From positions 133,242 through 197,241 of the forward strand of contig JACOZN010000010.1 in NCBI GenBank assembly GCA_016181305.1: 64,000 nt of DNA, given 5' to 3'. A model generated the notes under the pieces. It worked only from the letters and a program-made list of their open reading frames with translations. It had not been told where the DNA came from and did no database searches. This document shows, in pieces, positions 1 through 64,000 of the stretch (its first letter is position 1; each line of letters begins with the position of its first letter). Origin of the DNA: Candidatus Woesearchaeota archaeon (GTDB lineage: Archaea; Nanobdellota; Nanobdellia; Woesearchaeales; GW2011-AR4). Both the position numbers and the translations under genes were made by a program.

Positions 1-529
1 TGGACGGTATAAGGGAGAATCCGATTCCAACCCTCTCGCCTTTTTTCAGGGCATATACCTCTCTCCATAAAATTTCAGAAGTTTGCATCAGCTCTTCCAT
101 CCTGTAATCCTCAAACCATTCTGTGTGGAAGGCTAAGCTAAAAGGGCCTGTAAAATTATTTTCCTTGGCTTCAATGATAAAATCCGGCTTTTTGAAGATT
201 TTTATGAACTCACCATTTGCCTTTTTGTCAACCTCTTCGATAAAACCCATTAATGCTGCTGTTTTTTCATTGTTTATGCCTTTTTCATGCTCTTCAGAAG
301 CTTCCCATACATCCTTTAAGGCATCCAATCCCTCTGACTTTTTGTTTATTCCAATGCAGCTCACATCTGCACCTAACTCGTGCAAAGCCCTGGACAATGG
401 TGCAATTGAATAGAAAGCTTTTTTGCTGCTTATGTCAAAAATAACTAAGAAATTCCTTCCTTTTGCACTTTTTATTTTATTTTTATAGTCTTGAACAGCA
501 GAATTAAACTCGTCTTCATTATATTTCAT
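1..529 (-). CDS. hypothetical protein, 3' end truncated by window edge. N-terminus reads MKYNEDEFNSAVQDYKNKIK...
   Basis: Open minus-strand frame from the ATG at 529 running past position 1. It is not in the ORF track because there is no stop in the window. The short listed ORFs 123..413 and 253..444 are shadows of it. Confidence 0.5.
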   Translation of the reverse strand, partial: MKYNEDEFNSAVQDYKNKIKSAKGRNFLVIFDISSKKAFYSIAPLSRALHELGADVSCIGINKKSEGLDALKDVWEASEEHEKGINNEKTAALMGFIEEVDKKANGEFIKIFKKPDFIIEAKENNFTGPFSLAFHTEWFEDYRMEELMQTSEILWREVYALKKGERVGIGFSLIPS

Positions 530-543
530 TTTAGAAAGTGTAT

Positions 544-1614
544 TTAAATGATTAATAAATCTTTTGATGTTTTTGTCAATAAGACTGGCTTGTTTTTGAA
601 CAACAAAGTGTCCTCAATCCTTATCCCAAACCTTTTCGGAAAATAAATTCCAGGCTCTATTGTGAAAACCATGCTGTTTTTTACCCTGTCTTTTGAATTT
701 AATGACAAATTGGGCATTTCATGGATTTCAACACCAACACCATGCCCTAAGCCATGGGTAAAGTAATTCTTGTACTTTCCGAGGCTTTTGACGACAAAAT
801 CGTAAAGCTCAGAGCATTTTTTATTATTTTTTACTTGGTTTATTGTATTTTTTTGTATTGTTAATAATAAATTGTAAATTTCCTGTTCTTTTTTGCTCGG
901 CTTGCCAACATAAATAGTCCTTGTCATGTCAGAACAGTAGCCTTTGTATTTTACCCCAAAATCTATGACGCAGAAGCCTTTTTTGATTCTTGAGTTGGAT
1001 GGCTCATGGTGGGGAATGCTTCCGTTGCTTCCAGAAGCTACAATTGGGCTGAATGACAATTCCAAGCCCAGTTTTTTTGCCTCGTATTCGAGAAAAGCAC
1101 TTGCTTCTGATTCTGTCCTGAACTTTTTGAAGTTTTTAATTGCTTTTTGCAGTATTTTATCAGCATAAGCGCATGATTTCTTTAGAATTTTGATTTCTTT
1201 TTCTGTTTTTATTTCCCTTATTTTCAGGCATTCAAAAGCTATGTCTCTTGCCTTGATTTTTTTAAACTGCTTTTTGAAATGCCTGTAAGAATTCAATGTA
1301 AAACTGCTTTTATCTATAGCAATGTTTTTTGTATTTAATCTGTTTTTTCTGGCAATTTTGTATATTGACTCAAAAAATCTCTTCTTTTTCATGGAATAAA
1401 CCTTTTTAATCATTGATTTTTCAGCTCTTTGCACTTCCATCTCGGGGACAATCAGAAAGGGCGCATGTTTTTTCGGTATAACCAGCGCGCCAAGCCCCTT
1501 ATAACCAGAAAAATAGAACATGTTTGCATTGATTTTTGACGAGTCTGAATTATAGAATAGGGCGGCATCGCTTCGCTTTTTCCCAAGAATTGGCTTCAGC
1601 TCATTTATTCTCAT
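544..1614 (-). CDS. M24-family metallopeptidase (Xaa-Pro aminopeptidase / prolidase-like)
   Basis: 356 aa. Pita-bread fold motifs (HGLGHGVGVEIHE, FTIEPGIY, IRIEDT) typical of M24B. Confidence 0.8.
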   Translation of the reverse strand: MRINELKPILGKKRSDAALFYNSDSSKINANMFYFSGYKGLGALVIPKKHAPFLIVPEMEVQRAEKSMIKKVYSMKKKRFFESIYKIARKNRLNTKNIAIDKSSFTLNSYRHFKKQFKKIKARDIAFECLKIREIKTEKEIKILKKSCAYADKILQKAIKNFKKFRTESEASAFLEYEAKKLGLELSFSPIVASGSNGSIPHHEPSNSRIKKGFCVIDFGVKYKGYCSDMTRTIYVGKPSKKEQEIYNLLLTIQKNTINQVKNNKKCSELYDFVVKSLGKYKNYFTHGLGHGVGVEIHEMPNLSLNSKDRVKNSMVFTIEPGIYFPKRFGIRIEDTLLFKNKPVLLTKTSKDLLII

Positions 1615-1659
1615 TGCAATTCAAAACTATTATAAACCATTTAAATTTTTCCCTTGCCT

Positions 1660-2868
1660 ATGCAGAAATACAGGCTTAAAAACGGGATTACCCTGATTTT
1701 TGAGAAGAATAATTCTAAATCAGTTGCTTTGGAAGTGATGTTCAAGGTCGGCTCTAATTTTGAGAGCAAGCAGATGGCAGGCATTTCCCATTTTCTGGAG
1801 CACATGCTTTTTGAGGGCACGAAAAGCAGGAAGGGCTCAAGGGAAATTGCGAACGAGATAGAAAAATACGGAGCGGAATTCAACGCCTACACAACAGGCG
1901 ACAGGACTGCATTTTTTATAAAAATCATCAACAAGAGATTTGACAGGGCGCTTGACATTTTGTCTGATATGGCTGCCAACCCTGTTTTCGGCAAAAAAAT
2001 CATTGAGAAGGAAAAGAAGGTTATCCTGAAGGAAATCAACATGGTTACAGACGACCCAAGGCTGCACCAGTGGATTCTGTTCCAGAAGACTTTGTTTGAG
2101 AGGCATCCCGCAAAAAACCCTACTTACGGCAGCATCGAGGCTGTAAAAAGCTTTGACAGGAAGCATGTCACCGGCTATTATTTCTCGCATTACCTGCCAA
2201 ACAACATGATTATCTCCATAGTGGGAAACGTCGATGGCGCCAAGGCCAAAGTTGAGAAGTATTTCGGCAGACTGAAGCCGGGCAAGCTTGTCAGGAGGCA
2301 GCCTGTTGAAGAGCCTTTGCAGAAAAGAATCAAAAAATTCGTTGAAAAAAGGAAAACAAACAACTCTTATATGGCTTTGGGGTACAAGACTGCGCCCAGA
2401 ATGCACAAAGACAGCTATGTTTTTGATGTCATTGCAGGGATACTGGGCAGGGGGCAGTCAGGCTGGGTTTTTGATGAGATAAGGAACAAAAGAGGGCTGG
2501 CGTACCAGGTTGGCGTGAACAATGAAAGCGAGACTGACTACGGGATGTTTGCTGTTTACTGCGGCTTGGACAAGAGAAACATAGAAAAGGCGAAAAAAAT
2601 CATATTGCAGCAGTTCAGAAGGCTTGAGAAACTGGGCAGAAATGACCTGGAAGAAGCCAAGACTTACATCGAAGGGAGCAATGCGCTTGAGACAGAGGAC
2701 AATTTCTCAAGAGCGGACAACTTAGCTGTTTGGGAGTCAATAAAGGATGCGAAGCTTGCTGATTCTTACCTGAAGAAGATAAGAAAAGTCACTATAGATG
2801 ATGTCAGAAGGGTTGCCAATAAATACCTTAATAATAAGTATACGATGGTTGTGATAGAGCAGAAATAG
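1660..2868 (+). CDS. M16-family zinc peptidase (pitrilysin-like)
   Basis: Inverted zinc motif HFLEH near the N-terminus, consistent with M16. The track start at 1654 is TTG; the ATG at 1660 is more likely. Confidence 0.8.
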   Translation: MQKYRLKNGITLIFEKNNSKSVALEVMFKVGSNFESKQMAGISHFLEHMLFEGTKSRKGSREIANEIEKYGAEFNAYTTGDRTAFFIKIINKRFDRALDILSDMAANPVFGKKIIEKEKKVILKEINMVTDDPRLHQWILFQKTLFERHPAKNPTYGSIEAVKSFDRKHVTGYYFSHYLPNNMIISIVGNVDGAKAKVEKYFGRLKPGKLVRRQPVEEPLQKRIKKFVEKRKTNNSYMALGYKTAPRMHKDSYVFDVIAGILGRGQSGWVFDEIRNKRGLAYQVGVNNESETDYGMFAVYCGLDKRNIEKAKKIILQQFRRLEKLGRNDLEEAKTYIEGSNALETEDNFSRADNLAVWESIKDAKLADSYLKKIRKVTIDDVRRVANKYLNNKYTMVVIEQK

Positions 2869-2939
2869 ATTTTACTACTTTATAGTTATTAATAAGCAAA
2901 GGTTTTTAAATAGTTGTTATGTTTCTTAATTGGATATAA

Positions 2940-4079
2940 ATGCCAAAAGAAATTTATCCAGAATTGGATGGAATTGCCAAAATTATTTTTGCTATAGACG
3001 GGAGTATAGCTATTTTGTCTCCTTCCAGAGCCTCTAAACCAGATTATAAAAGTGGGGAGGAATGCATCTTTTGTCCACCATCAAGAGGGAGTTTAGCTAA
3101 TCCTGTGATTGGAAAAGATTTGCTGAGCGAGATGAATGAACGGGGGCTGTATATTATGGATAACGCATTTCCTACATTTTCATCTCAGGAAAAAGTAGCT
3201 AGTATAGATACCAGGTATATGCCGCATCCTGGGATTTTTCACGATTTAAAACCAGCCGTAGGCAGACACCTTGTAATGATAGAAACACCCCATCATAAAT
3301 TAAACCCTTTTTCAGATTCCAGAGAAACTACCGAATATTACAGAAATTTAGTTTGGGGGTACATTCAAATGCTAAATTTCCTCAAAGATCAAGGGTATAA
3401 ATGGGGAGGCGTTGGAAAAAATAGGAATGGTGTGGAAACTTTGAAAATGCCATTTTTTTCTGAATTAGTAAGGTTATTCTTTCCGAATTATGGAGTATTA
3501 GATGCAGGTTCATCACAACCGCATCCTCATTCACAAGCTATAGGATTGAGCTTTGTGCCTAATAAATTAGAAGAATTAGTAAAAAGCAGTTTTGAATACG
3601 AAAAATTTTTGGCTAAAGATTCAGAGGGAGATATATTGGCAGGCTGTAGTAATTGTTTAATGGCTAGAGAATATATAAGCAAAACACTCGTATCAAATAA
3701 ATACTATACTGTTTTTGTTGCGGAAGTTCCATTTGGCACAAATCCTTACCATGAAGAAATAAGAGTTTATCCCATAAATCATCAAAGTCATTTTGAAGCC
3801 ATGAGTACTGAGCAGGCTTTGGCTTTAGCTGATATTCTGCATAAGACTATGGCTATTCTGGGTAAGAATAAGGACATCGGCTACAACTTTGAGGTAAGGC
3901 AGGGCCCCTGGATAAGTGAATATGATATAAGGAAGTCTCATTGGACCTTTTCTATATATCCTGCACATGATAGAAAAACCGTAAAACATATAGGATTTAT
4001 ACCACATTTAATTGGAGCATCAATAATTGAAAGTGACACAGATGCGCTTAGGCAAAAAATTTTAGATGGAAGATTATGA
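2940..4079 (+). CDS. GalT-like HIT-superfamily nucleotidyltransferase (galactose-1-phosphate uridylyltransferase family)
   Basis: CIFCPP zinc motif and HPHSQ (HxHxQ) nucleotidyl-transfer motif. Length about 380 aa. AT-rich codon usage relative to its neighbours. Confidence 0.5.
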   Translation: MPKEIYPELDGIAKIIFAIDGSIAILSPSRASKPDYKSGEECIFCPPSRGSLANPVIGKDLLSEMNERGLYIMDNAFPTFSSQEKVASIDTRYMPHPGIFHDLKPAVGRHLVMIETPHHKLNPFSDSRETTEYYRNLVWGYIQMLNFLKDQGYKWGGVGKNRNGVETLKMPFFSELVRLFFPNYGVLDAGSSQPHPHSQAIGLSFVPNKLEELVKSSFEYEKFLAKDSEGDILAGCSNCLMAREYISKTLVSNKYYTVFVAEVPFGTNPYHEEIRVYPINHQSHFEAMSTEQALALADILHKTMAILGKNKDIGYNFEVRQGPWISEYDIRKSHWTFSIYPAHDRKTVKHIGFIPHLIGASIIESDTDALRQKILDGRL

Positions 4080-4081
4080 TT

Positions 4082-5152
4082 TTATCTCGTCACTTCAAAC
4101 CCTTTTATCGTTTCAAGAAGCTTCTTTAGTTTTGTATCTTTCTGGAATTTTTCCCTTACTGGCTTTATCATTTCATTGATGTAGTGAGCAACTGCATTTT
4201 TCAGATCCATTGGGTGGATTTTTCCCTCCCTGTAGAGCTTTTCCAGCTCTGCATAGTTCTCTATGACTAAATCGCCGCCAAACTTTTCCACCCTTTTTAT
4301 TTCCATTGTGCTGAACTTCTCGAATATAAGGTATTTTGAATATTCGAGCATCGGGTTTTCTTCTATGATTTTAGCAGGGCAGTAAGCCTTTGCTATCTTT
4401 TTCTTTATTTCTTCCTCTGAGTCGTTCATGAAAATAGCTTTTTCAGGGTTTGTTTTTGACATTTTCAATTCAAGAATCCTGTTTTCATCGTTTGTCTTTG
4501 GAGGCTCTCCCAGACCCATAAGCATATGATGCGATACAACAACAGGCTTCCAATAACCGAGCTTTTCCCCTATTTCCCTTGCCAGTATGTTTACTTTCCT
4601 CTGGTCCATGCCCAACTGGGTTATGTCCGCCTTCAGATGGAAAATGTCAGCGCACTGCATCGCAGGATACAGGATTTGAGAAGCCTGCTGCACATCAGCT
4701 TCTTTCCTGCCCATTATCTGCCCGCACCTTATCATTCTCTGGATTGTGGTGCTTCTTGCGACATTCACGACTTTTTTCCAGTATTCTGCATCAGAAACAG
4801 CATCGCTTGTCCACAAAAATTCAATCTTTTCTGTTTCCATTCCGCAAGCTTTCCATACTTCAACCTGGTGCTTGCCGACAAGCTTTATTTTTTCCAAATC
4901 TCCGCCCATCTTGTTGTTGAGCCAGCCAAACCAGTCTGCAACCCACATTTTGAACCTGCAGCCTGCCTTTAGCATCTTGTTGACGTTTATTGCTCGCATT
5001 ATGCCTTGGGCGATGTGGAGGTTGCCACTTGGTTCAAATCCGTCATAAGCGATTGGGTGTTCTTTTGTCTTTAGAAGGTGCCTTAATTCGTCTTCTGTAA
5101 TGATTTCCTCTCCAACCTGATTTATCAATGCTATCCTGCTTTCAAAGTCCAT
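4082..5152 (-). CDS. tyrS: tyrosyl-tRNA synthetase (archaeal type)
   Basis: GFEPSG class-I signature and a KMSKT loop. The C-terminal block AKAYCPAKIIEENPMLEYSKY...KFGGDL...HPMDLKNAVA is strongly similar to archaeal TyrRS. Confidence 0.9.
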   Translation of the reverse strand: MDFESRIALINQVGEEIITEDELRHLLKTKEHPIAYDGFEPSGNLHIAQGIMRAINVNKMLKAGCRFKMWVADWFGWLNNKMGGDLEKIKLVGKHQVEVWKACGMETEKIEFLWTSDAVSDAEYWKKVVNVARSTTIQRMIRCGQIMGRKEADVQQASQILYPAMQCADIFHLKADITQLGMDQRKVNILAREIGEKLGYWKPVVVSHHMLMGLGEPPKTNDENRILELKMSKTNPEKAIFMNDSEEEIKKKIAKAYCPAKIIEENPMLEYSKYLIFEKFSTMEIKRVEKFGGDLVIENYAELEKLYREGKIHPMDLKNAVAHYINEMIKPVREKFQKDTKLKKLLETIKGFEVTR

Positions 5153-5320
5153 AAATAGTTAATTTTTTGATTGGTATTTAAAGGTTTTTAGAAAGAGTAT
5201 TGTTAATTTTAATATTATTTTAAAATTCAATCTGCCTTCGGCAAAATCTAGTGCTCGGAGGCACGGCAATTAATGCCATTATTATTACTTTTCGTTTACA
5301 GCCTCGCCTGTTTATTTGAC

Positions 5321-5390
5321 TAAAACAGCAAAAGCGGATTACTTCAATCACTAATACTTTTAGAAGTCGCTCTCGTGATTGATTTTATTT
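5321..5390 (-). repeat. conserved ~70-nt element, copy A. It is in the same orientation as tyrS, 170–240 nt upstream of it.
   Basis: Read on the minus strand: aaataaaatcaatcacgagagcgactt... This matches 23061..23130 at 25/27 positions, followed by shared blocks gtat, gtgat and ccgcttttg. Confidence 0.55.
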
Positions 5391-5437
5391 TTTATTCTGT
5401 CAATGAATTATTTTTATTTCATTTATCTTAATGCTAT

Positions 5438-5692
5438 TTATTGTTTTGGAGAATAAACTCTTTTTAGAATCATCTGGCTCGCTATTCCGAGAGAAACTCC
5501 AAGAGTTTCCAAAGCAAAGAAAATTATCATGCTGAAGGGCAGATTTGAAACGTAAGTGCTGAATCCAGTGGCATCTGAAACAACATTTCCAGTTGGCATT
5601 ATGCTTGCAGGACTTCCATTATCGCCATAAATAGGAAGCATGAAGTAAACCAATAAAGCAATTAAAGCTCCTATGTAAGCGCCTTCTTTCAT
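5438..5692 (-). CDS. small hydrophobic membrane protein
   Basis: 84-aa ORF with two predicted TM segments and no recognisable family. Confidence 0.4.
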   Translation of the reverse strand: MKEGAYIGALIALLVYFMLPIYGDNGSPASIMPTGNVVSDATGFSTYVSNLPFSMIIFFALETLGVSLGIASQMILKRVYSPKQ

Positions 5693-5744
5693 AATTTAAT
5701 TTGTTTGATATTTAGAATATAAAGGTTGCGGTTTGGGGTTATAT

Positions 5745-6608
5745 TTAACTTACAAGCTTTTTGAAATCTTCATCTTTCCATAAGAATTTGAAATCTTCAT
5801 CTTTTTTGGCGTCATCTTTATGTTTGCTATCAAGTTCTATTGCTTTTTTTAAATTAAGAAGCGCTTCTTCCTTTTTATTTTTTATTGAATAATAACAAGA
5901 TATATTAAACCAAACATTTGGATCTTTTGGGTCTAGTTCTATTGCCTTTTCAAATGCTTTTAATGCTTCCTCAGGTTTATTTAGTTTAAAAAGGATAACA
6001 CCTTTATTAACCCATAACGTATTATCTTTTGGGTCTAGTTCTATTGCCTTTTCAAATGCTTTTAATGATAATTCATAATTTCCTTTTTTGTAATAATCAA
6101 CACCACGAATAAAAAATCTGGCAGGGGCTTCTATGCCTAAGATTTCTAGTTCTTCCACTCGATGTTTAATTTGTCCTATATCTTCTTTAGATACTTTTTC
6201 AATTGATATATCCTTAATTTTTTTTATTGATTCATTTACCTCATTTTCTGCCCTATTTCTAATTTCTTGTATTTCTCTTAGATTTTTTTCTGCCTGTTTT
6301 CTTATTTTACTCCATTTACTATACTGAAAGAATCCCAATCCAATTGCTATTGTAACTAAAATAGCTATTAATGTGACTAACACCCCCATGCCAGTCACAA
6401 CTATATTTAGGGTTGTCAGCGACCTATCAAAATTTCTTTGTGATTCTGCCAATATACTTTCTGGGGATGCTATACCCTGATTTTGTTTATAATCAATCGG
6501 TTTATTTATAATAGCAGTTTTATTTATTGTAGTATTTTTTTGTGCGAATATTGTTTGAAGTAACAATACAAAAATAAATACAAAGATTATTAATTTAAGA
6601 TGTTTCAT
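5745..6608 (-). CDS. membrane-anchored TPR-repeat protein
   Basis: N-terminal signal/TM segment, a second TM segment and a coiled region. C-terminal TPR units contain the repeated AIELDPKD..W.NKG motif; an internal direct repeat of about 45 nt is visible in the DNA. Confidence 0.7.
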   Translation of the reverse strand: MKHLKLIIFVFIFVLLLQTIFAQKNTTINKTAIINKPIDYKQNQGIASPESILAESQRNFDRSLTTLNIVVTGMGVLVTLIAILVTIAIGLGFFQYSKWSKIRKQAEKNLREIQEIRNRAENEVNESIKKIKDISIEKVSKEDIGQIKHRVEELEILGIEAPARFFIRGVDYYKKGNYELSLKAFEKAIELDPKDNTLWVNKGVILFKLNKPEEALKAFEKAIELDPKDPNVWFNISCYYSIKNKKEEALLNLKKAIELDSKHKDDAKKDEDFKFLWKDEDFKKLVS

Positions 6609-6724
6609 AAGTTACCCCTATGTATTAACTTTCAAGTAATGTATTTAAAATTATCTATAATAAACTCTTAACCACTGGACATCTTCACGCAAACTATTTA
6701 AACCAATTCTACAGCGAAATTGCC

Positions 6725-7576
6725 ATGAAAATCTCTGTCTCATTGCTGTCAAGCTACCTGTACTGCTCCAGAAAGCTGTTTTTAGAGCAGGTATTGCTGT
6801 TGAAAGAGCCTCCAAAGGAAAGCCTTGTGCTTGGCTCTATAAGGCATGAAACATATGACAATATAAACAAGGCAGAAGAAGCAATTGTCACTTCAATAGC
6901 GAAAAAGACGCCTCTTGCAGGCCTTGAAGTGATGTACAGGCAGAAATACCTCCAGATTCTAAGGCAGGCTATAGCCAACAACAGGCATAGGCTTGAAGAT
7001 GTGAGTATGGGCATGCTGGATGCATACAGGAGAAGCTCTGCCTTTATAAGCGACGAGTCAATGACAAGGGCAAGCAACATCTTCAGCTTCATAGAATCAA
7101 ACAACGTTTTTGGAGATGAATTATGGCAGAGGCTGGAGCCAAAGATACTGTCAGAGCTCAGGGTTGAGTCAGAAACTCTGAGGCTAAAGGGCATAATTGA
7201 CCAGGTTCATGTTTATAATGGTGAATACGTGCCTTTTGAGCTGAAAACAGGCAGGACTCCAAATGACGGAGTATGGCCTTCTCATAGAATACAGCTTGCA
7301 GCCTATTCATTGCTTTTGCAGGAGCGCTTCAAAAAGCCAGTCAAGGAAGGCTTTGTTGTTTACCTTGACACCAAGGAAAAGAGGCACATTGCAATAAACC
7401 CTTACATGAAAGAAGAGGTAACCCAAATAGTAAATGAAATACTGGAACTGCTGGAAAGCAGGGAACTGCCTGATTTTTGCAATAATGAAAACAAGTGCAG
7501 GAAGTGCGGATTAGAGGCTACTTGCTATAATGAAGAGGAGGTAAATAATCTGCTGAAAATCAAGGTACAATCCTAA
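6725..7576 (+). CDS. Cas4/RecB-family PD-(D/E)xK nuclease with a Fe-S cysteine cluster (stand-alone)
   Basis: Four motifs are present: YLYCSRKLFLE N-terminal Cys motif, IDQV...FELKTG (D...ExK), QLAAY, and C-terminal CNNENKCRKCGLEATC. Confidence 0.7.
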   Translation: MKISVSLLSSYLYCSRKLFLEQVLLLKEPPKESLVLGSIRHETYDNINKAEEAIVTSIAKKTPLAGLEVMYRQKYLQILRQAIANNRHRLEDVSMGMLDAYRRSSAFISDESMTRASNIFSFIESNNVFGDELWQRLEPKILSELRVESETLRLKGIIDQVHVYNGEYVPFELKTGRTPNDGVWPSHRIQLAAYSLLLQERFKKPVKEGFVVYLDTKEKRHIAINPYMKEEVTQIVNEILELLESRELPDFCNNENKCRKCGLEATCYNEEEVNNLLKIKVQS

Positions 7577-7661
7577 AAATAAAAACATTTAAATATAACT
7601 TCTCTTACAATCCTTGAGTAATGACTATAGAGGGATAAACAAACAAAGCGAGGTTTTCACA

Positions 7662-7925
7662 ATGCCAGAAGATGATAAGAAATTTTCAAAGCAACTGATT
7701 GGAAAGACTGTTGTGAGCAAGACGGGCAAGAGGTTTGGAGAGGTTGGAGATATTATTTTCGAGACAAGAAGCGGCGAGCTAATCCATATGGTGCTTCACA
7801 ACCCGACTTCATACACAGAAAAGCTTGAGCTTGAAAAGGACAAGGAAGGGCATATTCTGATACCATTCAGCGCAGTGATTGCAGTCGGCGACTTCATGGT
7901 TGTTGCTGAGGAAGATATTATCTAA
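7662..7925 (+). CDS. PRC-barrel domain protein
   Basis: GKTVVSKTGKRFGEVGDIIFETRSGEL and VIAVGDFMVV blocks resemble PRC barrels. The track start at 7614 is TTG; the ATG at 7662 has GAGG eight nt upstream. Confidence 0.6.
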   Translation: MPEDDKKFSKQLIGKTVVSKTGKRFGEVGDIIFETRSGELIHMVLHNPTSYTEKLELEKDKEGHILIPFSAVIAVGDFMVVAEEDII

Positions 7926-7985
7926 ACATTTTTAAACATAGTTTGTTTTCTCGGGTTCTCTGAAATAAAGGGCCAGAAGGAGATA

Positions 7986-8867
7986 GTGAAAAGAGTAAAA
8001 GCCTTTGTCGAGCAGCAGAATCTGCCTCATTTGTTGTTTGCAGGGCCTGCAGGAGTCGGCAAGACAAGCCTGTCATTAGTCATTGCAAAAAAGCTGTTCA
8101 AGGACTTGTGGCACCAGAATTTTCTTGAGCTGAATGCATCTGATGAAAGGGGCATTGACATCATAAGAAACAAGGTAAAGGACTTTGCGAGGACAAGGGC
8201 CATAGGCAATGTTCCTTTCAAGATAATTTATCTTGACGAGTGCGATGCATTGACGAGAGAGGCCCAGCAGGCTTTAAGAAGGACAATGGAGAACTACACC
8301 CAGACATGCAGGTTTATCTTGTCTGCAAATTACTCCTCAAAAATAATCGAGCCCATACAAAGCAGGTGCGTTGTTTTCCGCTTTAAGCAGCTGGACAAAA
8401 AAGACATCATTGAAATCATTGAAAAGATTGCAAAGGACGAGAAATTAAAAATTGACGAGAAGGCAAAAGATGCATTGTATGAGATTTGCGAAGGAGACTG
8501 CAGGAAGCTGGAAAACATCCTGCAAAGCTCTGCTGCAATTGCAGAGCACATAACAGAGGATTTGGTGCATTCAATGGCTTCAGTGGCAAAGCCAAAAGAG
8601 ATAAGGGATGTCTTGGAGCTTGCATTGAGCAACAAATTCATTGACGCAAGGAACAAATTGCTTGGTCTGATGCTGAGCTATGGGTTGGCCGGCATTGACG
8701 TAATAAAGCAGATACAAAAGGAAATTTTGGATTTAGGCATAGACAACAAAGCCAAGATGATTCTGATAGAGAAATGCGGCGAAATTGAGTTCAGGATGAC
8801 AGAAGGCTCTGATGAGTTTGTGCAGCTGGAAGCCTTGCTGAGCCAGTTTGCCCTTGTCGGGAGTTAA
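7986..8867 (+). CDS. rfcS: replication factor C small subunit (clamp loader)
   Basis: Walker A GPAGVGKTS, DEAD-like YLDECD, SRC motif and LEALLSQFALVG C-terminus. GTG start. The frame is open upstream and still matches RFC (IKGQKEIVKR), but there is no ATG and no PWVEKYRP box. Confidence 0.85.
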   Translation: MKRVKAFVEQQNLPHLLFAGPAGVGKTSLSLVIAKKLFKDLWHQNFLELNASDERGIDIIRNKVKDFARTRAIGNVPFKIIYLDECDALTREAQQALRRTMENYTQTCRFILSANYSSKIIEPIQSRCVVFRFKQLDKKDIIEIIEKIAKDEKLKIDEKAKDALYEICEGDCRKLENILQSSAAIAEHITEDLVHSMASVAKPKEIRDVLELALSNKFIDARNKLLGLMLSYGLAGIDVIKQIQKEILDLGIDNKAKMILIEKCGEIEFRMTEGSDEFVQLEALLSQFALVGS

Positions 8868-9880
8868 GGGGCATCAGCCAGGTGCTTTATCAAAACCTTT
8901 TTTTCTTTGCTGTCCAGAATGTTGTAAGTCAGCAGTATTCCCATTGTCTTTTCCAGATCAAGCCTGTCTGACACCAGGTCAGCTGTGCATGTTACTGTTC
9001 TCTTGTTGCCAACAAGCTTTACAACGCCCTCAAAGCTGTTGTCCAGGCCCCCGCACTTGAGATTTGTCACAACAGGGTCAACAGGTATCTCGAGCAGCTC
9101 GACTCCCACATTGTTTTCAATCTCCCTCCTCATCCTTGGGTCGCGCGGGCATGCAGCGTCAAAGCCGCTTGAGGGTGTTCTCTTATCCCTGCTCCAGAAT
9201 ATGTCTACATTCCCGTTTAAAGAAATGTCAAAGCTGAAAGTAATCTTGTCCTTGCCTACAACGCTCTGCCTGAAATTTGACACCTGCACAGGCGCTGAAG
9301 AGCTGTATACTGTCCTTGTCGAGGTTGGTTTGCATATTGCATTGTCCCTCACGTTTATCATGTCCTTTAGCATGCACAGCTTTGTGTTGGCTTCTGTCCT
9401 GTAGTTGTAGCAGGCATCTGCCCTGAAAGTGAATTCTGTGTTGCCGCTGAATTTCCTCGGCACGAAGCTGTCGCCGCCTTTCGGGAATGTGACAAATGTA
9501 GTTGTTCCTTCCACTATATTGCCTTCTGCATCCCTTTTTCTGGATTCCAATGTGTCTTCCGGCTGGTTGTCGGACAAGTCAGAGAATGTCTTGCCAAAGT
9601 CGTTTGGGTCAAATCCTACTAGGTTGACCCTTATGGCATTGCTGTCAACTTTGAACTCGCCGTCATTCTTAAGCTTTACAATGACGTTAAACGCGAACGA
9701 AGAGTCGTCAGTTACTTCGGGGGGCGGGCTGTCTTTCTCAAAATCCATTGTAATGCCTGCTGTCCCGCCTATGAAAGGGGTCCTTGGCGCTCCTCCTGTT
9801 GCAGCGCCGCTTTTCTTGCAGGCAGAAACTAAAAGAATTAAACAGATAAGCAATGCAATGACATAATACTTCTTATTCAT
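8864..9880 (-). CDS. secreted lipoprotein-like protein, paralog 1 of 3
   Basis: Signal peptide plus a Cys lipobox-like site (LVSACKK). Shares G(T/S)EG..F....PPP, ACYNY..E..KLC and SAPVQV blocks with 9948..11180 and 11177..12244. Confidence 0.6.
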   Translation of the reverse strand: MNKKYYVIALLICLILLVSACKKSGAATGGAPRTPFIGGTAGITMDFEKDSPPPEVTDDSSFAFNVIVKLKNDGEFKVDSNAIRVNLVGFDPNDFGKTFSDLSDNQPEDTLESRKRDAEGNIVEGTTTFVTFPKGGDSFVPRKFSGNTEFTFRADACYNYRTEANTKLCMLKDMINVRDNAICKPTSTRTVYSSSAPVQVSNFRQSVVGKDKITFSFDISLNGNVDIFWSRDKRTPSSGFDAACPRDPRMRREIENNVGVELLEIPVDPVVTNLKCGGLDNSFEGVVKLVGNKRTVTCTADLVSDRLDLEKTMGILLTYNILDSKEKKVLIKHLADAP

Positions 9881-9947
9881 TTTGCCTCTTTTATTTTGAT
9901 GAACTATTTATTTTAATGTTTATATATAAAGTTTTTGGTTTGTTGAC

Positions 9948-11180
9948 TTAATCCGCATATCTTGTACATTGATTTGTTGTTTTATCGAACTCGAGGCAAA
10001 TGTCGGTTTCCCCGCTTGGTAAAGGCTGGCCTTCATATGACGGGCTTGGTGATGTGCTTGCCCCGCCTGAAGAAACACCTGTATCCGTGCTGCTAACGCC
10101 AGTCACCTCCCTCTTTATCTGAATTTTTTTCTCTATTGTTGTCCTATAAACATAAGACAGTTTGATTTCTAAAGGGGTTATATAAGCTGTTTTGCTAGAA
10201 CTGTACTCGTTCCTTGGTAGCTCACAAATTATTGAACCTTCGCTGTTCTGAATAAGTTTTATGAAACCTGACTGGGATTTAACCTGCCCATCAACGAATG
10301 GGCTGCATTGCAATGGCTTGTTGCTTACTTTCACATTTATTAAATAAACCTTGTCTACATCCTCTCTTTGTAGCTTGCTATCGCCAAAAGGGTTGCACTT
10401 GTCTTCCCCTAATACGTACGGCTTGAGCACGTCCCCATTGCCAACATTCTTTATTGTTATCCTAAACTGAGTTTTTGTGGCAAATGCTTCTTCATTGACT
10501 GCTGTAACAGCTACCGGAGCGCCTTGGTTGGATAATGCAGTATCCTTTACTTCGCAAACCTTTTTTTCCTTTATTGTTGAGTAAGGATTGGGGTCAATGC
10601 AAACTGATGGGTTTGCAGTTGTCTGGTACTCATAGCATGCAGTCGCTTGTATCACTGGTTCGTATTTCTCAACATTTAAATTCTCAGCAATTACCCTTCC
10701 TTTGAAAGTTGCAAAATCCAACCCTCCATTTGGGTTGATTGAAGTTTTTCCCTCCAGTGTTTTTCTGCTCAAATCTTCAATTGGGGGCTTAGGCTCAAAA
10801 AAATCCAATATGTTTGGGTCGTAGCCGCCTAGATAGATTTTGCCGTGAAGCCCAAATGGCTCAAAACCGCTGCCCTCTCCAAATTCCGGATACGCTCCCT
10901 TGTTCCTTACTTCCATAACGACATCAAACCTGTTCAACTCTGAGTCTGCACCTTTCTCAACATGAATCCTTTCAGGCGGGTTATTTGGGAGAAAGCTCAT
11001 AGCAAGCCCTTCTGTTCCAACTCTCAGCTCCTCCAGTGTTTTAGTTGTGCTGCTTTTTCCCACTTTGCCGCATGCAGAAATTAACACCAAAACGACAAAG
11101 AATGCTGCAAATAATGCCTTTTTTCCCAATTTTACCACTCTTTTCCAAATCCCGAACTTTTTGTATATAAATCTTATCAA
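9948..11180 (-). CDS. secreted lipoprotein-like protein, paralog 2 of 3
   Basis: Signal peptide with ISACGK. ATACYEYQT..VCIDPN and GAPVAVTAV blocks align with the neighbouring paralogs. Confidence 0.6.
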   Translation of the reverse strand: MIRFIYKKFGIWKRVVKLGKKALFAAFFVVLVLISACGKVGKSSTTKTLEELRVGTEGLAMSFLPNNPPERIHVEKGADSELNRFDVVMEVRNKGAYPEFGEGSGFEPFGLHGKIYLGGYDPNILDFFEPKPPIEDLSRKTLEGKTSINPNGGLDFATFKGRVIAENLNVEKYEPVIQATACYEYQTTANPSVCIDPNPYSTIKEKKVCEVKDTALSNQGAPVAVTAVNEEAFATKTQFRITIKNVGNGDVLKPYVLGEDKCNPFGDSKLQREDVDKVYLINVKVSNKPLQCSPFVDGQVKSQSGFIKLIQNSEGSIICELPRNEYSSSKTAYITPLEIKLSYVYRTTIEKKIQIKREVTGVSSTDTGVSSGGASTSPSPSYEGQPLPSGETDICLEFDKTTNQCTRYAD

Positions 11181-12244
11181 TATTTTATCGGCTTCTGTAT
11201 TAAAAATGTGTCAGCAATAGTCTGCACGTAGCCATAGTCTATCTCAATTCTTAAAGGCGATGAAAAGGCATCGTCTGTTTTCTTGATGCCGTCCTTGAAA
11301 GTGCACCTTACAAAGTCCTTCTTGTCCCTGAACCTTACGAAGCCTGCAATCTTGTCAGGGTTGTTCTCGTTTTCAGGGCACTGCCCGTCTATATTCGGGC
11401 AGCATACAAGCTGGATGCCCCTGTCGCCGACTCCCTTGCCGGATGTGTAAGCCCTCAAAAAAGCGACATTCCATGCATTTTTTATTTCGTCTTGGGTTAA
11501 TGGGCTTGCATCCACAATTGCTGGGTCTTTCACGCATAGCCTCTGGAAACTATTTATGTTTGCAGAACTGCCTTTTCCCTTGTTTTCCACAAATATCAAA
11601 AACTGCGGCTTTATTATATCGCCTTCAGGAATCATCTGCGGCTCTATCCTTGTGACAGCAATTGGAGCGCCCTGCCCTGTATTGAATGGAATCTCCTTGA
11701 CTTTGCAAGCCTTTTTGCTCGGTCTTAGCTCCCCGATGTCAGGGTCAATGCATACTGTAGTGCTTAGAAGTGTCTGATACGGATAGCATAAAGTGGCTGT
11801 TATTGTTGACTCCTTGTTCTCGCTCTGGGGGTCAAGCTTAGCTGTCTTTGCTGTAATGGCTGCAATTAACTCATCCCCTTTTGGGTTAATTTTTGTCTTT
11901 CCTTCTACGCCAAAAAGCAGTATGTCACCACGCTGCCCCATTTTCGGGTTTGGCTCGAGAGTTATTTCAGGTACATAGTCTTTTTCCCTGCCGATAGCCA
12001 GAATTCCTGCTCTTGATACGCCTACACTGTATGCACCTTTGTTTCTTATCTTTATCAGTATAGGAAAGCTGCTTTGCTCAAAGACTCTTGGAGGAGGTGC
12101 TGTTTTTGAGAATTCCGCAGTCAATCCCTCTGAGCCTACATAGACATTGACTTGGGCTGATTTTGAGGTGGTTGTGGAGGTGGAGCAGCCTATAATCATT
12201 AAAAATAAAGATATTAAGGCTATTAGCATGATTTGTTTTTTCAT
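11177..12244 (-). CDS. secreted lipoprotein-like protein, paralog 3 of 3
   Basis: Signal peptide with IIGCST. ATLCYPYQT..VCIDPD and GAPIAVTRI blocks. 4-bp overlap with the downstream paralog. Confidence 0.6.
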   Translation of the reverse strand: MKKQIMLIALISLFLMIIGCSTSTTTSKSAQVNVYVGSEGLTAEFSKTAPPPRVFEQSSFPILIKIRNKGAYSVGVSRAGILAIGREKDYVPEITLEPNPKMGQRGDILLFGVEGKTKINPKGDELIAAITAKTAKLDPQSENKESTITATLCYPYQTLLSTTVCIDPDIGELRPSKKACKVKEIPFNTGQGAPIAVTRIEPQMIPEGDIIKPQFLIFVENKGKGSSANINSFQRLCVKDPAIVDASPLTQDEIKNAWNVAFLRAYTSGKGVGDRGIQLVCCPNIDGQCPENENNPDKIAGFVRFRDKKDFVRCTFKDGIKKTDDAFSSPLRIEIDYGYVQTIADTFLIQKPIKY

Positions 12245-12250
12245 TTTAGC

Positions 12251-15200
12251 TTAAGGTATTGTAATATTGGGGGTTTCAACTGAGCCATAAATATTATCAT
12301 TGTTATCAACTGCATAAATAAGGTACGAGTATGTTAAACCTGATTTTATGCCAGAGTCCTTGTAGGAATTCTGTTCTGTATAGAAAGAATCCTCGCTATT
12401 GCCTTCACGGTACCTTGTTATAAGGTATTTAGTCGCCTTTTGGTTTTCTGATTTGCTCCACTTGATTAGCACTATATGGTTTGAACTATCGTACGTAGCT
12501 TCCGGATTGGCTAAAGTGGGTGTTTGTAGTTGTTCACTTGGAATGTACTCTATCTTCAATTGATTTCTTAAGGTATTGTAAGCAGCTATCACTTTTTTTA
12601 CATATTCCCTAGTGTTTGTTTTTCTGTCCGTACTCCAGCAATTGTCTGGATTCAGATAGTAAAACCCATGAACTGTGTCTGAATTCATTGCCTTTTCTCC
12701 ACAATTGTAACCAGCAGCAATAACGCTCAGATCTGCCGGTAAGTTTTTGTTTTTTTGTATATCAATAAGATATTTTATATATTTTACACCACAATCTACA
12801 TTTGATTCAACGTCTTTGTTCCAATCAGTGCAGCCTAAACCCTGTGCAGTAGGTGTAAGTACCTGCATTAAACCGTAAGAGCCTCCTTTTTTTGCATCGC
12901 CAAAAGTGGTTGGATTCCAAGCTGCATTCTCCGTATGTATTATAGCTTTTACAAACAAGTAATCAACAAGGTATTTTTTTGCTATTCCAAACACAATTGG
13001 GCTATATTTAATTTCATTTTGATTGGCTTTGCTGAAAAAAATGTCTGCATATTTCTGATCAGAAATTTGAGCATCATAATCTGGAGTTCTTTTTTCCTCT
13101 AGCGTAGGCGCCTGCTCGACAGTAACAGGCACCTGCGACTCAACAAGATAATCATACCTAGCCCTTATCCTGATGAATTTTGTTGTTATGGGCGCGTTTT
13201 CCAGAACATCATTTTTGTTTAGGTTAAGCCTGCAGGAGAATGTAAGGAACCTGCCGCTTTCAATGTCCCTGAATTGCTCTTTGTCGCCTCGTCTTTTAAT
13301 GTCCTCGACTGCAAGCTGGTAGCCGGTGTACTCCTCAGCGCCAATCTCACTTTTGAAAAGGTTGTCGCAGTCATCATTGCATTTCTTGACTGAAGTGTCG
13401 CAGTTGAAAATACACTGCTGGTCGCTTTTGTCGCATATGTCTAGACAAGGTTGGCGGACTTTATCCTCGCATGATTTTGAGCAGTCTTCCTTTGAGAAAG
13501 GCTTGAACCTTACAGGCCTGCAGGTTTCCAGATTTTCCGGATTGATTGTGATGCCTTTCGGCACAACGACATTAAGCTCTTTAATCTCCTTTATTTTCCC
13601 ATTCCACTTCCCGACAGGATTGCCCTTGCTGTCTGTTATTTTGCCCCTGTTTGTGAGGGTTATGAACAACGCCGGGCTGGTGCCCTTGTCAGAAACCGAT
13701 ATAAGGCTTTGTATTCCTACTCCAATCTCAACAGGCCCATTTGTGGATATTGACTTGGGTGTTCTGTCTGCTATGCCAAATTCCTTTAATGGGTCAAGGT
13801 TTTCCCTTATCATGGCGCGATGCCTTTCAGCGTCAATGAAGTAAACTTTTTGGTAGGATATTGTAGGGAAATTATATGTGGCGGAAAGAATAAGGGTGTT
13901 TGCTCCAGCCTGAAGCTTGTTTTTGCTGAATGTGCACTCAACATCCTTCTCCTCAAGTGTATAGACTGTGAATTGCTTGTCGGGAATTACAATGTCCTTG
14001 GTTTCAGCAGTTCCAGTCTTATCAGCTTCTATCGGCTTGTTGTCCTTGAACCTAAAGCATGTAAACTGGACATTGACAGGGTCGCTCAACGTCCTTGACT
14101 TTATAGTGCCCCATATTGTAACAGGCTCGTCTGTATAGAACCTTGGCTGTGCAGGCTTAACCCTGTCAAAAACAACTCCAAGAGGCTCAAACTGGTTTTT
14201 CTCGACAAAGCCCATATACTGGTCCGAAATCAATCCGCCTGTTGCATAGTCAATTGACTTGCCTGCAGCTCTTGCTACACCAACCCCAAAATTTGAAATT
14301 GATTCCAAAATGCCGCCCAAAAAACCTTTTGCGCCTTGCGTTGCCTCTGCCCTTTCGAATGAGGTGCCTTCCTCAGAGCTTTCTGCTATGGTTGGAGAAA
14401 AGATTATGAAGAACACCATGGCAATCACCAGCAAAAAAAGGTTGCCTCTTGCGAATTTGCTTCCGGTGAACTGCGCCAGATAATAAGAGCTTATAAGCAC
14501 CAATATCGGGAAATATGACAGAACAACGTTGCCAAAATTCAGGCTGTAAAGGAAGAAATCACCAACTAAAAAGAGGGATGTAAATATATAGAGCTGGCTT
14601 TTGTTGATTTGCGGCTGAAAATAGAGGTAAAAATAGAATCCAATTATGAATATTACATGCAACACTGCTTTTACATCCTTTGTCCAGCTCCAGTTTATGA
14701 AAAAAAAGGAGAATGTTAAAGCCATTACAGCATAGCAAAATGTTTCTGAAGCGACATAATCATATCCATTACGATGCAATACCACCAAGCCTATTACGGC
14801 TAAAACAGCAAGCACTATAATACTAAAGTAAGGGATTGTTACGTTAGCAAACTCTAACCTGTAATAAATCCTGGAGTACAGCAATGCAAGTGCCATGAAT
14901 GCGCCAAAAAAAACAAATTGCCTGTGGGGCTCAAACATATTAGTCATGATACTCCACGCCAAAAATGCCACAATAGCGCCAGATGTGACAACTGCATACC
15001 AGTTTGTTTGAGTGATAAGTAAAGTTGAGAAATTAAAGCCGATATAACGTCCGCCAAAATAAGGTGTTAAGTCAAAGCCCCAAATCATGTAAGCAAATAT
15101 TATTATGATGATTGGTCCCCAGCCTGCTGTCTCTTTTCCGGTATTAACCACTATGTTTGGATTTATGGGGCTGCCACCATATGCTGTAGCAGAAGATTTC

Positions 15201-15499
15201 TTAGGTTGTTCGTCTGATTTCCCAAAAAATCCCCTTGCTTTTCCAGCAACCCTTCCTAATTTTGAGGTATATGGCTCATCTTCTCTCTCCAATCGCTCCA
15301 TTCTTTTTTGAATTTGATTTTCTCTCTCCTCATTTTCTGCTTCTTTTCTCTTAGCCCCCAATCTTTCTCTGGCTCTTTCTAATATCTCTGCTTCCCTTGC
15401 TTCGGCTTCCTTCTGTCTTCTTGTTCTATCTCTATCCGTCCTGCTTACACCAGCCGCCTCTAATTCTCTATCTTCTTCTGTTTCAGTATCATAAGCCAA
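12251..15499 (-). CDS. large polytopic membrane protein with an extracellular family-1 lytic transglycosylase (SLT) domain and a C-terminal FN3-like domain
   Basis: 1082 aa. Charged coiled N-terminus, then about 8–10 TM helices. A Cys-rich segment (CSKSCEDK..CLDICDK..CIFNCD..CNDDCD) is present. The SLT motifs are IIHTENAAWNP...GGSYGLMQVLTPTA...AAGYNCG; compare E. coli Slt70 ESAWNP...GASGLMQIMPGTA...AYNAG. A C-terminal FN3-like beta-sandwich follows. Confidence 0.75.
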   Translation of the reverse strand: MAYDTETEEDRELEAAGVSRTDRDRTRRQKEAEAREAEILERARERLGAKRKEAENEERENQIQKRMERLEREDEPYTSKLGRVAGKARGFFGKSDEQPKKSSATAYGGSPINPNIVVNTGKETAGWGPIIIIIFAYMIWGFDLTPYFGGRYIGFNFSTLLITQTNWYAVVTSGAIVAFLAWSIMTNMFEPHRQFVFFGAFMALALLYSRIYYRLEFANVTIPYFSIIVLAVLAVIGLVVLHRNGYDYVASETFCYAVMALTFSFFFINWSWTKDVKAVLHVIFIIGFYFYLYFQPQINKSQLYIFTSLFLVGDFFLYSLNFGNVVLSYFPILVLISSYYLAQFTGSKFARGNLFLLVIAMVFFIIFSPTIAESSEEGTSFERAEATQGAKGFLGGILESISNFGVGVARAAGKSIDYATGGLISDQYMGFVEKNQFEPLGVVFDRVKPAQPRFYTDEPVTIWGTIKSRTLSDPVNVQFTCFRFKDNKPIEADKTGTAETKDIVIPDKQFTVYTLEEKDVECTFSKNKLQAGANTLILSATYNFPTISYQKVYFIDAERHRAMIRENLDPLKEFGIADRTPKSISTNGPVEIGVGIQSLISVSDKGTSPALFITLTNRGKITDSKGNPVGKWNGKIKEIKELNVVVPKGITINPENLETCRPVRFKPFSKEDCSKSCEDKVRQPCLDICDKSDQQCIFNCDTSVKKCNDDCDNLFKSEIGAEEYTGYQLAVEDIKRRGDKEQFRDIESGRFLTFSCRLNLNKNDVLENAPITTKFIRIRARYDYLVESQVPVTVEQAPTLEEKRTPDYDAQISDQKYADIFFSKANQNEIKYSPIVFGIAKKYLVDYLFVKAIIHTENAAWNPTTFGDAKKGGSYGLMQVLTPTAQGLGCTDWNKDVESNVDCGVKYIKYLIDIQKNKNLPADLSVIAAGYNCGEKAMNSDTVHGFYYLNPDNCWSTDRKTNTREYVKKVIAAYNTLRNQLKIEYIPSEQLQTPTLANPEATYDSSNHIVLIKWSKSENQKATKYLITRYREGNSEDSFYTEQNSYKDSGIKSGLTYSYLIYAVDNNDNIYGSVETPNITIP

Positions 15500-15617
15500 T
15501 TTACTCCACCATTTTTGCTTTACTCATTTTTGTCGTTAAAATAACTCAACCTAAAGAATTCTTCCCAACCACCTCTTGTTTTTAAGCAATTTAATTTAAA
15601 TAAAATAAGCATTATAA

Positions 15618-16802
15618 CTAAGCCAGTCTGACTCTTAACTCAGCGACTTCTATGTCTTCCAGCGGCTCAAGCCTTACGAAGTTGTTGCCTTCTGAAACCC
15701 TGCCGTTGATGTTTTTTGTGAATGACATCTTGTCCGTCTCCACAGTGTCTATGTGCCCGTTGATGTCCATTTTTATTCTTTTCTTTTTCTGGCTGTCTGT
15801 GAACTTCAATGTGACTTCGATGTTTACATCCCCGTCCCTTATCTGCGTGAAGGTTGCCGGCTTTACCTCAAAATAGTATGTTCTGGATGAAGCATCATTA
15901 AACTCAAGGGCTATGCCGATCTGCTCAACGCTGTAGCTGCCCTTGCTTGTCTTGAAAACAACATTGTTCTCGCCTTGGTTTAGGGCGCTTTTCGGTATGC
16001 TCTGCCTGTACGCGTCATTGCACTTCGGCACAGAGGAGAACAGCTTCTTGTTGTTTATGAAAATGTCCAAAGTTCCAAGCTGGTTTACATTGCCGCAGTA
16101 TGGCACGAACTTGAGCGTTGCCTTTTCCATGCTTGCGAACTCCGGATCGCTCAATACGAATAGGTTTGTGGATTCCTGCCTGCTTGTGTCTGTTATGTCA
16201 CCTATTATCCTGATATTCTCAAAGCTGTACTCGTTCGTAGTCCAGAATCTTGCCCCTACAGACGAAACGCTGAACTCGAGAGAATTCTGCTTCATGAGCA
16301 GCTTCTTGTCCAGCTTGACAGGCTCGACAATCTCGGATGCAATCTCATTCTCAAAAACAATCACATTGTTGAGCTTTATTTCAAGAACACCTTTCCTCTT
16401 CTTGGCTGCGAAAGACAAAACAACATTGTCTGTATTGTCAATGTCCTCGATAACAAAGTCTATATTCCTTGTTTTTTTGTCAAACCACCCGTTCCTTACT
16501 ATAAAAGGGTTTATCTTTTCTAAATCCTTTGCGTTGGTTGTCTCAACCAAGAATATGTTGGGGATTTTTTTCTCGCTCTCCATGCTCCTTGACGTGCTCA
16601 ATGCCCCTGGGCTTGCCTGCAGCAGGATGTTCGGGCTTTCCCCTAGCGCGGGCTCCGGCTGCTTCTTTTCAATCAGCTTTTCCCTCTCTCCTGAAGGCAG
16701 AAATACGATGTAAAGAATTATAAGGCCTGCTATTATTGCAACTAAAACAGCGGCGTTCATGCCGCCTTGGGCTTTATTTTGCATCACAACACCTTTTTTC
16801 AC
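15618..16802 (-). CDS. membrane-anchored extracellular protein (first gene of the surface-protein operon)
   Basis: N-terminal TM anchor (AAVLVAIIAGLIILYIVFL) followed by an extracellular region of about 350 aa. No recognised family. Confidence 0.5.
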   Translation of the reverse strand: MKKGVVMQNKAQGGMNAAVLVAIIAGLIILYIVFLPSGEREKLIEKKQPEPALGESPNILLQASPGALSTSRSMESEKKIPNIFLVETTNAKDLEKINPFIVRNGWFDKKTRNIDFVIEDIDNTDNVVLSFAAKKRKGVLEIKLNNVIVFENEIASEIVEPVKLDKKLLMKQNSLEFSVSSVGARFWTTNEYSFENIRIIGDITDTSRQESTNLFVLSDPEFASMEKATLKFVPYCGNVNQLGTLDIFINNKKLFSSVPKCNDAYRQSIPKSALNQGENNVVFKTSKGSYSVEQIGIALEFNDASSRTYYFEVKPATFTQIRDGDVNIEVTLKFTDSQKKKRIKMDINGHIDTVETDKMSFTKNINGRVSEGNNFVRLEPLEDIEVAELRVRLA

Positions 16803-16869
16803 TCAATCAATAACTACTCCAAAGAAATTAACATAAACATATTTAAATCTTTTTATTTTAGTATATAAG

Positions 16870-17937
16870 ATGAAACTGCTGCATTCCAACCTGAAAAAAG
16901 GCGAGGTTAAGGTCCTCACCCAGAATCTGGATGACTTATGGTACCTGAGCACGATAGTCGAGCCGAAAGACATCGTGCAGGGAAAGACCTTAAGGAAGAT
17001 AAAGGCTGCCTCAGGCGATGAAAAGTCAAAAGAGGCTGCAAAGAAGCCTGTTTTCATAAAGCTCACGGTTGAGAAGGCGGAATTCAGCAAATATGCGAGC
17101 GTGCTTAGAATTTCAGGTATTATTAAGGAAGCTCCTGAAGAAGTGCCTTTGGGCAGCTACCATACATTCAACGTTGATGAAAACACCGCAATAACCATTA
17201 CCAAGGAGAACTGGCTTAAGTACCATCTTGACAGGCTGAAAGAGGCGTGCCAGGAGAAAAAAAGCGCTTTGCTTATATGCGTGCATGACAGGGAAGAGGC
17301 ATATTTCGCATTATTCAAAAAATATGGTTATGAGGTTTTAGCGCATATACATGGGGATGTGCAGAAAAAGAGGGAGGAAAGCACAAAGAAAGAAAATTTT
17401 TATTTAACGATAATAGCTAAATTAAAAGAATATGCCGAAAGATACAAAATCAGGCAGATTATCTTGGCAAGCCCTGCTTTCTGGAAAGAAGACCTGATGA
17501 AAGAAATTAATGACGACGAGCTTAAGCAAAAGATTGTTCCTGCCGCATGCTCTTCGGCAACAAAGAACGGGATAGACGAGGTCATAAAAAGGCCGGAAGT
17601 GAGGGAAGCGCTGAAGCAGGAAAGGACTGCAAAGGAAATCAACAAGGTTGAGGAATTGTTTGCGGAGATTGCGAAAAGCAATCTTGCTGCGTATGGGATT
17701 GAAGAGACTGAAAACGCCTCCTCGATAGGCGCTGTAAAAGAGCTTTTGATAACAGATTCACTGATACAAAAATCAAGGATGGAAAGCTTTTATGGCAGGA
17801 TAGAAAATATGATGAAGGCCGTCGACAAGGCAAAAGGCGAGATAGAGATTATAAGCTCCGAGCACGAGGCGGGAAAAAAGCTTGACGGGCTGGGAGGGAT
17901 AGCTGCTATTTTGAGGTTCAAGCTGAACTATGGGTAA
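16870..17937 (+). CDS. pelA: Pelota / Dom34 mRNA surveillance factor
   Basis: Three-domain eRF1-like architecture, with MKLL... N-domain and [12 protein letters not shown]-terminal motif. Confidence 0.8.
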
Positions 17938-17981
17938 AATTTAAAAAGAATTTATGTTATATCCCAAAAAAAGAGGCGCAT

Positions 17982-19934
17982 ATGGCAGACTATATAGACT
18001 CGATTCTGAAAGAAAACAGGGTGTTTTATCCAAGCGACGAGTTCAGCAGGAAATCTTACATTAAAAACATGGCTCAGTACTCAAAGCTCTATAAAAAATC
18101 AATCGAAAACCCGGAAGCTTTCTGGGCAGGGATTGCCTCCCATATTGAGTGGTTTAAGAAATGGGACATTGTGCTGAGAAACGACATGGGCTTTTTCAAG
18201 TGGTTTGAGGGCGGCTACCTGAATGCATGCTATAACTGCCTTGACAGGATTGTCAAATCAGGCAGAAAGGACAAGATCGCCTATATATGGGAGCCTGAGA
18301 AAGGGGAAAGCAAAACATATACTTACGGGCATTTGTTAAAGGAAGTTTGCAGGCTTGCAAATGTCCTTAAGAATATGGGTGTTCAAAGGGGGCATGTTGT
18401 CGAGATATACCTTCCAATGATTCCGGAACTGCCGATTGCAATGCTTGCATGCGCGAGGATTGGGGCAATACACTCTGTCGTGTTTGCGGGGTTCAGCTCT
18501 GACGCGCTTAAGGACAGGATTCAGGATTCAAAAGCTGAGCTGCTGATTACAGCAGACGGAAGCTTCAGGAATGATAAGGTTTATCCGCTTAAGGACAATG
18601 CAGATGCGGCACTGAAGGACTGCCCGACAATCAATAAAGTTATTGTTGTAAAGAGGGCTGGCAATAAAATCAGAATGGCTGGCGGAAGGGACTTCTGGTG
18701 GCACGAATTGGTTAATGAAAAGGGCATTGCAGATTTTTGCGAGCCTGAAAGCCTGCATGCAGAGGAGTCATTGTTCATTCTTTATACAAGCGGCACAACA
18801 GGCAAGCCAAAAGGGATTTTGCATACGCAGGCCGGCTATCTGGTGTTTGTGTACCAGACTTTCAAATGGATTTTTGACATAAAAGACAACGATATTTATT
18901 TTTGCACGGCAGACATCGGATGGATTACCGGGCACAGCTACATTGTTTACGGGCCTTTGGCAAACGGAGCCACCATCATTATGTATGAGGGCTCGCCGAC
19001 ATTTCCAGAGCCTGACAGGTTCTGGCGCATTGTGGAGAAGCACAAAGCCACCATATTTTATACTGCACCGACTGCGATAAGGGCATTGGCAAAAGAGGGT
19101 GACGAGTGGCCAGGCAAATGCAACCTAAGCAGCTTAAGACTGCTCGGCACTGTAGGAGAGCCAATAAACCCCGAGGCATGGCTTTGGTATCACAGATTGA
19201 TTGGCAAAAGCAAATGCCCAATAGTAGACACTTGGTGGCAGACAGAAACAGGGGGGGTATTGATAACGCCATTGCCAGGCGCCACTCCGTTAAAGCCAGG
19301 CTCTGCCACAAAGCCGTTTTTTGGCATAGTGGCTGATGTGCTGAGGGAAGACGGAAGCAAAGCCAATGTCAATGAAGGCGGCTACCTTGTCATAAGAAAC
19401 CCATGGCCCGGGATGCTGAGAACAGTATGGAACAATCCTGACAGGTACAGGCATACATATTTTGAAAAGTTCGGGGTTTATCTTACCGGCGACACCGCAA
19501 AAATAGACGAAGACGGCTATTTCTGGATTATGGGGAGGGTTGATGATGTTATAAAGGTTGCAGGGCACAGGATCGGGAGCGCAGAGGTTGAAAGCTCCTT
19601 GGTAAGCCACAAGGATGTTGCAGAAGCTGCTGTCGTGCCTTTTCCGCACGATATAAAAGGGCAGGCTATCTATGCATTTGTTGTGCTGAAGAAAGGCGTC
19701 AAAAAAAATGATGCACTGAAAGAGGAGCTGAAGCAGCACGTTGCGCAGCATATTGGGCCGATTGCAAAGCCCGACAGGATACAATTTGCTGATGATTTGC
19801 CAAAGACGAGAAGCGGGAAGATAATGAGGCGCATTCTGAAGTCTATTGCAGAGGGAAGCACTGACTACGGCAACATAATGACTCTGGCTGAGCCGAGCGT
19901 TGTTGAAATTCTGGCAAAGAACAGGGTAGGTTAG
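17982..19934 (+). CDS. acs: acetyl-CoA synthetase (AMP-forming)
   Basis: 650 aa. AMP-binding motif [11 protein letters not shown] and a canonical Acs N-terminus (FWAGIA...). Confidence 0.9.
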
Positions 19935-19984
19935 CTATTCGGTTCCGCAACATTTAAATAGGAGTTATGTATATATTGTCTTAA

Positions 19985-20042
19985 CTAACCAGTTATAATA
20001 ATAATTTGTCATTTTATGATGAAATTATCACTAACTGGTTAG
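19985..20042. promoter_or_regulatory. perfect 11-bp inverted repeat (ctaaccagtta ... taactggttag) separated by 36 bp, about 70 bp upstream of trmB-like gene 20110. Candidate operator.
   Basis: Read directly from the sequence. A cccct/agggg hairpin immediately precedes the G-rich RBS. Confidence 0.45.
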
Positions 20043-20109
20043 AAATAACAACATTTTAATAGTAGTGCTTTTTATCCCCTAAGCAATAATAAAAGGGGGG
20101 TGTGTTTAA

Positions 20110-20928
20110 ATGATAGTTAAAGAAGAATTTTTGAGCAAACTGAGAAGGTTTTTCAACCTGAATCTGTATGAAGTTAAGATTTGGACAGCCCTGCTCAGCA
20201 GGGGAGTCTCAACTGCAGGCGAGCTTTCCGACATCGCCAACGTGCCAAGAAGCAGAAGCTACGACGTTCTTGAGTCCTTGGAGAAAAAAGGGTTTGTAAT
20301 AATGAAGCTTGGCAAGCCTATAAAATATATTGCTGTGCCTCCAAAGGAGGTTGTTGAGAGGGTAAAGAAGAACGTCACAGAGTACGCAAAGGAAGAGATA
20401 AAGAAATTAAGCGATTTGAAAAACACAGACATTGTGGACGAGCTTAGCACTTTGCACACGCAAGGCGTTGAATTGGTCGAACCTGCTGACTTATCCGGAT
20501 CCCTAAGGGGAAGGCACAACCTGTACAACCACCTTGAACTTACAATCAGGAATGCAGAGGAATCTGTCACATTGATGACAACAGCCCAGGGATTCCTGAG
20601 GAAGGTTGAGGGGTTCAAGCCGACTTTCGAAAAGCTCAAGAAGAGGGGCGTCAAAATAAGAATTGCAGCTCCAATAACAAAAGACTCGATGCCTGCTTTA
20701 AAGGAGCTCCAGGGAGTTGCAGAAGTAAGGCACACTGACAGCAAGGCGAGGTTCTGCATTGTGGACGGCAAGGAAATTGTTTTTATGGTTCTTGACGATA
20801 CTGAAGTGCACCCGACCTATGACGTTGGAATTTGGGTGAATACGCCATTCTTTGCAGGCGCTCTTGAGAACCTGTTCGAGCTTGCATGGAAAGGCATGAA
20901 GCCTGCAGCAGAGGCTGTGAAGAGGTAA
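20110..20928 (+). CDS. TrmB-family transcriptional regulator
   Basis: N-terminal wHTH YEVKIWTALLSRGVSTAGELSDIANVPRSRSYDVLESLEKKGFV. The C-terminal domain is paralogous to 55250..56017. Confidence 0.8.
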   Translation: MIVKEEFLSKLRRFFNLNLYEVKIWTALLSRGVSTAGELSDIANVPRSRSYDVLESLEKKGFVIMKLGKPIKYIAVPPKEVVERVKKNVTEYAKEEIKKLSDLKNTDIVDELSTLHTQGVELVEPADLSGSLRGRHNLYNHLELTIRNAEESVTLMTTAQGFLRKVEGFKPTFEKLKKRGVKIRIAAPITKDSMPALKELQGVAEVRHTDSKARFCIVDGKEIVFMVLDDTEVHPTYDVGIWVNTPFFAGALENLFELAWKGMKPAAEAVKR

Positions 20929-21001
20929 TTTCTTTTTTTATTCTCTTATTATTCATTTTTAATACAAAAATATAAAAAACAGCACTAATTCTACGTAGCT
21001 T

Positions 21002-21259
21002 ATGGACAGGCTGGGGCAATGCAGAAAAAGGATTGATGCTATTGACAAGAACATTGCAAAGTTATTGTTAAAGAGGTTTGAGTTAGTGAATCAGATTGGC
21101 AGCTACAAAAAGAGGAATAAGGTTAAAGTTGATGACAAAAAGAGGGAAGCGCAGGTCATAAGCAATATCAAAAAAATTTCCAATGAACATAAAAAATTTA
21201 TTATGAGTATTTTCAAAAATATCATAAATTATTCAAAAAAGCTGCAAAAAAATGGCTAG
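21002..21259 (+). CDS. chorismate mutase (AroQ class)
   Basis: 85 aa. Pattern R..IDAID..I..LL..R..L...IG..K........D..RE..V is typical of AroQ. Confidence 0.7.
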   Translation: MDRLGQCRKRIDAIDKNIAKLLLKRFELVNQIGSYKKRNKVKVDDKKREAQVISNIKKISNEHKKFIMSIFKNIINYSKKLQKNG

Positions 21260-22097
21260 AAAAAATCTTATTCTTGAGCTGAAGCAGAAGGCAAAAGATT
21301 TCAGGAAAGGGGTAATTGAGGTTGTCTACAAAGCCCAGTCCGGGCATCCCGGCGGCTCGCTGAGCGAGATTGACATGCTTGTGGCTTTGTATTTCTACAA
21401 GCTGAGGGTTGATGCAAAAAACCCAAAATGGGACAACAGGGACAGGTTTGTATTAAGCAAGGGGCATGCAAGCCCCGGCATTTATGTTGTTCTTGCAGAC
21501 AGGGGGTTTTTCCCGAAGTCAGAGCTTGATGGCTTCAGAAAAATCAACAGGATGCTGCAGGGGCATCCGGAGCTAAGCACGCCGGGCATTGATTTTGCCG
21601 GCGGCTCGCTGGGGCAGGGAATATGCTTTGCGCACGGCATTGCATTGGCGTGCAGGCTTGACAAAAAAGACTGCAAAGTTTACTGCATGATAGGCGACGG
21701 GGAAGCGCAGGAAGGGGCTGTCTGGGAGGCATCCATGGCGGCTGCATTCCACAAGCTGGACAATTTAATTGTCATTCTGGACAAAAACCAGGTTCAGGAA
21801 ACCGGAAGGACGAAGGACATCATGGACTTGGGCAATGTGGCTTTGAAGTGGAAGGCTTTTGGGTGGAATACCATTGAAATCAACGGGCATGACATGGGGC
21901 AGATTGTCAAAGCCCTTGACAAGGCTTCAAAAATGAGGAACAAAAAGCCGACGATAATCATTTCAGACACAATCAAGGGGAAAGGGGTTTCTTTTATGGA
22001 ACTAAACTATAGATTCCATGGAAAAGCCCCTAATGACGAGGAATACAAAAGGGCAATTGAAGAGATTGAGAAGATTGATATTAAAAAGTTTAAATAA
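21252..22097 (+). CDS. transketolase, N-terminal (TPP-binding) subunit
   Basis: GHPGGSLS, KGHASP and GSLGQG motifs. Split tkt as in many archaea. Confidence 0.9.
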   Translation: MARKNLILELKQKAKDFRKGVIEVVYKAQSGHPGGSLSEIDMLVALYFYKLRVDAKNPKWDNRDRFVLSKGHASPGIYVVLADRGFFPKSELDGFRKINRMLQGHPELSTPGIDFAGGSLGQGICFAHGIALACRLDKKDCKVYCMIGDGEAQEGAVWEASMAAAFHKLDNLIVILDKNQVQETGRTKDIMDLGNVALKWKAFGWNTIEINGHDMGQIVKALDKASKMRNKKPTIIISDTIKGKGVSFMELNYRFHGKAPNDEEYKRAIEEIEKIDIKKFK

Positions 22098-22098
22098 A

Positions 22099-23034
22099 AT
22101 GGAAAAGGCTGCAACACGGGAAGGCTATGGAAAGGCTCTGCTTGAATTGGGCAGGATAAACAAGGATGTTGTTGTAGTTGACGCTGACCTGGGAGACAGC
22201 ACAAAGGCGGAGCATTTCGGGAAGCAGTTCCCTGAAAGGTTCTTCACGACGGGCATTGCAGAGCAGAACATGATTGGGACTGCTGCAGGGCTTTCTGTTT
22301 CAGGCAAGATTCCTTATGCAAGCACCTTTGCGGTTTTCAGCGAAAGGGCTTTTGAATTCACAAGAAACATAGTGTCAAGGAACAAGCTGAATGTGAAGCT
22401 TACAGGCTCTCATGCCGGAATTGCAACAGGCGAGGACGGCAAGTCAGCGCAGGCAATTGAGGACGTTGCTGCTTATCGCGCATTGCCAAATATGGTTGTG
22501 CTGCAGCCTGCTGATGCCGCAGAAGCCGAGAAGATGGTTTTTGCGCTTGCTGAATATAAAGGACCTTCGTACATGAGAGTCCACAGGATTGCCATGCCGA
22601 TAATACATGGCAGCAATTACAAATTCGAAATTGGGAGAGGGGAGATTTTAAGGCAGGGCAAGGATGCTGTTATTTTTGCTTCCGGCACAATGGTTCACGA
22701 AGCCCTGAAAGCTGCTACAATTCTTGAAAATGAGAAAATAAATGTTTATGTTGCCAATATATCGACTATAAAGCCAATTGACGAGAAATTAGTTATTGAA
22801 TTGGCTAAAAAAACAAATTGCGTTATAACGGCAGAGGACCATAATGTGATTGGCGGATTGGGTTCGGCTGTTGCAGAGGTTTTGGGCGAGAACTATCCCT
22901 GCCTGATGAAAAGAATTGGCGTCAAGGATGCCTATGCGGAATCCGGCAAGCCTGATGAACTGTACAGGAAATACGGGCTGGATGCTGAGTCGATTGCTGA
23001 AGAGGTTATGAAGATTATCAGTAAGAAAAAATAA
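22099..23034 (+). CDS. transketolase, C-terminal subunit
   Basis: Pyrimidine-binding and C-terminal tkt domains. The likely start is the ATG at 22099, just after the N-subunit stop; the track start at 22018 overlaps that stop. Confidence 0.9.
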   Translation: MEKAATREGYGKALLELGRINKDVVVVDADLGDSTKAEHFGKQFPERFFTTGIAEQNMIGTAAGLSVSGKIPYASTFAVFSERAFEFTRNIVSRNKLNVKLTGSHAGIATGEDGKSAQAIEDVAAYRALPNMVVLQPADAAEAEKMVFALAEYKGPSYMRVHRIAMPIIHGSNYKFEIGRGEILRQGKDAVIFASGTMVHEALKAATILENEKINVYVANISTIKPIDEKLVIELAKKTNCVITAEDHNVIGGLGSAVAEVLGENYPCLMKRIGVKDAYAESGKPDELYRKYGLDAESIAEEVMKIISKKK

Positions 23035-23060
23035 ATTAATTCAATTAAAAAAATTTACAT

Positions 23061-23130
23061 TAAAAATAAAATCAAAAACGAGAGCGACTTTTGGCTGTAT
23101 AGCGTGATAAAAGTGAACCGCTTTTGATGT
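23061..23130 (+). repeat. conserved ~70-nt element, copy B. It is in the same orientation as tal, 50–120 nt upstream of it.
   Basis: aaataaaatcaaaaacgagagcgactt... matches copy A at 5321..5390 (minus strand). Confidence 0.55.
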
Positions 23131-23178
23131 CATATTTTAAGAAAAGGTTAAAAATAGCAACATATTAGTTGATGTAAA

Positions 23179-23829
23179 ATGCAACTGTTCATTGATTCAG
23201 CCGAAATCTCAGAAATAAAAAAAGCAGCTGAGACCTCGTTATGCGATGGAGTTACTACAAACCCAACTTTGGCGGCAAAAGCTGGCAGGGATTATAATGA
23301 TATCTTAAAAGAAATCTGCTCAATCATAAAAGGGCCTGTAAGCGCAGAGACTGTTTCTCCCGATGCAGACGGCATGGTAAAAGAAGGCATTGCTTTTTCC
23401 AAAATAGCTAAAAACATTGTTGTCAAAGTCCCCATGACAGTTGAAGGCATGAAGGCGTGCCAGCAATTGACAAAAAAAGGCATCAGAGTTAATGTAACTC
23501 TAGTGTTTTCAGCAAATCAGGCCTTATTGGCAGCAAAATCAGGCGCTTTTCTGGTAAGCCCTTTTGTGGGAAGACTGGATGACATTGGGAAAGTTGGAAT
23601 GGATGTTGTCAGAGATATAAAGCAAGTCTATGACAATTACAAGCTCACAACGCAGATTTTAGTTGCTTCCGTCAGAAACCCAATTCATATTTTAGAGGCT
23701 GCCAAAATCGGAGCGGATATTGCAACAGTTCCTTATTCTGTGTTTGAGCAGCTGTTCAAGCATTCCCTGACTGATGCGGGAATAAAGAAATTCTTGGAAG
23801 ACTGGGAAAAAGTGCCGAAGAAGAAGTGA
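23179..23829 (+). CDS. tal: transaldolase (short TalC/Fsa type)
   Basis: [15 protein letters not shown]...DGVTTNP start and a Schiff-base lysine region. Confidence 0.85.
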
Positions 23830-23835
23830 AAAAAA

Positions 23836-24747
23836 TTGAAAGCATTTTTAGCAAATCAATGGTATAAATTCAAAAGATGGTTTTATTCAAGGGAAAACTA
23901 TGAAAAGCATTTTAATCTACATAGATTCTTTATGAATTTACTTTATTTTATAATTTCTGTAATTGTAGTAGCAATACTCTATAAAAATGTGGATTTCTTC
24001 AATCAATATACTTTGATATTCTTCAGGATTGGATCGTTATTGCTTTTGATAGGTACTTATTTTATTGTTAGTTACTTATATAATATAATAAAACAAATTC
24101 AAAGTAAGCATTATAATTTACCAAATGGTTATAAAGCTATAATTGCGATACTTCTCATATTTTTACTAATCTTTATTTACAATCATTCAAACTTATTTAC
24201 AAGTACTGTAAAAAGGACTACAGATAAAATATCTTTATCTAACTTCAATCCGATTGCTTCATCAAAGTTAATTGGTTCAAGTAATATTGTCTCTCCAGAT
24301 GCTATAAGTTCTAAATTAGATTTTAGAAGATTTACAAGTTTTTTACCTCAACCATGGGGGTTCTTGTTATTTTGGGGTATTATTATAGCAATAGCTTTAA
24401 CATTTTTAAGTAAATTCGTATTTCATGGAGAATTACCTATTTGGTTGGTTTGGATATTATTTATTATTGGCATAATTATGATTTTTCAATACAAAATCCC
24501 ATATAATACTGTAAAGGTAAGTGGATTTAATATGAAATGTAATGAAAATAATAAAATAATTGTTGAAAATAGTGCTTTAGGATTTGGTGAAATGGTTGTG
24601 GGGATGGAGTTATCAATATCTTGCCTAGAATATAAATCGTCTCAATGCAGACCCACATGTATAAACAAACAACCGATGTGTCAATGCGAAGCAAATTTAA
24701 TTGATTTAATATTTCATCAAAAAGGAGATTGGTTTTTAGGAGGTTGA
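23836..24747 (+). CDS. multi-pass membrane protein with a Cys-rich C-terminus
   Basis: 303-aa AT-rich ORF with several TM helices, ending ...CLEYKSSQCRPTCINKQPMCQCE. Confidence 0.45.
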   Translation: MKAFLANQWYKFKRWFYSRENYEKHFNLHRFFMNLLYFIISVIVVAILYKNVDFFNQYTLIFFRIGSLLLLIGTYFIVSYLYNIIKQIQSKHYNLPNGYKAIIAILLIFLLIFIYNHSNLFTSTVKRTTDKISLSNFNPIASSKLIGSSNIVSPDAISSKLDFRRFTSFLPQPWGFLLFWGIIIAIALTFLSKFVFHGELPIWLVWILFIIGIIMIFQYKIPYNTVKVSGFNMKCNENNKIIVENSALGFGEMVVGMELSISCLEYKSSQCRPTCINKQPMCQCEANLIDLIFHQKGDWFLGG

Positions 24748-24748
24748 A

Positions 24749-24952
24749 GTGCAACAACCAAGAAGCTTTGTAGATTTTAATATGAAAAATTGGAGAAATT
24801 TTGGTATTTATATTATGCTACTAGGACTAGTTATTATGTTTTTAAGTGACCAATGGAAAATTGGTAGAGGATTTTTTCTTATTGGAGCAATATTCACCGC
24901 TATTTTTCAAGGACCTAAAATATTTAAAATTCTTAAAAAGAAAAATTGGTAG
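24749..24952 (+). CDS. small membrane protein
   Basis: 67-aa ORF with two TM helices. It follows the preceding gene immediately. Confidence 0.35.
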   Translation: MQQPRSFVDFNMKNWRNFGIYIMLLGLVIMFLSDQWKIGRGFFLIGAIFTAIFQGPKIFKILKKKNW

Positions 24953-25009
24953 GTTATAATAAATTCTCTAACCAAAGCCTTTTTATACCATTTTCTTTAT
25001 CTTTGCCTT

Positions 25010-26146
25010 ATGGTACAACAGTACAACGTCAAAGACGCTAAAAGCCATGTGTCGGCTCATGAAAGGAAGGTGAAGGAGCTAGAGGAAGAGCTGTCAACCA
25101 CAAAATACAACAAGAAGACGCAGGGGCATATCGGGTTAGTAAAGGCGAAGTTAGCAAAGATAAAAGAGGAGTACCAGAGAAAAGCTGCTGCAAAAGGCGG
25201 CGGAACTGGATTTTCTGTCAAGAGAAGCGGGGATGCGACTGCAATAATGGTTGGGTTTCCAAGCGTAGGCAAATCAACCTTGCTGAATGCAATAACAAAT
25301 GCAAACTCTCCAGTTGGCGCTTATGCTTTCACAACATTAACCTGCATTCCGGGACTGATGGACTACAATCATGCAAAAATACAGGTGCTGGACGTTCCTG
25401 GAATTGTTGAAGGCGCTGCAACAGGCAGGGGCAGGGGAAGGGAAGTTCTTGCATGCGCGCAGAGCGCAGACCTGGTTATAATCCTTCTTGATATTTTCAA
25501 TCCAGAGCATCTGGAAGTTGTCAGGAATGAAATCTACGAGACCGGCTTGAGAATGAACCAAAAGCCTCCTCAAGTCAGGATTTCAAAAAAAATGAGAGGA
25601 GGAATTGACATTGGATTGACTGTAAAACTGACAAAGATAAGCCCGGAAACCATAAAAACAATACTGAAGGAGTTCAGGCTGGAGAATTCAAGCATTGTCA
25701 TAAGGGAGGACATAACAGACGACCAGCTGATTGATGTAATTGAAGGCAATAAAAAATATGTTCCTGCCATAACAGTCCTGAACAAGATAGACATGGTTGA
25801 TGAAGAAGAGCTGGAAAGAGTAAAGGCAATTGTAAAGCCGGACATCTGCATTTCCGCAGAGCTGAAGGCTGGCACAGAGGAATTAAAGGACTTGATTTTC
25901 AAAAAGCTTGAATTCATAAGGGTTTACTGCAAGGAGGCAGGCAAGAAAGCTGACATGGGAGTGCCTTTGATAATGAGGAAAGGCAACACATTAAGGGATG
26001 TCTGCACCAAGCTCCACAAGGATTTTGTAAGCAAGTTCAGGTTTGCAAGGGTTTGGGGAAAAGGTATGAAATTCCCGGGACAGGTTATCAGAAAGCTTGA
26101 GCATGTTGTGCAGGATAATGACATCGTTGAGGTGCATGTGAGTTGA
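25010..26146 (+). CDS. developmentally regulated GTP-binding protein (DRG, Obg family) with a TGS domain
   Basis: G1 GFPSVGKST, G3 DVPG and a C-terminal TGS domain. Length about 370 aa. Confidence 0.85.
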   Translation: MVQQYNVKDAKSHVSAHERKVKELEEELSTTKYNKKTQGHIGLVKAKLAKIKEEYQRKAAAKGGGTGFSVKRSGDATAIMVGFPSVGKSTLLNAITNANSPVGAYAFTTLTCIPGLMDYNHAKIQVLDVPGIVEGAATGRGRGREVLACAQSADLVIILLDIFNPEHLEVVRNEIYETGLRMNQKPPQVRISKKMRGGIDIGLTVKLTKISPETIKTILKEFRLENSSIVIREDITDDQLIDVIEGNKKYVPAITVLNKIDMVDEEELERVKAIVKPDICISAELKAGTEELKDLIFKKLEFIRVYCKEAGKKADMGVPLIMRKGNTLRDVCTKLHKDFVSKFRFARVWGKGMKFPGQVIRKLEHVVQDNDIVEVHVS

Positions 26147-26181
26147 GTTAGTCATTAATCTTACAAAAATTAGCAGTCAAA

Positions 26182-27021
26182 ATGGTTAAAGTTGGGGTAT
26201 TGGGGCATACGGGAAGATTAGGAAAACCTTTAGTTGAAATTCTTAAACATCATCCTTATGCAGAAATAGTTTATACTCATAGTACAAGTGAGCCCAGTAA
26301 AATAACTTTATCAGAATCCAAAGCTGAATTACTTTTCTCAGCTTTAGGGGAAGGAGCCAGTAAAGAATATGAACATGAATGGCGGGATATCAGGGTAATA
26401 GACCTTAGTATTGATCATAGATATCATCCAGAATGGACCTATGGTTTGCCTGAATTAAACAGGGGACAGATTAAAGGTGCGCAATATGTTGCAAATCCTG
26501 GATGCTATGCAACTTCTATAATCTTAGGATTAGCCCCTATTAAGCACAAAGTTAGTGAAGTGAGTATACAAGCCAATAGCGGCATTTCAGGAGCAGGTTT
26601 AGAAAAACAAGAAGAAGATAACTTCGGACCTTATAAAGAAGGACAATCTCATGAACAAATTCCAGAAATAGAAAGAAGTTTAGGGCTCCATGGTATTACA
26701 CTATTTCCGCAAAGACTGGACAACACGGATAGGGGCATTATCTCAACAATTTTTGCAAAAATTGAAGGCTCTGAAGATTTGTTAGAAATTTACCGGCAAT
26801 TTTATGCATCAGAATCTTTTGTTAGAGTGCAAAATCAGGATTACAAAATTGAAGTCAAAAAAGTAAATAGAACTAATTTCTGTGACATTAAAACTTATAG
26901 ATTTGGAGAGAGAATAACTGTTGTTTCCACATTAGACAACTTAATCAAAGGAGGTTCAGGACAGGCTGTGCAGAATTTTAACTTGATGTATGGTTTTGAT
27001 GAGACTCTTGGACTAGTTTGA
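26182..27021 (+). CDS. ArgC/LysY-family semialdehyde dehydrogenase (N-acetyl-gamma-glutamyl-phosphate reductase-like), short form
   Basis: ANPGCYATSIILGLAP active-site Cys motif, SGISGAG, and C-terminal DNLIKGGSGQAVQNFNLMYGF. Only 279 aa against about 340 typical. AT-rich codons. Confidence 0.6.
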   Translation: MVKVGVLGHTGRLGKPLVEILKHHPYAEIVYTHSTSEPSKITLSESKAELLFSALGEGASKEYEHEWRDIRVIDLSIDHRYHPEWTYGLPELNRGQIKGAQYVANPGCYATSIILGLAPIKHKVSEVSIQANSGISGAGLEKQEEDNFGPYKEGQSHEQIPEIERSLGLHGITLFPQRLDNTDRGIISTIFAKIEGSEDLLEIYRQFYASESFVRVQNQDYKIEVKKVNRTNFCDIKTYRFGERITVVSTLDNLIKGGSGQAVQNFNLMYGFDETLGLV

Positions 27022-27089
27022 TGCTATAACAAAAATAATTTTTCCCCGCAACCTTTAAATACCCCTCCATCTTACCCAACTCCCTGAAA

Positions 27090-27188
27090 ATGATAAGAAA
27101 AGCTGAAAATTTGATGGCGAGGATTGGATTTGCTTTCTACAGGCTTTTTTCCAGCTTCAGGTATTTCTTTTTTTATTTTAAGCACTGA
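27090..27188 (+). CDS. candidate Phe/Tyr-rich leader peptide (MIRKAENLMARIGFAFYRLFSSFRYFFFYFKH)
   Basis: 32 codons, below the ORF-track cutoff. 9 Phe and 3 Tyr in the last 19 residues. A TATA-like tttaaata lies about 35 nt upstream. The ORF is 70 nt upstream of the DAHP synthase start. Confidence 0.35.
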   Translation: MIRKAENLMARIGFAFYRLFSSFRYFFFYFKH

Positions 27189-27258
27189 TTGGCTTCTTTA
27201 TCAACAGAACGCTAATCCCATTGTCTAAACATGATAAAAAACTAAACAAGGTGAGAAA

Positions 27259-28272
27259 ATGATTGTAGTGATGAAAAAGAATGCAACCGAAAACCAGGTG
27301 CAAAGAGTGGTTGAGAAGATACAGGAAAGCGGCTTGAAAGCGCACCTGTCGAAAGGAGATATAGTGACAATAATAGGGATTATAGGCGATGAAAGGAAAG
27401 TCCCGGAGTCGCAGATAAGGGCGATAGAGGGTGTGGAGAAGATTATGCCTGTGCTCGCCCCCTACAAGCTTGCAAGCAGGGACTTCAAGCCCGATAACAC
27501 AATAATAAGCGTTGACGGGGTCAAAATCGGCGGCAATGAGGTTGTTGTGATGGCAGGCCCCTGCTCTGTTGAAAGCAGGGAGCAGATTATAGAAACTGCT
27601 AAAGCCATAAAAAAATCAGGGGCAAAAGTATTAAGAGGCGGCGCATTCAAGCCAAGAACATCGCCTTATTCCTTCCAGGGCTTGGGAGAGGAAGGGTTAA
27701 AATTGCTGAAGCATGCAAAGGAGGAAACAGGCATGCCGATAGTAACAGAGGTAATGGACACCAGAAACGTGCCTTTGGTGTGCAAGTATGCTGACATCCT
27801 GCAGCTTGGCGCAAGAAACATGCAGAATTATGACTTATTAAAGGAAGTCGGAAGGTGCAAGCGCCCTGTTTTATTAAAAAGAGGGCTTTCAGCTACAATA
27901 ACAGAATGGCTCATGAGCGCAGAATACATAATGTCAGAGGGCAACCATAACATAATTTTGTGCGAGCGTGGCATAAGGACATTTGAAACTCTTACAAGAA
28001 ACACTCTGGACCTGAATGCAGTGCCTGCTGTAAAGGAGCTAACACATTTGCCGGTTATAGTCGACCCAAGCCATGGGACTGGAAAGTATACTTTGGTCAG
28101 CCCGATGGCTAAAGCTGCAGTTGCCGCAGGAGCAGACGGGCTATTAATTGAAGTCCATACAAATCCTGAAAAATCAGTCAGCGATGCCGACCAAACCATA
28201 AGCACAAAAAGATTTGAGAATCTCATGAGAGAGCTAAAGCTTATAGCAAGCGCAATAGGAAGAAAGGTGTAA
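27259..28272 (+). CDS. aroG: 3-deoxy-7-phosphoheptulonate (DAHP) synthase, type I-beta with an N-terminal ferredoxin-like regulatory domain
   Basis: KDO8P/DAHP synthase core with GPCSVES, KPRTSPYSFQG and DPSHG. The N-terminal extension of about 80 aa resembles the Thermotoga-type allosteric domain. Confidence 0.85.
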   Translation: MIVVMKKNATENQVQRVVEKIQESGLKAHLSKGDIVTIIGIIGDERKVPESQIRAIEGVEKIMPVLAPYKLASRDFKPDNTIISVDGVKIGGNEVVVMAGPCSVESREQIIETAKAIKKSGAKVLRGGAFKPRTSPYSFQGLGEEGLKLLKHAKEETGMPIVTEVMDTRNVPLVCKYADILQLGARNMQNYDLLKEVGRCKRPVLLKRGLSATITEWLMSAEYIMSEGNHNIILCERGIRTFETLTRNTLDLNAVPAVKELTHLPVIVDPSHGTGKYTLVSPMAKAAVAAGADGLLIEVHTNPEKSVSDADQTISTKRFENLMRELKLIASAIGRKV

Positions 28273-28273
28273 G

Positions 28274-29362
28274 ATGGAAGTTGTAAAAGTTGATTTGAGG
28301 GAAGAGATAGACAACTCTTATGATATCACCATCGGCAGGGGCTTATTGGAAGGCCTTGCCATGGAACTAAAAAAAAATCCCGCAAATAAGTTTGTGATAA
28401 TAACGGACTCCAATATTGCAGGAACCTATGGCAAAAGGCTCCTTAACGATTTGAAGAAGAGGAATATTGGCGCACATTTGATAAATTTTCCCGCAGGAGA
28501 GAAAAGCAAGACAAGAAAAACAAAAGAAAAGATAGAAAATGAAATGCTTAAGCTTGCTTTAGGAAGGGATGCCTGCATCATTTCTCTTGGAGGCGGTGTT
28601 GCAGGGGATATTGCCGGGTTTGCAGCGGCAACCTACATGAGGGGAATTCCGTACATTCAGGTGCCTACAACCTTGCTTGCAATGGTTGACAGCTCCATAG
28701 GGGGAAAAGTTGCCGTTGATACTATGCATGCAAAAAACGCAATAGGCTCATTCTACCAGCCAAAAAAAGTTGTCGTTGACCTGAATTTCCTTAAAACACT
28801 GCCAAAAAAAGAGTTGGTGAACGGGCTGGCAGAGCTGATAAAGCATGCCCTGATAAAAGACAGGGGTTTTTTCCATTTTATAGAAAAAAACATCGGCGGG
28901 ATTCTGGCCTGTGATGCGGACATTTTGAAGACTGCGATAAAAAGGAGCTGCGAGATTAAAGCGGATATTGTGATGCAGGATGAAAAGGAAAAAGGAATTA
29001 GAAGAATCCTCAACTACGGGCATACAATCGGGCACGCTATTGAATCCTCATTGGGCTACAAAATAAGCCACGGCAATGCTATTGCCATTGGAATGGGCTA
29101 TGCTGCAAAGCTTTCCGCCAAGCTTGGTTTTCTGCATGAAGGCTCTGTTATAAGGCAGAATAACCTGCTGGAATACATAGGACTGCCGCATAAGTTAAGC
29201 CATCACAAGCTAAAGCCCAGGAAGATACTTGAGCATATACAATACGATAAAAAAATAACGAACGGCAGAATAAATTTTGTATTGCTGAATTCCATAGGAG
29301 ATGCATTTGTCTCTGATGATGTCGCGATAGAAGACATTAAAAATATTCTTGAAGAACGATAA
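28274..29362 (+). CDS. aroB: 3-dehydroquinate synthase
   Basis: GGGVAGDIAGFAAATYMRGIPYIQVPTTLLAMVDSSIGGK motif block. Confidence 0.9.
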   Translation: MEVVKVDLREEIDNSYDITIGRGLLEGLAMELKKNPANKFVIITDSNIAGTYGKRLLNDLKKRNIGAHLINFPAGEKSKTRKTKEKIENEMLKLALGRDACIISLGGGVAGDIAGFAAATYMRGIPYIQVPTTLLAMVDSSIGGKVAVDTMHAKNAIGSFYQPKKVVVDLNFLKTLPKKELVNGLAELIKHALIKDRGFFHFIEKNIGGILACDADILKTAIKRSCEIKADIVMQDEKEKGIRRILNYGHTIGHAIESSLGYKISHGNAIAIGMGYAAKLSAKLGFLHEGSVIRQNNLLEYIGLPHKLSHHKLKPRKILEHIQYDKKITNGRINFVLLNSIGDAFVSDDVAIEDIKNILEER

Positions 29363-29363
29363 A

Positions 29364-30827
29364 ATGCTGGCAGCTGTAATAACAGAACTCAAAGACATTC
29401 CAAAAGCAAAAGATGCCGATTTGATAGAGCTGAGGCTGGATTATATAAAAGGATTGAATAATACAAAGCTAAAAAGCTTGATAGAAAACTGCAAGAAACC
29501 TGTAATTGTGACGAATAGGAAAAAGGGCGAAGGCGGCCTCTTTAATGGAAGCGAGGCAAAAAGAATTGAAATATTAAAAAATGCTATTAAATTTGGTGCA
29601 GGCTATGCTGATATTGAATATTCTTCAGGTAAAGAATCTATAAGAAATTTAATCCAAAATAAAAGGAAAACAAAGATAATTGTCTCTTACCATAATTTTA
29701 AAGAAACGCCGGCAAATATCAAAAAGATCTACGGCAATATCAAGAAATTAAATCCTGACTTGATCAAAATAGCCACTAATGCGCGCTCTGTCACTGACAA
29801 CTTCAGGGTATTCGGCTTAATCGGGAAAGCGAATAAAGAGAAAAGGAAAATAATTGCTTTCTGCATGGGAGGCTATGGAAAATTCAGCAGAATCTTAAGC
29901 ATAATTCTCGGCTCGCAGGTAACTTATGCGTCAACCGGCAAAGGAAAAGAATCCGCAGGCGGGCAATTAACAATGAATGAGATGGTTGAGCATTATAGAA
30001 TTAAAAAAATAAATAAAAACACTAAAATTGTCGGCTTGATAGGAAATCCCGTTGAACATTCCTGGTCGCATATAATGCATAATGCCGCTTTTGATAGATT
30101 AGACATTAATGCAGTTTATCTGAAATTTCAGGCAGATAAGCTGAAAGAGTTTATTGAACACATGAAAAATCTGGATATAATCGGCTTTAGCGTCACAATC
30201 CCGCATAAAGTTGAAGTTATGAGATATCTTGATGAGATAGACAAACAAGCGAAGGGGATTAGCGCAGTCAATACTATTGTTGTGAAAAACGGCAGATTAA
30301 TTGGGTACAATACAGACTGCCCGGGAGCCATAAAATCATTGAAGCGAATAACAGAATTAAAAGGAAAGAATGCTGTTGTCTTAGGTGCAGGCGGGGCAGC
30401 AAGGGCAATAATTTATGGTTTGATGGAGAATAAATCAAATGTTAAGATATTGAACAGGACTGCTGAAAAAGCAAAATTATTAGCTGATTATTTCAAGTGC
30501 GATTATGGCTCTTTAGATGATATTAAAAAAACTGATTATGATATTCTAATTAATACCACCCCTGCCGGAATGCACCCGCACATAGGCGGCTCCCCTGTTC
30601 CGCCCGACTGCATCAAAAACGGCGCTGTTGTTTTTGACATGGTTTTTAACCCTTACAAGACAAAATTGCTTGTTGAAGCTGAAAAGAGGAATTGCAGAAT
30701 AATTGCCGGGTTTGAGATGCTGATTCACGGGGCTCTGCTGCAATTCAAGCTATGGACCGGAAAAGAAGCCCCAGAGCGATTAATGCGGCTAAAAGTTATG
30801 GAGTTTTTAAAAAATGCTGGCCATTAA
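29364..30827 (+). CDS. bifunctional 3-dehydroquinate dehydratase (type I) / shikimate 5-dehydrogenase fusion
   Basis: N-terminal half has the type-I DHQase architecture. C-terminal half has the SDH motifs GLIGNPVEHSWS and GAGGAARA. The ATG at 29364 follows the aroB stop; the track start at 29349 is TTG. Confidence 0.85.
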   Translation: MLAAVITELKDIPKAKDADLIELRLDYIKGLNNTKLKSLIENCKKPVIVTNRKKGEGGLFNGSEAKRIEILKNAIKFGAGYADIEYSSGKESIRNLIQNKRKTKIIVSYHNFKETPANIKKIYGNIKKLNPDLIKIATNARSVTDNFRVFGLIGKANKEKRKIIAFCMGGYGKFSRILSIILGSQVTYASTGKGKESAGGQLTMNEMVEHYRIKKINKNTKIVGLIGNPVEHSWSHIMHNAAFDRLDINAVYLKFQADKLKEFIEHMKNLDIIGFSVTIPHKVEVMRYLDEIDKQAKGISAVNTIVVKNGRLIGYNTDCPGAIKSLKRITELKGKNAVVLGAGGAARAIIYGLMENKSNVKILNRTAEKAKLLADYFKCDYGSLDDIKKTDYDILINTTPAGMHPHIGGSPVPPDCIKNGAVVFDMVFNPYKTKLLVEAEKRNCRIIAGFEMLIHGALLQFKLWTGKEAPERLMRLKVMEFLKNAGH

Positions 30828-32070
30828 AACAAAAAAATATGTCAAAGCTGTGATTGAAGCGCCGCCATCAAAAAGCTATACCCAGAGGGCTTTGGTGATT
30901 GCAGCTCTTGCCAACGGCAAATCAGTTATAAAAAACCCGTTATTCAGCGACGACACCTGCCATATGATTTCTGCGTTGAAAGCGTTTGGGGCAAGGATAG
31001 AGAGAAAAGGCAGCAGCCTTGCTGTTTACGGAACAAACGGAAAGCTCAAGCAGCCAAAAGGCAGGATTTTTGCAGGGAATGCAGGCACGACAATGCGGTT
31101 CATAACAGCTTTTGCCTCCCTTGCTGACGGGGCTTCTGTAATAACAGGAGACAAGAGGATGCAGCAACGTCCAATAAACGACCTGCTTGATGCACTGCGG
31201 CAATTAGGGGTGAAAAGCGAAAGCAGCAGCGGATGCCCGCCTGTAAAGATTTACGGGGGAAATTTTATCGGCGGAACTGCGAAATTAAAAGGCAGCATAA
31301 GCAGCCAGTATTTATCATCCATTCTTATGGTTGCGCCATACGCCGAAAAGGATGTAAAAATAAGCATTACGGGGAACCTGGCATCAAAGCCGTATGTTGA
31401 CATAACCATAGATGTCATGAAGAATTTTGGAGTTGACATAAAAAATGTAAAATATGAAAAATTTATAATAAAAAACACCAAAAAATACAAATCTGGGGAT
31501 TATGCTGTTGAGGGCGACGCCTCGAGCGCGAGCTACTTCTTTGCAGCAGCTGCCGTGACAAAAGGAAGAATAATGGTAAAGAATATAAACCCCAAATCAA
31601 AACAGGGAGATATAAAGTTTGTTGACATACTAAAAAGAATGGGGTGTGGCGTAAGGAATGGAAACAGCTTTATCGAGGTGCAGGGTGGCAGCCTCAAAGG
31701 CGTTGATGTTGACATGAACGAGATGCCTGATATCGTGCCTACACTTGCTGTGACGGGCCTTTTTGCAGATTCGGCAACCACAATAAGAAATGTGCCCAAC
31801 CTGCGGCTGAAGGAGACTGACAGGCTTAGGGCCCTGGCGTTTGAACTTAGAAAGACAGGCGCCAATGTGGAAGAAATGCAGGACGGATTGCGTATAAAAA
31901 GAAGAAGGCTGCAAAAAGCGATAATTGAAACTTATAATGACCACAGGATGGCAATGAGCTTTGCCGTAGCGGGCTTGGTTATCAATGGGATAAGGATAAA
32001 AAACCCAGGCTGCGTTGCAAAATCATTTCCTGATTTTTGGGAAAAATTCAACGAGATGTATAAAAGATGA
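30814..32070 (+). CDS. aroA: 3-phosphoshikimate 1-carboxyvinyltransferase (EPSP synthase)
   Basis: PPSKSYTQRAL, GNAGTTMRF and RMAMSFAVAG motifs. Confidence 0.9.
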   Translation: MLAIKTKKYVKAVIEAPPSKSYTQRALVIAALANGKSVIKNPLFSDDTCHMISALKAFGARIERKGSSLAVYGTNGKLKQPKGRIFAGNAGTTMRFITAFASLADGASVITGDKRMQQRPINDLLDALRQLGVKSESSSGCPPVKIYGGNFIGGTAKLKGSISSQYLSSILMVAPYAEKDVKISITGNLASKPYVDITIDVMKNFGVDIKNVKYEKFIIKNTKKYKSGDYAVEGDASSASYFFAAAAVTKGRIMVKNINPKSKQGDIKFVDILKRMGCGVRNGNSFIEVQGGSLKGVDVDMNEMPDIVPTLAVTGLFADSATTIRNVPNLRLKETDRLRALAFELRKTGANVEEMQDGLRIKRRRLQKAIIETYNDHRMAMSFAVAGLVINGIRIKNPGCVAKSFPDFWEKFNEMYKR

Positions 32071-32576
32071 ATATAGCGCTTATAGGCTTCAGGGGAACTG
32101 GCAAAACAACCTTATGCAGGCTGCTTGCCAACAGGCTCGACAGGAAGCTCATATCAACAGACGAGGAAATAGAGAAGAGAACAAAAATGAGCATAGCCAA
32201 GTTTGTGAAAAAATACGGCTGGGAGAGGTTCAGGGAAATCGAGGCCGATGTTATAGAAAGCATCAGCGACTTTGATGACTGTGTGTTTGACACGGGCGGA
32301 GGCATTATAATGAGGAATGAGAATATTATCAACCTGAAAAAAAACACTTTGATTGTGCTGCTGACTGCTGATATAAAGACAATAACAAGCAGGCTCAAAA
32401 ACAATAAAAGGCCTGCACTGACGAAAAGCAATTACCTTGACGAGATAAAGGATGTACTGAAGGAGCGCGAGGAAAGGTACAAAACAGCAGCGGATTATGC
32501 CATTGACACGTCAAGGCTGGCTCCTGAAGAGGCATGCGATTTGATTATGCACTATGTGCAGATGGAGATGCAATAA
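32067..32576 (+). CDS. aroK: shikimate kinase, bacterial AroK/AroL (P-loop NMP-kinase) type
   Basis: GFRGTGKTT Walker A and about 170 aa. This is not the GHMP-type shikimate kinase typical of archaea. Confidence 0.8.
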   Translation: MNIALIGFRGTGKTTLCRLLANRLDRKLISTDEEIEKRTKMSIAKFVKKYGWERFREIEADVIESISDFDDCVFDTGGGIIMRNENIINLKKNTLIVLLTADIKTITSRLKNNKRPALTKSNYLDEIKDVLKEREERYKTAADYAIDTSRLAPEEACDLIMHYVQMEMQ

Positions 32577-32578
32577 AA

Positions 32579-33661
32579 ATGTCCAATTCTTTCGGAACAC
32601 TGTTCAGGATAACAACATGGGGCGAGAGCCACGGAAAGGCGATCGGGGTTGTAGTAGACGGATGCCCTGCCGGGCTTGAGCTGGGCGGAGAAGATGTGCA
32701 GAGAGAGCTTGATAAAAGGGCGCCGGGGCAGAGCGAGGTAACGAGCCCGAGAAAAGAGGCTGACAAAGCTGAGATTCTTTCAGGAGTATTTGAAGGCAAG
32801 ACCACAGGAACCCCCATATCAATGGTTATCTGCAACAAAGATGCAGATTCCTCAAAATATGAAAAAATAAAGCACTTGCTGAGGCCGGGGCATGCAGACT
32901 TCACTTACCAGGTTAAATACGGCTTTAGGGATTACAGGGGCGGGGGAAGAAGCTCTGCGAGGGAAACAGCTGCAAGGGTCGCTGCCGGCGCGATTGCAAA
33001 AAAACTGCTTGCAAAGCATGGGATAACCATCATCGCTTATGTCAGGGAAATTGCAGGCATAAAGGCTACTAAAATAGACTTTAAGGAGGTTTACAAAAAT
33101 GATGTTAGGTGCCCTGACAGGAATGCAGCAAAAAAGATGGAGCATGCTATCCTTAAGGCTAAAAACAGCGGAGATTCTGTCGGAGGCATCTGCGAAATTA
33201 TAGCGTTAAATGCGCCTGCAGGCTTGGGCAAGCCCATCTACAACAAGCTGGAGTCCGACTTGGGTTCTGCAATACTGGGCATTAATGCTGTGAAAGGCGT
33301 CGAGTTTGGCGCCGGATTTGAACTTGCAAAGATGAAAGGCAGCCGATCAAATGACGAGTTCATTGTAAAAAACAATAAGATCACCACTAAAACCAACAAT
33401 CACGGAGGCATTCTTGGCGGGATTTCCACAGGCATGCCTATTGTAATAAGGGCAGTTGTAAAGCCTGCATCCAGCATATTAAAGAAGCAGCATACAATCA
33501 ACTACAAAACTATGAAGCAGGAGACAATCTCGGTGGAAGGCAGGCACGACCCCGCAACTATTGTGAGGTTTCCGCCTATAGCAGAAGCAATGGCTGCAAT
33601 TGTGCTGGCAGACCACATGCTGATGGCGGGAAAGATAAATCCTGACAAGCTTATAAAGTGA
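32579..33661 (+). CDS. aroC: chorismate synthase
   Basis: MSNSFGTLFRITTWGESHG start. The track ORF begins at an upstream in-frame ATG (32534) that overlaps aroK. Confidence 0.9.
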   Translation: MSNSFGTLFRITTWGESHGKAIGVVVDGCPAGLELGGEDVQRELDKRAPGQSEVTSPRKEADKAEILSGVFEGKTTGTPISMVICNKDADSSKYEKIKHLLRPGHADFTYQVKYGFRDYRGGGRSSARETAARVAAGAIAKKLLAKHGITIIAYVREIAGIKATKIDFKEVYKNDVRCPDRNAAKKMEHAILKAKNSGDSVGGICEIIALNAPAGLGKPIYNKLESDLGSAILGINAVKGVEFGAGFELAKMKGSRSNDEFIVKNNKITTKTNNHGGILGGISTGMPIVIRAVVKPASSILKKQHTINYKTMKQETISVEGRHDPATIVRFPPIAEAMAAIVLADHMLMAGKINPDKLIK

Positions 33662-34497
33662 TTTCTATGGTTACGGTAGGCATAATCGGCGGCACCGGGC
33701 AGATGGGGCAGTTTTTCAGGAGATTTTTTGAGAAGAACAAATGCAGGGTTTTGATTGCCTCGAGAAAAACAAAATTAAAGCCGGAAGACTGCGCAAGGCA
33801 AAGCGATGTTGTTTTGGTTTCTGTGCCGATGGATGTGACTGTGGGAGTAATCAAAAAAATAGCCAGTTGCATCAGCAAGAATTCCCTGCTGATTGATACA
33901 ACCTCCATTAAAAACGAGCCTGTCAAAGCCATGCTTAAGCATGCAAAATGCGAAGTTATAGGGATGCACCCTGTTTTTGGGCCGAATGTAAATTCATTGA
34001 GGAGCCAGACTGTTGTTTTGTGCCCGGCAAGAACAAAAAAATGGCTGCAGTGGCTGAAAGGCATTTTCGAGAGAAATGGCGCAAGGGTGAAATTATCAAC
34101 TCCTGAAAAGCATGACGAGATGATGTCTGTAATACAGGGCTTAAATCACTTCAGCACCTTAAGCGTTGCCCATGCCATGAAGATGCTTGGCATAAGCGTG
34201 AAAGAAAGCCTGGAATACACAAGCCCGGTTTACAGGCTTAGGATGGCTATGGTCGGCAGGATATTAAAACAGGACCCAAACCTGTACGCAAGCATAGAGA
34301 TGATGAATCCAAAAAACAAAGATGTGCTAAAAGCTTATGCAGAATCCTCAAAAAAGCTCAGGAGTATAATTGAAACAAAAGACACAAAGGCATTTTTGGA
34401 GTATTTTAACGAGTGCTCTAAGTTTTTTGGCGGCTTTAAAGAAGAGGCTGAGGAATTAAGCGATTACCTGATAGGGCAGATGGTGAAAAGGAAATGA
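33658..34497 (+). CDS. tyrA: prephenate dehydrogenase
   Basis: GIIGGTGQMG Rossmann motif and a PDH fold. The track start is GTG; the ATG at 33667 is also possible. Confidence 0.8.
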   Translation: MISMVTVGIIGGTGQMGQFFRRFFEKNKCRVLIASRKTKLKPEDCARQSDVVLVSVPMDVTVGVIKKIASCISKNSLLIDTTSIKNEPVKAMLKHAKCEVIGMHPVFGPNVNSLRSQTVVLCPARTKKWLQWLKGIFERNGARVKLSTPEKHDEMMSVIQGLNHFSTLSVAHAMKMLGISVKESLEYTSPVYRLRMAMVGRILKQDPNLYASIEMMNPKNKDVLKAYAESSKKLRSIIETKDTKAFLEYFNECSKFFGGFKEEAEELSDYLIGQMVKRK

Positions 34498-35303
34498 AAA
34501 TAGCAACCCTTGGCCCGGAAGGCACTTTCAGCCACGAGGCTGCCATGAAGTATGATAGGAAGGCATCAATAATTTTTACAGATACAATAAGGGACGTGTT
34601 TGAAGCAGTTTCAAAAAATAAGGCTGACTGCGGAATTGCACCAATTGAAAACTCCATTGCAGGAACCGTTGGGCAAACTCTGGATTACCTAATGGAGTTC
34701 GGGCTTAAAACAAAGGCAGAGGAAATACTTCCGATAAGGCATAACCTTGCGGGGTTCGGAAAAATTAACGGAATAAAAATAGTTTACCTGCATCCGCAGA
34801 CTTATGAGCAGTGCGAGATTTTTATCAAAAGAAACCTTCCCAAGGCTGAAGTACTGCAGACGTCAAGCAACGGGAAATCAGCTGAAATGCTCGCCAAATC
34901 AAAATCAAAGGAAGATGCTGCCATAATACCCAAAATTGCTGCTGATATATACGGGCTTAAGATTCTGAAAAAGGATGTGCAGGATGCAAAGTTCAACGTT
35001 ACAAGGTTCTTTGTGATTGCAAAGAGCGACAGCAAAAAAACCGGCTATGACAGGACTAGCATAGCACTATATCCCCAGGTTGACAGGCCCGGACTGCTTT
35101 ACGAGATGCTTGGCGAGTTTGCAAAAAGAAAGATTAACCTGACAAAAATTGAGTCAAGGCCTTCGAAAGGCAAGCTCGGCGACTATATCTTTTACATAGA
35201 CTTTGAAGGGCATAAATCAGAAAAGCACATAGGAGAAGCCCTGAAACAGCTTGAGAAATCCGCGTTTGTAGCAGTGCTTGGCAGCTACCAGAGAAAGTAT
35301 TAA
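34494..35303 (+). CDS. pheA: prephenate dehydratase with a C-terminal ACT domain
   Basis: GPEGTFSHEAA start, TRF and ESRP motifs, and an ACT domain. Confidence 0.85.
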   Translation: MKIATLGPEGTFSHEAAMKYDRKASIIFTDTIRDVFEAVSKNKADCGIAPIENSIAGTVGQTLDYLMEFGLKTKAEEILPIRHNLAGFGKINGIKIVYLHPQTYEQCEIFIKRNLPKAEVLQTSSNGKSAEMLAKSKSKEDAAIIPKIAADIYGLKILKKDVQDAKFNVTRFFVIAKSDSKKTGYDRTSIALYPQVDRPGLLYEMLGEFAKRKINLTKIESRPSKGKLGDYIFYIDFEGHKSEKHIGEALKQLEKSAFVAVLGSYQRKY

Positions 35304-35318
35304 AATAACTTCGATAAA

Positions 35319-36206
35319 ATGCCGAAAAATGAATTAGATGAATTATCTGAGGAAGAAAAGAAGCTGGAAGCCTATTGGAACGAGGTTCTTATCAATTTAA
35401 AAGATCGAAATGGCAGAATAGATCTTGGTTATATATGGACTGATGAAGTAAAAAAAGGTTTTGAAGGAATCAAAAAAGAATTAGGGAAGATTACTTTTAT
35501 TCTTGGAAAATTGCATGTACATTACAAAACAGATAAAAAAAAGTATAATAAAGAAATTAATGATATTAGAAATTTGCTTCGGTATATTAGCAAAATAAAA
35601 CCTACAGCTGAATGGGTTAAACAAGTTCTTATTGATTTGCAACAAATCGTATCGGATGTTGAAAGTGAAAAATTAGGAAAGATAGCTTTAAATATTTCTT
35701 ATAAATTAGGACGAGAACTGATAAGAAATTTTTTCCCAGACATACCTTCGCATCGTATTTTTGTACATATATTTTTTGTGGAAGAGTCAAAAGAAATTCC
35801 AGGTTGGTTTACTCAAAAAGATCCTCTGGGGTATACAGTTACTGGACCTATGCCAATGTCTCTGATTAAACTAAATAACTATGAATCTATCTTAAAAGGC
35901 TTACTTGGACATGAATTTTCTCATATTGTGTTGGGGCATAATGACGGACTTAGGAATAGAGTATATGGATTTTTTTCTAAAAGATTTAGGCTATTTGGTA
36001 GTAGAATTACAGGAGCAACTATAGGAGCAATGGAAAAAGCAGCTGATAAAGAAACAATAAGAAGAGGTCTTGGGAAAGAGTTATACCAAAGTACTGCATA
36101 TTTCGAAAGTTTAGCAAAACAATACGGAAAAGAAAAAGAGAGGTATCAAAGTGGTCGCGTAGGCTATACTAGCGAACAAATAAAAGCATTAATTAATGAA
36201 AAATAA
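35319..36206 (+). CDS. hypothetical HExxH zinc-metalloprotease-like protein
   Basis: LLGHEFSHIVLGH motif. AT-rich codons. It sits between pheA and pheS. Confidence 0.45.
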   Translation: MPKNELDELSEEEKKLEAYWNEVLINLKDRNGRIDLGYIWTDEVKKGFEGIKKELGKITFILGKLHVHYKTDKKKYNKEINDIRNLLRYISKIKPTAEWVKQVLIDLQQIVSDVESEKLGKIALNISYKLGRELIRNFFPDIPSHRIFVHIFFVEESKEIPGWFTQKDPLGYTVTGPMPMSLIKLNNYESILKGLLGHEFSHIVLGHNDGLRNRVYGFFSKRFRLFGSRITGATIGAMEKAADKETIRRGLGKELYQSTAYFESLAKQYGKEKERYQSGRVGYTSEQIKALINEK

Positions 36207-36217
36207 TTGTATATAAA

Positions 36218-37738
36218 ATGGACATCAAGAAACTGGCAGAAAGCCTGAATCCAGCCGAGAGAAAAGTTGTGAAGATTCTTGATAATTTCAGCTCTTTCCA
36301 TGATATTGTGAAAGCTACAGGGCTTAAGGATGTCGAGGTTGCAAGGGCATTGCAGTGGCTCCAGAACAAGGGCGTCATAAGGCTAAAGGAAGAGCAGAAA
36401 GAGCTTGTTTCTCTTGATGAAAACGGCGGGAAATACCTGAAACATGGGTTGCCTGAAAAAAGGTTTTTGGAACTGCTGGAAAGGCCGGCTGGCATAGGCG
36501 AATTAAGGAAAAAAACCGGGCTAAGCGACGAGGAAATTTCAATATCGCTTGGAGTCTTAAAATCAAAGGCCGCTATTGAGATACAAAAGGGCAAGAATAT
36601 TATTGTGTCGATAACAGACAACGGAAGGCATCTGCTGAAGAAAGGCTTTATTGAAGAGCAATTTCTCAAAGAGAATTTTCCAAGAGATGCAGCATCCCTT
36701 AATGAAGAGGAAAGATTCGTGCTCGGGAATCTAAGAAAAAGAAAAAGGATAGTAAAGGTTGAGCTGACAAAGATTGTAGATGCAGGGCTTACTGAGATAG
36801 GCAAGAGATTATTAAAAGAAAAGCTTGAAGAAGGCTTAATAGAAAAAATAACTCCGTCTTTAATAAAAACAGGCGCCTGGAAAAACAAAAAATTCAGAAG
36901 GTTTGATGTAAAGGTCAATGTCCCTTCAATTTTTGCAGGGAGAAAGCAGCACTACAGGAGATTTCTCGAAGAGGTTAGGCAGAAATTTGTTGCCCTTGGA
37001 TTCAAGGAAATGACCGGGCCTGTTGTTGAAAGCGATTTCTGGGATATGGATGCACTGTACATGCCGCAGTTCCATTCGGCAAGGGACATCCACCAGGGCT
37101 ATTACATAAAAGAGCCGAAATACGCCAAGGATTTGCCTGAGAATGCTGTTAAGAATGTAAAAGCTGCTCATGAAAACGGCTTTGGGACCGGAAGCAGGGG
37201 CTGGCGATATGATTTTGACGTGAAAAAAACCCGCAGGCACATCCTAAGGACTCATGACACATCAATATCAGCAAGAACTCTGGCTTCAAGGGAGCTAAAA
37301 ATTCCAGGCAAATATTTCCAGGTTGCAAGATGCTTCAGGTATGATGTGATTGACGCAACACACCTGCCTGACTTCAACCAGGTGGGGGGATTTGTGATAG
37401 AGGATGGCATGAATTTCGGGCACTTAAAGGCCCTGCTGAAGCTCTTTGCAAAGGAGTTTGCAGAAACAGAGGAAGTAAGGGTAAAGCCGAGCTATTTTCC
37501 GTTTACGGAGCCGAGCGCTGAGCTGCAGGCAAAGCACCCCGAGATGGGGTGGATAGAGCTTGCAGGAGCAGGCATTTTCCGTCCGGAATTGGTCAAGCCA
37601 TTGGTTGGAAAAGAAGTGCCTGTTATTGCGTGGGGAGTGGGGCTTGACAGGCTGGCAATGTTCAAGCTCGGAATAAAAGACATAAGACAATTATTTTCAC
37701 ATGACCTGGAGTTTTTAAGAAATGCAAAAGTAGTCTGA
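36218..37738 (+). CDS. pheS: phenylalanyl-tRNA synthetase alpha subunit (archaeal type with N-terminal winged-helix domains)
   Basis: Class-II motifs FRYD, GAGIFRPE and GVGLDRLAM. Confidence 0.9.
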   Translation: MDIKKLAESLNPAERKVVKILDNFSSFHDIVKATGLKDVEVARALQWLQNKGVIRLKEEQKELVSLDENGGKYLKHGLPEKRFLELLERPAGIGELRKKTGLSDEEISISLGVLKSKAAIEIQKGKNIIVSITDNGRHLLKKGFIEEQFLKENFPRDAASLNEEERFVLGNLRKRKRIVKVELTKIVDAGLTEIGKRLLKEKLEEGLIEKITPSLIKTGAWKNKKFRRFDVKVNVPSIFAGRKQHYRRFLEEVRQKFVALGFKEMTGPVVESDFWDMDALYMPQFHSARDIHQGYYIKEPKYAKDLPENAVKNVKAAHENGFGTGSRGWRYDFDVKKTRRHILRTHDTSISARTLASRELKIPGKYFQVARCFRYDVIDATHLPDFNQVGGFVIEDGMNFGHLKALLKLFAKEFAETEEVRVKPSYFPFTEPSAELQAKHPEMGWIELAGAGIFRPELVKPLVGKEVPVIAWGVGLDRLAMFKLGIKDIRQLFSHDLEFLRNAKVV

Positions 37739-37750
37739 ATAACAGATAAA

Positions 37751-39406
37751 ATGCCGACTATAACCTTTTCACTGAAAGATTTGCAGCGTTTGGCAGGCAA
37801 AAAACTGGAGATTGGGGAAGTCACAGAGCTTGCGCATTACGGAAAGGGCGATGTTGACAGCTATGACAAGGAAACTGATGAAGTGAAAATTGATTTTGGA
37901 GACACTAACCTGCCTTATTTGTGGAGCGCAGAGGGATTTGCACGATTGATAAAGGGAATACTCGGAATGCAAAAGGGTGTTCCTGAAATAAAGCTGCAAA
38001 AAGGCGACTATCGGGTCATTGTTGACAAGTCTGTTGCAGAAATACGGCCTTTCATTGCCTGCTTTGCGGCAAAGGGCAGGAAGATTGACGACTATCTGCT
38101 TAAGCAGCTTGTGCAGCTGCAGGAGAAGTTCTGCGAAACTTACGGAAGAAGAAGGCAGAAGGTTTCAATCGGACTGTATTCCTACAAAAGGCTCGCTTTT
38201 CCTGTGTATTACAAGGCTATTTCTCCTTCAATCGAGTTTGTGCCTTTGGAGTTCAAGGCAAAAATGAGCCTGAAAGAGATACTTGCAGAGCACCCAAAGG
38301 GAAAAGAGTACGCATGGATTCTTGAGGGATTTGACAAATATCCTGTGCTTATTGACAACAAAAACGAGATGATGAGCTTTATACCGATAATCAACTCAAA
38401 TTTTACAGGAAAGCTTGAAATTGGGGACGAGAACCTGTTTTTTGAGGCCACCGGAACGGATGAGGAAGCTGTTAACCTGGCTGCAAACATTTTTGCCTAT
38501 GCCCTGTCTGACAGGGAATTTAACATTTATTCCGCAGAGGTAAAATATCCCGGCAGAAAGGCTGTTGCCCCATGCCTGAAAATCGAGAGCATTCACATAA
38601 AGAATGAGCAGATAAAATGGTTATTTGGATTGGAACTTAAAGAGAATGAAGTAAAGCATCTTCTTGAAAAGGCGCAGTATAATTATAGCGATTATAAAGT
38701 TGAGATTCCGCCTTACAGGCAGGACATAATGCACCCTTTTGATGTTATAGAGGATATCGGGATTATGTATGGGTATGATAATGTAAAAGAGCTTCCATTA
38801 ACTACCTATACAACAGGCTCTGCGTTGAAGGGTAAAGAGTTTATTGACAAAGTAAGGGAAATTATAGTCGGCTTGGGCTACCAGGAAATTATGAGTGCAG
38901 TGCTGACTAATAAGGATTTTCTGTATAAAAAAATGAATATCGGGGATTTTGGGACTATTGAAATTGAGGACTGCATGTCGGAGAACTACTCTGCTGTGAG
39001 GAGCTGGATTCTTCCAAATTTGATGGAGGTTTTCTCAAAGAACAAGCATGTAGAGTTTCCGCAGAAAATCTTTGAGGAAGGCATTGTCAATGTGAGAAAA
39101 AGCGGGGAAATTGCTGATTTTAACAGGATTGCGATTGCGAGCTCCCATGAGAATTCAAACTACACGGAAATGAGGCAGGTGCTTGATTACATAATGAAAT
39201 GCTTTGGGCTCAAGTGCGACATTGAGGAGGCAGAGCACGGCTCTTTCATTGAGGGAAGATGCGGAAGGGCAATTGTCCATGGAAAGAAAATTGCTTATCT
39301 GGGGGAAATAAACCTGCAAGTTCTGGAAAACTGGAATTTGGATATGCCGGTTGCTGCTATGGAACTGAATTTGAGCGAAATGTTTGAGATAATTAAAAAT
39401 AAATAA
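37751..39406 (+). CDS. pheT: phenylalanyl-tRNA synthetase beta subunit (archaeal type)
   Basis: B3/B4 and B5 domains. Archaeal PheT N-terminus MPTITFSLKDLQRL. Confidence 0.9.
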   Translation: MPTITFSLKDLQRLAGKKLEIGEVTELAHYGKGDVDSYDKETDEVKIDFGDTNLPYLWSAEGFARLIKGILGMQKGVPEIKLQKGDYRVIVDKSVAEIRPFIACFAAKGRKIDDYLLKQLVQLQEKFCETYGRRRQKVSIGLYSYKRLAFPVYYKAISPSIEFVPLEFKAKMSLKEILAEHPKGKEYAWILEGFDKYPVLIDNKNEMMSFIPIINSNFTGKLEIGDENLFFEATGTDEEAVNLAANIFAYALSDREFNIYSAEVKYPGRKAVAPCLKIESIHIKNEQIKWLFGLELKENEVKHLLEKAQYNYSDYKVEIPPYRQDIMHPFDVIEDIGIMYGYDNVKELPLTTYTTGSALKGKEFIDKVREIIVGLGYQEIMSAVLTNKDFLYKKMNIGDFGTIEIEDCMSENYSAVRSWILPNLMEVFSKNKHVEFPQKIFEEGIVNVRKSGEIADFNRIAIASSHENSNYTEMRQVLDYIMKCFGLKCDIEEAEHGSFIEGRCGRAIVHGKKIAYLGEINLQVLENWNLDMPVAAMELNLSEMFEIIKNK

Positions 39407-39408
39407 AA

Positions 39409-39903
39409 TCACTCCTTTTTCTTAGTAGTCTTTTTCGGAGCAGTTTTTTTCTCTTTTGGTTTATCTTCTTTATGCCCGTGTTCGTGCTTTTCTTCCTTTG
39501 CTTCAGCCAATCCTGCCTTATCCTCCAAAGTAGTCTCTTTAATCCCTTGGGCTTCTTCCTTTTTCTTTGGCTTGAATATGTCCCTTAATTTTCTCTTTTC
39601 TTCCTTCAGTTTCCTTAATTGCTCCGGGGTTTTTCTTTTTGCCTTTGGCTTCTGTGTTTTTGGCTTTGTCTGCCTGGCTTTTATCCCCAATTCTTCCAAA
39701 GCCTTTGCAACAGCCTCATGAGAAGCATTCTTTTCTATCTTTATAACCTGATTTAAAGGCTCTATATGAAGGATGTTTGCTTTTCTTCTTCTTGTTTCTC
39801 CGTCTACAAGCACAAATTTATCATCCAGAATGTCTATAATGACTCCTTTTTTGCCAGCGTCCCTGCCGGCAACCTTAACCACAACCCTTCCAATCTCAAT
39901 CAT
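39409..39903 (-). CDS. rpl14e: ribosomal protein eL14 with a long Lys/Glu-rich C-terminal tail
   Basis: KOW block MIEIGRVVVKVAGRDAGKKGVIIDI. Start is the ATG at 39903; the track TTG is at 39915. Confidence 0.8.
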   Translation of the reverse strand: MIEIGRVVVKVAGRDAGKKGVIIDILDDKFVLVDGETRRRKANILHIEPLNQVIKIEKNASHEAVAKALEELGIKARQTKPKTQKPKAKRKTPEQLRKLKEEKRKLRDIFKPKKKEEAQGIKETTLEDKAGLAEAKEEKHEHGHKEDKPKEKKTAPKKTTKKKE

Positions 39904-40007
39904 TTTTTCCTCCAATCACATTAAACAAGCAGTGTCGCCATCTGCCCATGTGATTTCTTTGCTGTTTTATATGTTTGATTATGAAATTTTTTAATTTATT
40001 GGATAGT

Positions 40008-40274
40008 TTATTGCCTGTATTTGTCAATTATATTTCTTCGCATGCATCTGCTGCAAAGAACCCCTCCAAACGGCCTTTCCGGCCTTTTTTTTGTCTTTGC
40101 CATGCTCCGCATCTTATAGGGCAGCTCTCTCGGAACCCCCTTAAGCACAGCTCCGCAATTACCGCATCTTGCCTGCTTGTGCTTCTTTCTCTTGTAATGT
40201 ATGCTTGTTCTTCCACCCGGCACTCTCCTGAATACTTTTCTCAGGCTTCTGCTTCTTAATCTTGGCGCTGGCAT
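40008..40274 (-). CDS. rpl34e: ribosomal protein eL34
   Basis: MPAPRLRSRSLRKVFRRVPGGRTSIHYKRKK...CGNCG block. Confidence 0.8.
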   Translation of the reverse strand: MPAPRLRSRSLRKVFRRVPGGRTSIHYKRKKHKQARCGNCGAVLKGVPRELPYKMRSMAKTKKRPERPFGGVLCSRCMRRNIIDKYRQ

Positions 40275-40328
40275 ACTATTCGGAAAAATATGTCGATTTA
40301 TAAAGGTTAGCATAATGTTTAAATAGGA

Positions 40329-40847
40329 ATGGCACAAAACAAATCCCATAATATGCGTAAGATTTTGAGCTCGAAAAAAGGGGTGTCCCCGTTAATAGCA
40401 ACGATTCTTCTGATAGCCTTTGCTGTGGCGCTTGGCTCTGTAGTCATGAACTGGGGATTAAACCTTGACTTGGGGAAGTCTGCCGACAAGTGCAGGAATA
40501 TAGAGATAAAGCTGAGGGAGGTTGATTCGGCTGAGGCATGCTTCGGCGGATTTGGGCAGAACGGCTACATAAATTTTGTAATAGACAATACAGGAGCTGA
40601 CGACATAAGCGGATTGGCCATATGGATTGTGGGCGACAAGGGCACGAGGCTTTTTGAACTGGACAGCATTCTGATAAAAAAAGACTCTTTGTACGACAAA
40701 AAGGACAAGGAAGTGAGCTATGACTTCACAGCTTACGGCAACATAAAGCAGGTGCAGTTCATACCAAAAGCCAAGGCTGAGCAGACAACTGAAATATGCC
40801 CTAAAAACGCCGTGAAGACGGAGAAGATTGCGGCATGCAGTCAGTAA
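40329..40847 (+). CDS. archaeal type IV pilin-like protein with a class III signal peptide
   Basis: KKGVSPLIATILLIAFAVALGSVV (DUF361-like prepilin N-terminus with a PibD site). Confidence 0.7.
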   Translation: MAQNKSHNMRKILSSKKGVSPLIATILLIAFAVALGSVVMNWGLNLDLGKSADKCRNIEIKLREVDSAEACFGGFGQNGYINFVIDNTGADDISGLAIWIVGDKGTRLFELDSILIKKDSLYDKKDKEVSYDFTAYGNIKQVQFIPKAKAEQTTEICPKNAVKTEKIAACSQ

Positions 40848-41590
40848 ACCTTCATAAATTTTCTCAGCAGTGTTGTGAATAGTATAGATGACCAGATATA
40901 AGTTCCAAGCCAGCCCAGCCAGTCCTTGTAGCCGATTGGAATAATAATCAATTTTTTATAGTTTATCGCTATTGACTTTATGCTGCCTTCTGTTTTTTTT
41001 AACGGGTTGATATATTTTTTGCCATTGGTTATCAGCACGCTTGTCTGCTGCTTCTCTCCATTGAGGGCAATTTCAAGCATGTGCTCACCTTCCCCGCCCT
41101 TTAATTTCCATGCCGCCCGGCTATCCTCAATTTTCTGGGATTTGGCGCCTACAGTCTCCAGCCCGTCCTGAACAATAATCTCTGCATTCCCATTTATGTT
41201 TTTTTCAAAAAAAGCCGTTACAGAGAACTCCTGGCCGGGCTTGATGCTTTCATATGCAAAATGGGAGCTGGCCCATGCAAATATGAATATTATGGGGATT
41301 AATGTTATCAATGTAGGCTTCAGGGAGTGTGTAAGGTACTGCATATTGACTTCCATTGCCTTTTTCTGGGCTTCCATTGCCTTCGCAGGCTCATGCTTTA
41401 ATTCCTTTACGCGCTTTTGGTGCTCCTTCATGTCGTCTTTCAGCCTTTTCATCAAGCTTTGATTAGTGGTGTATTTCGTGATTAGAATTACTATTAAAGA
41501 GACTATAAACGCCAGTATTATGACTGCAAACGCCATAGGCAACTTAAGCAATGGCGCAAATATGATGTTCAAAAAATCAAAATATGCCAT
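40841..41590 (-). CDS. DUF106 / EMC3–TMCO1-family membrane protein (archaeal YidC/Oxa1-like insertase)
   Basis: TM–coiled-coil (KRLKDDMKEHQKRVKELK)–TM topology. Conserved position next to secY. Confidence 0.6.
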   Translation of the reverse strand: MAYFDFLNIIFAPLLKLPMAFAVIILAFIVSLIVILITKYTTNQSLMKRLKDDMKEHQKRVKELKHEPAKAMEAQKKAMEVNMQYLTHSLKPTLITLIPIIFIFAWASSHFAYESIKPGQEFSVTAFFEKNINGNAEIIVQDGLETVGAKSQKIEDSRAAWKLKGGEGEHMLEIALNGEKQQTSVLITNGKKYINPLKKTEGSIKSIAINYKKLIIIPIGYKDWLGWLGTYIWSSILFTTLLRKFMKVY

Positions 41591-41595
41591 TTGTG

Positions 41596-42996
41596 TCAGC
41601 CTCCCATGAACTTTCTCATCACGGGGTTCATGTCCATCATGTGCTGCCTTGCAATATCCTCATACAGCCTGTAGATTATCATGACTGCGAGCAGGATGCC
41701 GGTTCCCCTGCTCAACGCTCCTGTCAGATCGGCAAGTGCGGCTAAAAATCCGACTGTTATGCCGCCCATTATCGTGAGAGGCCATATGTACCTGCTGAGC
41801 AGCTTCTCAAGCACCCTTTCATCCTTCCTGAATCCGGGAATCTGCAGTCCGCTTGATATCATCTGCTTCGCCTGGCTTTTTGCATCCATTCCTGCAGTCT
41901 GCACCCAGAATATGCTGAATACAACGCTTCCAAGAATAAAAAACAGCAGGTAGAATGATGCCTGCAAATAAGAGGCAGCGCCTATAAACAAAGTGTGCTG
42001 CTGTATTATGCTTCTTACTATGTCGGGGCCCTGAATCCAGTAAACAAAACCTGATATAGGGTTTCCCTGAGAGCCGAAAGTCCCGAGCAAAGGGTAGCCG
42101 ATGTTCTGCAAGAGGCTGCCCCACAGCTGGAAATTTGCAATGAGCGCAGCAACAAGAATGACGGGGATGTTTGATGTGTAAATGAATGATAAAGGCCATC
42201 TTATGCCATGCCCCCTTATCATGCCGAAAGACAATGGAATCTCCACCTTCATCGCTTGGGCATAGACTGCAATCACAAAAACAAGGATTGTTGCGAGCAC
42301 AGCTGATATCGCGAGCACAGCACCCGTAACATCGCCGCTTACAAGGCTGACAAAAAAAGCGGGAATAGCACCTGGGGGAGTTGTTGCGCCTTTAGGCACA
42401 ATCCAGTTAAACGCCTGCAGGAATATGCTCTTGCTCACGCCCGCAGCTATGAACAGGCTGATTCCAGAGCCAAATCCCCACTTGCTTACAACCTCATCCA
42501 GGAACAGTATCAGCAGGCCGCCGAGGAAAAGCTGGAAAACTAGTATAATCTGTATCTGCAGGTACAATGGTGTCCCGCGGAACTGCTCGGCTGGCGCAAG
42601 GCCGCCGAGGAAAACATAAATTGCGCTTTCAAAAAGTATGAAGAACAGCGACATGAATTTTTGGGTGCCCTGGAAGCTTTTCTTTCCCTCGGGAGTTGAC
42701 AAGTCAAATTTCCAGATCCCTGAGCCGTTAAGCAGCTGCAAGACTATGGAAGCAGTGACTATGGGGCCTATCCCGAGCGATATTATCGAGCCGAATTCCG
42801 CTCCAAAAATGATTGACAAAGTCTCAAATTTCTGCAGGGCGTTTATGCCCATGCCGAACAGCGGCATCAGCCCCAGGACAAAAAAAACAACAAGAGTGAT
42901 GCCTGTCCATTTCATCTTCTCCCGGAAAGAAAGCATCTTCTGTGTGGGACCTTCAACCTCGGGAAGATTTGATATAATAGTTTGCCAGAGAGACAT
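41596..42996 (-). CDS. secY: preprotein translocase subunit SecY
   Basis: 466 aa with 10 TM helices and an archaeal SecY N-terminus. Confidence 0.9.
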   Translation of the reverse strand: MSLWQTIISNLPEVEGPTQKMLSFREKMKWTGITLVVFFVLGLMPLFGMGINALQKFETLSIIFGAEFGSIISLGIGPIVTASIVLQLLNGSGIWKFDLSTPEGKKSFQGTQKFMSLFFILFESAIYVFLGGLAPAEQFRGTPLYLQIQIILVFQLFLGGLLILFLDEVVSKWGFGSGISLFIAAGVSKSIFLQAFNWIVPKGATTPPGAIPAFFVSLVSGDVTGAVLAISAVLATILVFVIAVYAQAMKVEIPLSFGMIRGHGIRWPLSFIYTSNIPVILVAALIANFQLWGSLLQNIGYPLLGTFGSQGNPISGFVYWIQGPDIVRSIIQQHTLFIGAASYLQASFYLLFFILGSVVFSIFWVQTAGMDAKSQAKQMISSGLQIPGFRKDERVLEKLLSRYIWPLTIMGGITVGFLAALADLTGALSRGTGILLAVMIIYRLYEDIARQHMMDMNPVMRKFMGG

Positions 42997-43035
42997 TTTT
43001 GAGCAGAATATTGGAAAATCAAGATGTTTTTAAAG

Positions 43036-43509
43036 TTATTGTAATGGTTCTTTAGGTTTGCCTTCAACCATCCCTGCAACGTCGCCGCCAGCTTCCCTTA
43101 CCTTCTCTATCGCTGATTTTGAAGCATATGGCGTTTTTATCCTTAATTTCATGGAAACTTTCCCGTCTCCGAGCAATTTGTTGAAGCCGAGTTTTTCCAA
43201 TTCGACAGAATAGAATCCATCCTCCTTTTTTATTAAGTTGTTTGAAATAAATTGATTGATGTGCTGTTCTATATAACTTACATTGACAGCATTTATCCTG
43301 GCTTTAGGCGTCTTGCTTACAAACCCGAACTTTCCGAAATACCTTTCATTCTTCCATATGCTTGGCTTTTTTGAGTCAGCCCTCTTGCCGGAGCCAGCCA
43401 TTCCTGCACCGCCTTGGTGGCCCTTTCCCCGATGCTTTTTCTTGGCGCCCCAGCCATGAGTCATGCTGCCGCGCTGCCTTGTATTTTTCTTTCTCCTGTT
43501 GACCGTCAT
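43036..43509 (-). CDS. rpl15: ribosomal protein uL15
   Basis: Sequence similarity and operon position. Confidence 0.85.
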   Translation of the reverse strand: MTVNRRKKNTRQRGSMTHGWGAKKKHRGKGHQGGAGMAGSGKRADSKKPSIWKNERYFGKFGFVSKTPKARINAVNVSYIEQHINQFISNNLIKKEDGFYSVELEKLGFNKLLGDGKVSMKLRIKTPYASKSAIEKVREAGGDVAGMVEGKPKEPLQ

Positions 43510-43510
43510 T

Positions 43511-43963
43511 TTAAACCATCCTCTTTATCAAATCTTTTATTGCCGCTCCCCTGTAGCCGAGAGCCCCTCCATCTTTAAAAGAATGCTTGACGCCTTTTCT
43601 TCCAAATCCTTTTCTAGGCGGATTCAGGCGAAAATACCTCTTTATTTTTTTGTTATTAACCACAATAAAATCATTGTATTTTATCTTATTTTTTGAGTCC
43701 GCCTCAAGTCCGTTGAACTGCTCCGCCCTCTTCTCGACAAGCATCTTGAAAGTCTCGTCGTCAATTTCCCCCCATGTGATGTAGTCCTTTGCCTTTTTCA
43801 GCATACCGGTGTAAATTGGATTATTTGGAAGCACTATGCAGAAATTGTTCTTGTACAGCCTCAGCATTTTCATGGTGTCCTGTATTTTTGAGTTGACCAT
43901 TGTTATCCCCCTTACCCTTATAGCAGCCAGCTGCTTTGGCCTAATCTCTGGTTTTTTTTCCAT
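43511..43963 (-). CDS. rpl30: ribosomal protein uL30
   Basis: Sequence similarity and operon position. Confidence 0.85.
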   Translation of the reverse strand: MEKKPEIRPKQLAAIRVRGITMVNSKIQDTMKMLRLYKNNFCIVLPNNPIYTGMLKKAKDYITWGEIDDETFKMLVEKRAEQFNGLEADSKNKIKYNDFIVVNNKKIKRYFRLNPPRKGFGRKGVKHSFKDGGALGYRGAAIKDLIKRMV

Positions 43964-43964
43964 T

Positions 43965-44834
43965 TTACACCACTGCTTTCGACGAGCCCTCCACTATATT
44001 TGATGCTCCTGTATTTTTCTGGCTGATTTTAAAACTCATGAGTTTTTGCAATGCGTCAAAGCATGCATAAAGAAGGTTAAGCTTGCTTCTGGTTTGCCCC
44101 TCTGTCCTTGACCATATGTCTTTTATGCCGGCAAGCTTCAATACCTTTTGGCATTCCTTCTCGACTATCAGCCCTGTGCCTTTCGGAGCAGGTATAAGTG
44201 TCATAATAACCGAGCCGCATTTTCCGCTCACCTTAAACGGAATTGTGTGGGGGTCGCCGCAGCCGCAGCGCCAATTGCCGCAGCCTCTTCTTATTTTTAT
44301 AATGTTGAGCTTGGCATGCCTTAATGCCTTTTCCCTTGCAGGAACAGTCTCTTTTGACTTGCCGTAGCCGACACCCACATAGCCGTCTTCATTGCCTGTT
44401 ACAGCAAATGTCGCAAACTTCGGCTTGTTGCCTTCCTGCGTCTTTTTCTGGGTTTGCTTGAATATCCTTTTCTGCCCGCCGCCGAACTTTCCTTTTGACT
44501 GCCCCACCATCAGCAGGTCTGTTGACAGGTTCGGCAGCAAAGCATCAACCACTTCTGGCTCCAGTATCTTTATCCTGCTGTCCAGCACATAATCAATGCC
44601 GGTCACCTCCCCGTTTTTAACCTTTAAGCCCAAAGATGTCCTTGGCTTCCATGACTCTTTTTCAAATGCCCCCTTTTTTTTGACTTCTTCGACTATGACC
44701 TCCTCTATCTCCTTCACTTCGCCAAGCTCTGTTGCAAGCCCCTCCTTCGGCTTTTCAACCAAAGCTTCCTCTTCCTGCAATTCCTCTATTTTCGGCTCTT
44801 CGGCCTTTTTTTCTTCTGTTTTCTTCTTAGCCAT
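43965..44834 (-). CDS. rps5: ribosomal protein uS5 with a Lys/Glu-rich N-terminal extension
   Basis: S5 dsRBD and C-terminal domains; about 70 extra N-terminal residues. Confidence 0.85.
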   Translation of the reverse strand: MAKKKTEEKKAEEPKIEELQEEEALVEKPKEGLATELGEVKEIEEVIVEEVKKKGAFEKESWKPRTSLGLKVKNGEVTGIDYVLDSRIKILEPEVVDALLPNLSTDLLMVGQSKGKFGGGQKRIFKQTQKKTQEGNKPKFATFAVTGNEDGYVGVGYGKSKETVPAREKALRHAKLNIIKIRRGCGNWRCGCGDPHTIPFKVSGKCGSVIMTLIPAPKGTGLIVEKECQKVLKLAGIKDIWSRTEGQTRSKLNLLYACFDALQKLMSFKISQKNTGASNIVEGSSKAVV

Positions 44835-45405
44835 GCATCTTACCTTTCACAGAGTTAAAGTTAGTTGTTACGTCTTCAGGATTCAGTCCCTTTTTTATGT
44901 AGGCTGAAAACTGCTTTTTGTATCTTTGCGCGTCATTCTTAAGCGCCTGCGCATATTTTGCTATGTGGTCTCCCGATATCCTTTCTTTCCGTGGAAGCAT
45001 CTCCTTGTCAAACGGTATTTTAAGCCCTGCATCAACCGCCCCTGCAAGCACAGCATACAGGCCTGAACCTTTTGACGAATTACTAAAGCCGATGTCAAGT
45101 ATAGGCTCTTTAATTCCTTTCTCAAGGGCCTTTTTCCCTGCCAAGAATCCTGTCAGGTACGCGCTTGGCAGGTTACCCCCGCCATAGCTCCAGCCAAGCT
45201 TGGCAAGCGTGTTTGAGCTTACCGCCAGCAAGATCCTGTCGCCTTTTGGACTGTACTCCACAACAGCAGCATGAAAATTTTTAAGTGATTTCCTCACTAC
45301 AAATCTGAGTCTATTGGATACCAGCAGCTTGAGCCTTTTCCTGTAGTTTGTTCTTCCCTGCCTTTTCCTTCTGAAAGGCATTGTATATGTTTTGCCAGCA
45401 ATCAT
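44827..45405 (-). CDS. rpl18: ribosomal protein uL18
   Basis: PFRRKRQGRTNYRKRLKL block. Confidence 0.85.
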   Translation of the reverse strand: MIAGKTYTMPFRRKRQGRTNYRKRLKLLVSNRLRFVVRKSLKNFHAAVVEYSPKGDRILLAVSSNTLAKLGWSYGGGNLPSAYLTGFLAGKKALEKGIKEPILDIGFSNSSKGSGLYAVLAGAVDAGLKIPFDKEMLPRKERISGDHIAKYAQALKNDAQRYKKQFSAYIKKGLNPEDVTTNFNSVKGKMHG

Positions 45406-45848
45406 TTTTTTGATATTCCCTTTTCATTCACGTAAAGCTTTAGATGCCTTAGGTTCCTGAAAAATCCTCCTTTGCTTTTCATGTAAAGCTCATGATATAC
45501 GGATGTCGTTATAGCCCCTTTGCCCCTCAGTGATTTGATAAAAACCCTTTGCAGCCTTATCCTGTTTATCCAGTCCCTTTTGGGCTCCAGCCTTGCTGTT
45601 TTTTTCCCTTTTCTTGAACCGTGCCCTTTTTGCCTTCCTTTGCTTTTTTGCATTTTTCTACGCCGGGCCCAGAATTTTGACGTGTTCAAGACCATTTTTT
45701 TGGTGATAGCCCCGTTGTTTATCAGGGTTAGCACGTCTTTTTTTGTTATGGCTTCTTTTATATCGTCGAGCCTGCCTGCATCAAAACTTACCCTGTTTTG
45801 CCCGCATTTTAAAATCTGGGCCGCCAGCCTTCTTTGTACTCTCAGCAT
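45402..45848 (-). CDS. rpl19e: ribosomal protein eL19
   Basis: MLRVQRRLAAQILKCG start. Confidence 0.85.
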   Translation of the reverse strand: MLRVQRRLAAQILKCGQNRVSFDAGRLDDIKEAITKKDVLTLINNGAITKKMVLNTSKFWARRRKMQKSKGRQKGHGSRKGKKTARLEPKRDWINRIRLQRVFIKSLRGKGAITTSVYHELYMKSKGGFFRNLRHLKLYVNEKGISKK

Positions 45849-45849
45849 T

Positions 45850-46434
45850 TTAAACCTTTTTTGTCAGCACTTTGTCTTTTTCCTTTTTTTCGGATTCTTT
45901 TTTGCCCTCTTCCGTTAATTTTTGTCCTGTGCTTTTTTCCTGATTTTCTTTTGATTCTTTTTCCGCTTCGTGCCCCTTGGGCCCCTCCTTCTTCGCTTCC
46001 TTGGATGCTTTCTTTTTTGATTCAATCGTGTCTTCTATTTTTTTGATATGCTCGTCAATATTTAAATTCAAGACAGCGATGTTCAGCTCCTTTGCCTTTT
46101 TCAGGATTACGAGCCTTTTTCTCATGCCGATTTTTCCAGATATTATTATGCCCTCGCTTTCCTTTCTTATTTTTCCGACCCCATCAGGCGAAAATACACT
46201 TATCATTTTTAATCCGGAATTGTGGAGCCCTTTTACGGCTTTTGGCGATTTGTAGCCGGGAGACGGCATCTTCCTTCTGCCCTTGAAGCGGTGCCTTATC
46301 TTTGAGTGTATGCCTTTTGGCTTCCTCCACTTTAGCTTTCTGCCAAGCCTCTTTCTTCTTTGATAGTCTTGTCTAATAAAGTCTGGTTTTTTTTCCTTTA
46401 CGCTCTTCCTGATTTCCAAAAGCTTATCAATCAT
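45850..46434 (-). CDS. rpl32e: ribosomal protein eL32 with a Lys/Glu-rich C-terminal extension
   Basis: RKLKWRKPKGIHSKIRHRFKG block. Confidence 0.8.
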   Translation of the reverse strand: MIDKLLEIRKSVKEKKPDFIRQDYQRRKRLGRKLKWRKPKGIHSKIRHRFKGRRKMPSPGYKSPKAVKGLHNSGLKMISVFSPDGVGKIRKESEGIIISGKIGMRKRLVILKKAKELNIAVLNLNIDEHIKKIEDTIESKKKASKEAKKEGPKGHEAEKESKENQEKSTGQKLTEEGKKESEKKEKDKVLTKKV

Positions 46435-46997
46435 TTCATCTCTTTTCCGTCTTTGTTGATTATATATATTCCGTCTTGGAAAATTCTTGTGTCGTAGCCT
46501 GGCCTTCTTGCCAATTGCTCTATATCGGCGCTTGCCTGCCCTGCAGTTTCCTTGCTCGCGCTGGTTATATAAATCAAATCCCCTTCAATTTTGACATTTG
46601 CTCCCTCCCTTAGCTGCAAAACCCTCGGCACCTTCTCCCCAAGGAGGTTTTTAACAACAAGCTTGCCGCCTGCTACGCTTACATTCATGGGAAAATGCCC
46701 CGAGCATATTTTCAGCACATAAGTGTGGTTTTGCGTGCTGCCTCTTGCCATGTTTTTGATGTGCGCAACCATCGAGCCCATCATTTTCTTGTCTGTTTTT
46801 GTCCCTCCACTTGATTCAAGGATTATTTTTTTGTCTTCTATTTTTACTGAGATATTGTGCTGCTTCAGCACTCTGGCAGACTCCCCTTTTGGGCCAGCCA
46901 CTTTAAGGAAACCAGCATTAATGGTGGCATTTACGCCGCTAGGCAGACCTACTTCCCTTGTTATTTTCTTTTTTCCTATGCCTTTGATTTTTACCAT
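46431..46997 (-). CDS. rpl6: ribosomal protein uL6
   Basis: Two-domain L6. The track start at 47084 overlaps rps8; the ATG at 46997 (MVKIKG) is more likely. Confidence 0.8.
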   Translation of the reverse strand: MVKIKGIGKKKITREVGLPSGVNATINAGFLKVAGPKGESARVLKQHNISVKIEDKKIILESSGGTKTDKKMMGSMVAHIKNMARGSTQNHTYVLKICSGHFPMNVSVAGGKLVVKNLLGEKVPRVLQLREGANVKIEGDLIYITSASKETAGQASADIEQLARRPGYDTRIFQDGIYIINKDGKEMK

Positions 46998-46998
46998 T

Positions 46999-47388
46999 TT
47001 AATAACAATAAGCCAGCAGCCTTCCTCCTGTTTTTTTTGATTTGGCGTCATAATGCGAGATAATGCCTCTTGGGGTTGATACAAACAATATTCCTATGTC
47101 CTTTGCAGGAAGGTATCTCCTTTCAAACTTCTCAAAGCCGTTGCCTTTTACGCTGTATCTGGGCTTGATTACGCCGCATTTGTTTATGCCTCCGATGAGG
47201 TTGAGCCTGAGATAATTGCCCCTGCCGTCTTCAACTTCCTTGAAATCCCCGACATAGCCGTTCTCTTGCATTATCTTCAGTATATCCTTTATCAGCTTTG
47301 AGACTGGCTTTATGAGGCATTCCTGTTTCCCTATAGCCTCGTTATTAAGCATCAATGACATCATATTTGCTAATGGATCGTTAAGCAT
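46999..47388 (-). CDS. rps8: ribosomal protein uS8
   Basis: Similarity and order. Confidence 0.85.
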   Translation of the reverse strand: MLNDPLANMMSLMLNNEAIGKQECLIKPVSKLIKDILKIMQENGYVGDFKEVEDGRGNYLRLNLIGGINKCGVIKPRYSVKGNGFEKFERRYLPAKDIGILFVSTPRGIISHYDAKSKKTGGRLLAYCY

Positions 47389-47399
47389 TTTTAAGCACC

Positions 47400-47630
47400 T
47401 TAATTATATTTTTTAAATCCCAGGTTTGTGGCTATCTCCCTGAAGCAGGTTCTGCAAAGGCTTAATCCGTACTTGCTTATGTGGGCTCCGGGCCTTCCGC
47501 AGCGCCTGCATTTTTTTATTGACCTGCCGTACTTTCTCTGCTTCGGGGCATTATGCCTCATGTATTTCTGCAGCTTTGCAGGCTTTGCCTTCAGCTGCTT
47601 GAGCATCTTCCTATAATCACTATAGGTCAT
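47400..47630 (-). CDS. rps14: ribosomal protein uS14 (zinc-ribbon type)
   Basis: CRRCGR...C..C zinc-ribbon motif. Confidence 0.85.
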
Positions 47631-48143
47631 TTACTCAACCTCCACTTTCAGGTCGAAGTTTTTTGACATAAACTCCACTGCTTCCTGCCTTGAAACCCTG
47701 TGCCTTGCCGGTATCTTTCTCGCAAGCAGCCTTCTCCGCTTTATCCTGTAGCCGGGCCTTTCAAGGGTAACACACACTTCAAGCCCCATAATTCCTATCT
47801 TTGGGTCATATTTCACGCCGGGAATGTCTATGTACTCGTGAATGCCGAATGCCACGTTTCCGTTGCTGTCAAACTGGTTTTCCCTGAGCTTGTTGTCAAC
47901 AGCTTCGAGCAGCTTCTGGAGCAGTTTGACTGCCCTGTCTTTTCTCAAAGTAAGCTTGCACCCTATCGGCAGTCCCGGCCTGAGCCCCCATTCCTGAATT
48001 CTCTTGCTTGTCACTGTCTTTATAGGAGTTGCATTTGCAATTGCATTGAGGAGGATTATTCCCTTCTCTAGCTTTGACTGGTCTTTCCCCGCCCCGATGT
48101 TTAGTGTTACCTTCTCCACCCTTATTCCTTTCATTGAATTCAT
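47631..48143 (-). CDS. rpl5: ribosomal protein uL5
   Basis: Similarity and order. Confidence 0.85.
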   Translation of the reverse strand: MNSMKGIRVEKVTLNIGAGKDQSKLEKGIILLNAIANATPIKTVTSKRIQEWGLRPGLPIGCKLTLRKDRAVKLLQKLLEAVDNKLRENQFDSNGNVAFGIHEYIDIPGVKYDPKIGIMGLEVCVTLERPGYRIKRRRLLARKIPARHRVSRQEAVEFMSKNFDLKVEVE

Positions 48144-48835
48144 ATTGAACCCAGTGTGATTAAAGGCTTGCTGTCACCTATCACAAAAGCATATTTCTTT
48201 GACGTCTCCACAAGAACACCTTTTTCGTCCTTGTAGACTATCTTGCTCCCAACTATGTTTTCAACACTTCCAAGCTCGCCTATGTGCTTTCCTCCTGTAA
48301 GGATTATGACTGAATTTTTGCCCAGCTTAAGGTGCTTGCTGATTTTCTGGTCAGGCAAAGACATCATCAGCGTGTCTCCGACAGAATATGCCTTGTCGCT
48401 TGCAATAATGTTCTTGCCGTCGTAAAGGTTCAGCTGCAGCCTGCCTTTTACGGCTGTTTTTCCTGTGATTTTGCAAGGCTTCGTCAAAGCCTCGTCCTTG
48501 CTTATCTTCGCAAGCGCTATTTTGCCTTTTTTGCCAAGAACCACCCTGAAATGCTCTTTCGTGCCGGAAAACTCAACAGCATCAAAAATACCCACAGGAA
48601 ACCCGAGGTCTTTTCTTGGCTTGCCGTCAATCTTTATTTCACCGGAATTCAGTATTTTCTTGGCCTCTCTTGTTGTGCCGGCATATCCCATCACTTCCTT
48701 TAGCATTACGCTTAGCGGGATTCCTGATCCCAGATTGTGGGGGCCTGGCGCCTGTTTTGCAATAAATTTCCGGCCCTTTCTCTTTATCTGCCATGTTTTT
48801 GGCGCTGCAAACCTTTTAATGTGGTTTTTTCCCAT
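48140..48835 (-). CDS. rps4e: ribosomal protein eS4
   Basis: Similarity and order. Confidence 0.85.
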   Translation of the reverse strand: MGKNHIKRFAAPKTWQIKRKGRKFIAKQAPGPHNLGSGIPLSVMLKEVMGYAGTTREAKKILNSGEIKIDGKPRKDLGFPVGIFDAVEFSGTKEHFRVVLGKKGKIALAKISKDEALTKPCKITGKTAVKGRLQLNLYDGKNIIASDKAYSVGDTLMMSLPDQKISKHLKLGKNSVIILTGGKHIGELGSVENIVGSKIVYKDEKGVLVETSKKYAFVIGDSKPLITLGSI

Positions 48836-48836
48836 T

Positions 48837-49214
48837 TTACTTTCTCTCCAGTATTTCCTGCCTTTGTTTGTCGTCTAAATTCAGCTCTGTTATCATCAGG
48901 TTCGAGGGGTTGAATAACACAAGCCTCTTGGTGCCGTCTTTTTTTGTTACCTCAATGCCGCTCACAAAAACAGCCGTGTCTTTTGTGCTTATGGAATCAA
49001 CCTTGCCTTCCTGCTTTTTGAAATTCCCCCTCATTATCTTCACTTTGTCGCCTTTGCGCAGGCTCACGCTTCTCATACTATACTTCTTTCTCAGGTCTTT
49101 TGACAGGTGAGAATGCACCAGCTTTTGCTTTATGTGGAGGGGTGCATTTAACCTGTACTTCCTTTGCTTTCTCGGTTTCCCGCTGCTTTTCCACGCGCCT
49201 GAAAATTTTTTCAT
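48837..49214 (-). CDS. rpl24: ribosomal protein uL24
   Basis: KOW block RKGDKVKIMRGNFK. The ATG at 49214 is preferred; the longer track ORF would overlap rpl14. Confidence 0.8.
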   Translation of the reverse strand: MKKFSGAWKSSGKPRKQRKYRLNAPLHIKQKLVHSHLSKDLRKKYSMRSVSLRKGDKVKIMRGNFKKQEGKVDSISTKDTAVFVSGIEVTKKDGTKRLVLFNPSNLMITELNLDDKQRQEILERK

Positions 49215-49218
49215 TTTG

Positions 49219-49620
49219 TCAAACAACTGTGCTCGCGATTTTTGCAATTCCGGGCCACCTCTCGCATGCCTCCTTCGCAATTGCTCCCTTGAATATAGTG
49301 CCTTTTGGGTTGCCTTTCTCGTCTTTAAGGACAACTGCTGAGTTATCCTCAAACTTTATCCTTGTGCCGTCAGCCCTCCTGTACTCCTTCCTTTGCCTGA
49401 CAATTATTGCATACACAACCTGCTTTCTCATGTCCGGACGCCCCCTCACTACTGATGCCATGACAAGATCGCCTACGCCACATGAGGAAATCCTCCCCTT
49501 TGTTGTTTTCAGGCCTACAACTGTGAAAACCCTTATTACTTTGGCTCCTGAATTGTCGCATGTTTCAATCCTGCATCCCACCGGAAGGGGCCTTCCGATG
49601 CGGGCTTTCAACGGCTGCAT
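49219..49620 (-). CDS. rpl14: ribosomal protein uL14
   Basis: Similarity and order. Confidence 0.85.
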   Translation of the reverse strand: MQPLKARIGRPLPVGCRIETCDNSGAKVIRVFTVVGLKTTKGRISSCGVGDLVMASVVRGRPDMRKQVVYAIIVRQRKEYRRADGTRIKFEDNSAVVLKDEKGNPKGTIFKGAIAKEACERWPGIAKIASTVV

Positions 49621-50046
49621 TTAAACTGCCTCCTGGGTTTCTGATTCCTGCTTCTTTGCCTCAATTTTTGAGGCCTCTCTCGCTTCCATTTTTCCCTTGA
49701 ACCCCTTCTCGACGCCAAGTTTCCTTATTATGACAAAGTTTTTTGTCTTGCTCAGCGGCCTGCACTCAACCACACCCACCAAGTCACCTTCCTTTGCATT
49801 GATGCAGTCCGGGTTGTGCACATTCATTTTTGTCCTTCTTTTCTCGTATCTCTCGTATTTTCTCAAAAAATGAAGCCTCTCAAACTCTATAACGGCTGTT
49901 CTTCTCATTCTTCCCGATATGACTATTCCTGTGAAATGCCTGCCGCGCACGCTTAGCCTGCCATGGTATGGGCATTTGGCGTCGCTGCATTTGTTTTTTG
50001 GAGCTTCTGCAGCCATGCCTATTCCCCCTGATTCCTGTGTTTTCAT
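49621..50046 (-). CDS. rps17: ribosomal protein uS17
   Basis: CSDAKCPYHG zinc motif and an OB fold. An internal ATG at 50016 is an alternative start. Confidence 0.8.
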   Translation of the reverse strand: MKTQESGGIGMAAEAPKNKCSDAKCPYHGRLSVRGRHFTGIVISGRMRRTAVIEFERLHFLRKYERYEKRRTKMNVHNPDCINAKEGDLVGVVECRPLSKTKNFVIIRKLGVEKGFKGKMEAREASKIEAKKQESETQEAV

Positions 50047-50093
50047 TTTATTGTTTTATTTACTGCAAACTGTGTTTTAACTGTCTTTTTCTT

Positions 50094-50402
50094 TTACCTT
50101 ATCTCTACGCTGCTTGGTGCAAAGCCGTGCTCAATAAGTATTTTTTTTACTTTTATCTTGTGCTCTCCCTGCAATTCTATCTTGCCGTCCTTTATTGTGC
50201 CTCCGCACGCGAGCTCTGACTTCAGCTTTTTTGCCAACTCCTTCAGGTCTATTTCCTTTTCGTCTATGCCCTCAACAATCGTGTAGTTCTTGTTGAATTT
50301 CTTCTTCTCTATATAGACCAAAATTTTTTGGCTCTCCTTTGCTATTGTCTCGCATACGCAAAGCTCTTTCACCAAACCGCACACTGGACATATTTCACTC
50401 AT
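50094..50402 (-). CDS. translation initiation factor SUI1 (aIF1)
   Basis: 102 aa with CPVCG...CVCE and a SUI1 fold. Conserved position between L29 and S17. Confidence 0.8.
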
Positions 50403-50613
50403 TCCTTTTTGCGCCCTCCCTGCTTAAAGCCTTCTCCCTTCTTATTGTCATTATTTTTGCGATTGTTTTTTTGGATTCCCTTACCTTGCCGGGGCTCTTC
50501 GGAACTGTGCCTATTGCAATCTGCGAGTTTGCCTTCATAAGCTCCTTCCTCAGCTCTGCCAGCTTGCCATCCATCTCCGCATCGCTCATGAGCCTAAGTT
50601 CCTTTGCTTTCAT
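50395..50613 (-). CDS. rpl29: ribosomal protein uL29
   Basis: Similarity and order. Confidence 0.8.
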
Positions 50614-51319
50614 CTTTTCCTTCTTTCCCTGTTTCTTTTTTGCGCCTTTTTCTCTTTGTTTCTTTTTTCGGCTGCTCTTCCTTTTTTTCCCCTGCCTCTT
50701 TTACTTCCTCTACCTTGATTTCCATTTCGTCTTTGAGCTCTATGTCATCAGGCAGTTTTATGTCGGGGGGCATTATGCTCACCTTGACGCCGATTATTCC
50801 TGTCTTGAGCTTTGCCTGCGTGTTTGACTTCCTGACGCTGTTTGCTATGTCACCGCATTTTTTCAGGTATCCTGAATAAAATCGCCAGGATTTTGCCCTG
50901 GCACTCGGGACCTTGCCGCTAACGACGATTTCTATGCCAAGCGCGCCTGCCTTCATTACTTCCATCATTATCTTGTGGCCTATTGCCTTGAATTTCTCAG
51001 AGCCGAATCTCTCAAGCGCATCAACTATTTTTTCCCCGACTATTTTCGCGTCAAGGCTTGGAATTTCAACCTCGCTTATCTCTATCTGCGGGTTCTCGAG
51101 CGTGAATCTTTTCTTCAGGGTTTTTGTAAGCTGTTTTATGTTCTGCCCCTTCCTTCCGACGATAAGCCCGGGCCTTGATGTAAAAATTATGATTTTCTCC
51201 CCAAGCGGGGTTTTTACCATTTTTGTATGGCTGTGCCCGACATTCTGCAGGTTCTGGGTTATATATTCCTCTATCTGGAACTCCTTGATTTTTTGCGCGA
51301 CAAATTTTCTTTCTATCAA
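50594..51319 (-). CDS. rps3: ribosomal protein uS3 with a Lys/Glu-rich C-terminal tail
   Basis: KH domain and S3-C domain. Confidence 0.85.
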   Translation of the reverse strand: MIERKFVAQKIKEFQIEEYITQNLQNVGHSHTKMVKTPLGEKIIIFTSRPGLIVGRKGQNIKQLTKTLKKRFTLENPQIEISEVEIPSLDAKIVGEKIVDALERFGSEKFKAIGHKIMMEVMKAGALGIEIVVSGKVPSARAKSWRFYSGYLKKCGDIANSVRKSNTQAKLKTGIIGVKVSIMPPDIKLPDDIELKDEMEIKVEEVKEAGEKKEEQPKKETKRKRRKKETGKEGKDESKGT

Positions 51320-51374
51320 AATTTCACCCCCGTGAAATTTTGGGAGTTACAAAAATTTTTAATTTTTGATACTA

Positions 51375-51851
51375 TCATTTTTTTGTTGAATTTGCTTTTT
51401 CAGTCTGCTTTTCTTTTTGCTTGGACTCCTGCAAGACAATCTCTATGTTTGTTCTTTTCATCTTTGTCCTCTGTTTCCTCCCAAAATGCCATGACTTCCC
51501 TGCCTTGTGCGCTGAAATGTGGGTTATCACAAGGTTTGATGTATTCATCCCCTTGAATTGCGCATTTGCCTCTGCACCCTCTATCAGCTTGATGAACTCT
51601 ATCGAGGTGTTTTTTGGGTGCCTTCCGGGGCCTATTTTTCTCTTGTGCCCCAGGTCGGAGTTATATCTTCTCATAGGAACAGCTGTTTTCTTGTCAACAA
51701 CGCTTTGCAGCAGTTTCTTTGCTGCACCGGTTTCCCTGTCTTTGATAAACTGGCATATCTCGACACTTTGCTTAAATGATACAGGCAGGGCAACTCCCAA
51801 TGCCCTTGCCATGTGCTCCTTATCATATTTTTGGTATGTGTATCCTTTCAT
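51375..51851 (-). CDS. rpl22: ribosomal protein uL22
   Basis: Similarity and order. Confidence 0.85.
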   Translation of the reverse strand: MKGYTYQKYDKEHMARALGVALPVSFKQSVEICQFIKDRETGAAKKLLQSVVDKKTAVPMRRYNSDLGHKRKIGPGRHPKNTSIEFIKLIEGAEANAQFKGMNTSNLVITHISAHKAGKSWHFGRKQRTKMKRTNIEIVLQESKQKEKQTEKANSTKK

Positions 51852-51852
51852 T

Positions 51853-52236
51853 TTACTTCACCGACAGGCTTGCGCTGGATTTTGTGGCCCCTATTCCGGG
51901 CGCGCTGTGCGCGACTCTTTTTCTTGTCAGGGCAAACTCGCCGAGGCAGTGCCCTATCATGTCAGGCTCAACTGACACAGGCACGAATTCCCTGCCCTGG
52001 TGCACCTTTATGATTTTTCCTATCATCTCGGGCAGTATTACCATATCCCTGCAATGCGTCTCTATATTTTTCTCGTTAGCCCTTAGTTTCTTCAGCAGGA
52101 TTTTCTGCTGCTCGGTGAACCCCCTCTTTAACACCCTTCTCTGCCTTGCAGTAAAAATCTGCGCGAGCTCGTTGATGCTCAGTTTTTTGAGCTCTTCCGG
52201 AGTTTTTCCCTTGAAAGTGAATTCTTTTTTTGCCAT
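51853..52236 (-). CDS. rps19: ribosomal protein uS19
   Basis: Similarity and order. Confidence 0.85.
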   Translation of the reverse strand: MAKKEFTFKGKTPEELKKLSINELAQIFTARQRRVLKRGFTEQQKILLKKLRANEKNIETHCRDMVILPEMIGKIIKVHQGREFVPVSVEPDMIGHCLGEFALTRKRVAHSAPGIGATKSSASLSVK

Positions 52237-52237
52237 T

Positions 52238-52957
52238 TTATCTCTTATGCCTGCCTGTTCTCTTTGGGGCTATTTTGCCCACTTTTCTTCCCGGCGGTGA
52301 ATTTCTTGCAGATTGTGTTGGAATACCTTTTGCGTGCGAGCTTGAGCCTCCAAATGGGTGATCCACTGAATTCATTGATGTTCCGCTCACTATAGGCCAC
52401 ATTTTGTTTCTTGCAGTCATTGCATAATATCTTGTTCCCGCCTTCAAAAAGGGCTTCTCTGTCCTGCCCGAGCCTGCAACAACACCTATAACTGCCTTGC
52501 ATTCGGGCATGAATGTCCTTCTCTTGCTTGATGGCAGCTCAACGACAACACCTTCATCCATTTTTGTGATTATCTTGGCAAAAGCCCCCCCTGCCCTTAC
52601 AAACTTGCCGCCGTCGCCGGGGTTTGACTCGATGTTATAGATTGATGTCCCTTCCGGAATGCTTTTCAACGGAAGTATGTTTCCTGATTTTATCTCCACA
52701 TCCTTTCCAATCTCAATTTTATCCCCCACTTTGATGCCTTCCGGGGCCTGAAGCAGGCTTGTCTCGCCGTTGCTGTACTTAAGCTCCATCAAGGGCGCGC
52801 TGTGCCCGCTGCTGTGCACTATATCACCTACGCTGGCGCTGATTACCTTGCCTTCCTCATATCCTGTAAAGTCCGCTTTTCCCCTGTATCTGAAACTCGG
52901 AGCCCTGTACCTTGGGCTTCCTTTCCCCCTCTTCTGCTGGATTAAGCTCTTTCCCAT
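52238..52957 (-). CDS. rpl2: ribosomal protein uL2
   Basis: Similarity and order. Confidence 0.9.
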   Translation of the reverse strand: MGKSLIQQKRGKGSPRYRAPSFRYRGKADFTGYEEGKVISASVGDIVHSSGHSAPLMELKYSNGETSLLQAPEGIKVGDKIEIGKDVEIKSGNILPLKSIPEGTSIYNIESNPGDGGKFVRAGGAFAKIITKMDEGVVVELPSSKRRTFMPECKAVIGVVAGSGRTEKPFLKAGTRYYAMTARNKMWPIVSGTSMNSVDHPFGGSSSHAKGIPTQSARNSPPGRKVGKIAPKRTGRHKR

Positions 52958-52970
52958 TTTGCACCATCCA

Positions 52971-53231
52971 TTATATCAATCCCATCTGGGTTGCGATGTC
53001 TATTGCCGGGTTTTTCGCGGAAAATTTCACATATGCCCTTTTCTCCCCGTCTGCATTAACAAAAGTGTTGACGCTTTCAACCCTTACCTTGAACATTTCC
53101 TGCAGCGCACCCTTTATCTCTCTCTTTGTCGCCTTGTTGCTGACAACAAATATCAGCTTGTTTTCCGATTCCATGAGCCTTATCGATTTTTCAGTCGACA
53201 AAGGGTATTTTATTATGTCGTATGGCTGCAT
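52971..53231 (-). CDS. rpl23: ribosomal protein uL23
   Basis: The ATG at 53231 abuts the rpl4 stop; the longer track ORF overlaps rpl4. Confidence 0.8.
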   Translation of the reverse strand: MQPYDIIKYPLSTEKSIRLMESENKLIFVVSNKATKREIKGALQEMFKVRVESVNTFVNADGEKRAYVKFSAKNPAIDIATQMGLI

Positions 53232-53233
53232 TT

Positions 53234-54040
53234 TTACCTGAATAAATTCTTGTTTTTCATTATGCTTACTGCCTGGCTCGTCCATAAAGTCAGCCTTCCC
53301 GGCTTCGCGCCCGGCGCAAGCAGCTCCGCGTTCAGGCTTTCAACTTCCACAACGTCGATGCCAGGTATGTTTGCTGCTGCCTGGCTCAGGCTGCATTTTT
53401 TTGAAACAACAATCAGCGGGCCTTTCTTCCTCCTGTATTTTCTTCCGCGAGACTTTCCTTTTCCAGCCCTTACTTTCTTTTCTCCGGCACGGGATAATTC
53501 ACTACCCAAGCCAAGCACCCTCAAAGCTGCAATAATTCTTGCTGTCTTGTCCAGCAGTTCAAACTTTTCGTCCAGCACGAACGGATAATTGACTGGCACA
53601 GAGTGCCCGTGGCCTGCTACGATGTCTTTTGATATTGTAGCTGCAATAGCGCTCCTTAGCGCCTTCAGCCTTTCTTTCTCGTTTATTTTTTTCCACCATA
53701 TCCTTTCGGTCTTCGGGGGGTGGGCCCGCCTGCCTCCGACAGTGCCAGGCGCAAACGCGCCTACCCAGTTCATTCTCGTGCCTCTTCTTGAAAGTATTTT
53801 TCTCGGAACCCTTGAAATGCCAAACCCGTATGAGCCCCTGTAGTCCCTTCTTCTCCTCGACAATTTTGCTGACGCCCTTTTTCCCGCCTCGCTGCTTGAG
53901 GAATATGCCTGCCTTTTGTGGCTTTGCATTGCAAGCACAGCCCTTTGTATCAGGTCCTGCCTGAACTCCTCGGAAAACTGCCACGGCAATTCAATCTCCC
54001 CAGTCTTGTTTTTTGATGCATCCAGTATGCTGAGCTTCAT
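53234..54040 (-). CDS. rpl4: ribosomal protein uL4
   Basis: Similarity and order. Confidence 0.85.
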   Translation of the reverse strand: MKLSILDASKNKTGEIELPWQFSEEFRQDLIQRAVLAMQSHKRQAYSSSSEAGKRASAKLSRRRRDYRGSYGFGISRVPRKILSRRGTRMNWVGAFAPGTVGGRRAHPPKTERIWWKKINEKERLKALRSAIAATISKDIVAGHGHSVPVNYPFVLDEKFELLDKTARIIAALRVLGLGSELSRAGEKKVRAGKGKSRGRKYRRKKGPLIVVSKKCSLSQAAANIPGIDVVEVESLNAELLAPGAKPGRLTLWTSQAVSIMKNKNLFR

Positions 54041-54041
54041 T

Positions 54042-55016
54042 TTACCTTCCCTGCTTTGACTCTGTGCTTATGTATGATATCTGCGGCGCTTCCTGCGGAA
54101 TTTTTTTGTTTTGCCTTATGGGGAAAGTAATCCTTATGAACCTTTTTTCCGCGCCGCCGACAGAGCCCTTAATGAGAATATAATTTCCCCTAACAAGCCC
54201 GTAGTTTACAAAACCACCTTTAACATTTATCTCGTCAGATTTTATGCCCATCTTGAGTATCCACTTATTGTATTCTGTTCTCAGGTGATAACCCATTTTG
54301 CCCGCATGTGCGGTTCTCCACATTATATGCCCCTGCGCCCTCCATGCACCCAAAGTTGCGGGATTCCTCCTGCTTTTTTCGGATTTGTGCTGCCTGAGCT
54401 GAACCCCAAACCTCCTGACAGGCCCCTGGAATCCCTTGCCTTTTGTCACAGAATGAATGTCAACAGACTGCCCTTCCGCAAAAACCTCGCCTATGCCTAT
54501 TTCCTTTCCGAGCTTTTCCTTTGCATAGGCAGCCTGCTGCTCCCTGCTGCCGCCGATTGCCACTTCAAAGATTTCCGGTATTTTTTTCCCTATGCCTGTA
54601 AGCTTCGGCTGCGTATGGCAGAGCATCCTTACAAAATCAAAGTCGCTTGCTTCCCTGCCTTTCTTTTTGTGCACAACTATTTTTCTCTCCAGTTCTTTTT
54701 CAAAAGAACCAGCAAACAACTCAGAAACAAGCGTTGCGCCGTTTTGTGTGTTTTTGTAAAATCTTATAGAAGCAGTTTTGATCGGGGGGCACTCGACAAC
54801 AGTCACCGGGCAGAAAATATCTGCACCTTTTGTCATGGAATTCGGCGCGTTGTCGCTGATAAGCAGGTGTGTCATGCCTGCCTTGTATCCCGCGAACCCG
54901 AGCAGCTTTTGCTCGCTGCTTTTTGGCCATGTCCTTATCCTTGCGTGGCTATGCCTGGCTCTGACCCTGGGCCAAAACTGCATGCTTCCTGCTCTCGGTT
55001 TTCTTGTTCTTGGCAT
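54042..55016 (-). CDS. rpl3: ribosomal protein uL3
   Basis: Start at the ATG 55016 (MPRTRKPRAGSMQFWPRV). The track ORF extends 34 codons further upstream. Confidence 0.85.
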   Translation of the reverse strand: MPRTRKPRAGSMQFWPRVRARHSHARIRTWPKSSEQKLLGFAGYKAGMTHLLISDNAPNSMTKGADIFCPVTVVECPPIKTASIRFYKNTQNGATLVSELFAGSFEKELERKIVVHKKKGREASDFDFVRMLCHTQPKLTGIGKKIPEIFEVAIGGSREQQAAYAKEKLGKEIGIGEVFAEGQSVDIHSVTKGKGFQGPVRRFGVQLRQHKSEKSRRNPATLGAWRAQGHIMWRTAHAGKMGYHLRTEYNKWILKMGIKSDEINVKGGFVNYGLVRGNYILIKGSVGGAEKRFIRITFPIRQNKKIPQEAPQISYISTESKQGR

Positions 55017-55249
55017 TTTACCAAAGACTAGTATACCTATTGTCCTTTGATGCAAAATAAACCTTTTATTGACGGCCTTTGGTAGAAAACAGTCTGTAAA
55101 ACTGTACTGAAAAGGCAATCTTTTCAGGCTTGTTTATGCTATGTGCCTGGGTTATCAGGCACACATTAAAGGGTTTTTCAGGAATAGTGGGAGATTTATA
55201 AAGGTTTTGGAATAATCAGCTTATTAAAGAGAAAAAGGATGTGGTAATT

Positions 55250-56017
55250 TTATTTTGAATAAGCCCTTTCAATGTCTTTTGCCAGCGCAGAACCAACCCA
55301 GACACCTACATCATATGCAGGATGAACTTCGCTGTCGTCAAGCAGCATGAATATTATCTCACTGCCGTCGACGATGCAGAACCTCGCCTTGTTGCCTGTG
55401 TTGATTACCTCGGCAAACTGGCTTATCTCTGCTGCTTTTTTTCTTGTTGACTGGCTGGGCTGCGTAAAAATCCTTATTTTTACATTTTTATTTCCCAAGC
55501 TTTCCAGAATTGACCTGAAATTTTCAACAAAGGCTGTGAATTCTGTGCTGGTGGCTGATATTAATATGCTCTTCTTTGCTTTCTCCAGCATCTGCCTTGT
55601 GTGGTTGTGTATATTATACCTTCCTATGAGCGCTCCGCTTGTATCTGAAGAAGATAAGTATGATTTACCTTTTGTGTGCAGGCTGTTAAGCTCGCCGATA
55701 ATCCTCGATTTTTTAATATTATCTATTTTTCCTGTCTCTCCGGCAGCGTTGCCCATGGTTTTTGATTTGATTGATTCTATTGCGGCTTGTGGTGGTGCGG
55801 CAACATACTTTAGTGGTTTTCCCCCCCTGGCAGCAACAAACCCCTTCTTTTCCAGAGACTCAAGAACGTCGTAGCTTCTGCTTCTTGGCACGTTGGCGAT
55901 GCTGGAAAGCTCGCCTGCAGTTGAAATTTCCCTGCTGAGCAGGGCTGCCCAAATCTTAACTTCGTAGCTGTTCAGGCCCAGGTTTCTCAGTTGTTTTTCC
56001 GCTTTTAAGCTTAACAT
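55250..56017 (-). CDS. TrmB-family transcriptional regulator (paralog of 20110..20928)
   Basis: YEVKIWAALLSREISTAGELSSIANVPRSRSYDVLESLEKKGFV, nearly identical to the other copy; the C-terminal domain is also homologous. The likely start is the internal ATG at 56017. Confidence 0.8.
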   Translation of the reverse strand: MLSLKAEKQLRNLGLNSYEVKIWAALLSREISTAGELSSIANVPRSRSYDVLESLEKKGFVAARGGKPLKYVAAPPQAAIESIKSKTMGNAAGETGKIDNIKKSRIIGELNSLHTKGKSYLSSSDTSGALIGRYNIHNHTRQMLEKAKKSILISATSTEFTAFVENFRSILESLGNKNVKIRIFTQPSQSTRKKAAEISQFAEVINTGNKARFCIVDGSEIIFMLLDDSEVHPAYDVGVWVGSALAKDIERAYSK

Positions 56018-56065
56018 TTTGTTTGGTATTATTATACACTTTAAAAACCTTTTTGTTTTTATCAT

Positions 56066-56287
56066 TAGTTAGTAATAAATATACACCCCCACCCCTACAC
56101 TTCTTATGGAAGTTATTTATTATTTTATCTTGTTTTTGTGTTTGTTTTGTTGTTTTCTATTTTTATTTTCTATATAGAAAAATAAAGAGTAAGTAATTTG
56201 AAAAAACACAAACACGTTTCCATACGAAATGATGGGGTAGCACTAATAAAGAAAATGTTTAAATACCTCCATTTCGTTTGGAAAATA
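56066..56287. other. candidate replication origin (oriC): three ORB-like repeats flanking an AT-rich tract, immediately upstream of orc1/cdc6
   Basis: ORB-like TTCCAnAcGAAaTG..GGGG elements at 56084–56114 (reverse), 56216–56237 (forward) and 56268–56284 (reverse). T/A-rich unwinding-type sequence spans 56120–56200. Confidence 0.55.
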
Positions 56288-57493
56288 ATGGTTGAAAGGG
56301 GGTTGGACGGGTTCTTTGAGGTGTTTCTAAGGAAAAAAAGCGCCTTTTTTGACAAAAAAGCGCTACAATCATCTTATATTCCCGAAACAATCCCACACAG
56401 GGAAGAACAAATAAAACAAATAGCTAATATCCTCGCCCCATCTTTAAAAGGTGACAAAACATCCAACATACTCCTCTATGGAAAAACCGGCACAGGAAAG
56501 ACGCTAACAATAAAATACACAACAAAAAAACTGATGGAGGTTGCCGAAAGGGAGAATATACCCTTAAAAATATTATATATTAACTGCAAGCTGAAGAGGA
56601 GCACGGACACAGAATACAGGCTCATTGCCCAGCTTGCCAGGGAGCTTGGCAAAGCAATACCGCCAACAGGGTTGCCGACAGAGGAGGTTTACAGGGCATT
56701 TTTCAAAGCGCTCGGCAGGCAAAAACAAAACCATATAATAATACTTGATGAAATAGACCAGCTCGTGAGCAAGGCAGGGGACAACGCCCTTTACAATCTC
56801 ACAAGAATAAATGAAGACACAGAATCTCAAATATCCTTAGTAGGAATATCCAACGACATCATGTTTGTTGACAACCTTGATCCCAGAGTCAGGTCATCCC
56901 TTTCTGAAGAGGAAATTGTTTTCCCGCCGTACAATGCAGTACAGATACAGGCAATTCTCCGCCAGAGGGCTGAGCAGGCATTCAACAAAGATGTTTTGGG
57001 CAACGGGGTTGTAGAGAAATGTGCGGCATACGCCGCAAGGGACCACGGAGATGCGAGGCGCGCCCTTGAGCTTCTAAGGGTTGCAGGAGAGATTGCCGGC
57101 AGGAAAAGCGCGGATAAAATAACAACAGAATTTGTGGACGAAGCGGAGCAAAAAATTGACAGGGACAGAATAATAGACGCTGTTGTGACGCAGCCAAAGC
57201 AGTACCATCTGGTGCTTTATTCAATAATCTCCCTCAGGCCCGGCAGGAAGGGAAATATATTCACCGGCGAGGTTTACGAGCTGTACAAGTCGCTGTGCGG
57301 CAAGACTGGCACAAGTGTGCTGACACAGCGCAGGATTTCGGACATAATATCAGAGTTCGATATGATAGGTATAGTGAACGCAAAGGTGATATCAAAAGGA
57401 AGATACGGAAGGACAAGGGAAATATCACTTGAAATCCCAGAAGAGATACTCCCAAGGGTCAAAGCCATCCTTGAAGACACGATAAGGGTTTAA
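56288..57493 (+). CDS. Orc1/Cdc6 replication initiator
   Basis: AAA+ motifs (GKTGTGKT, Walker B DEID) and a C-terminal winged helix. Start is uncertain: TTG 56198, ATG 56255 or ATG 56288. The ATG at 56288 leaves the ORB-like repeats non-coding. Confidence 0.85.
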   Translation: MVERGLDGFFEVFLRKKSAFFDKKALQSSYIPETIPHREEQIKQIANILAPSLKGDKTSNILLYGKTGTGKTLTIKYTTKKLMEVAERENIPLKILYINCKLKRSTDTEYRLIAQLARELGKAIPPTGLPTEEVYRAFFKALGRQKQNHIIILDEIDQLVSKAGDNALYNLTRINEDTESQISLVGISNDIMFVDNLDPRVRSSLSEEEIVFPPYNAVQIQAILRQRAEQAFNKDVLGNGVVEKCAAYAARDHGDARRALELLRVAGEIAGRKSADKITTEFVDEAEQKIDRDRIIDAVVTQPKQYHLVLYSIISLRPGRKGNIFTGEVYELYKSLCGKTGTSVLTQRRISDIISEFDMIGIVNAKVISKGRYGRTREISLEIPEEILPRVKAILEDTIRV

Positions 57494-57494
57494 G

Positions 57495-58985
57495 ATGCAT
57501 GACGAGCCTCTCCAAAAAAAACGCGAAATAATCGGGATGTTCTTAAAGAGGGGAATGCTCGTGAGCCAGGAGATGCTTGACACAATCAACGATGAAGAGC
57601 ACATTTCCAGGATATTCAATGCGCTGAAGTCAAAACAAGCCGGCGAAGCGGCAGTCATAGACCTGGATTTGAAAAGGCTTGTGGACGAGGCAAAAACACA
57701 GAAAAGCGCCGCAGAAACCCCGCAGCACAGCATAAAAGTTGTCCAGTCATACACTGAAGAGCCGAAGAAAAGGGAGCCCCAGGATTTTGTTGACTATTTC
57801 AACAACAGGTACAAGGCAATAGAAAAAATACTGAAGCAGCGGCAGGAGCTTAAAGGCACGGTTTCCATCAACAAGATAGCGGGCAGGAAGGAAAAGGACA
57901 GCGCCGCAATCATTGGAATGGTAAGCGACAAGCAGGTTACAAAAAACGGCAACCTCCTGTTTTTGCTGGAAGACCCGACAGGCCGGAAAAAAGTTCTGGT
58001 GAACAAAAACAAGCCGGCGCTGTTTAACGAGGCGAAGGATATTGTCCTGGACGAGGTTATAGGTGTTGTAGGAGTAAGCGTTGACACAATAATCTTTGCA
58101 AACAACATTATCTGGCCCGACATCCCGGCTGCAAAAGACATCAAAAAAGCAGAGCAGGAATCCTATGCGCTTTTTCTTTCAGATTTGCATGTAGGCTCGG
58201 CAAAGTTTCTTCCAGATGATTTTGAGAAATTCCTCAAGTGGATAAACGGGAACATGGGAAACGAGCAGCAAAGGCACATAGCAAAAAACGTGAAATATAT
58301 CTTCATTGCAGGGGACTTAGTTGACGGGTGCGGCATCTACCCCGAGCAGGACAAGGAGCTCATAACAAAAGACATCTACCAGCAATACAGGGAATGTGCA
58401 GAGCTGCTCAAGCAAATACCGAGCCATATACCTTTGATAATATGCCCGGGCAACCATGACGCATTGCGGATATCCGAGCCCCAGCCTGCGCTGTCAAAAG
58501 AATTTGCAAGGCCAATGCATGAGCTCAACAATGCCATAATGGTCTCAAACCCATCTTTGATAAACATAAACTCTTACGAGAATTTCAATGGCTTTGATGT
58601 AATGATGTACCATGGGTATTCATTTGACTATTTTGTCGCTGAAGTGGACTCCCTGCGCAATCAGGGAGGATATGACAGGGCAGACCTGATAATGAAATTC
58701 CTGCTGAAGAGAAGGCATCTTGCGCCGACGCACCTCTCGACATTGTATGCCCCCGACACAAAAAAAGACCCGTTAGTCATTGAGAGGGTACCGGATTTCT
58801 TTCTCAGCGGGCACATACACAAGACAGCAACAGCCAGCTACAGGAACACAACCCTGATCTGCGGAAGCTGCTGGCAGGGCAAGACAATCTTCCAGGAAAG
58901 GGTTGGGCATAACCCTGAGCCGAGCAGGGTTCCGATTGTGAACCTGCAGACGCGGGACATAAAAATACTGAAATTCGGGCAGTAA
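57495..58985 (+). CDS. DNA polymerase II (PolD) small subunit DP1
   Basis: OB-fold plus calcineurin-like phosphoesterase domain (LFLSDLHVG, GNHD). Confidence 0.85.
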   Translation: MHDEPLQKKREIIGMFLKRGMLVSQEMLDTINDEEHISRIFNALKSKQAGEAAVIDLDLKRLVDEAKTQKSAAETPQHSIKVVQSYTEEPKKREPQDFVDYFNNRYKAIEKILKQRQELKGTVSINKIAGRKEKDSAAIIGMVSDKQVTKNGNLLFLLEDPTGRKKVLVNKNKPALFNEAKDIVLDEVIGVVGVSVDTIIFANNIIWPDIPAAKDIKKAEQESYALFLSDLHVGSAKFLPDDFEKFLKWINGNMGNEQQRHIAKNVKYIFIAGDLVDGCGIYPEQDKELITKDIYQQYRECAELLKQIPSHIPLIICPGNHDALRISEPQPALSKEFARPMHELNNAIMVSNPSLININSYENFNGFDVMMYHGYSFDYFVAEVDSLRNQGGYDRADLIMKFLLKRRHLAPTHLSTLYAPDTKKDPLVIERVPDFFLSGHIHKTATASYRNTTLICGSCWQGKTIFQERVGHNPEPSRVPIVNLQTRDIKILKFGQ

Positions 58986-58986
58986 A

Positions 58987-61900
58987 ATGGCAAGCGAAGA
59001 AGAGTGCAAAAAGGAACTGGCAAAAAACATAGATTCTGCATATAAAGCCGCAAATCTTGCAAGGGCAAAAGGCTACGACCCTGAAACCACAGTCAACATA
59101 CCCCTTGCAAAAAACATGGCAGAAAGGGTTGAGGGGCTGGTTAGCGTTGCAGTGCCCCAAATCATGAACTGCGGCATACCGAAAAGAATCAAAGAGCTTG
59201 AATCATCCTACGGAAAACTGGACTGGAGAGTCGCTATGACAATCGCGCTGGAAACAGCGCAGCAAAAATTCTGCAGGCTTGAGACGCAAAAAGAGGCGAT
59301 AGAGGCAGGCATAAGAATCGGGCTGGCTTACCTGACTCTTGGTGTTGTTGCGTCGCCGCTTGAGGGATTTGTAGGACTGAAAATAAGAAAAAGGAAAGAC
59401 GGCGGGGAGTATTTTGCTTTGATGTACTCCGGGCCGATAAGAAGCGCAGGCGGCACAGCAGGGGCGCTAAGCGTCGTCATTGCAGATTACATAAGAAAGC
59501 AAACAGGATACAGCACTTATGATCCCTCGGAAAAGGAAGTCAGGAGAATGGTGTCTGAGCTTTATGATTACCATGAAAGGGTCACCAATCTGCAGTACCT
59601 GCCAAGCGAAAAGGAAATAAGGTTTCTTGTCAGCAACCTGCCTGTCCAGATAGACGGTGATGCGTCAGAAGACATAGAAGTCTCGAATTACAAGGACATC
59701 GACAGGATTGAGACAAACAGGATAAGGAGCGGGCCGTGCCTTGTTTTGGGGGAGTGCGTTGCGCAAAAAGCAGTCAAGGTATGGAGCCAGCTCAAGAAAT
59801 GGAGCAGTGAATTCGGGCTCGGGCACTGGGAATTTCTCCAGGAATTTGTGCACCTGCAGAAGGAGATGAAGACAAAGGAAAAGCCAGCAAAAAAAGGAAT
59901 TACCCCCGTCTATACATACATACAGGACCTTGTCGCAGGCAGGCCTGTGCTGACACATCCTCTTGCTTTTGGAGGTTTTAGATTAAGGTACGGAAGATGC
60001 AGGACCTCAGGATACTCAGCATCAGCAATCCATCCTGCGACAATGACAATCCTGAACAAGTACATTGCAATAGGCACCCAGCTCAAGGTTGAGAGGCCGG
60101 GCAAGGCTACGGCAGTTACAGCATGTGATTTTATAGAAGGGCCAATAATCAAGCTGAATGACGGCAGCGTGCTCAGAATTGATACAGAGCAAAAGGCAAA
60201 GCAGTTTGTGAATTCTGTCAAAGAGATACTTTTTCTCGGAGACATCATGTTCAATTACGGTGATTTTTTCAACAGGGCGCACCAGCTTGCGCCTGCAGGC
60301 TATTGCGAGGAGTGGTGGTCGCTTGAGGCTGAAAAGGCTGTTGTGAACCTGTTCGGCTCTTTGGATTATTACAGGGCTTCGCAGCTTTCAGGGATAGCTC
60401 AGGAGCATATTGAACAGGTCATTGGAGATTATTTTTCTGTGAAGCCCGATGCAAAAACCGCAATTGCAATAAGCAAAGCATTTTCAATCCCGCTGCATCC
60501 CATGTTCACGTACCATTGGAGGGCTGTTTCAAGGGAGGAATTCCTCGAAATGCTGAAATGGCTCTTGTCTGCAAAGGCAGAGTTTGACGGGAGCGGCATA
60601 ATCAAGCTTATACTGCCAAAAAATGAAGCCGGCAAGAGGGTGTTGGAGCTTGTTGGAATTCCACACCTTTATGTGAACAACGAACTTACAATCATAGAAA
60701 AAGACGACGCAGCAGTACTGCAGGCTGTGCTGAAGCTTAGTGAAAAGAATTTTTATGAGCAGTACAAAAACACCCAGATAGAGGATGTTCTCGACCTTAT
60801 AAACAGTTTATCAGAGATAAAGCTGAGGGACAAGTCAGGCACATTCATAGGGGCCAGGATGGGCAGGCCTGAAAAGGCAAAGGTCAGGAAGCTTGACGGC
60901 GACCCCCACACATTGTTTCCTGTAGGCAAGGAAGGCGGCAAGATGCGCTCGTTCCAGAGCGCAATGGAGCACGGCTTTGTTGACTCTGATTTTCCTGTAT
61001 ATTTCTGCAAAAACTGCAGCAGGGAAACTATTTTCAGCGTGTGCGGGCAATGCGACTCAAAGACAGCAGGATATTGCGGCGTTTGCGGCAAGCTTAAAGA
61101 TGATTGCAATCATACAGGCACGATACAGCACAAGCAGCAGAGAATAGACATCAGGCATTATTTTGGAGAGGTGCTCAGGAAGCTCGGCATGCAGCAGTAC
61201 CCAGACCTGATAAAAGGGGTGAGGGGCACCTCAAGCAAAAACCACATTCCTGAACATTTCGCAAAGGGCATTCTAAGGGCCAAGCACGACATTTCCGTAA
61301 ACAAGGACGGCACAACAAGATATGACATGACCCAGCTGCCGATAACGCATTTCAAGCCGGGCGAAATAGGGACATCTGTAGAGGAGCTGAAGGAGCTTGG
61401 CTATGGGAAGGACGTGAACGGGATTGAACTGGCAAATGCGGAGCAGGTGCTTGAATTAAAGTTTCAGGACATCATACTGCCGAAATGCGAGGATGCCCCT
61501 GAGCTTGGCGCAGACAAGATTCTGTACAAAGTAAGCCTGTTTATAGACGAGCTTTTAACTTCATTGTACGGCCAGGAAAAATTTTACAGGCTTAAATCTG
61601 AAAAAGACCTGACAGGGCAGCTTGTCGTGGCCTTGGCGCCGCATACATCGGCAGGCATTGTAGGAAGAATAATAGGGTTTTCAAGGACGCAGGGGTTTTA
61701 CGCGCACCCATTGTTCCATGCAGCCACAAGAAGAGATTGTGACGGGGATGAGGCGTCTGTAACACTTTTGATGGATGCCCTGCTGAATTTCTCAAGGGAA
61801 TTTCTTCCTGACTCAAGAGGCTCCACACAGGACGCTCCATTAGTCCTGACTTCAATACTCGTTCCGACAGAGGTTGACGACATGGCGTTTGACATGGATG

Positions 61901-62484
61901 TTGCAAAGAGGTACCCGGTTGAGTTTTACGAGGCAGCCCAAAACTATGAAATGCCGTGGAATGTGAAGGTGGACAGGCTTGCAGGGCTGCTGCATTCCGA
62001 AAAAACAGGAGGCATATTTTATACCCATCCTGTGTCAAGCATCAACATGGGCGTCAGGTGCTCATCCTATAAAACGATCCCCTCAATGGAGGACAAGCTG
62101 AAAGGGCAGATGGAACTGGCTGACAAGATAAGGGCTGTTGATGCAGCTGATGTAGCAAGATTAGTGATAGAGAAGCATTTGCTAAGGGACATCAAGGGAA
62201 ACCTAAGGAAGTTCTCGCAGCAGCAGTTCAGGTGCAGCAAGTGCACTGAAAAATACAGAAGGCCGCCTTTGACCGGAAAATGCCTTGCGTGCGGAGGAAG
62301 GCTCATATTCACAGTCACGGAAGGCGCCATAGTCAAGTACTTAGAGCCGGCAATCTCTTTGTCTGAAAAATACAACCTGCCTCCTTACCTGAAACAAGTT
62401 TTATTATTGACAAAAGACAGGGTTGAAGGAGTTTTCGGAAGGGAAAAAGACAAGCAGGAAGGCCTAGGGAGATGGTTTGGGTAA
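58987..62484 (+). CDS. DNA polymerase II (PolD) large subunit DP2
   Basis: 1165 aa with no intein. Cys clusters CKNCS...CGQCD...CGVCG and CSKCT...CLACGG. Confidence 0.9.
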   Translation: MASEEECKKELAKNIDSAYKAANLARAKGYDPETTVNIPLAKNMAERVEGLVSVAVPQIMNCGIPKRIKELESSYGKLDWRVAMTIALETAQQKFCRLETQKEAIEAGIRIGLAYLTLGVVASPLEGFVGLKIRKRKDGGEYFALMYSGPIRSAGGTAGALSVVIADYIRKQTGYSTYDPSEKEVRRMVSELYDYHERVTNLQYLPSEKEIRFLVSNLPVQIDGDASEDIEVSNYKDIDRIETNRIRSGPCLVLGECVAQKAVKVWSQLKKWSSEFGLGHWEFLQEFVHLQKEMKTKEKPAKKGITPVYTYIQDLVAGRPVLTHPLAFGGFRLRYGRCRTSGYSASAIHPATMTILNKYIAIGTQLKVERPGKATAVTACDFIEGPIIKLNDGSVLRIDTEQKAKQFVNSVKEILFLGDIMFNYGDFFNRAHQLAPAGYCEEWWSLEAEKAVVNLFGSLDYYRASQLSGIAQEHIEQVIGDYFSVKPDAKTAIAISKAFSIPLHPMFTYHWRAVSREEFLEMLKWLLSAKAEFDGSGIIKLILPKNEAGKRVLELVGIPHLYVNNELTIIEKDDAAVLQAVLKLSEKNFYEQYKNTQIEDVLDLINSLSEIKLRDKSGTFIGARMGRPEKAKVRKLDGDPHTLFPVGKEGGKMRSFQSAMEHGFVDSDFPVYFCKNCSRETIFSVCGQCDSKTAGYCGVCGKLKDDCNHTGTIQHKQQRIDIRHYFGEVLRKLGMQQYPDLIKGVRGTSSKNHIPEHFAKGILRAKHDISVNKDGTTRYDMTQLPITHFKPGEIGTSVEELKELGYGKDVNGIELANAEQVLELKFQDIILPKCEDAPELGADKILYKVSLFIDELLTSLYGQEKFYRLKSEKDLTGQLVVALAPHTSAGIVGRIIGFSRTQGFYAHPLFHAATRRDCDGDEASVTLLMDALLNFSREFLPDSRGSTQDAPLVLTSILVPTEVDDMAFDMDVAKRYPVEFYEAAQNYEMPWNVKVDRLAGLLHSEKTGGIFYTHPVSSINMGVRCSSYKTIPSMEDKLKGQMELADKIRAVDAADVARLVIEKHLLRDIKGNLRKFSQQQFRCSKCTEKYRRPPLTGKCLACGGRLIFTVTEGAIVKYLEPAISLSEKYNLPPYLKQVLLLTKDRVEGVFGREKDKQEGLGRWFG

Positions 62485-62489
62485 GTTAA

Positions 62490-63062
62490 TTAATCATTTT
62501 GAATTCTAAGCCAATCCTTAATTAGTATCTTAAATCTCAATATCTCATCGTCGCTTAAATCGCAACTATGGGCAATTACATTTCTAATTTTATTTAATGG
62601 AGACAAAACTTCTTGTACAGATTTTTGACTTCTGAGTATGTTTGAGAAATCTGACCAATTTGCAGAGAAGATATCTATTAATTCACCAAAGTTAGTGTAA
62701 TCTAAAGGATCTTCTGATCTTATTGTCATAGCACTCTCACGTTCTTTTTTTTGTATATCAGATACATTATTTTTAATACTTGAAGGAATTTTAGTGTCCC
62801 ACCAATTCTCACCATATTTTTCTGCAAGAATATCTCTGATTAATTTTCTGACACTATTCTCTAAACTAAAATACAGAACGTAAAAATCAGCCATTTTTTT
62901 CGCTTTTTTTAGTATGTCATATTCAAAAAGCTCTGTGTCAACCAACTCACCCTTTTTTAGAGTTTTGATGTGTCCCATATCTATTCCATCTCTTTCTAAT
63001 TTCTCCAATTCTTTTTCAAGGAGAAGATTTTTCATACCAAATAACATTAGCTTTTCTTCCAT
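62490..63062 (-). CDS. HEPN-domain protein (Swt1/Abi-like), predicted RNase
   Basis: Rx4H motif in PLNKIRNVIAHS near the C-terminal helix. AT-rich codon usage. Confidence 0.55.
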   Translation of the reverse strand: MEEKLMLFGMKNLLLEKELEKLERDGIDMGHIKTLKKGELVDTELFEYDILKKAKKMADFYVLYFSLENSVRKLIRDILAEKYGENWWDTKIPSSIKNNVSDIQKKERESAMTIRSEDPLDYTNFGELIDIFSANWSDFSNILRSQKSVQEVLSPLNKIRNVIAHSCDLSDDEILRFKILIKDWLRIQND

Positions 63063-63075
63063 TGTTATGTTCTCC

Positions 63076-63702
63076 TTATTTGAGAAGGTTTTCTTTTAGA
63101 GCTTTGAAGATTGAATTAAATACTTCTACATCATTGGTTGCAGGCAAATTAAGATTTATAGTGTACGATATTCCTAGTTTGGTTGGCATTGTTATTTGTG
63201 GTGCTTCTCCTGTAACTGTAGTTTCTGTTTGTTCTTCATTTGAAGTAGATTGAATTTCTCCATCAAAATCTGCCAACTTACATAATTCTAAAAAAGTGGC
63301 AGCAACTTTTGGAATTGTTTTATCTTCTTTTGAAGCACCCAGAACAGAACAGAGCTTTGAGATAATCTCATCTTTTTTTAGTTTATGAGCATATGTATGT
63401 GCAGTGTAAAGTTTGTGATATGCACTCTTAATCTGTTGCGCCATAATTGCTTTGGATTTGGAATCATCTCTGTATTCGGAATAAGCTTTTGTTGGAACAT
63501 TAGCTTGGTCAATAAATACAATTCTTTTTAAGAACGGAATCATAGGGCGATAGCTACTTGATTTTAAACTCAACACAGTAGATAAAAAATCCTGTGTAAA
63601 TTTTGGTGGGACGCTTGCTTCTTTTATTTTTGAAAACAATTCTTTTAATTGCCCATAGGCATCTACATAAGGTGGATACTCAACCATTTTACTTACCCCC
63701 AT
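63076..63702 (-). CDS. hypothetical protein, upstream partner of the HEPN gene
   Basis: 208 aa with no recognised motif. 13-bp gap to the HEPN gene. AT-rich. Confidence 0.45.
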   Translation of the reverse strand: MGVSKMVEYPPYVDAYGQLKELFSKIKEASVPPKFTQDFLSTVLSLKSSSYRPMIPFLKRIVFIDQANVPTKAYSEYRDDSKSKAIMAQQIKSAYHKLYTAHTYAHKLKKDEIISKLCSVLGASKEDKTIPKVAATFLELCKLADFDGEIQSTSNEEQTETTVTGEAPQITMPTKLGISYTINLNLPATNDVEVFNSIFKALKENLLK

Positions 63703-63843
63703 CTATTATATTGGATAGTTAGTTGGATATATATTTAAATTTATTGGATATTTGCTTTTAGGACTGGCTTTTTGTAATCGGTGGCACCCAAAACTGATTG
63801 CATTTAACAACCATTAAACTCGTTTTAATAGAAAACTCAAATA

Positions 63844-64000
63844 TCAAATCTTCGCCTTAACTATATTCTTCGCACCGCACGCAGTACACTTCATGTAAGT
63901 AAGCTCGCCTTCCCTTACGATTGCAGTGTCGGGCTTGCCGCACTCGAAGCAAAGGACAAACTCATTTGCGTACTGCCTTATCTTGTCGTTAATCCTTGAG
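63844..64000 (-). CDS. translation initiation factor aIF2 beta subunit, C-terminal zinc-ribbon part (5' end outside window)
   Basis: Minus-strand translation ...VLCFECGKPDTAIVREGELTYMKCTACGAKNIVKAKI* ending at the stop codon at 63844–63846. Confidence 0.65.
   Translation of the reverse strand, partial: SRINDKIRQYANEFVLCFECGKPDTAIVREGELTYMKCTACGAKNIVKAKI

Follow-up and report, generated by a model that had tools for sequence, protein, structure and literature searches.

HEPN RNases are the effectors of Cas13, of Csm6 and of many toxin–antitoxin and abortive-infection systems. The key question for each of them is how it is restrained and how it is released. In CapRel-type defence proteins, a regulatory domain both restrains the effector and senses infection. 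In the HEPN-MNT (HepT-MntA) systems of archaea and bacteria, an Rx4-6H HEPN RNase toxin is encoded in a two-gene operon, behind the gene of its partner, a minimal nucleotidyltransferase. The abortive-infection HEPN proteins of the Swt1 clade, such as Abi2, AbiD and AbiF, for the most part either stand alone or are fused to ATPase or restriction-modification components (PMC3710099). A further two-gene candidate, PDC-M34, is the cassette CAS_00130, labelled 'assign as candidate' among 145 predicted systems (Payne et al., bioRxiv 10.1101/2024.01.29.577857). It was picked up through its embedding in BREX, DISARM, type I restriction-modification or Hma loci (bioRxiv 10.1101/2024.01.29.577857). Our literature search found no paper that characterises this family, be it as DUF5343, PDC-M34, PF17278 or HEPN_Swt1.

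Here we describe a member of PDC-M34 in a Woesearchaeota genome. The window, that is the whole stretch of DNA analysed, is 64,000 nucleotides long; near its end, genes A and B form a co-oriented pair on the minus strand, in the gap between polD and aIF2β. Both open reading frames, 63076..63702 (208 aa) for A and 62490..63062 (190 aa) for B, separated by 13 nt, are real. By their profile matches they belong to the PADLOC candidate PDC-M34, so the pairing itself is already catalogued: the M34A and M34B models are each matched over their whole length, and gene order and orientation agree. What sets this instance apart is only its DPANN archaeal host and the fact that it stands alone among replication genes. 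The initial annotation had proposed a candidate defence module with a novel, unrecognised partner. The defence candidacy stands; the novelty does not, the partner being Pfam DUF5343 and PADLOC PDC-M34A. The features of the locus are collected in Table 1.

Table 1 Features of the DUF5343–HEPN cassette and its flank, in window coordinates.
Feature	Coordinates	Strand	Basis
Foreign insert, approximate extent	62485..63785	.	GC contrast, homology end, empty site, other cargo in relatives
Gene B, Swt1-type HEPN protein / PDC-M34B, 190 aa, predicted RNase effector (toxin)	62490..63062	-	Pfam, PADLOC, AlphaFold2
Rx4H (R-N-x3-H) HEPN motif, codons R160-N-V-I-A-H165	62568..62585	-	Conservation in relatives
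Intergenic gap, 13 nt; AAGGAG ribosome-binding site overlaps gene A stop codon	63063..63075	-	Sequence
Gene A, DUF5343 / PDC-M34A, 203 aa from second Met	63076..63687	-	Pfam, PADLOC, alignments, AlphaFold2
GGGGGT Shine-Dalgarno-like site, 7 nt 5' of likely start 63687	63695..63700	-	Sequence
Box e, sense TATCCAA, about expected transcription start	63711..63717	-	Conserved only in L091, as TATCCAG
Box d, sense TATCCAA, directly 3' of TATA box	63723..63729	-	21 nt start-to-start from box c
TATA box TTTAAATA, exact match to archaeal consensus TTTAWATA	63732..63739	-	Sequence
Box c, sense TATCCAA, directly 5' of TATA box (BRE position)	63744..63750	-	Sequence, relatives
Conserved upstream block gttgttaaatGCAATCAGttttggg	63786..63806	-	Common to sister lineage with other cargo and to cassette relatives in other hosts

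The cassette is markedly AT-rich, as had been pointed out at first: the GC content is 0.30 in gene B, 0.33 in gene A and 0.28 in the spacer, against 0.48 in polD and 0.47 in aIF2β. In 72 of 74 loci the cassette likewise has a lower GC content than its flanks. The insert lies between the polD stop codon, at 62484, and the 3' flank of aIF2β, and nucleotide homology to other cassettes stops at 62488-62500. A related genome (L105/L106) has a polD–aIF2β gap that is free of cargo, and in a sister lineage (L101-L104) the gap is filled by a MazE–PIN toxin–antitoxin pair. Because of the low GC, the empty site and the different cargo, we regard the cassette as foreign DNA, horizontally acquired, which upholds the acquisition first suggested from base composition. 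We read the polD–aIF2β gap as a hotspot of insertion in this reduced DPANN genome.

The MazE–PIN pair is VapBC-like and resembles our cassette in its position and orientation beside the polD stop codon, in its low GC content and in its layout, with the gene of a small regulator ahead of that of an RNase toxin. The families are nonetheless unrelated, with an antitoxin of the AbrB/MazE fold and a PIN nuclease. Upstream of the insert, the block at 63786..63806 may be a boundary, an att-like core or a promoter-distal element. As a block of ~22 nt, GCAATCAG, it may mark a recombination site in the polD–aIF2β gap. No locus holds a second copy of the 22-nt block at the opposite end of the insert, and a search for terminal repeats or a target-site duplication around the insert gave chance-level repeats only.

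Gene B encodes the predicted effector. Its product matches Pfam PF18731 (HEPN_Swt1) over residues 66-186, with an E-value of 2e-14 and 54.2 bits, the gathering cut-off being 27.5 bits. Residues 1-186 align with positions 1-188 of the 192 of PADLOC model PDLC04592 (E-value 2.9e-47). None of 26 relatives (61-84% identity) departs from R160 or H165, and N161 is nearly invariant. The AlphaFold2 model is all-helical (pLDDT 81.5) and places the motif at the end of helix 146-166. Its best Foldseek match is the HEPN domain of Csm6, which is not significant (E-value 0.16, TM 0.35). Weak matches are also found to Abi_2, over residues 121-169, and to the PHROG family 'abortive infection resistance protein'. 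Judged by its profile match and its conserved R160, N161 and H165, the gene B product is a HEPN protein of the Swt1/Abi2 clade with an intact catalytic motif, as its Rx4H pattern had first indicated. The motif had been said to end the protein; it is indeed present, inside the HEPN_Swt1 match, but 25 residues remain on its C-terminal side.

The mechanical open reading frame of gene A runs to 63702. Nearly all homologues have their first residue at the second Met (MVEYPPY...), a codon preceded by the Shine-Dalgarno sequence GGGGGT, so that the true start is most likely 63687. The NCBI model also has 203 aa, and GGAGG or GGGGG occurs at the equivalent position in most related loci. The protein matches Pfam PF17278 (DUF5343) over residues 11-149 with an E-value of 4e-48 and 163.6 bits, where the cut-off is 27 bits. 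Residues 9-206 align with positions 4-207 of the 208 of PADLOC model PDLC04589 (E-value 2.5e-53).

The N-terminal domain of A, about residues 6-149 (208-aa numbering), is conserved and modelled by AlphaFold2 with a pLDDT above 90. It is followed by a disordered linker, residues 150-175, rich in Pro, Glu and Lys and with a pLDDT below 40. The C-terminal tail, residues 176-208, is near-invariant: in alignments it is the best-conserved segment family-wide. Residues 18-78 are consistently basic, with a pI of 9.1-10.6. A profile search of the PDB gave no match for gene A, and Foldseek against the PDB and BFVD returned no structural relative with an E-value below 0.7. In Pfam and NCBIfam it matches DUF5343 only and no nucleotidyltransferase family. 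A winged-helix or HTH N-terminal domain was considered and rejected, as a Pfam scan of 96 family members gave no weak HTH match and hhalign against the TrmB winged helix gave a probability of 0.5%. What is left of the winged-helix idea is a helix-helix-helix-hairpin pattern and the basic charge.

In one paralogue (P0373), a PD-T4-6-like Ser/Thr kinase stands in place of the DUF5343 tail. A canonical pair is found 2.6 kb from its gene, and a TIR-domain protein is encoded nearby. In terms of domain architecture, this natural kinase fusion shows that the DUF5343 N-terminal domain is modular.

The pair thus resembles HEPN-MNT in being a two-gene operon with the partner gene first and an Rx4-6H HEPN protein second, distributed over archaea and bacteria. 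It differs in the partner, DUF5343 instead of a minimal nucleotidyltransferase, and in the HEPN protein, which falls in the Abi2/Swt1 clade and not in the nucleotidyltransferase-associated one (classification of PMC3710099). Since both the partner and the HEPN clade differ, neutralisation by AMPylation is not expected here. Protein B shares its HEPN clade with Abi2, AbiD, AbiF and the other Swt1-clade abortive-infection proteins; unlike them, it is short and has a separate DUF5343 partner. The likeness to CapRel and PD-T4-6 is one of concept, and the DUF5343 N-terminal domain does occur fused to a PD-T4-6-like kinase. To CapRel there is no sequence relationship; here the effector is a separate HEPN protein, which the tail would recruit in trans.

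Genes A and B are co-transcribed and probably coupled in translation, because the ribosome-binding site of the second gene and the stop codon of the first overlap. A short same-strand gap separates them in all testable related loci. As in type II toxin–antitoxin systems, these are two adjacent small co-transcribed genes inherited as a unit. We surveyed ~95 loci from genomes, metagenomes and viral contigs, covering at least 15 archaeal and bacterial phyla. Gene B follows immediately downstream of A, on the same strand, in 79 of 80 genome loci, and the contig of the exception ends 30 nt past A. In the additional loci, from metagenomes, viral contigs and look-ups, B is again downstream of A wherever the sequence extends far enough. 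The co-occurrence check proposed at the outset therefore yields A-then-B synteny in all testable loci, together with co-divergence of the two proteins (r = 0.92 between their identities). B is the better conserved partner in 66 of 83 pairs, and no conserved third gene was found beside the pair. None of the observations that the initial annotation had named as speaking against it was made, namely a lack of conserved pairing, a motif outside the HEPN fold or a housekeeping partner; the pair is strictly conserved.

Degenerate loci were considered as a clue to which gene depends on the other, and set aside. Gene A is broken by an IS element with B intact in L052, and B is fragmented with A intact in L093. 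There is one case each way, and both are uninformative on dependence since they come from long-read or metagenome assemblies.

The distribution is patchy: the pair occurs in 237 of 185,579 species genomes, in unrelated phyla, and the family comprises about 2,200 clusters at 50% identity. Sequence comparison makes a recent transfer of the cassette between an archaeon and a bacterium evident. One might read the pair as a housekeeping RNA-processing enzyme with an accessory subunit, on the model of the eukaryotic HEPN proteins Las1 and Swt1, which act in core RNA processing or surveillance (PMC3710099). This patchiness, the evident transfer between domains, the foreign GC, the site left empty in a close relative and the occurrence of IS disruption and pseudogenisation make such a role highly improbable.

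Elsewhere, the neighbours of the pair include methyltransferases of type I and II restriction-modification, mad2/3, DarG, DRT, AriA, LmuB and integrases, and many others are housekeeping genes. At the present locus no other defence gene lies near the pair, which is solitary among replication and translation genes. It could be a purely selfish addiction (toxin–antitoxin) module with no role in virus defence: its solitary position, the frequency of housekeeping neighbours in other genomes and the MazE–PIN pair that occupies the same slot in the sister lineage would all agree with this. We nevertheless consider it unlikely, as PDC-M34 was found precisely through its embedding in defence loci, defence genes recur among the nearest neighbours, and the island of the kinase-fusion paralogue also encodes a TIR-domain protein. 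Moreover, addiction modules are common on plasmids, and a search of 72,556 plasmids in PLSDB gave no instance of the pair. None was found in 50,697 phages (INPHARED) either, and viral contigs rarely carry it, IMG/VR giving only 5 loci, all of them distant.

The operon has its own putative promoter. The TATA box lies about 45-50 nt 5' of the start codon, and its core 'atttaaRta' is kept in L052, L085, L087 and L091. No σ70-type promoter is predicted in the spacer. Three TTGGATA repeats, reading TATCCAA in the sense direction, had been noted around this TATA box on the forward strand; those at 63711 and 63744 are correctly placed, and the second begins at 63723, not 63724. A fourth copy, GTGGATA at 63672-63678, consists of the Tyr9-Pro10 codons of the invariant YPPY motif; since the third codon positions vary in relatives, coding constraint explains it. 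An RNA antitoxin or structured spacer RNA was rejected as a candidate, with no Rfam match and a fold z of 0.47, so no more folding than expected. In contrast with type III toxin–antitoxin systems, the repeats are 7-nt boxes within a promoter.

By itself the TTGGATA repeat is weak evidence, and it draws its credibility from conservation in relatives. TTGGATA is not over-represented in the 64-kb window (11 found, 10.6 expected), and some tripled 7-mer arises in 0.8% of dinucleotide shuffles of the 156-nt spacer and in 2.4% of equal-sized windows of the 64 kb. The boxes occur at least twice only in the window, L091, L052/L092, L085 and L087. The promoter is homologous in these five loci; all 12 positions of the ATCCAA cores are unchanged there, as against 9 of the 36 others, a comparison that is partly circular, as the loci were picked for an alignable promoter. 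The boxes are missing from L004, L084, L093 and L094, where A is 76-80% identical and its residues 47-75 are nearly unchanged. A k-mer enrichment over 95 upstream regions found no family-wide operator, and no HTH or RHH fold is detected in A.

The autoregulatory operator proposed initially is for these reasons weakly supported, although the ATCCAA boxes may be a repressor site in a shallow subclade. That they are something other than an operator of the partner protein, whether promoter architecture, sites of another factor or the shared ancestry of a shallow clade, seems to us neither more nor less probable than the contrary. Their absence beside such similar A proteins, the want of a detected DNA-binding fold in A, the finding that a tripled 7-mer is no rarity in the window and the coding origin of the fourth copy are all in line with it. 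On the other hand, neither core varies in spite of divergent spacers, the 21-nt step from one box to the other across the TATA box is preserved, and residues 18-78 of A are basic. The boxes also travel with the cassette between archaeon and bacterium, which favours a binding factor encoded by the cassette.

Taken together, we incline to see the pair as a self-contained, horizontally acquired member of PDC-M34 that works as an RNase module of abortive infection, akin to a toxin–antitoxin pair. B would be a Swt1-clade endoribonuclease, probably, in analogy to other HEPN enzymes, a dimer with a composite R-N-x3-H active site, and we infer that it is toxic when active. A would be translated first from the same transcript. 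Its near-invariant tail, a strand plus a helix on a flexible linker, would dock onto B and hold it inactive, while the basic N-terminal domain could serve for sensing or for binding nucleic acid. B would be released by phage infection or another trigger, or once A is lost or turned over, and would then cleave RNA and halt the cell. Expression would start from a promoter of the operon itself, whose TATA box fits the archaeal consensus, and the bracketing ATCCAA boxes would be a possible repressor site for autoregulation.

The direction of control might also be the reverse, A being both sensor and activator, and B inactive alone until a phage ligand is recognised by the N-terminal domain of A, with no classical antitoxin. 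Sensor–effector layouts are common among single-chain defence proteins, and the A N-terminal domain is found fused to an effector kinase that replaces the tail. L052 tolerates an IS insertion in A with B intact, and the pair is not on the plasmids searched. The case of L052 is not decisive, however, for the IS element would also sever B from its promoter. The regulator-first order, the translational coupling and the flexible linker fit antitoxin–toxin operons, and a classical MazE–PIN pair sits in the same slot in the sister lineage. An activating role for A thus appears improbable to us, and inhibition of B by A is the direction we favour.

As a single locus, this pair adds another instance to a candidate system already on record. 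It also shows that such a cassette has recently passed between archaeon and bacterium, and that a reduced DPANN genome has a hotspot for insertions. The DUF5343–HEPN family is widespread in both prokaryotic domains, and it offers comparative handles on HEPN control: an invariant tail, likely for docking of the effector, a basic N-terminal domain, likely a sensor, a natural kinase fusion, and a compact native promoter with candidate operator boxes. Tentatively, and with more doubt than for the module itself, DUF5343 could be a modular infection sensor or regulator of new fold, whose docking peptide would control a HEPN protein in trans and which would be wired to a kinase elsewhere. The pair would then represent a new architecture of toxin–antitoxin or abortive-infection type, freely exchanged between archaea and bacteria, and the Woesearchaeota locus an exchange hotspot marked by a boundary sequence of ~22 nt.

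The host is a DPANN archaeon of the Woesearchaeota, the name borne by the identical proteins and by close polD homologues. Genes A (upstream) and B (downstream) lie in the same orientation, separated by 13 nt. Their GC contents are 0.33 and 0.30, with 0.28 in the spacer upstream of gene A, versus 0.48 for the flanking polD large-subunit gene and 0.47 for the aIF2β fragment. The AT-rich two-gene cassette of a HEPN protein and a partner, proposed in an initial annotation, is real, and that core idea stands. Judging from the sequence, the second ATG (63687) is most likely the true start of gene A, for a product of 203 aa: MV(E/D/N)YPPY opens nearly all homologues, a ribosome-binding site (GGGGGT) lies 7 nt ahead of this codon, and the NCBI model of a protein identical to A has 203 aa.

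Features of the window and of related loci fetched for comparison (L-numbers)
Feature	Location	Strand	Description
TrmB-like regulator gene	window 55250-56065	minus	divergent from orc1/cdc6
AT-rich spacer	window 56066-56197		GC about 0.30
orc1/cdc6	window 56198-57493	plus	
polD large subunit	window 58987-62484		1,165 aa
Gene B ORF	window 62490..63062	minus	190 aa
Gene A ORF	window 63076..63702	minus	208 aa
Shared ~22-nt block gttgttaaatGCAATCAGttttggg	window 63786-63806 (minus is sense); also L101 about 9410-9440, L091 about 730-760, L052 about 5885-5915	minus	
IS insertions	L052 6348-7730 and 9194-10459		IS4-like in gene A; ISL3 downstream
Broken HEPN gene	L093 5620-6190		three or four frame-shifted pieces
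Sister-lineage cargo in polD-aIF2β gap	L101 7510-9345 (also L102-L104)		PIN_3 toxin, MazE-type antitoxin and two unknown genes
DUF5343 N-domain-kinase fusion (P0373)	L107 4001-5374		PD-T4-6-like Ser/Thr kinase

Protein B matches Pfam HEPN_Swt1 over residues 66-186 (E 2e-14, 54 bits versus a cut-off of 27.5), whereas its matches to Abi_2, to Csm6 and to a PHROG family described as 'abortive infection resistance protein' are only weak. Its motif R160-N-V-I-A-H165 has the R-N-x3-H pattern of the HEPN signature Rx4-6H and is kept in 26 relatives of 61-84% identity, as are E68, N69, S70 and R72 of the first long helix; the HEPN assignment first made from this motif is supported. In the AlphaFold2 model (pLDDT 81.5) this acidic protein (pI ~5.2) is all-helical, the motif lying at the end of helix 146-166. 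The top PDB match of the model in Foldseek, a Csm6 HEPN domain, is non-significant (E 0.16). The HEPN survey of 2013 (PMC3710099) covers the Abi2/Swt1 clade; the DUF5343 partner is absent from it.

Protein A, initially taken for an unrecognised and novel partner, already belongs to Pfam DUF5343 (E 4e-48, residues 11-149), and PADLOC identifies A as PDC-M34A (E 2.5e-53) and B as PDC-M34B (E 2.9e-47), each over essentially its whole length. Among 1.84 billion representatives, a profile search picked up 2,181 DUF5343 members (1,235 at E ≤ 1e-10); nearly all have 200-220 aa and align end to end. The predicted structure of A comprises a confidently modelled helical N-domain (pLDDT above 90), a C-terminal helix and, between them, a linker rich in Pro, Glu and Lys that is disordered (residues 150-181, pLDDT below 40). 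Best conserved among 96 representatives (28-55% identity) are the tail, LxYTIxLNLPxTxDxxVYxAIFKSLKExLL, and the N-terminal PY motif. Residues 18-78 are basic throughout (pI 9.1-10.6), and the secondary structure, three helices and a hairpin, resembles a winged helix; for this identity, searches with Foldseek (PDB, BFVD) and with profiles, Pfam scans down to weak hits and an hhalign comparison with a TrmB winged helix were all negative.

Scanning a single genome for each species revealed DUF5343 relatives in 237 genomes. The pairing is conserved: the HEPN gene directly follows DUF5343 on the same strand in 79 of the 80 loci fetched, and in the sole exception the contig stops 30 nt past gene A. 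Metagenome, viral-contig and looked-up loci with enough sequence have the same layout. Hosts include Bathyarchaeia, Methanosarcinales, Thermoplasmata, Nitrososphaerota, Acidobacteriota, Bacteroidota, Nitrospirota, Actinomycetota, Patescibacteria, Planctomycetota, Pseudomonadota and others. The two proteins co-diverge (r = 0.92 between their identities to the window proteins), B being the better conserved in 66 of 83 pairs. No conserved third gene was found among nearest neighbours, which comprise defence genes (type I and II methyltransferases, mad2/3, DarG, a DRT, AriA, LmuB and several PDC-S families) as well as integrases and ordinary housekeeping genes. At L093 the HEPN gene is broken and DUF5343 intact, which reflects either decay of the toxin gene or false indels in a long-read assembly.

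The suggested acquisition of the cassette is borne out by base composition, its GC being below that of the flanks in 72 of 74 loci (median difference 7 points), and by an empty site: a related Woesearchaeon, whose polD is 76% identical, has polD next to aIF2β with just a 150-nt spacer between them. A sister Woesearchaeota lineage whose polD is 96% identical in protein and 93.5% in nucleotide sequence carries other cargo in this gap, all of GC 0.27-0.36, with the PIN_3 toxin and MazE-type antitoxin adjoining polD. Since the gap is empty in one relative and holds this cargo in another, it is a hotspot for toxin-antitoxin-type genes. Two of the sister-lineage genes (113 and 209 aa) gave no Pfam or PADLOC match; the promoter region of the latter is partly homologous to that of the window. 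The AT-rich spacer beside orc1/cdc6, which is followed by both polD subunits, is probably a replication origin region, placing the cassette within a core replication gene cluster. Several Woesearchaeota polD large-subunit genes (~1,620 aa) carry intein/homing-endonuclease domains (PF14528, PF14890); that of the window does not.

Gene A has its nearest relative (90% identical) in a bacterial MAG (L052), so the cassette has moved recently between an archaeon and a bacterium. There the cassette is flanked by a TAT-signal protein and IS elements; an IS4-like DDE transposase splits gene A, leaving the HEPN gene intact, and an ISL3 transposase lies just downstream. The pair was found on none of the 72,556 plasmids and 50,697 phage genomes searched, and IMG/VR holds only five copies, all distant. 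Nucleotide homology among cassettes ends at the HEPN stop codon and, in some loci, reaches about 70-120 nt beyond gene A upstream. The block gttgttaaatGCAATCAGttttggg, common to the sister lineage with its other cargo and to DUF5343-HEPN cassettes of unrelated hosts, could represent an att-like core or the edge of a cassette, a promoter-distal element, or what is left of an earlier insertion; a search of the opposite cassette end turned up no further copy.

The TTGGATA repeats upstream of gene A, initially interpreted as an autoregulatory operator, read TATCCAA-N14-TATCCAA-N5-TATCCAA on the sense strand, the N14 containing TTTAAATA, the archaeal TATA consensus. One box falls at the BRE site, one directly follows the TATA box, and one lies close to where transcription is expected to start. 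In archaeal promoters a repressor at such positions would block TBP/TFB or RNA polymerase, and the boxes seem suitably placed for one. The 'fourth' box, GTGGATA, instead encodes Tyr-Pro within the invariant YPPY motif. The triplet alone is just modestly unusual (three copies of any 7-mer arise in 0.8% of spacer shuffles, but some tripled 7-mer is present in 2.4% of equally long windows of the sequence), and comparison across loci is better evidence. In five loci with a homologous promoter (the window, L091, L052/L092, L085 and L087), both ATCCAA cores (12/12 positions) and their 21-nt spacing are invariant, versus 9/36 other positions, six of these in the TATA core, a statistic with some circularity, since an alignable promoter was the ground for picking the loci. 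Against an operator for A, the boxes are absent from L004, L084, L093 and L094, where A is 76-80% identical overall and nearly unchanged in residues 47-75, and no motif common to 95 upstream regions of gene A was found. That the boxes are a putative operator for A we put at even odds at best. The spacer has no Rfam match and folds no better than shuffles. The acidobacterial subclade (L042, L048, L061) has a conserved element of its own some 100 nt ahead of gene A, which contains the palindrome TGGAAAT ... GTTTCCA as well as ATTGTTG; this element is unrelated to the ATCCAA boxes, so promoter regions differ among subclades.

In one DUF5343 representative, P0373, the tail is replaced by a Ser/Thr kinase matching the PD-T4-6 defence family (E 8e-43). 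Its gene, 2.6 kb downstream from a canonical pair, adjoins a TIR-domain protein and an IS110 transposase, in what looks like a small defence island. Because the kinase takes the place of the tail, we read the N-domain as a candidate module for regulation or sensing, and the tail as its likely connector to a separate effector. The most economical general model, which we favour slightly, is a toxin-antitoxin-like, abortive-infection module. A would be translated first off the common transcript, its tail contacting and restraining B, a predicted and presumably toxic RNase effector, until the N-domain senses a trigger; in this subclade, the module may also autoregulate its promoter. A variant in which A activates B rather than inhibiting it seems to us improbable.

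No paper characterising the pair came up when full texts were searched for DUF5343, PDC-M34, PF17278 and HEPN_Swt1. Payne et al. list PDC-M34 in their supplement as cassette CAS_00130, labelled 'assign as candidate'; it is one of the 145 candidate systems that they predict by 'guilt by embedding' (bioRxiv 10.1101/2024.01.29.577857). The pair is already a catalogued predicted candidate, not a new system: the window locus by itself is no surprise, and it is the DUF5343-HEPN family that merits testing.
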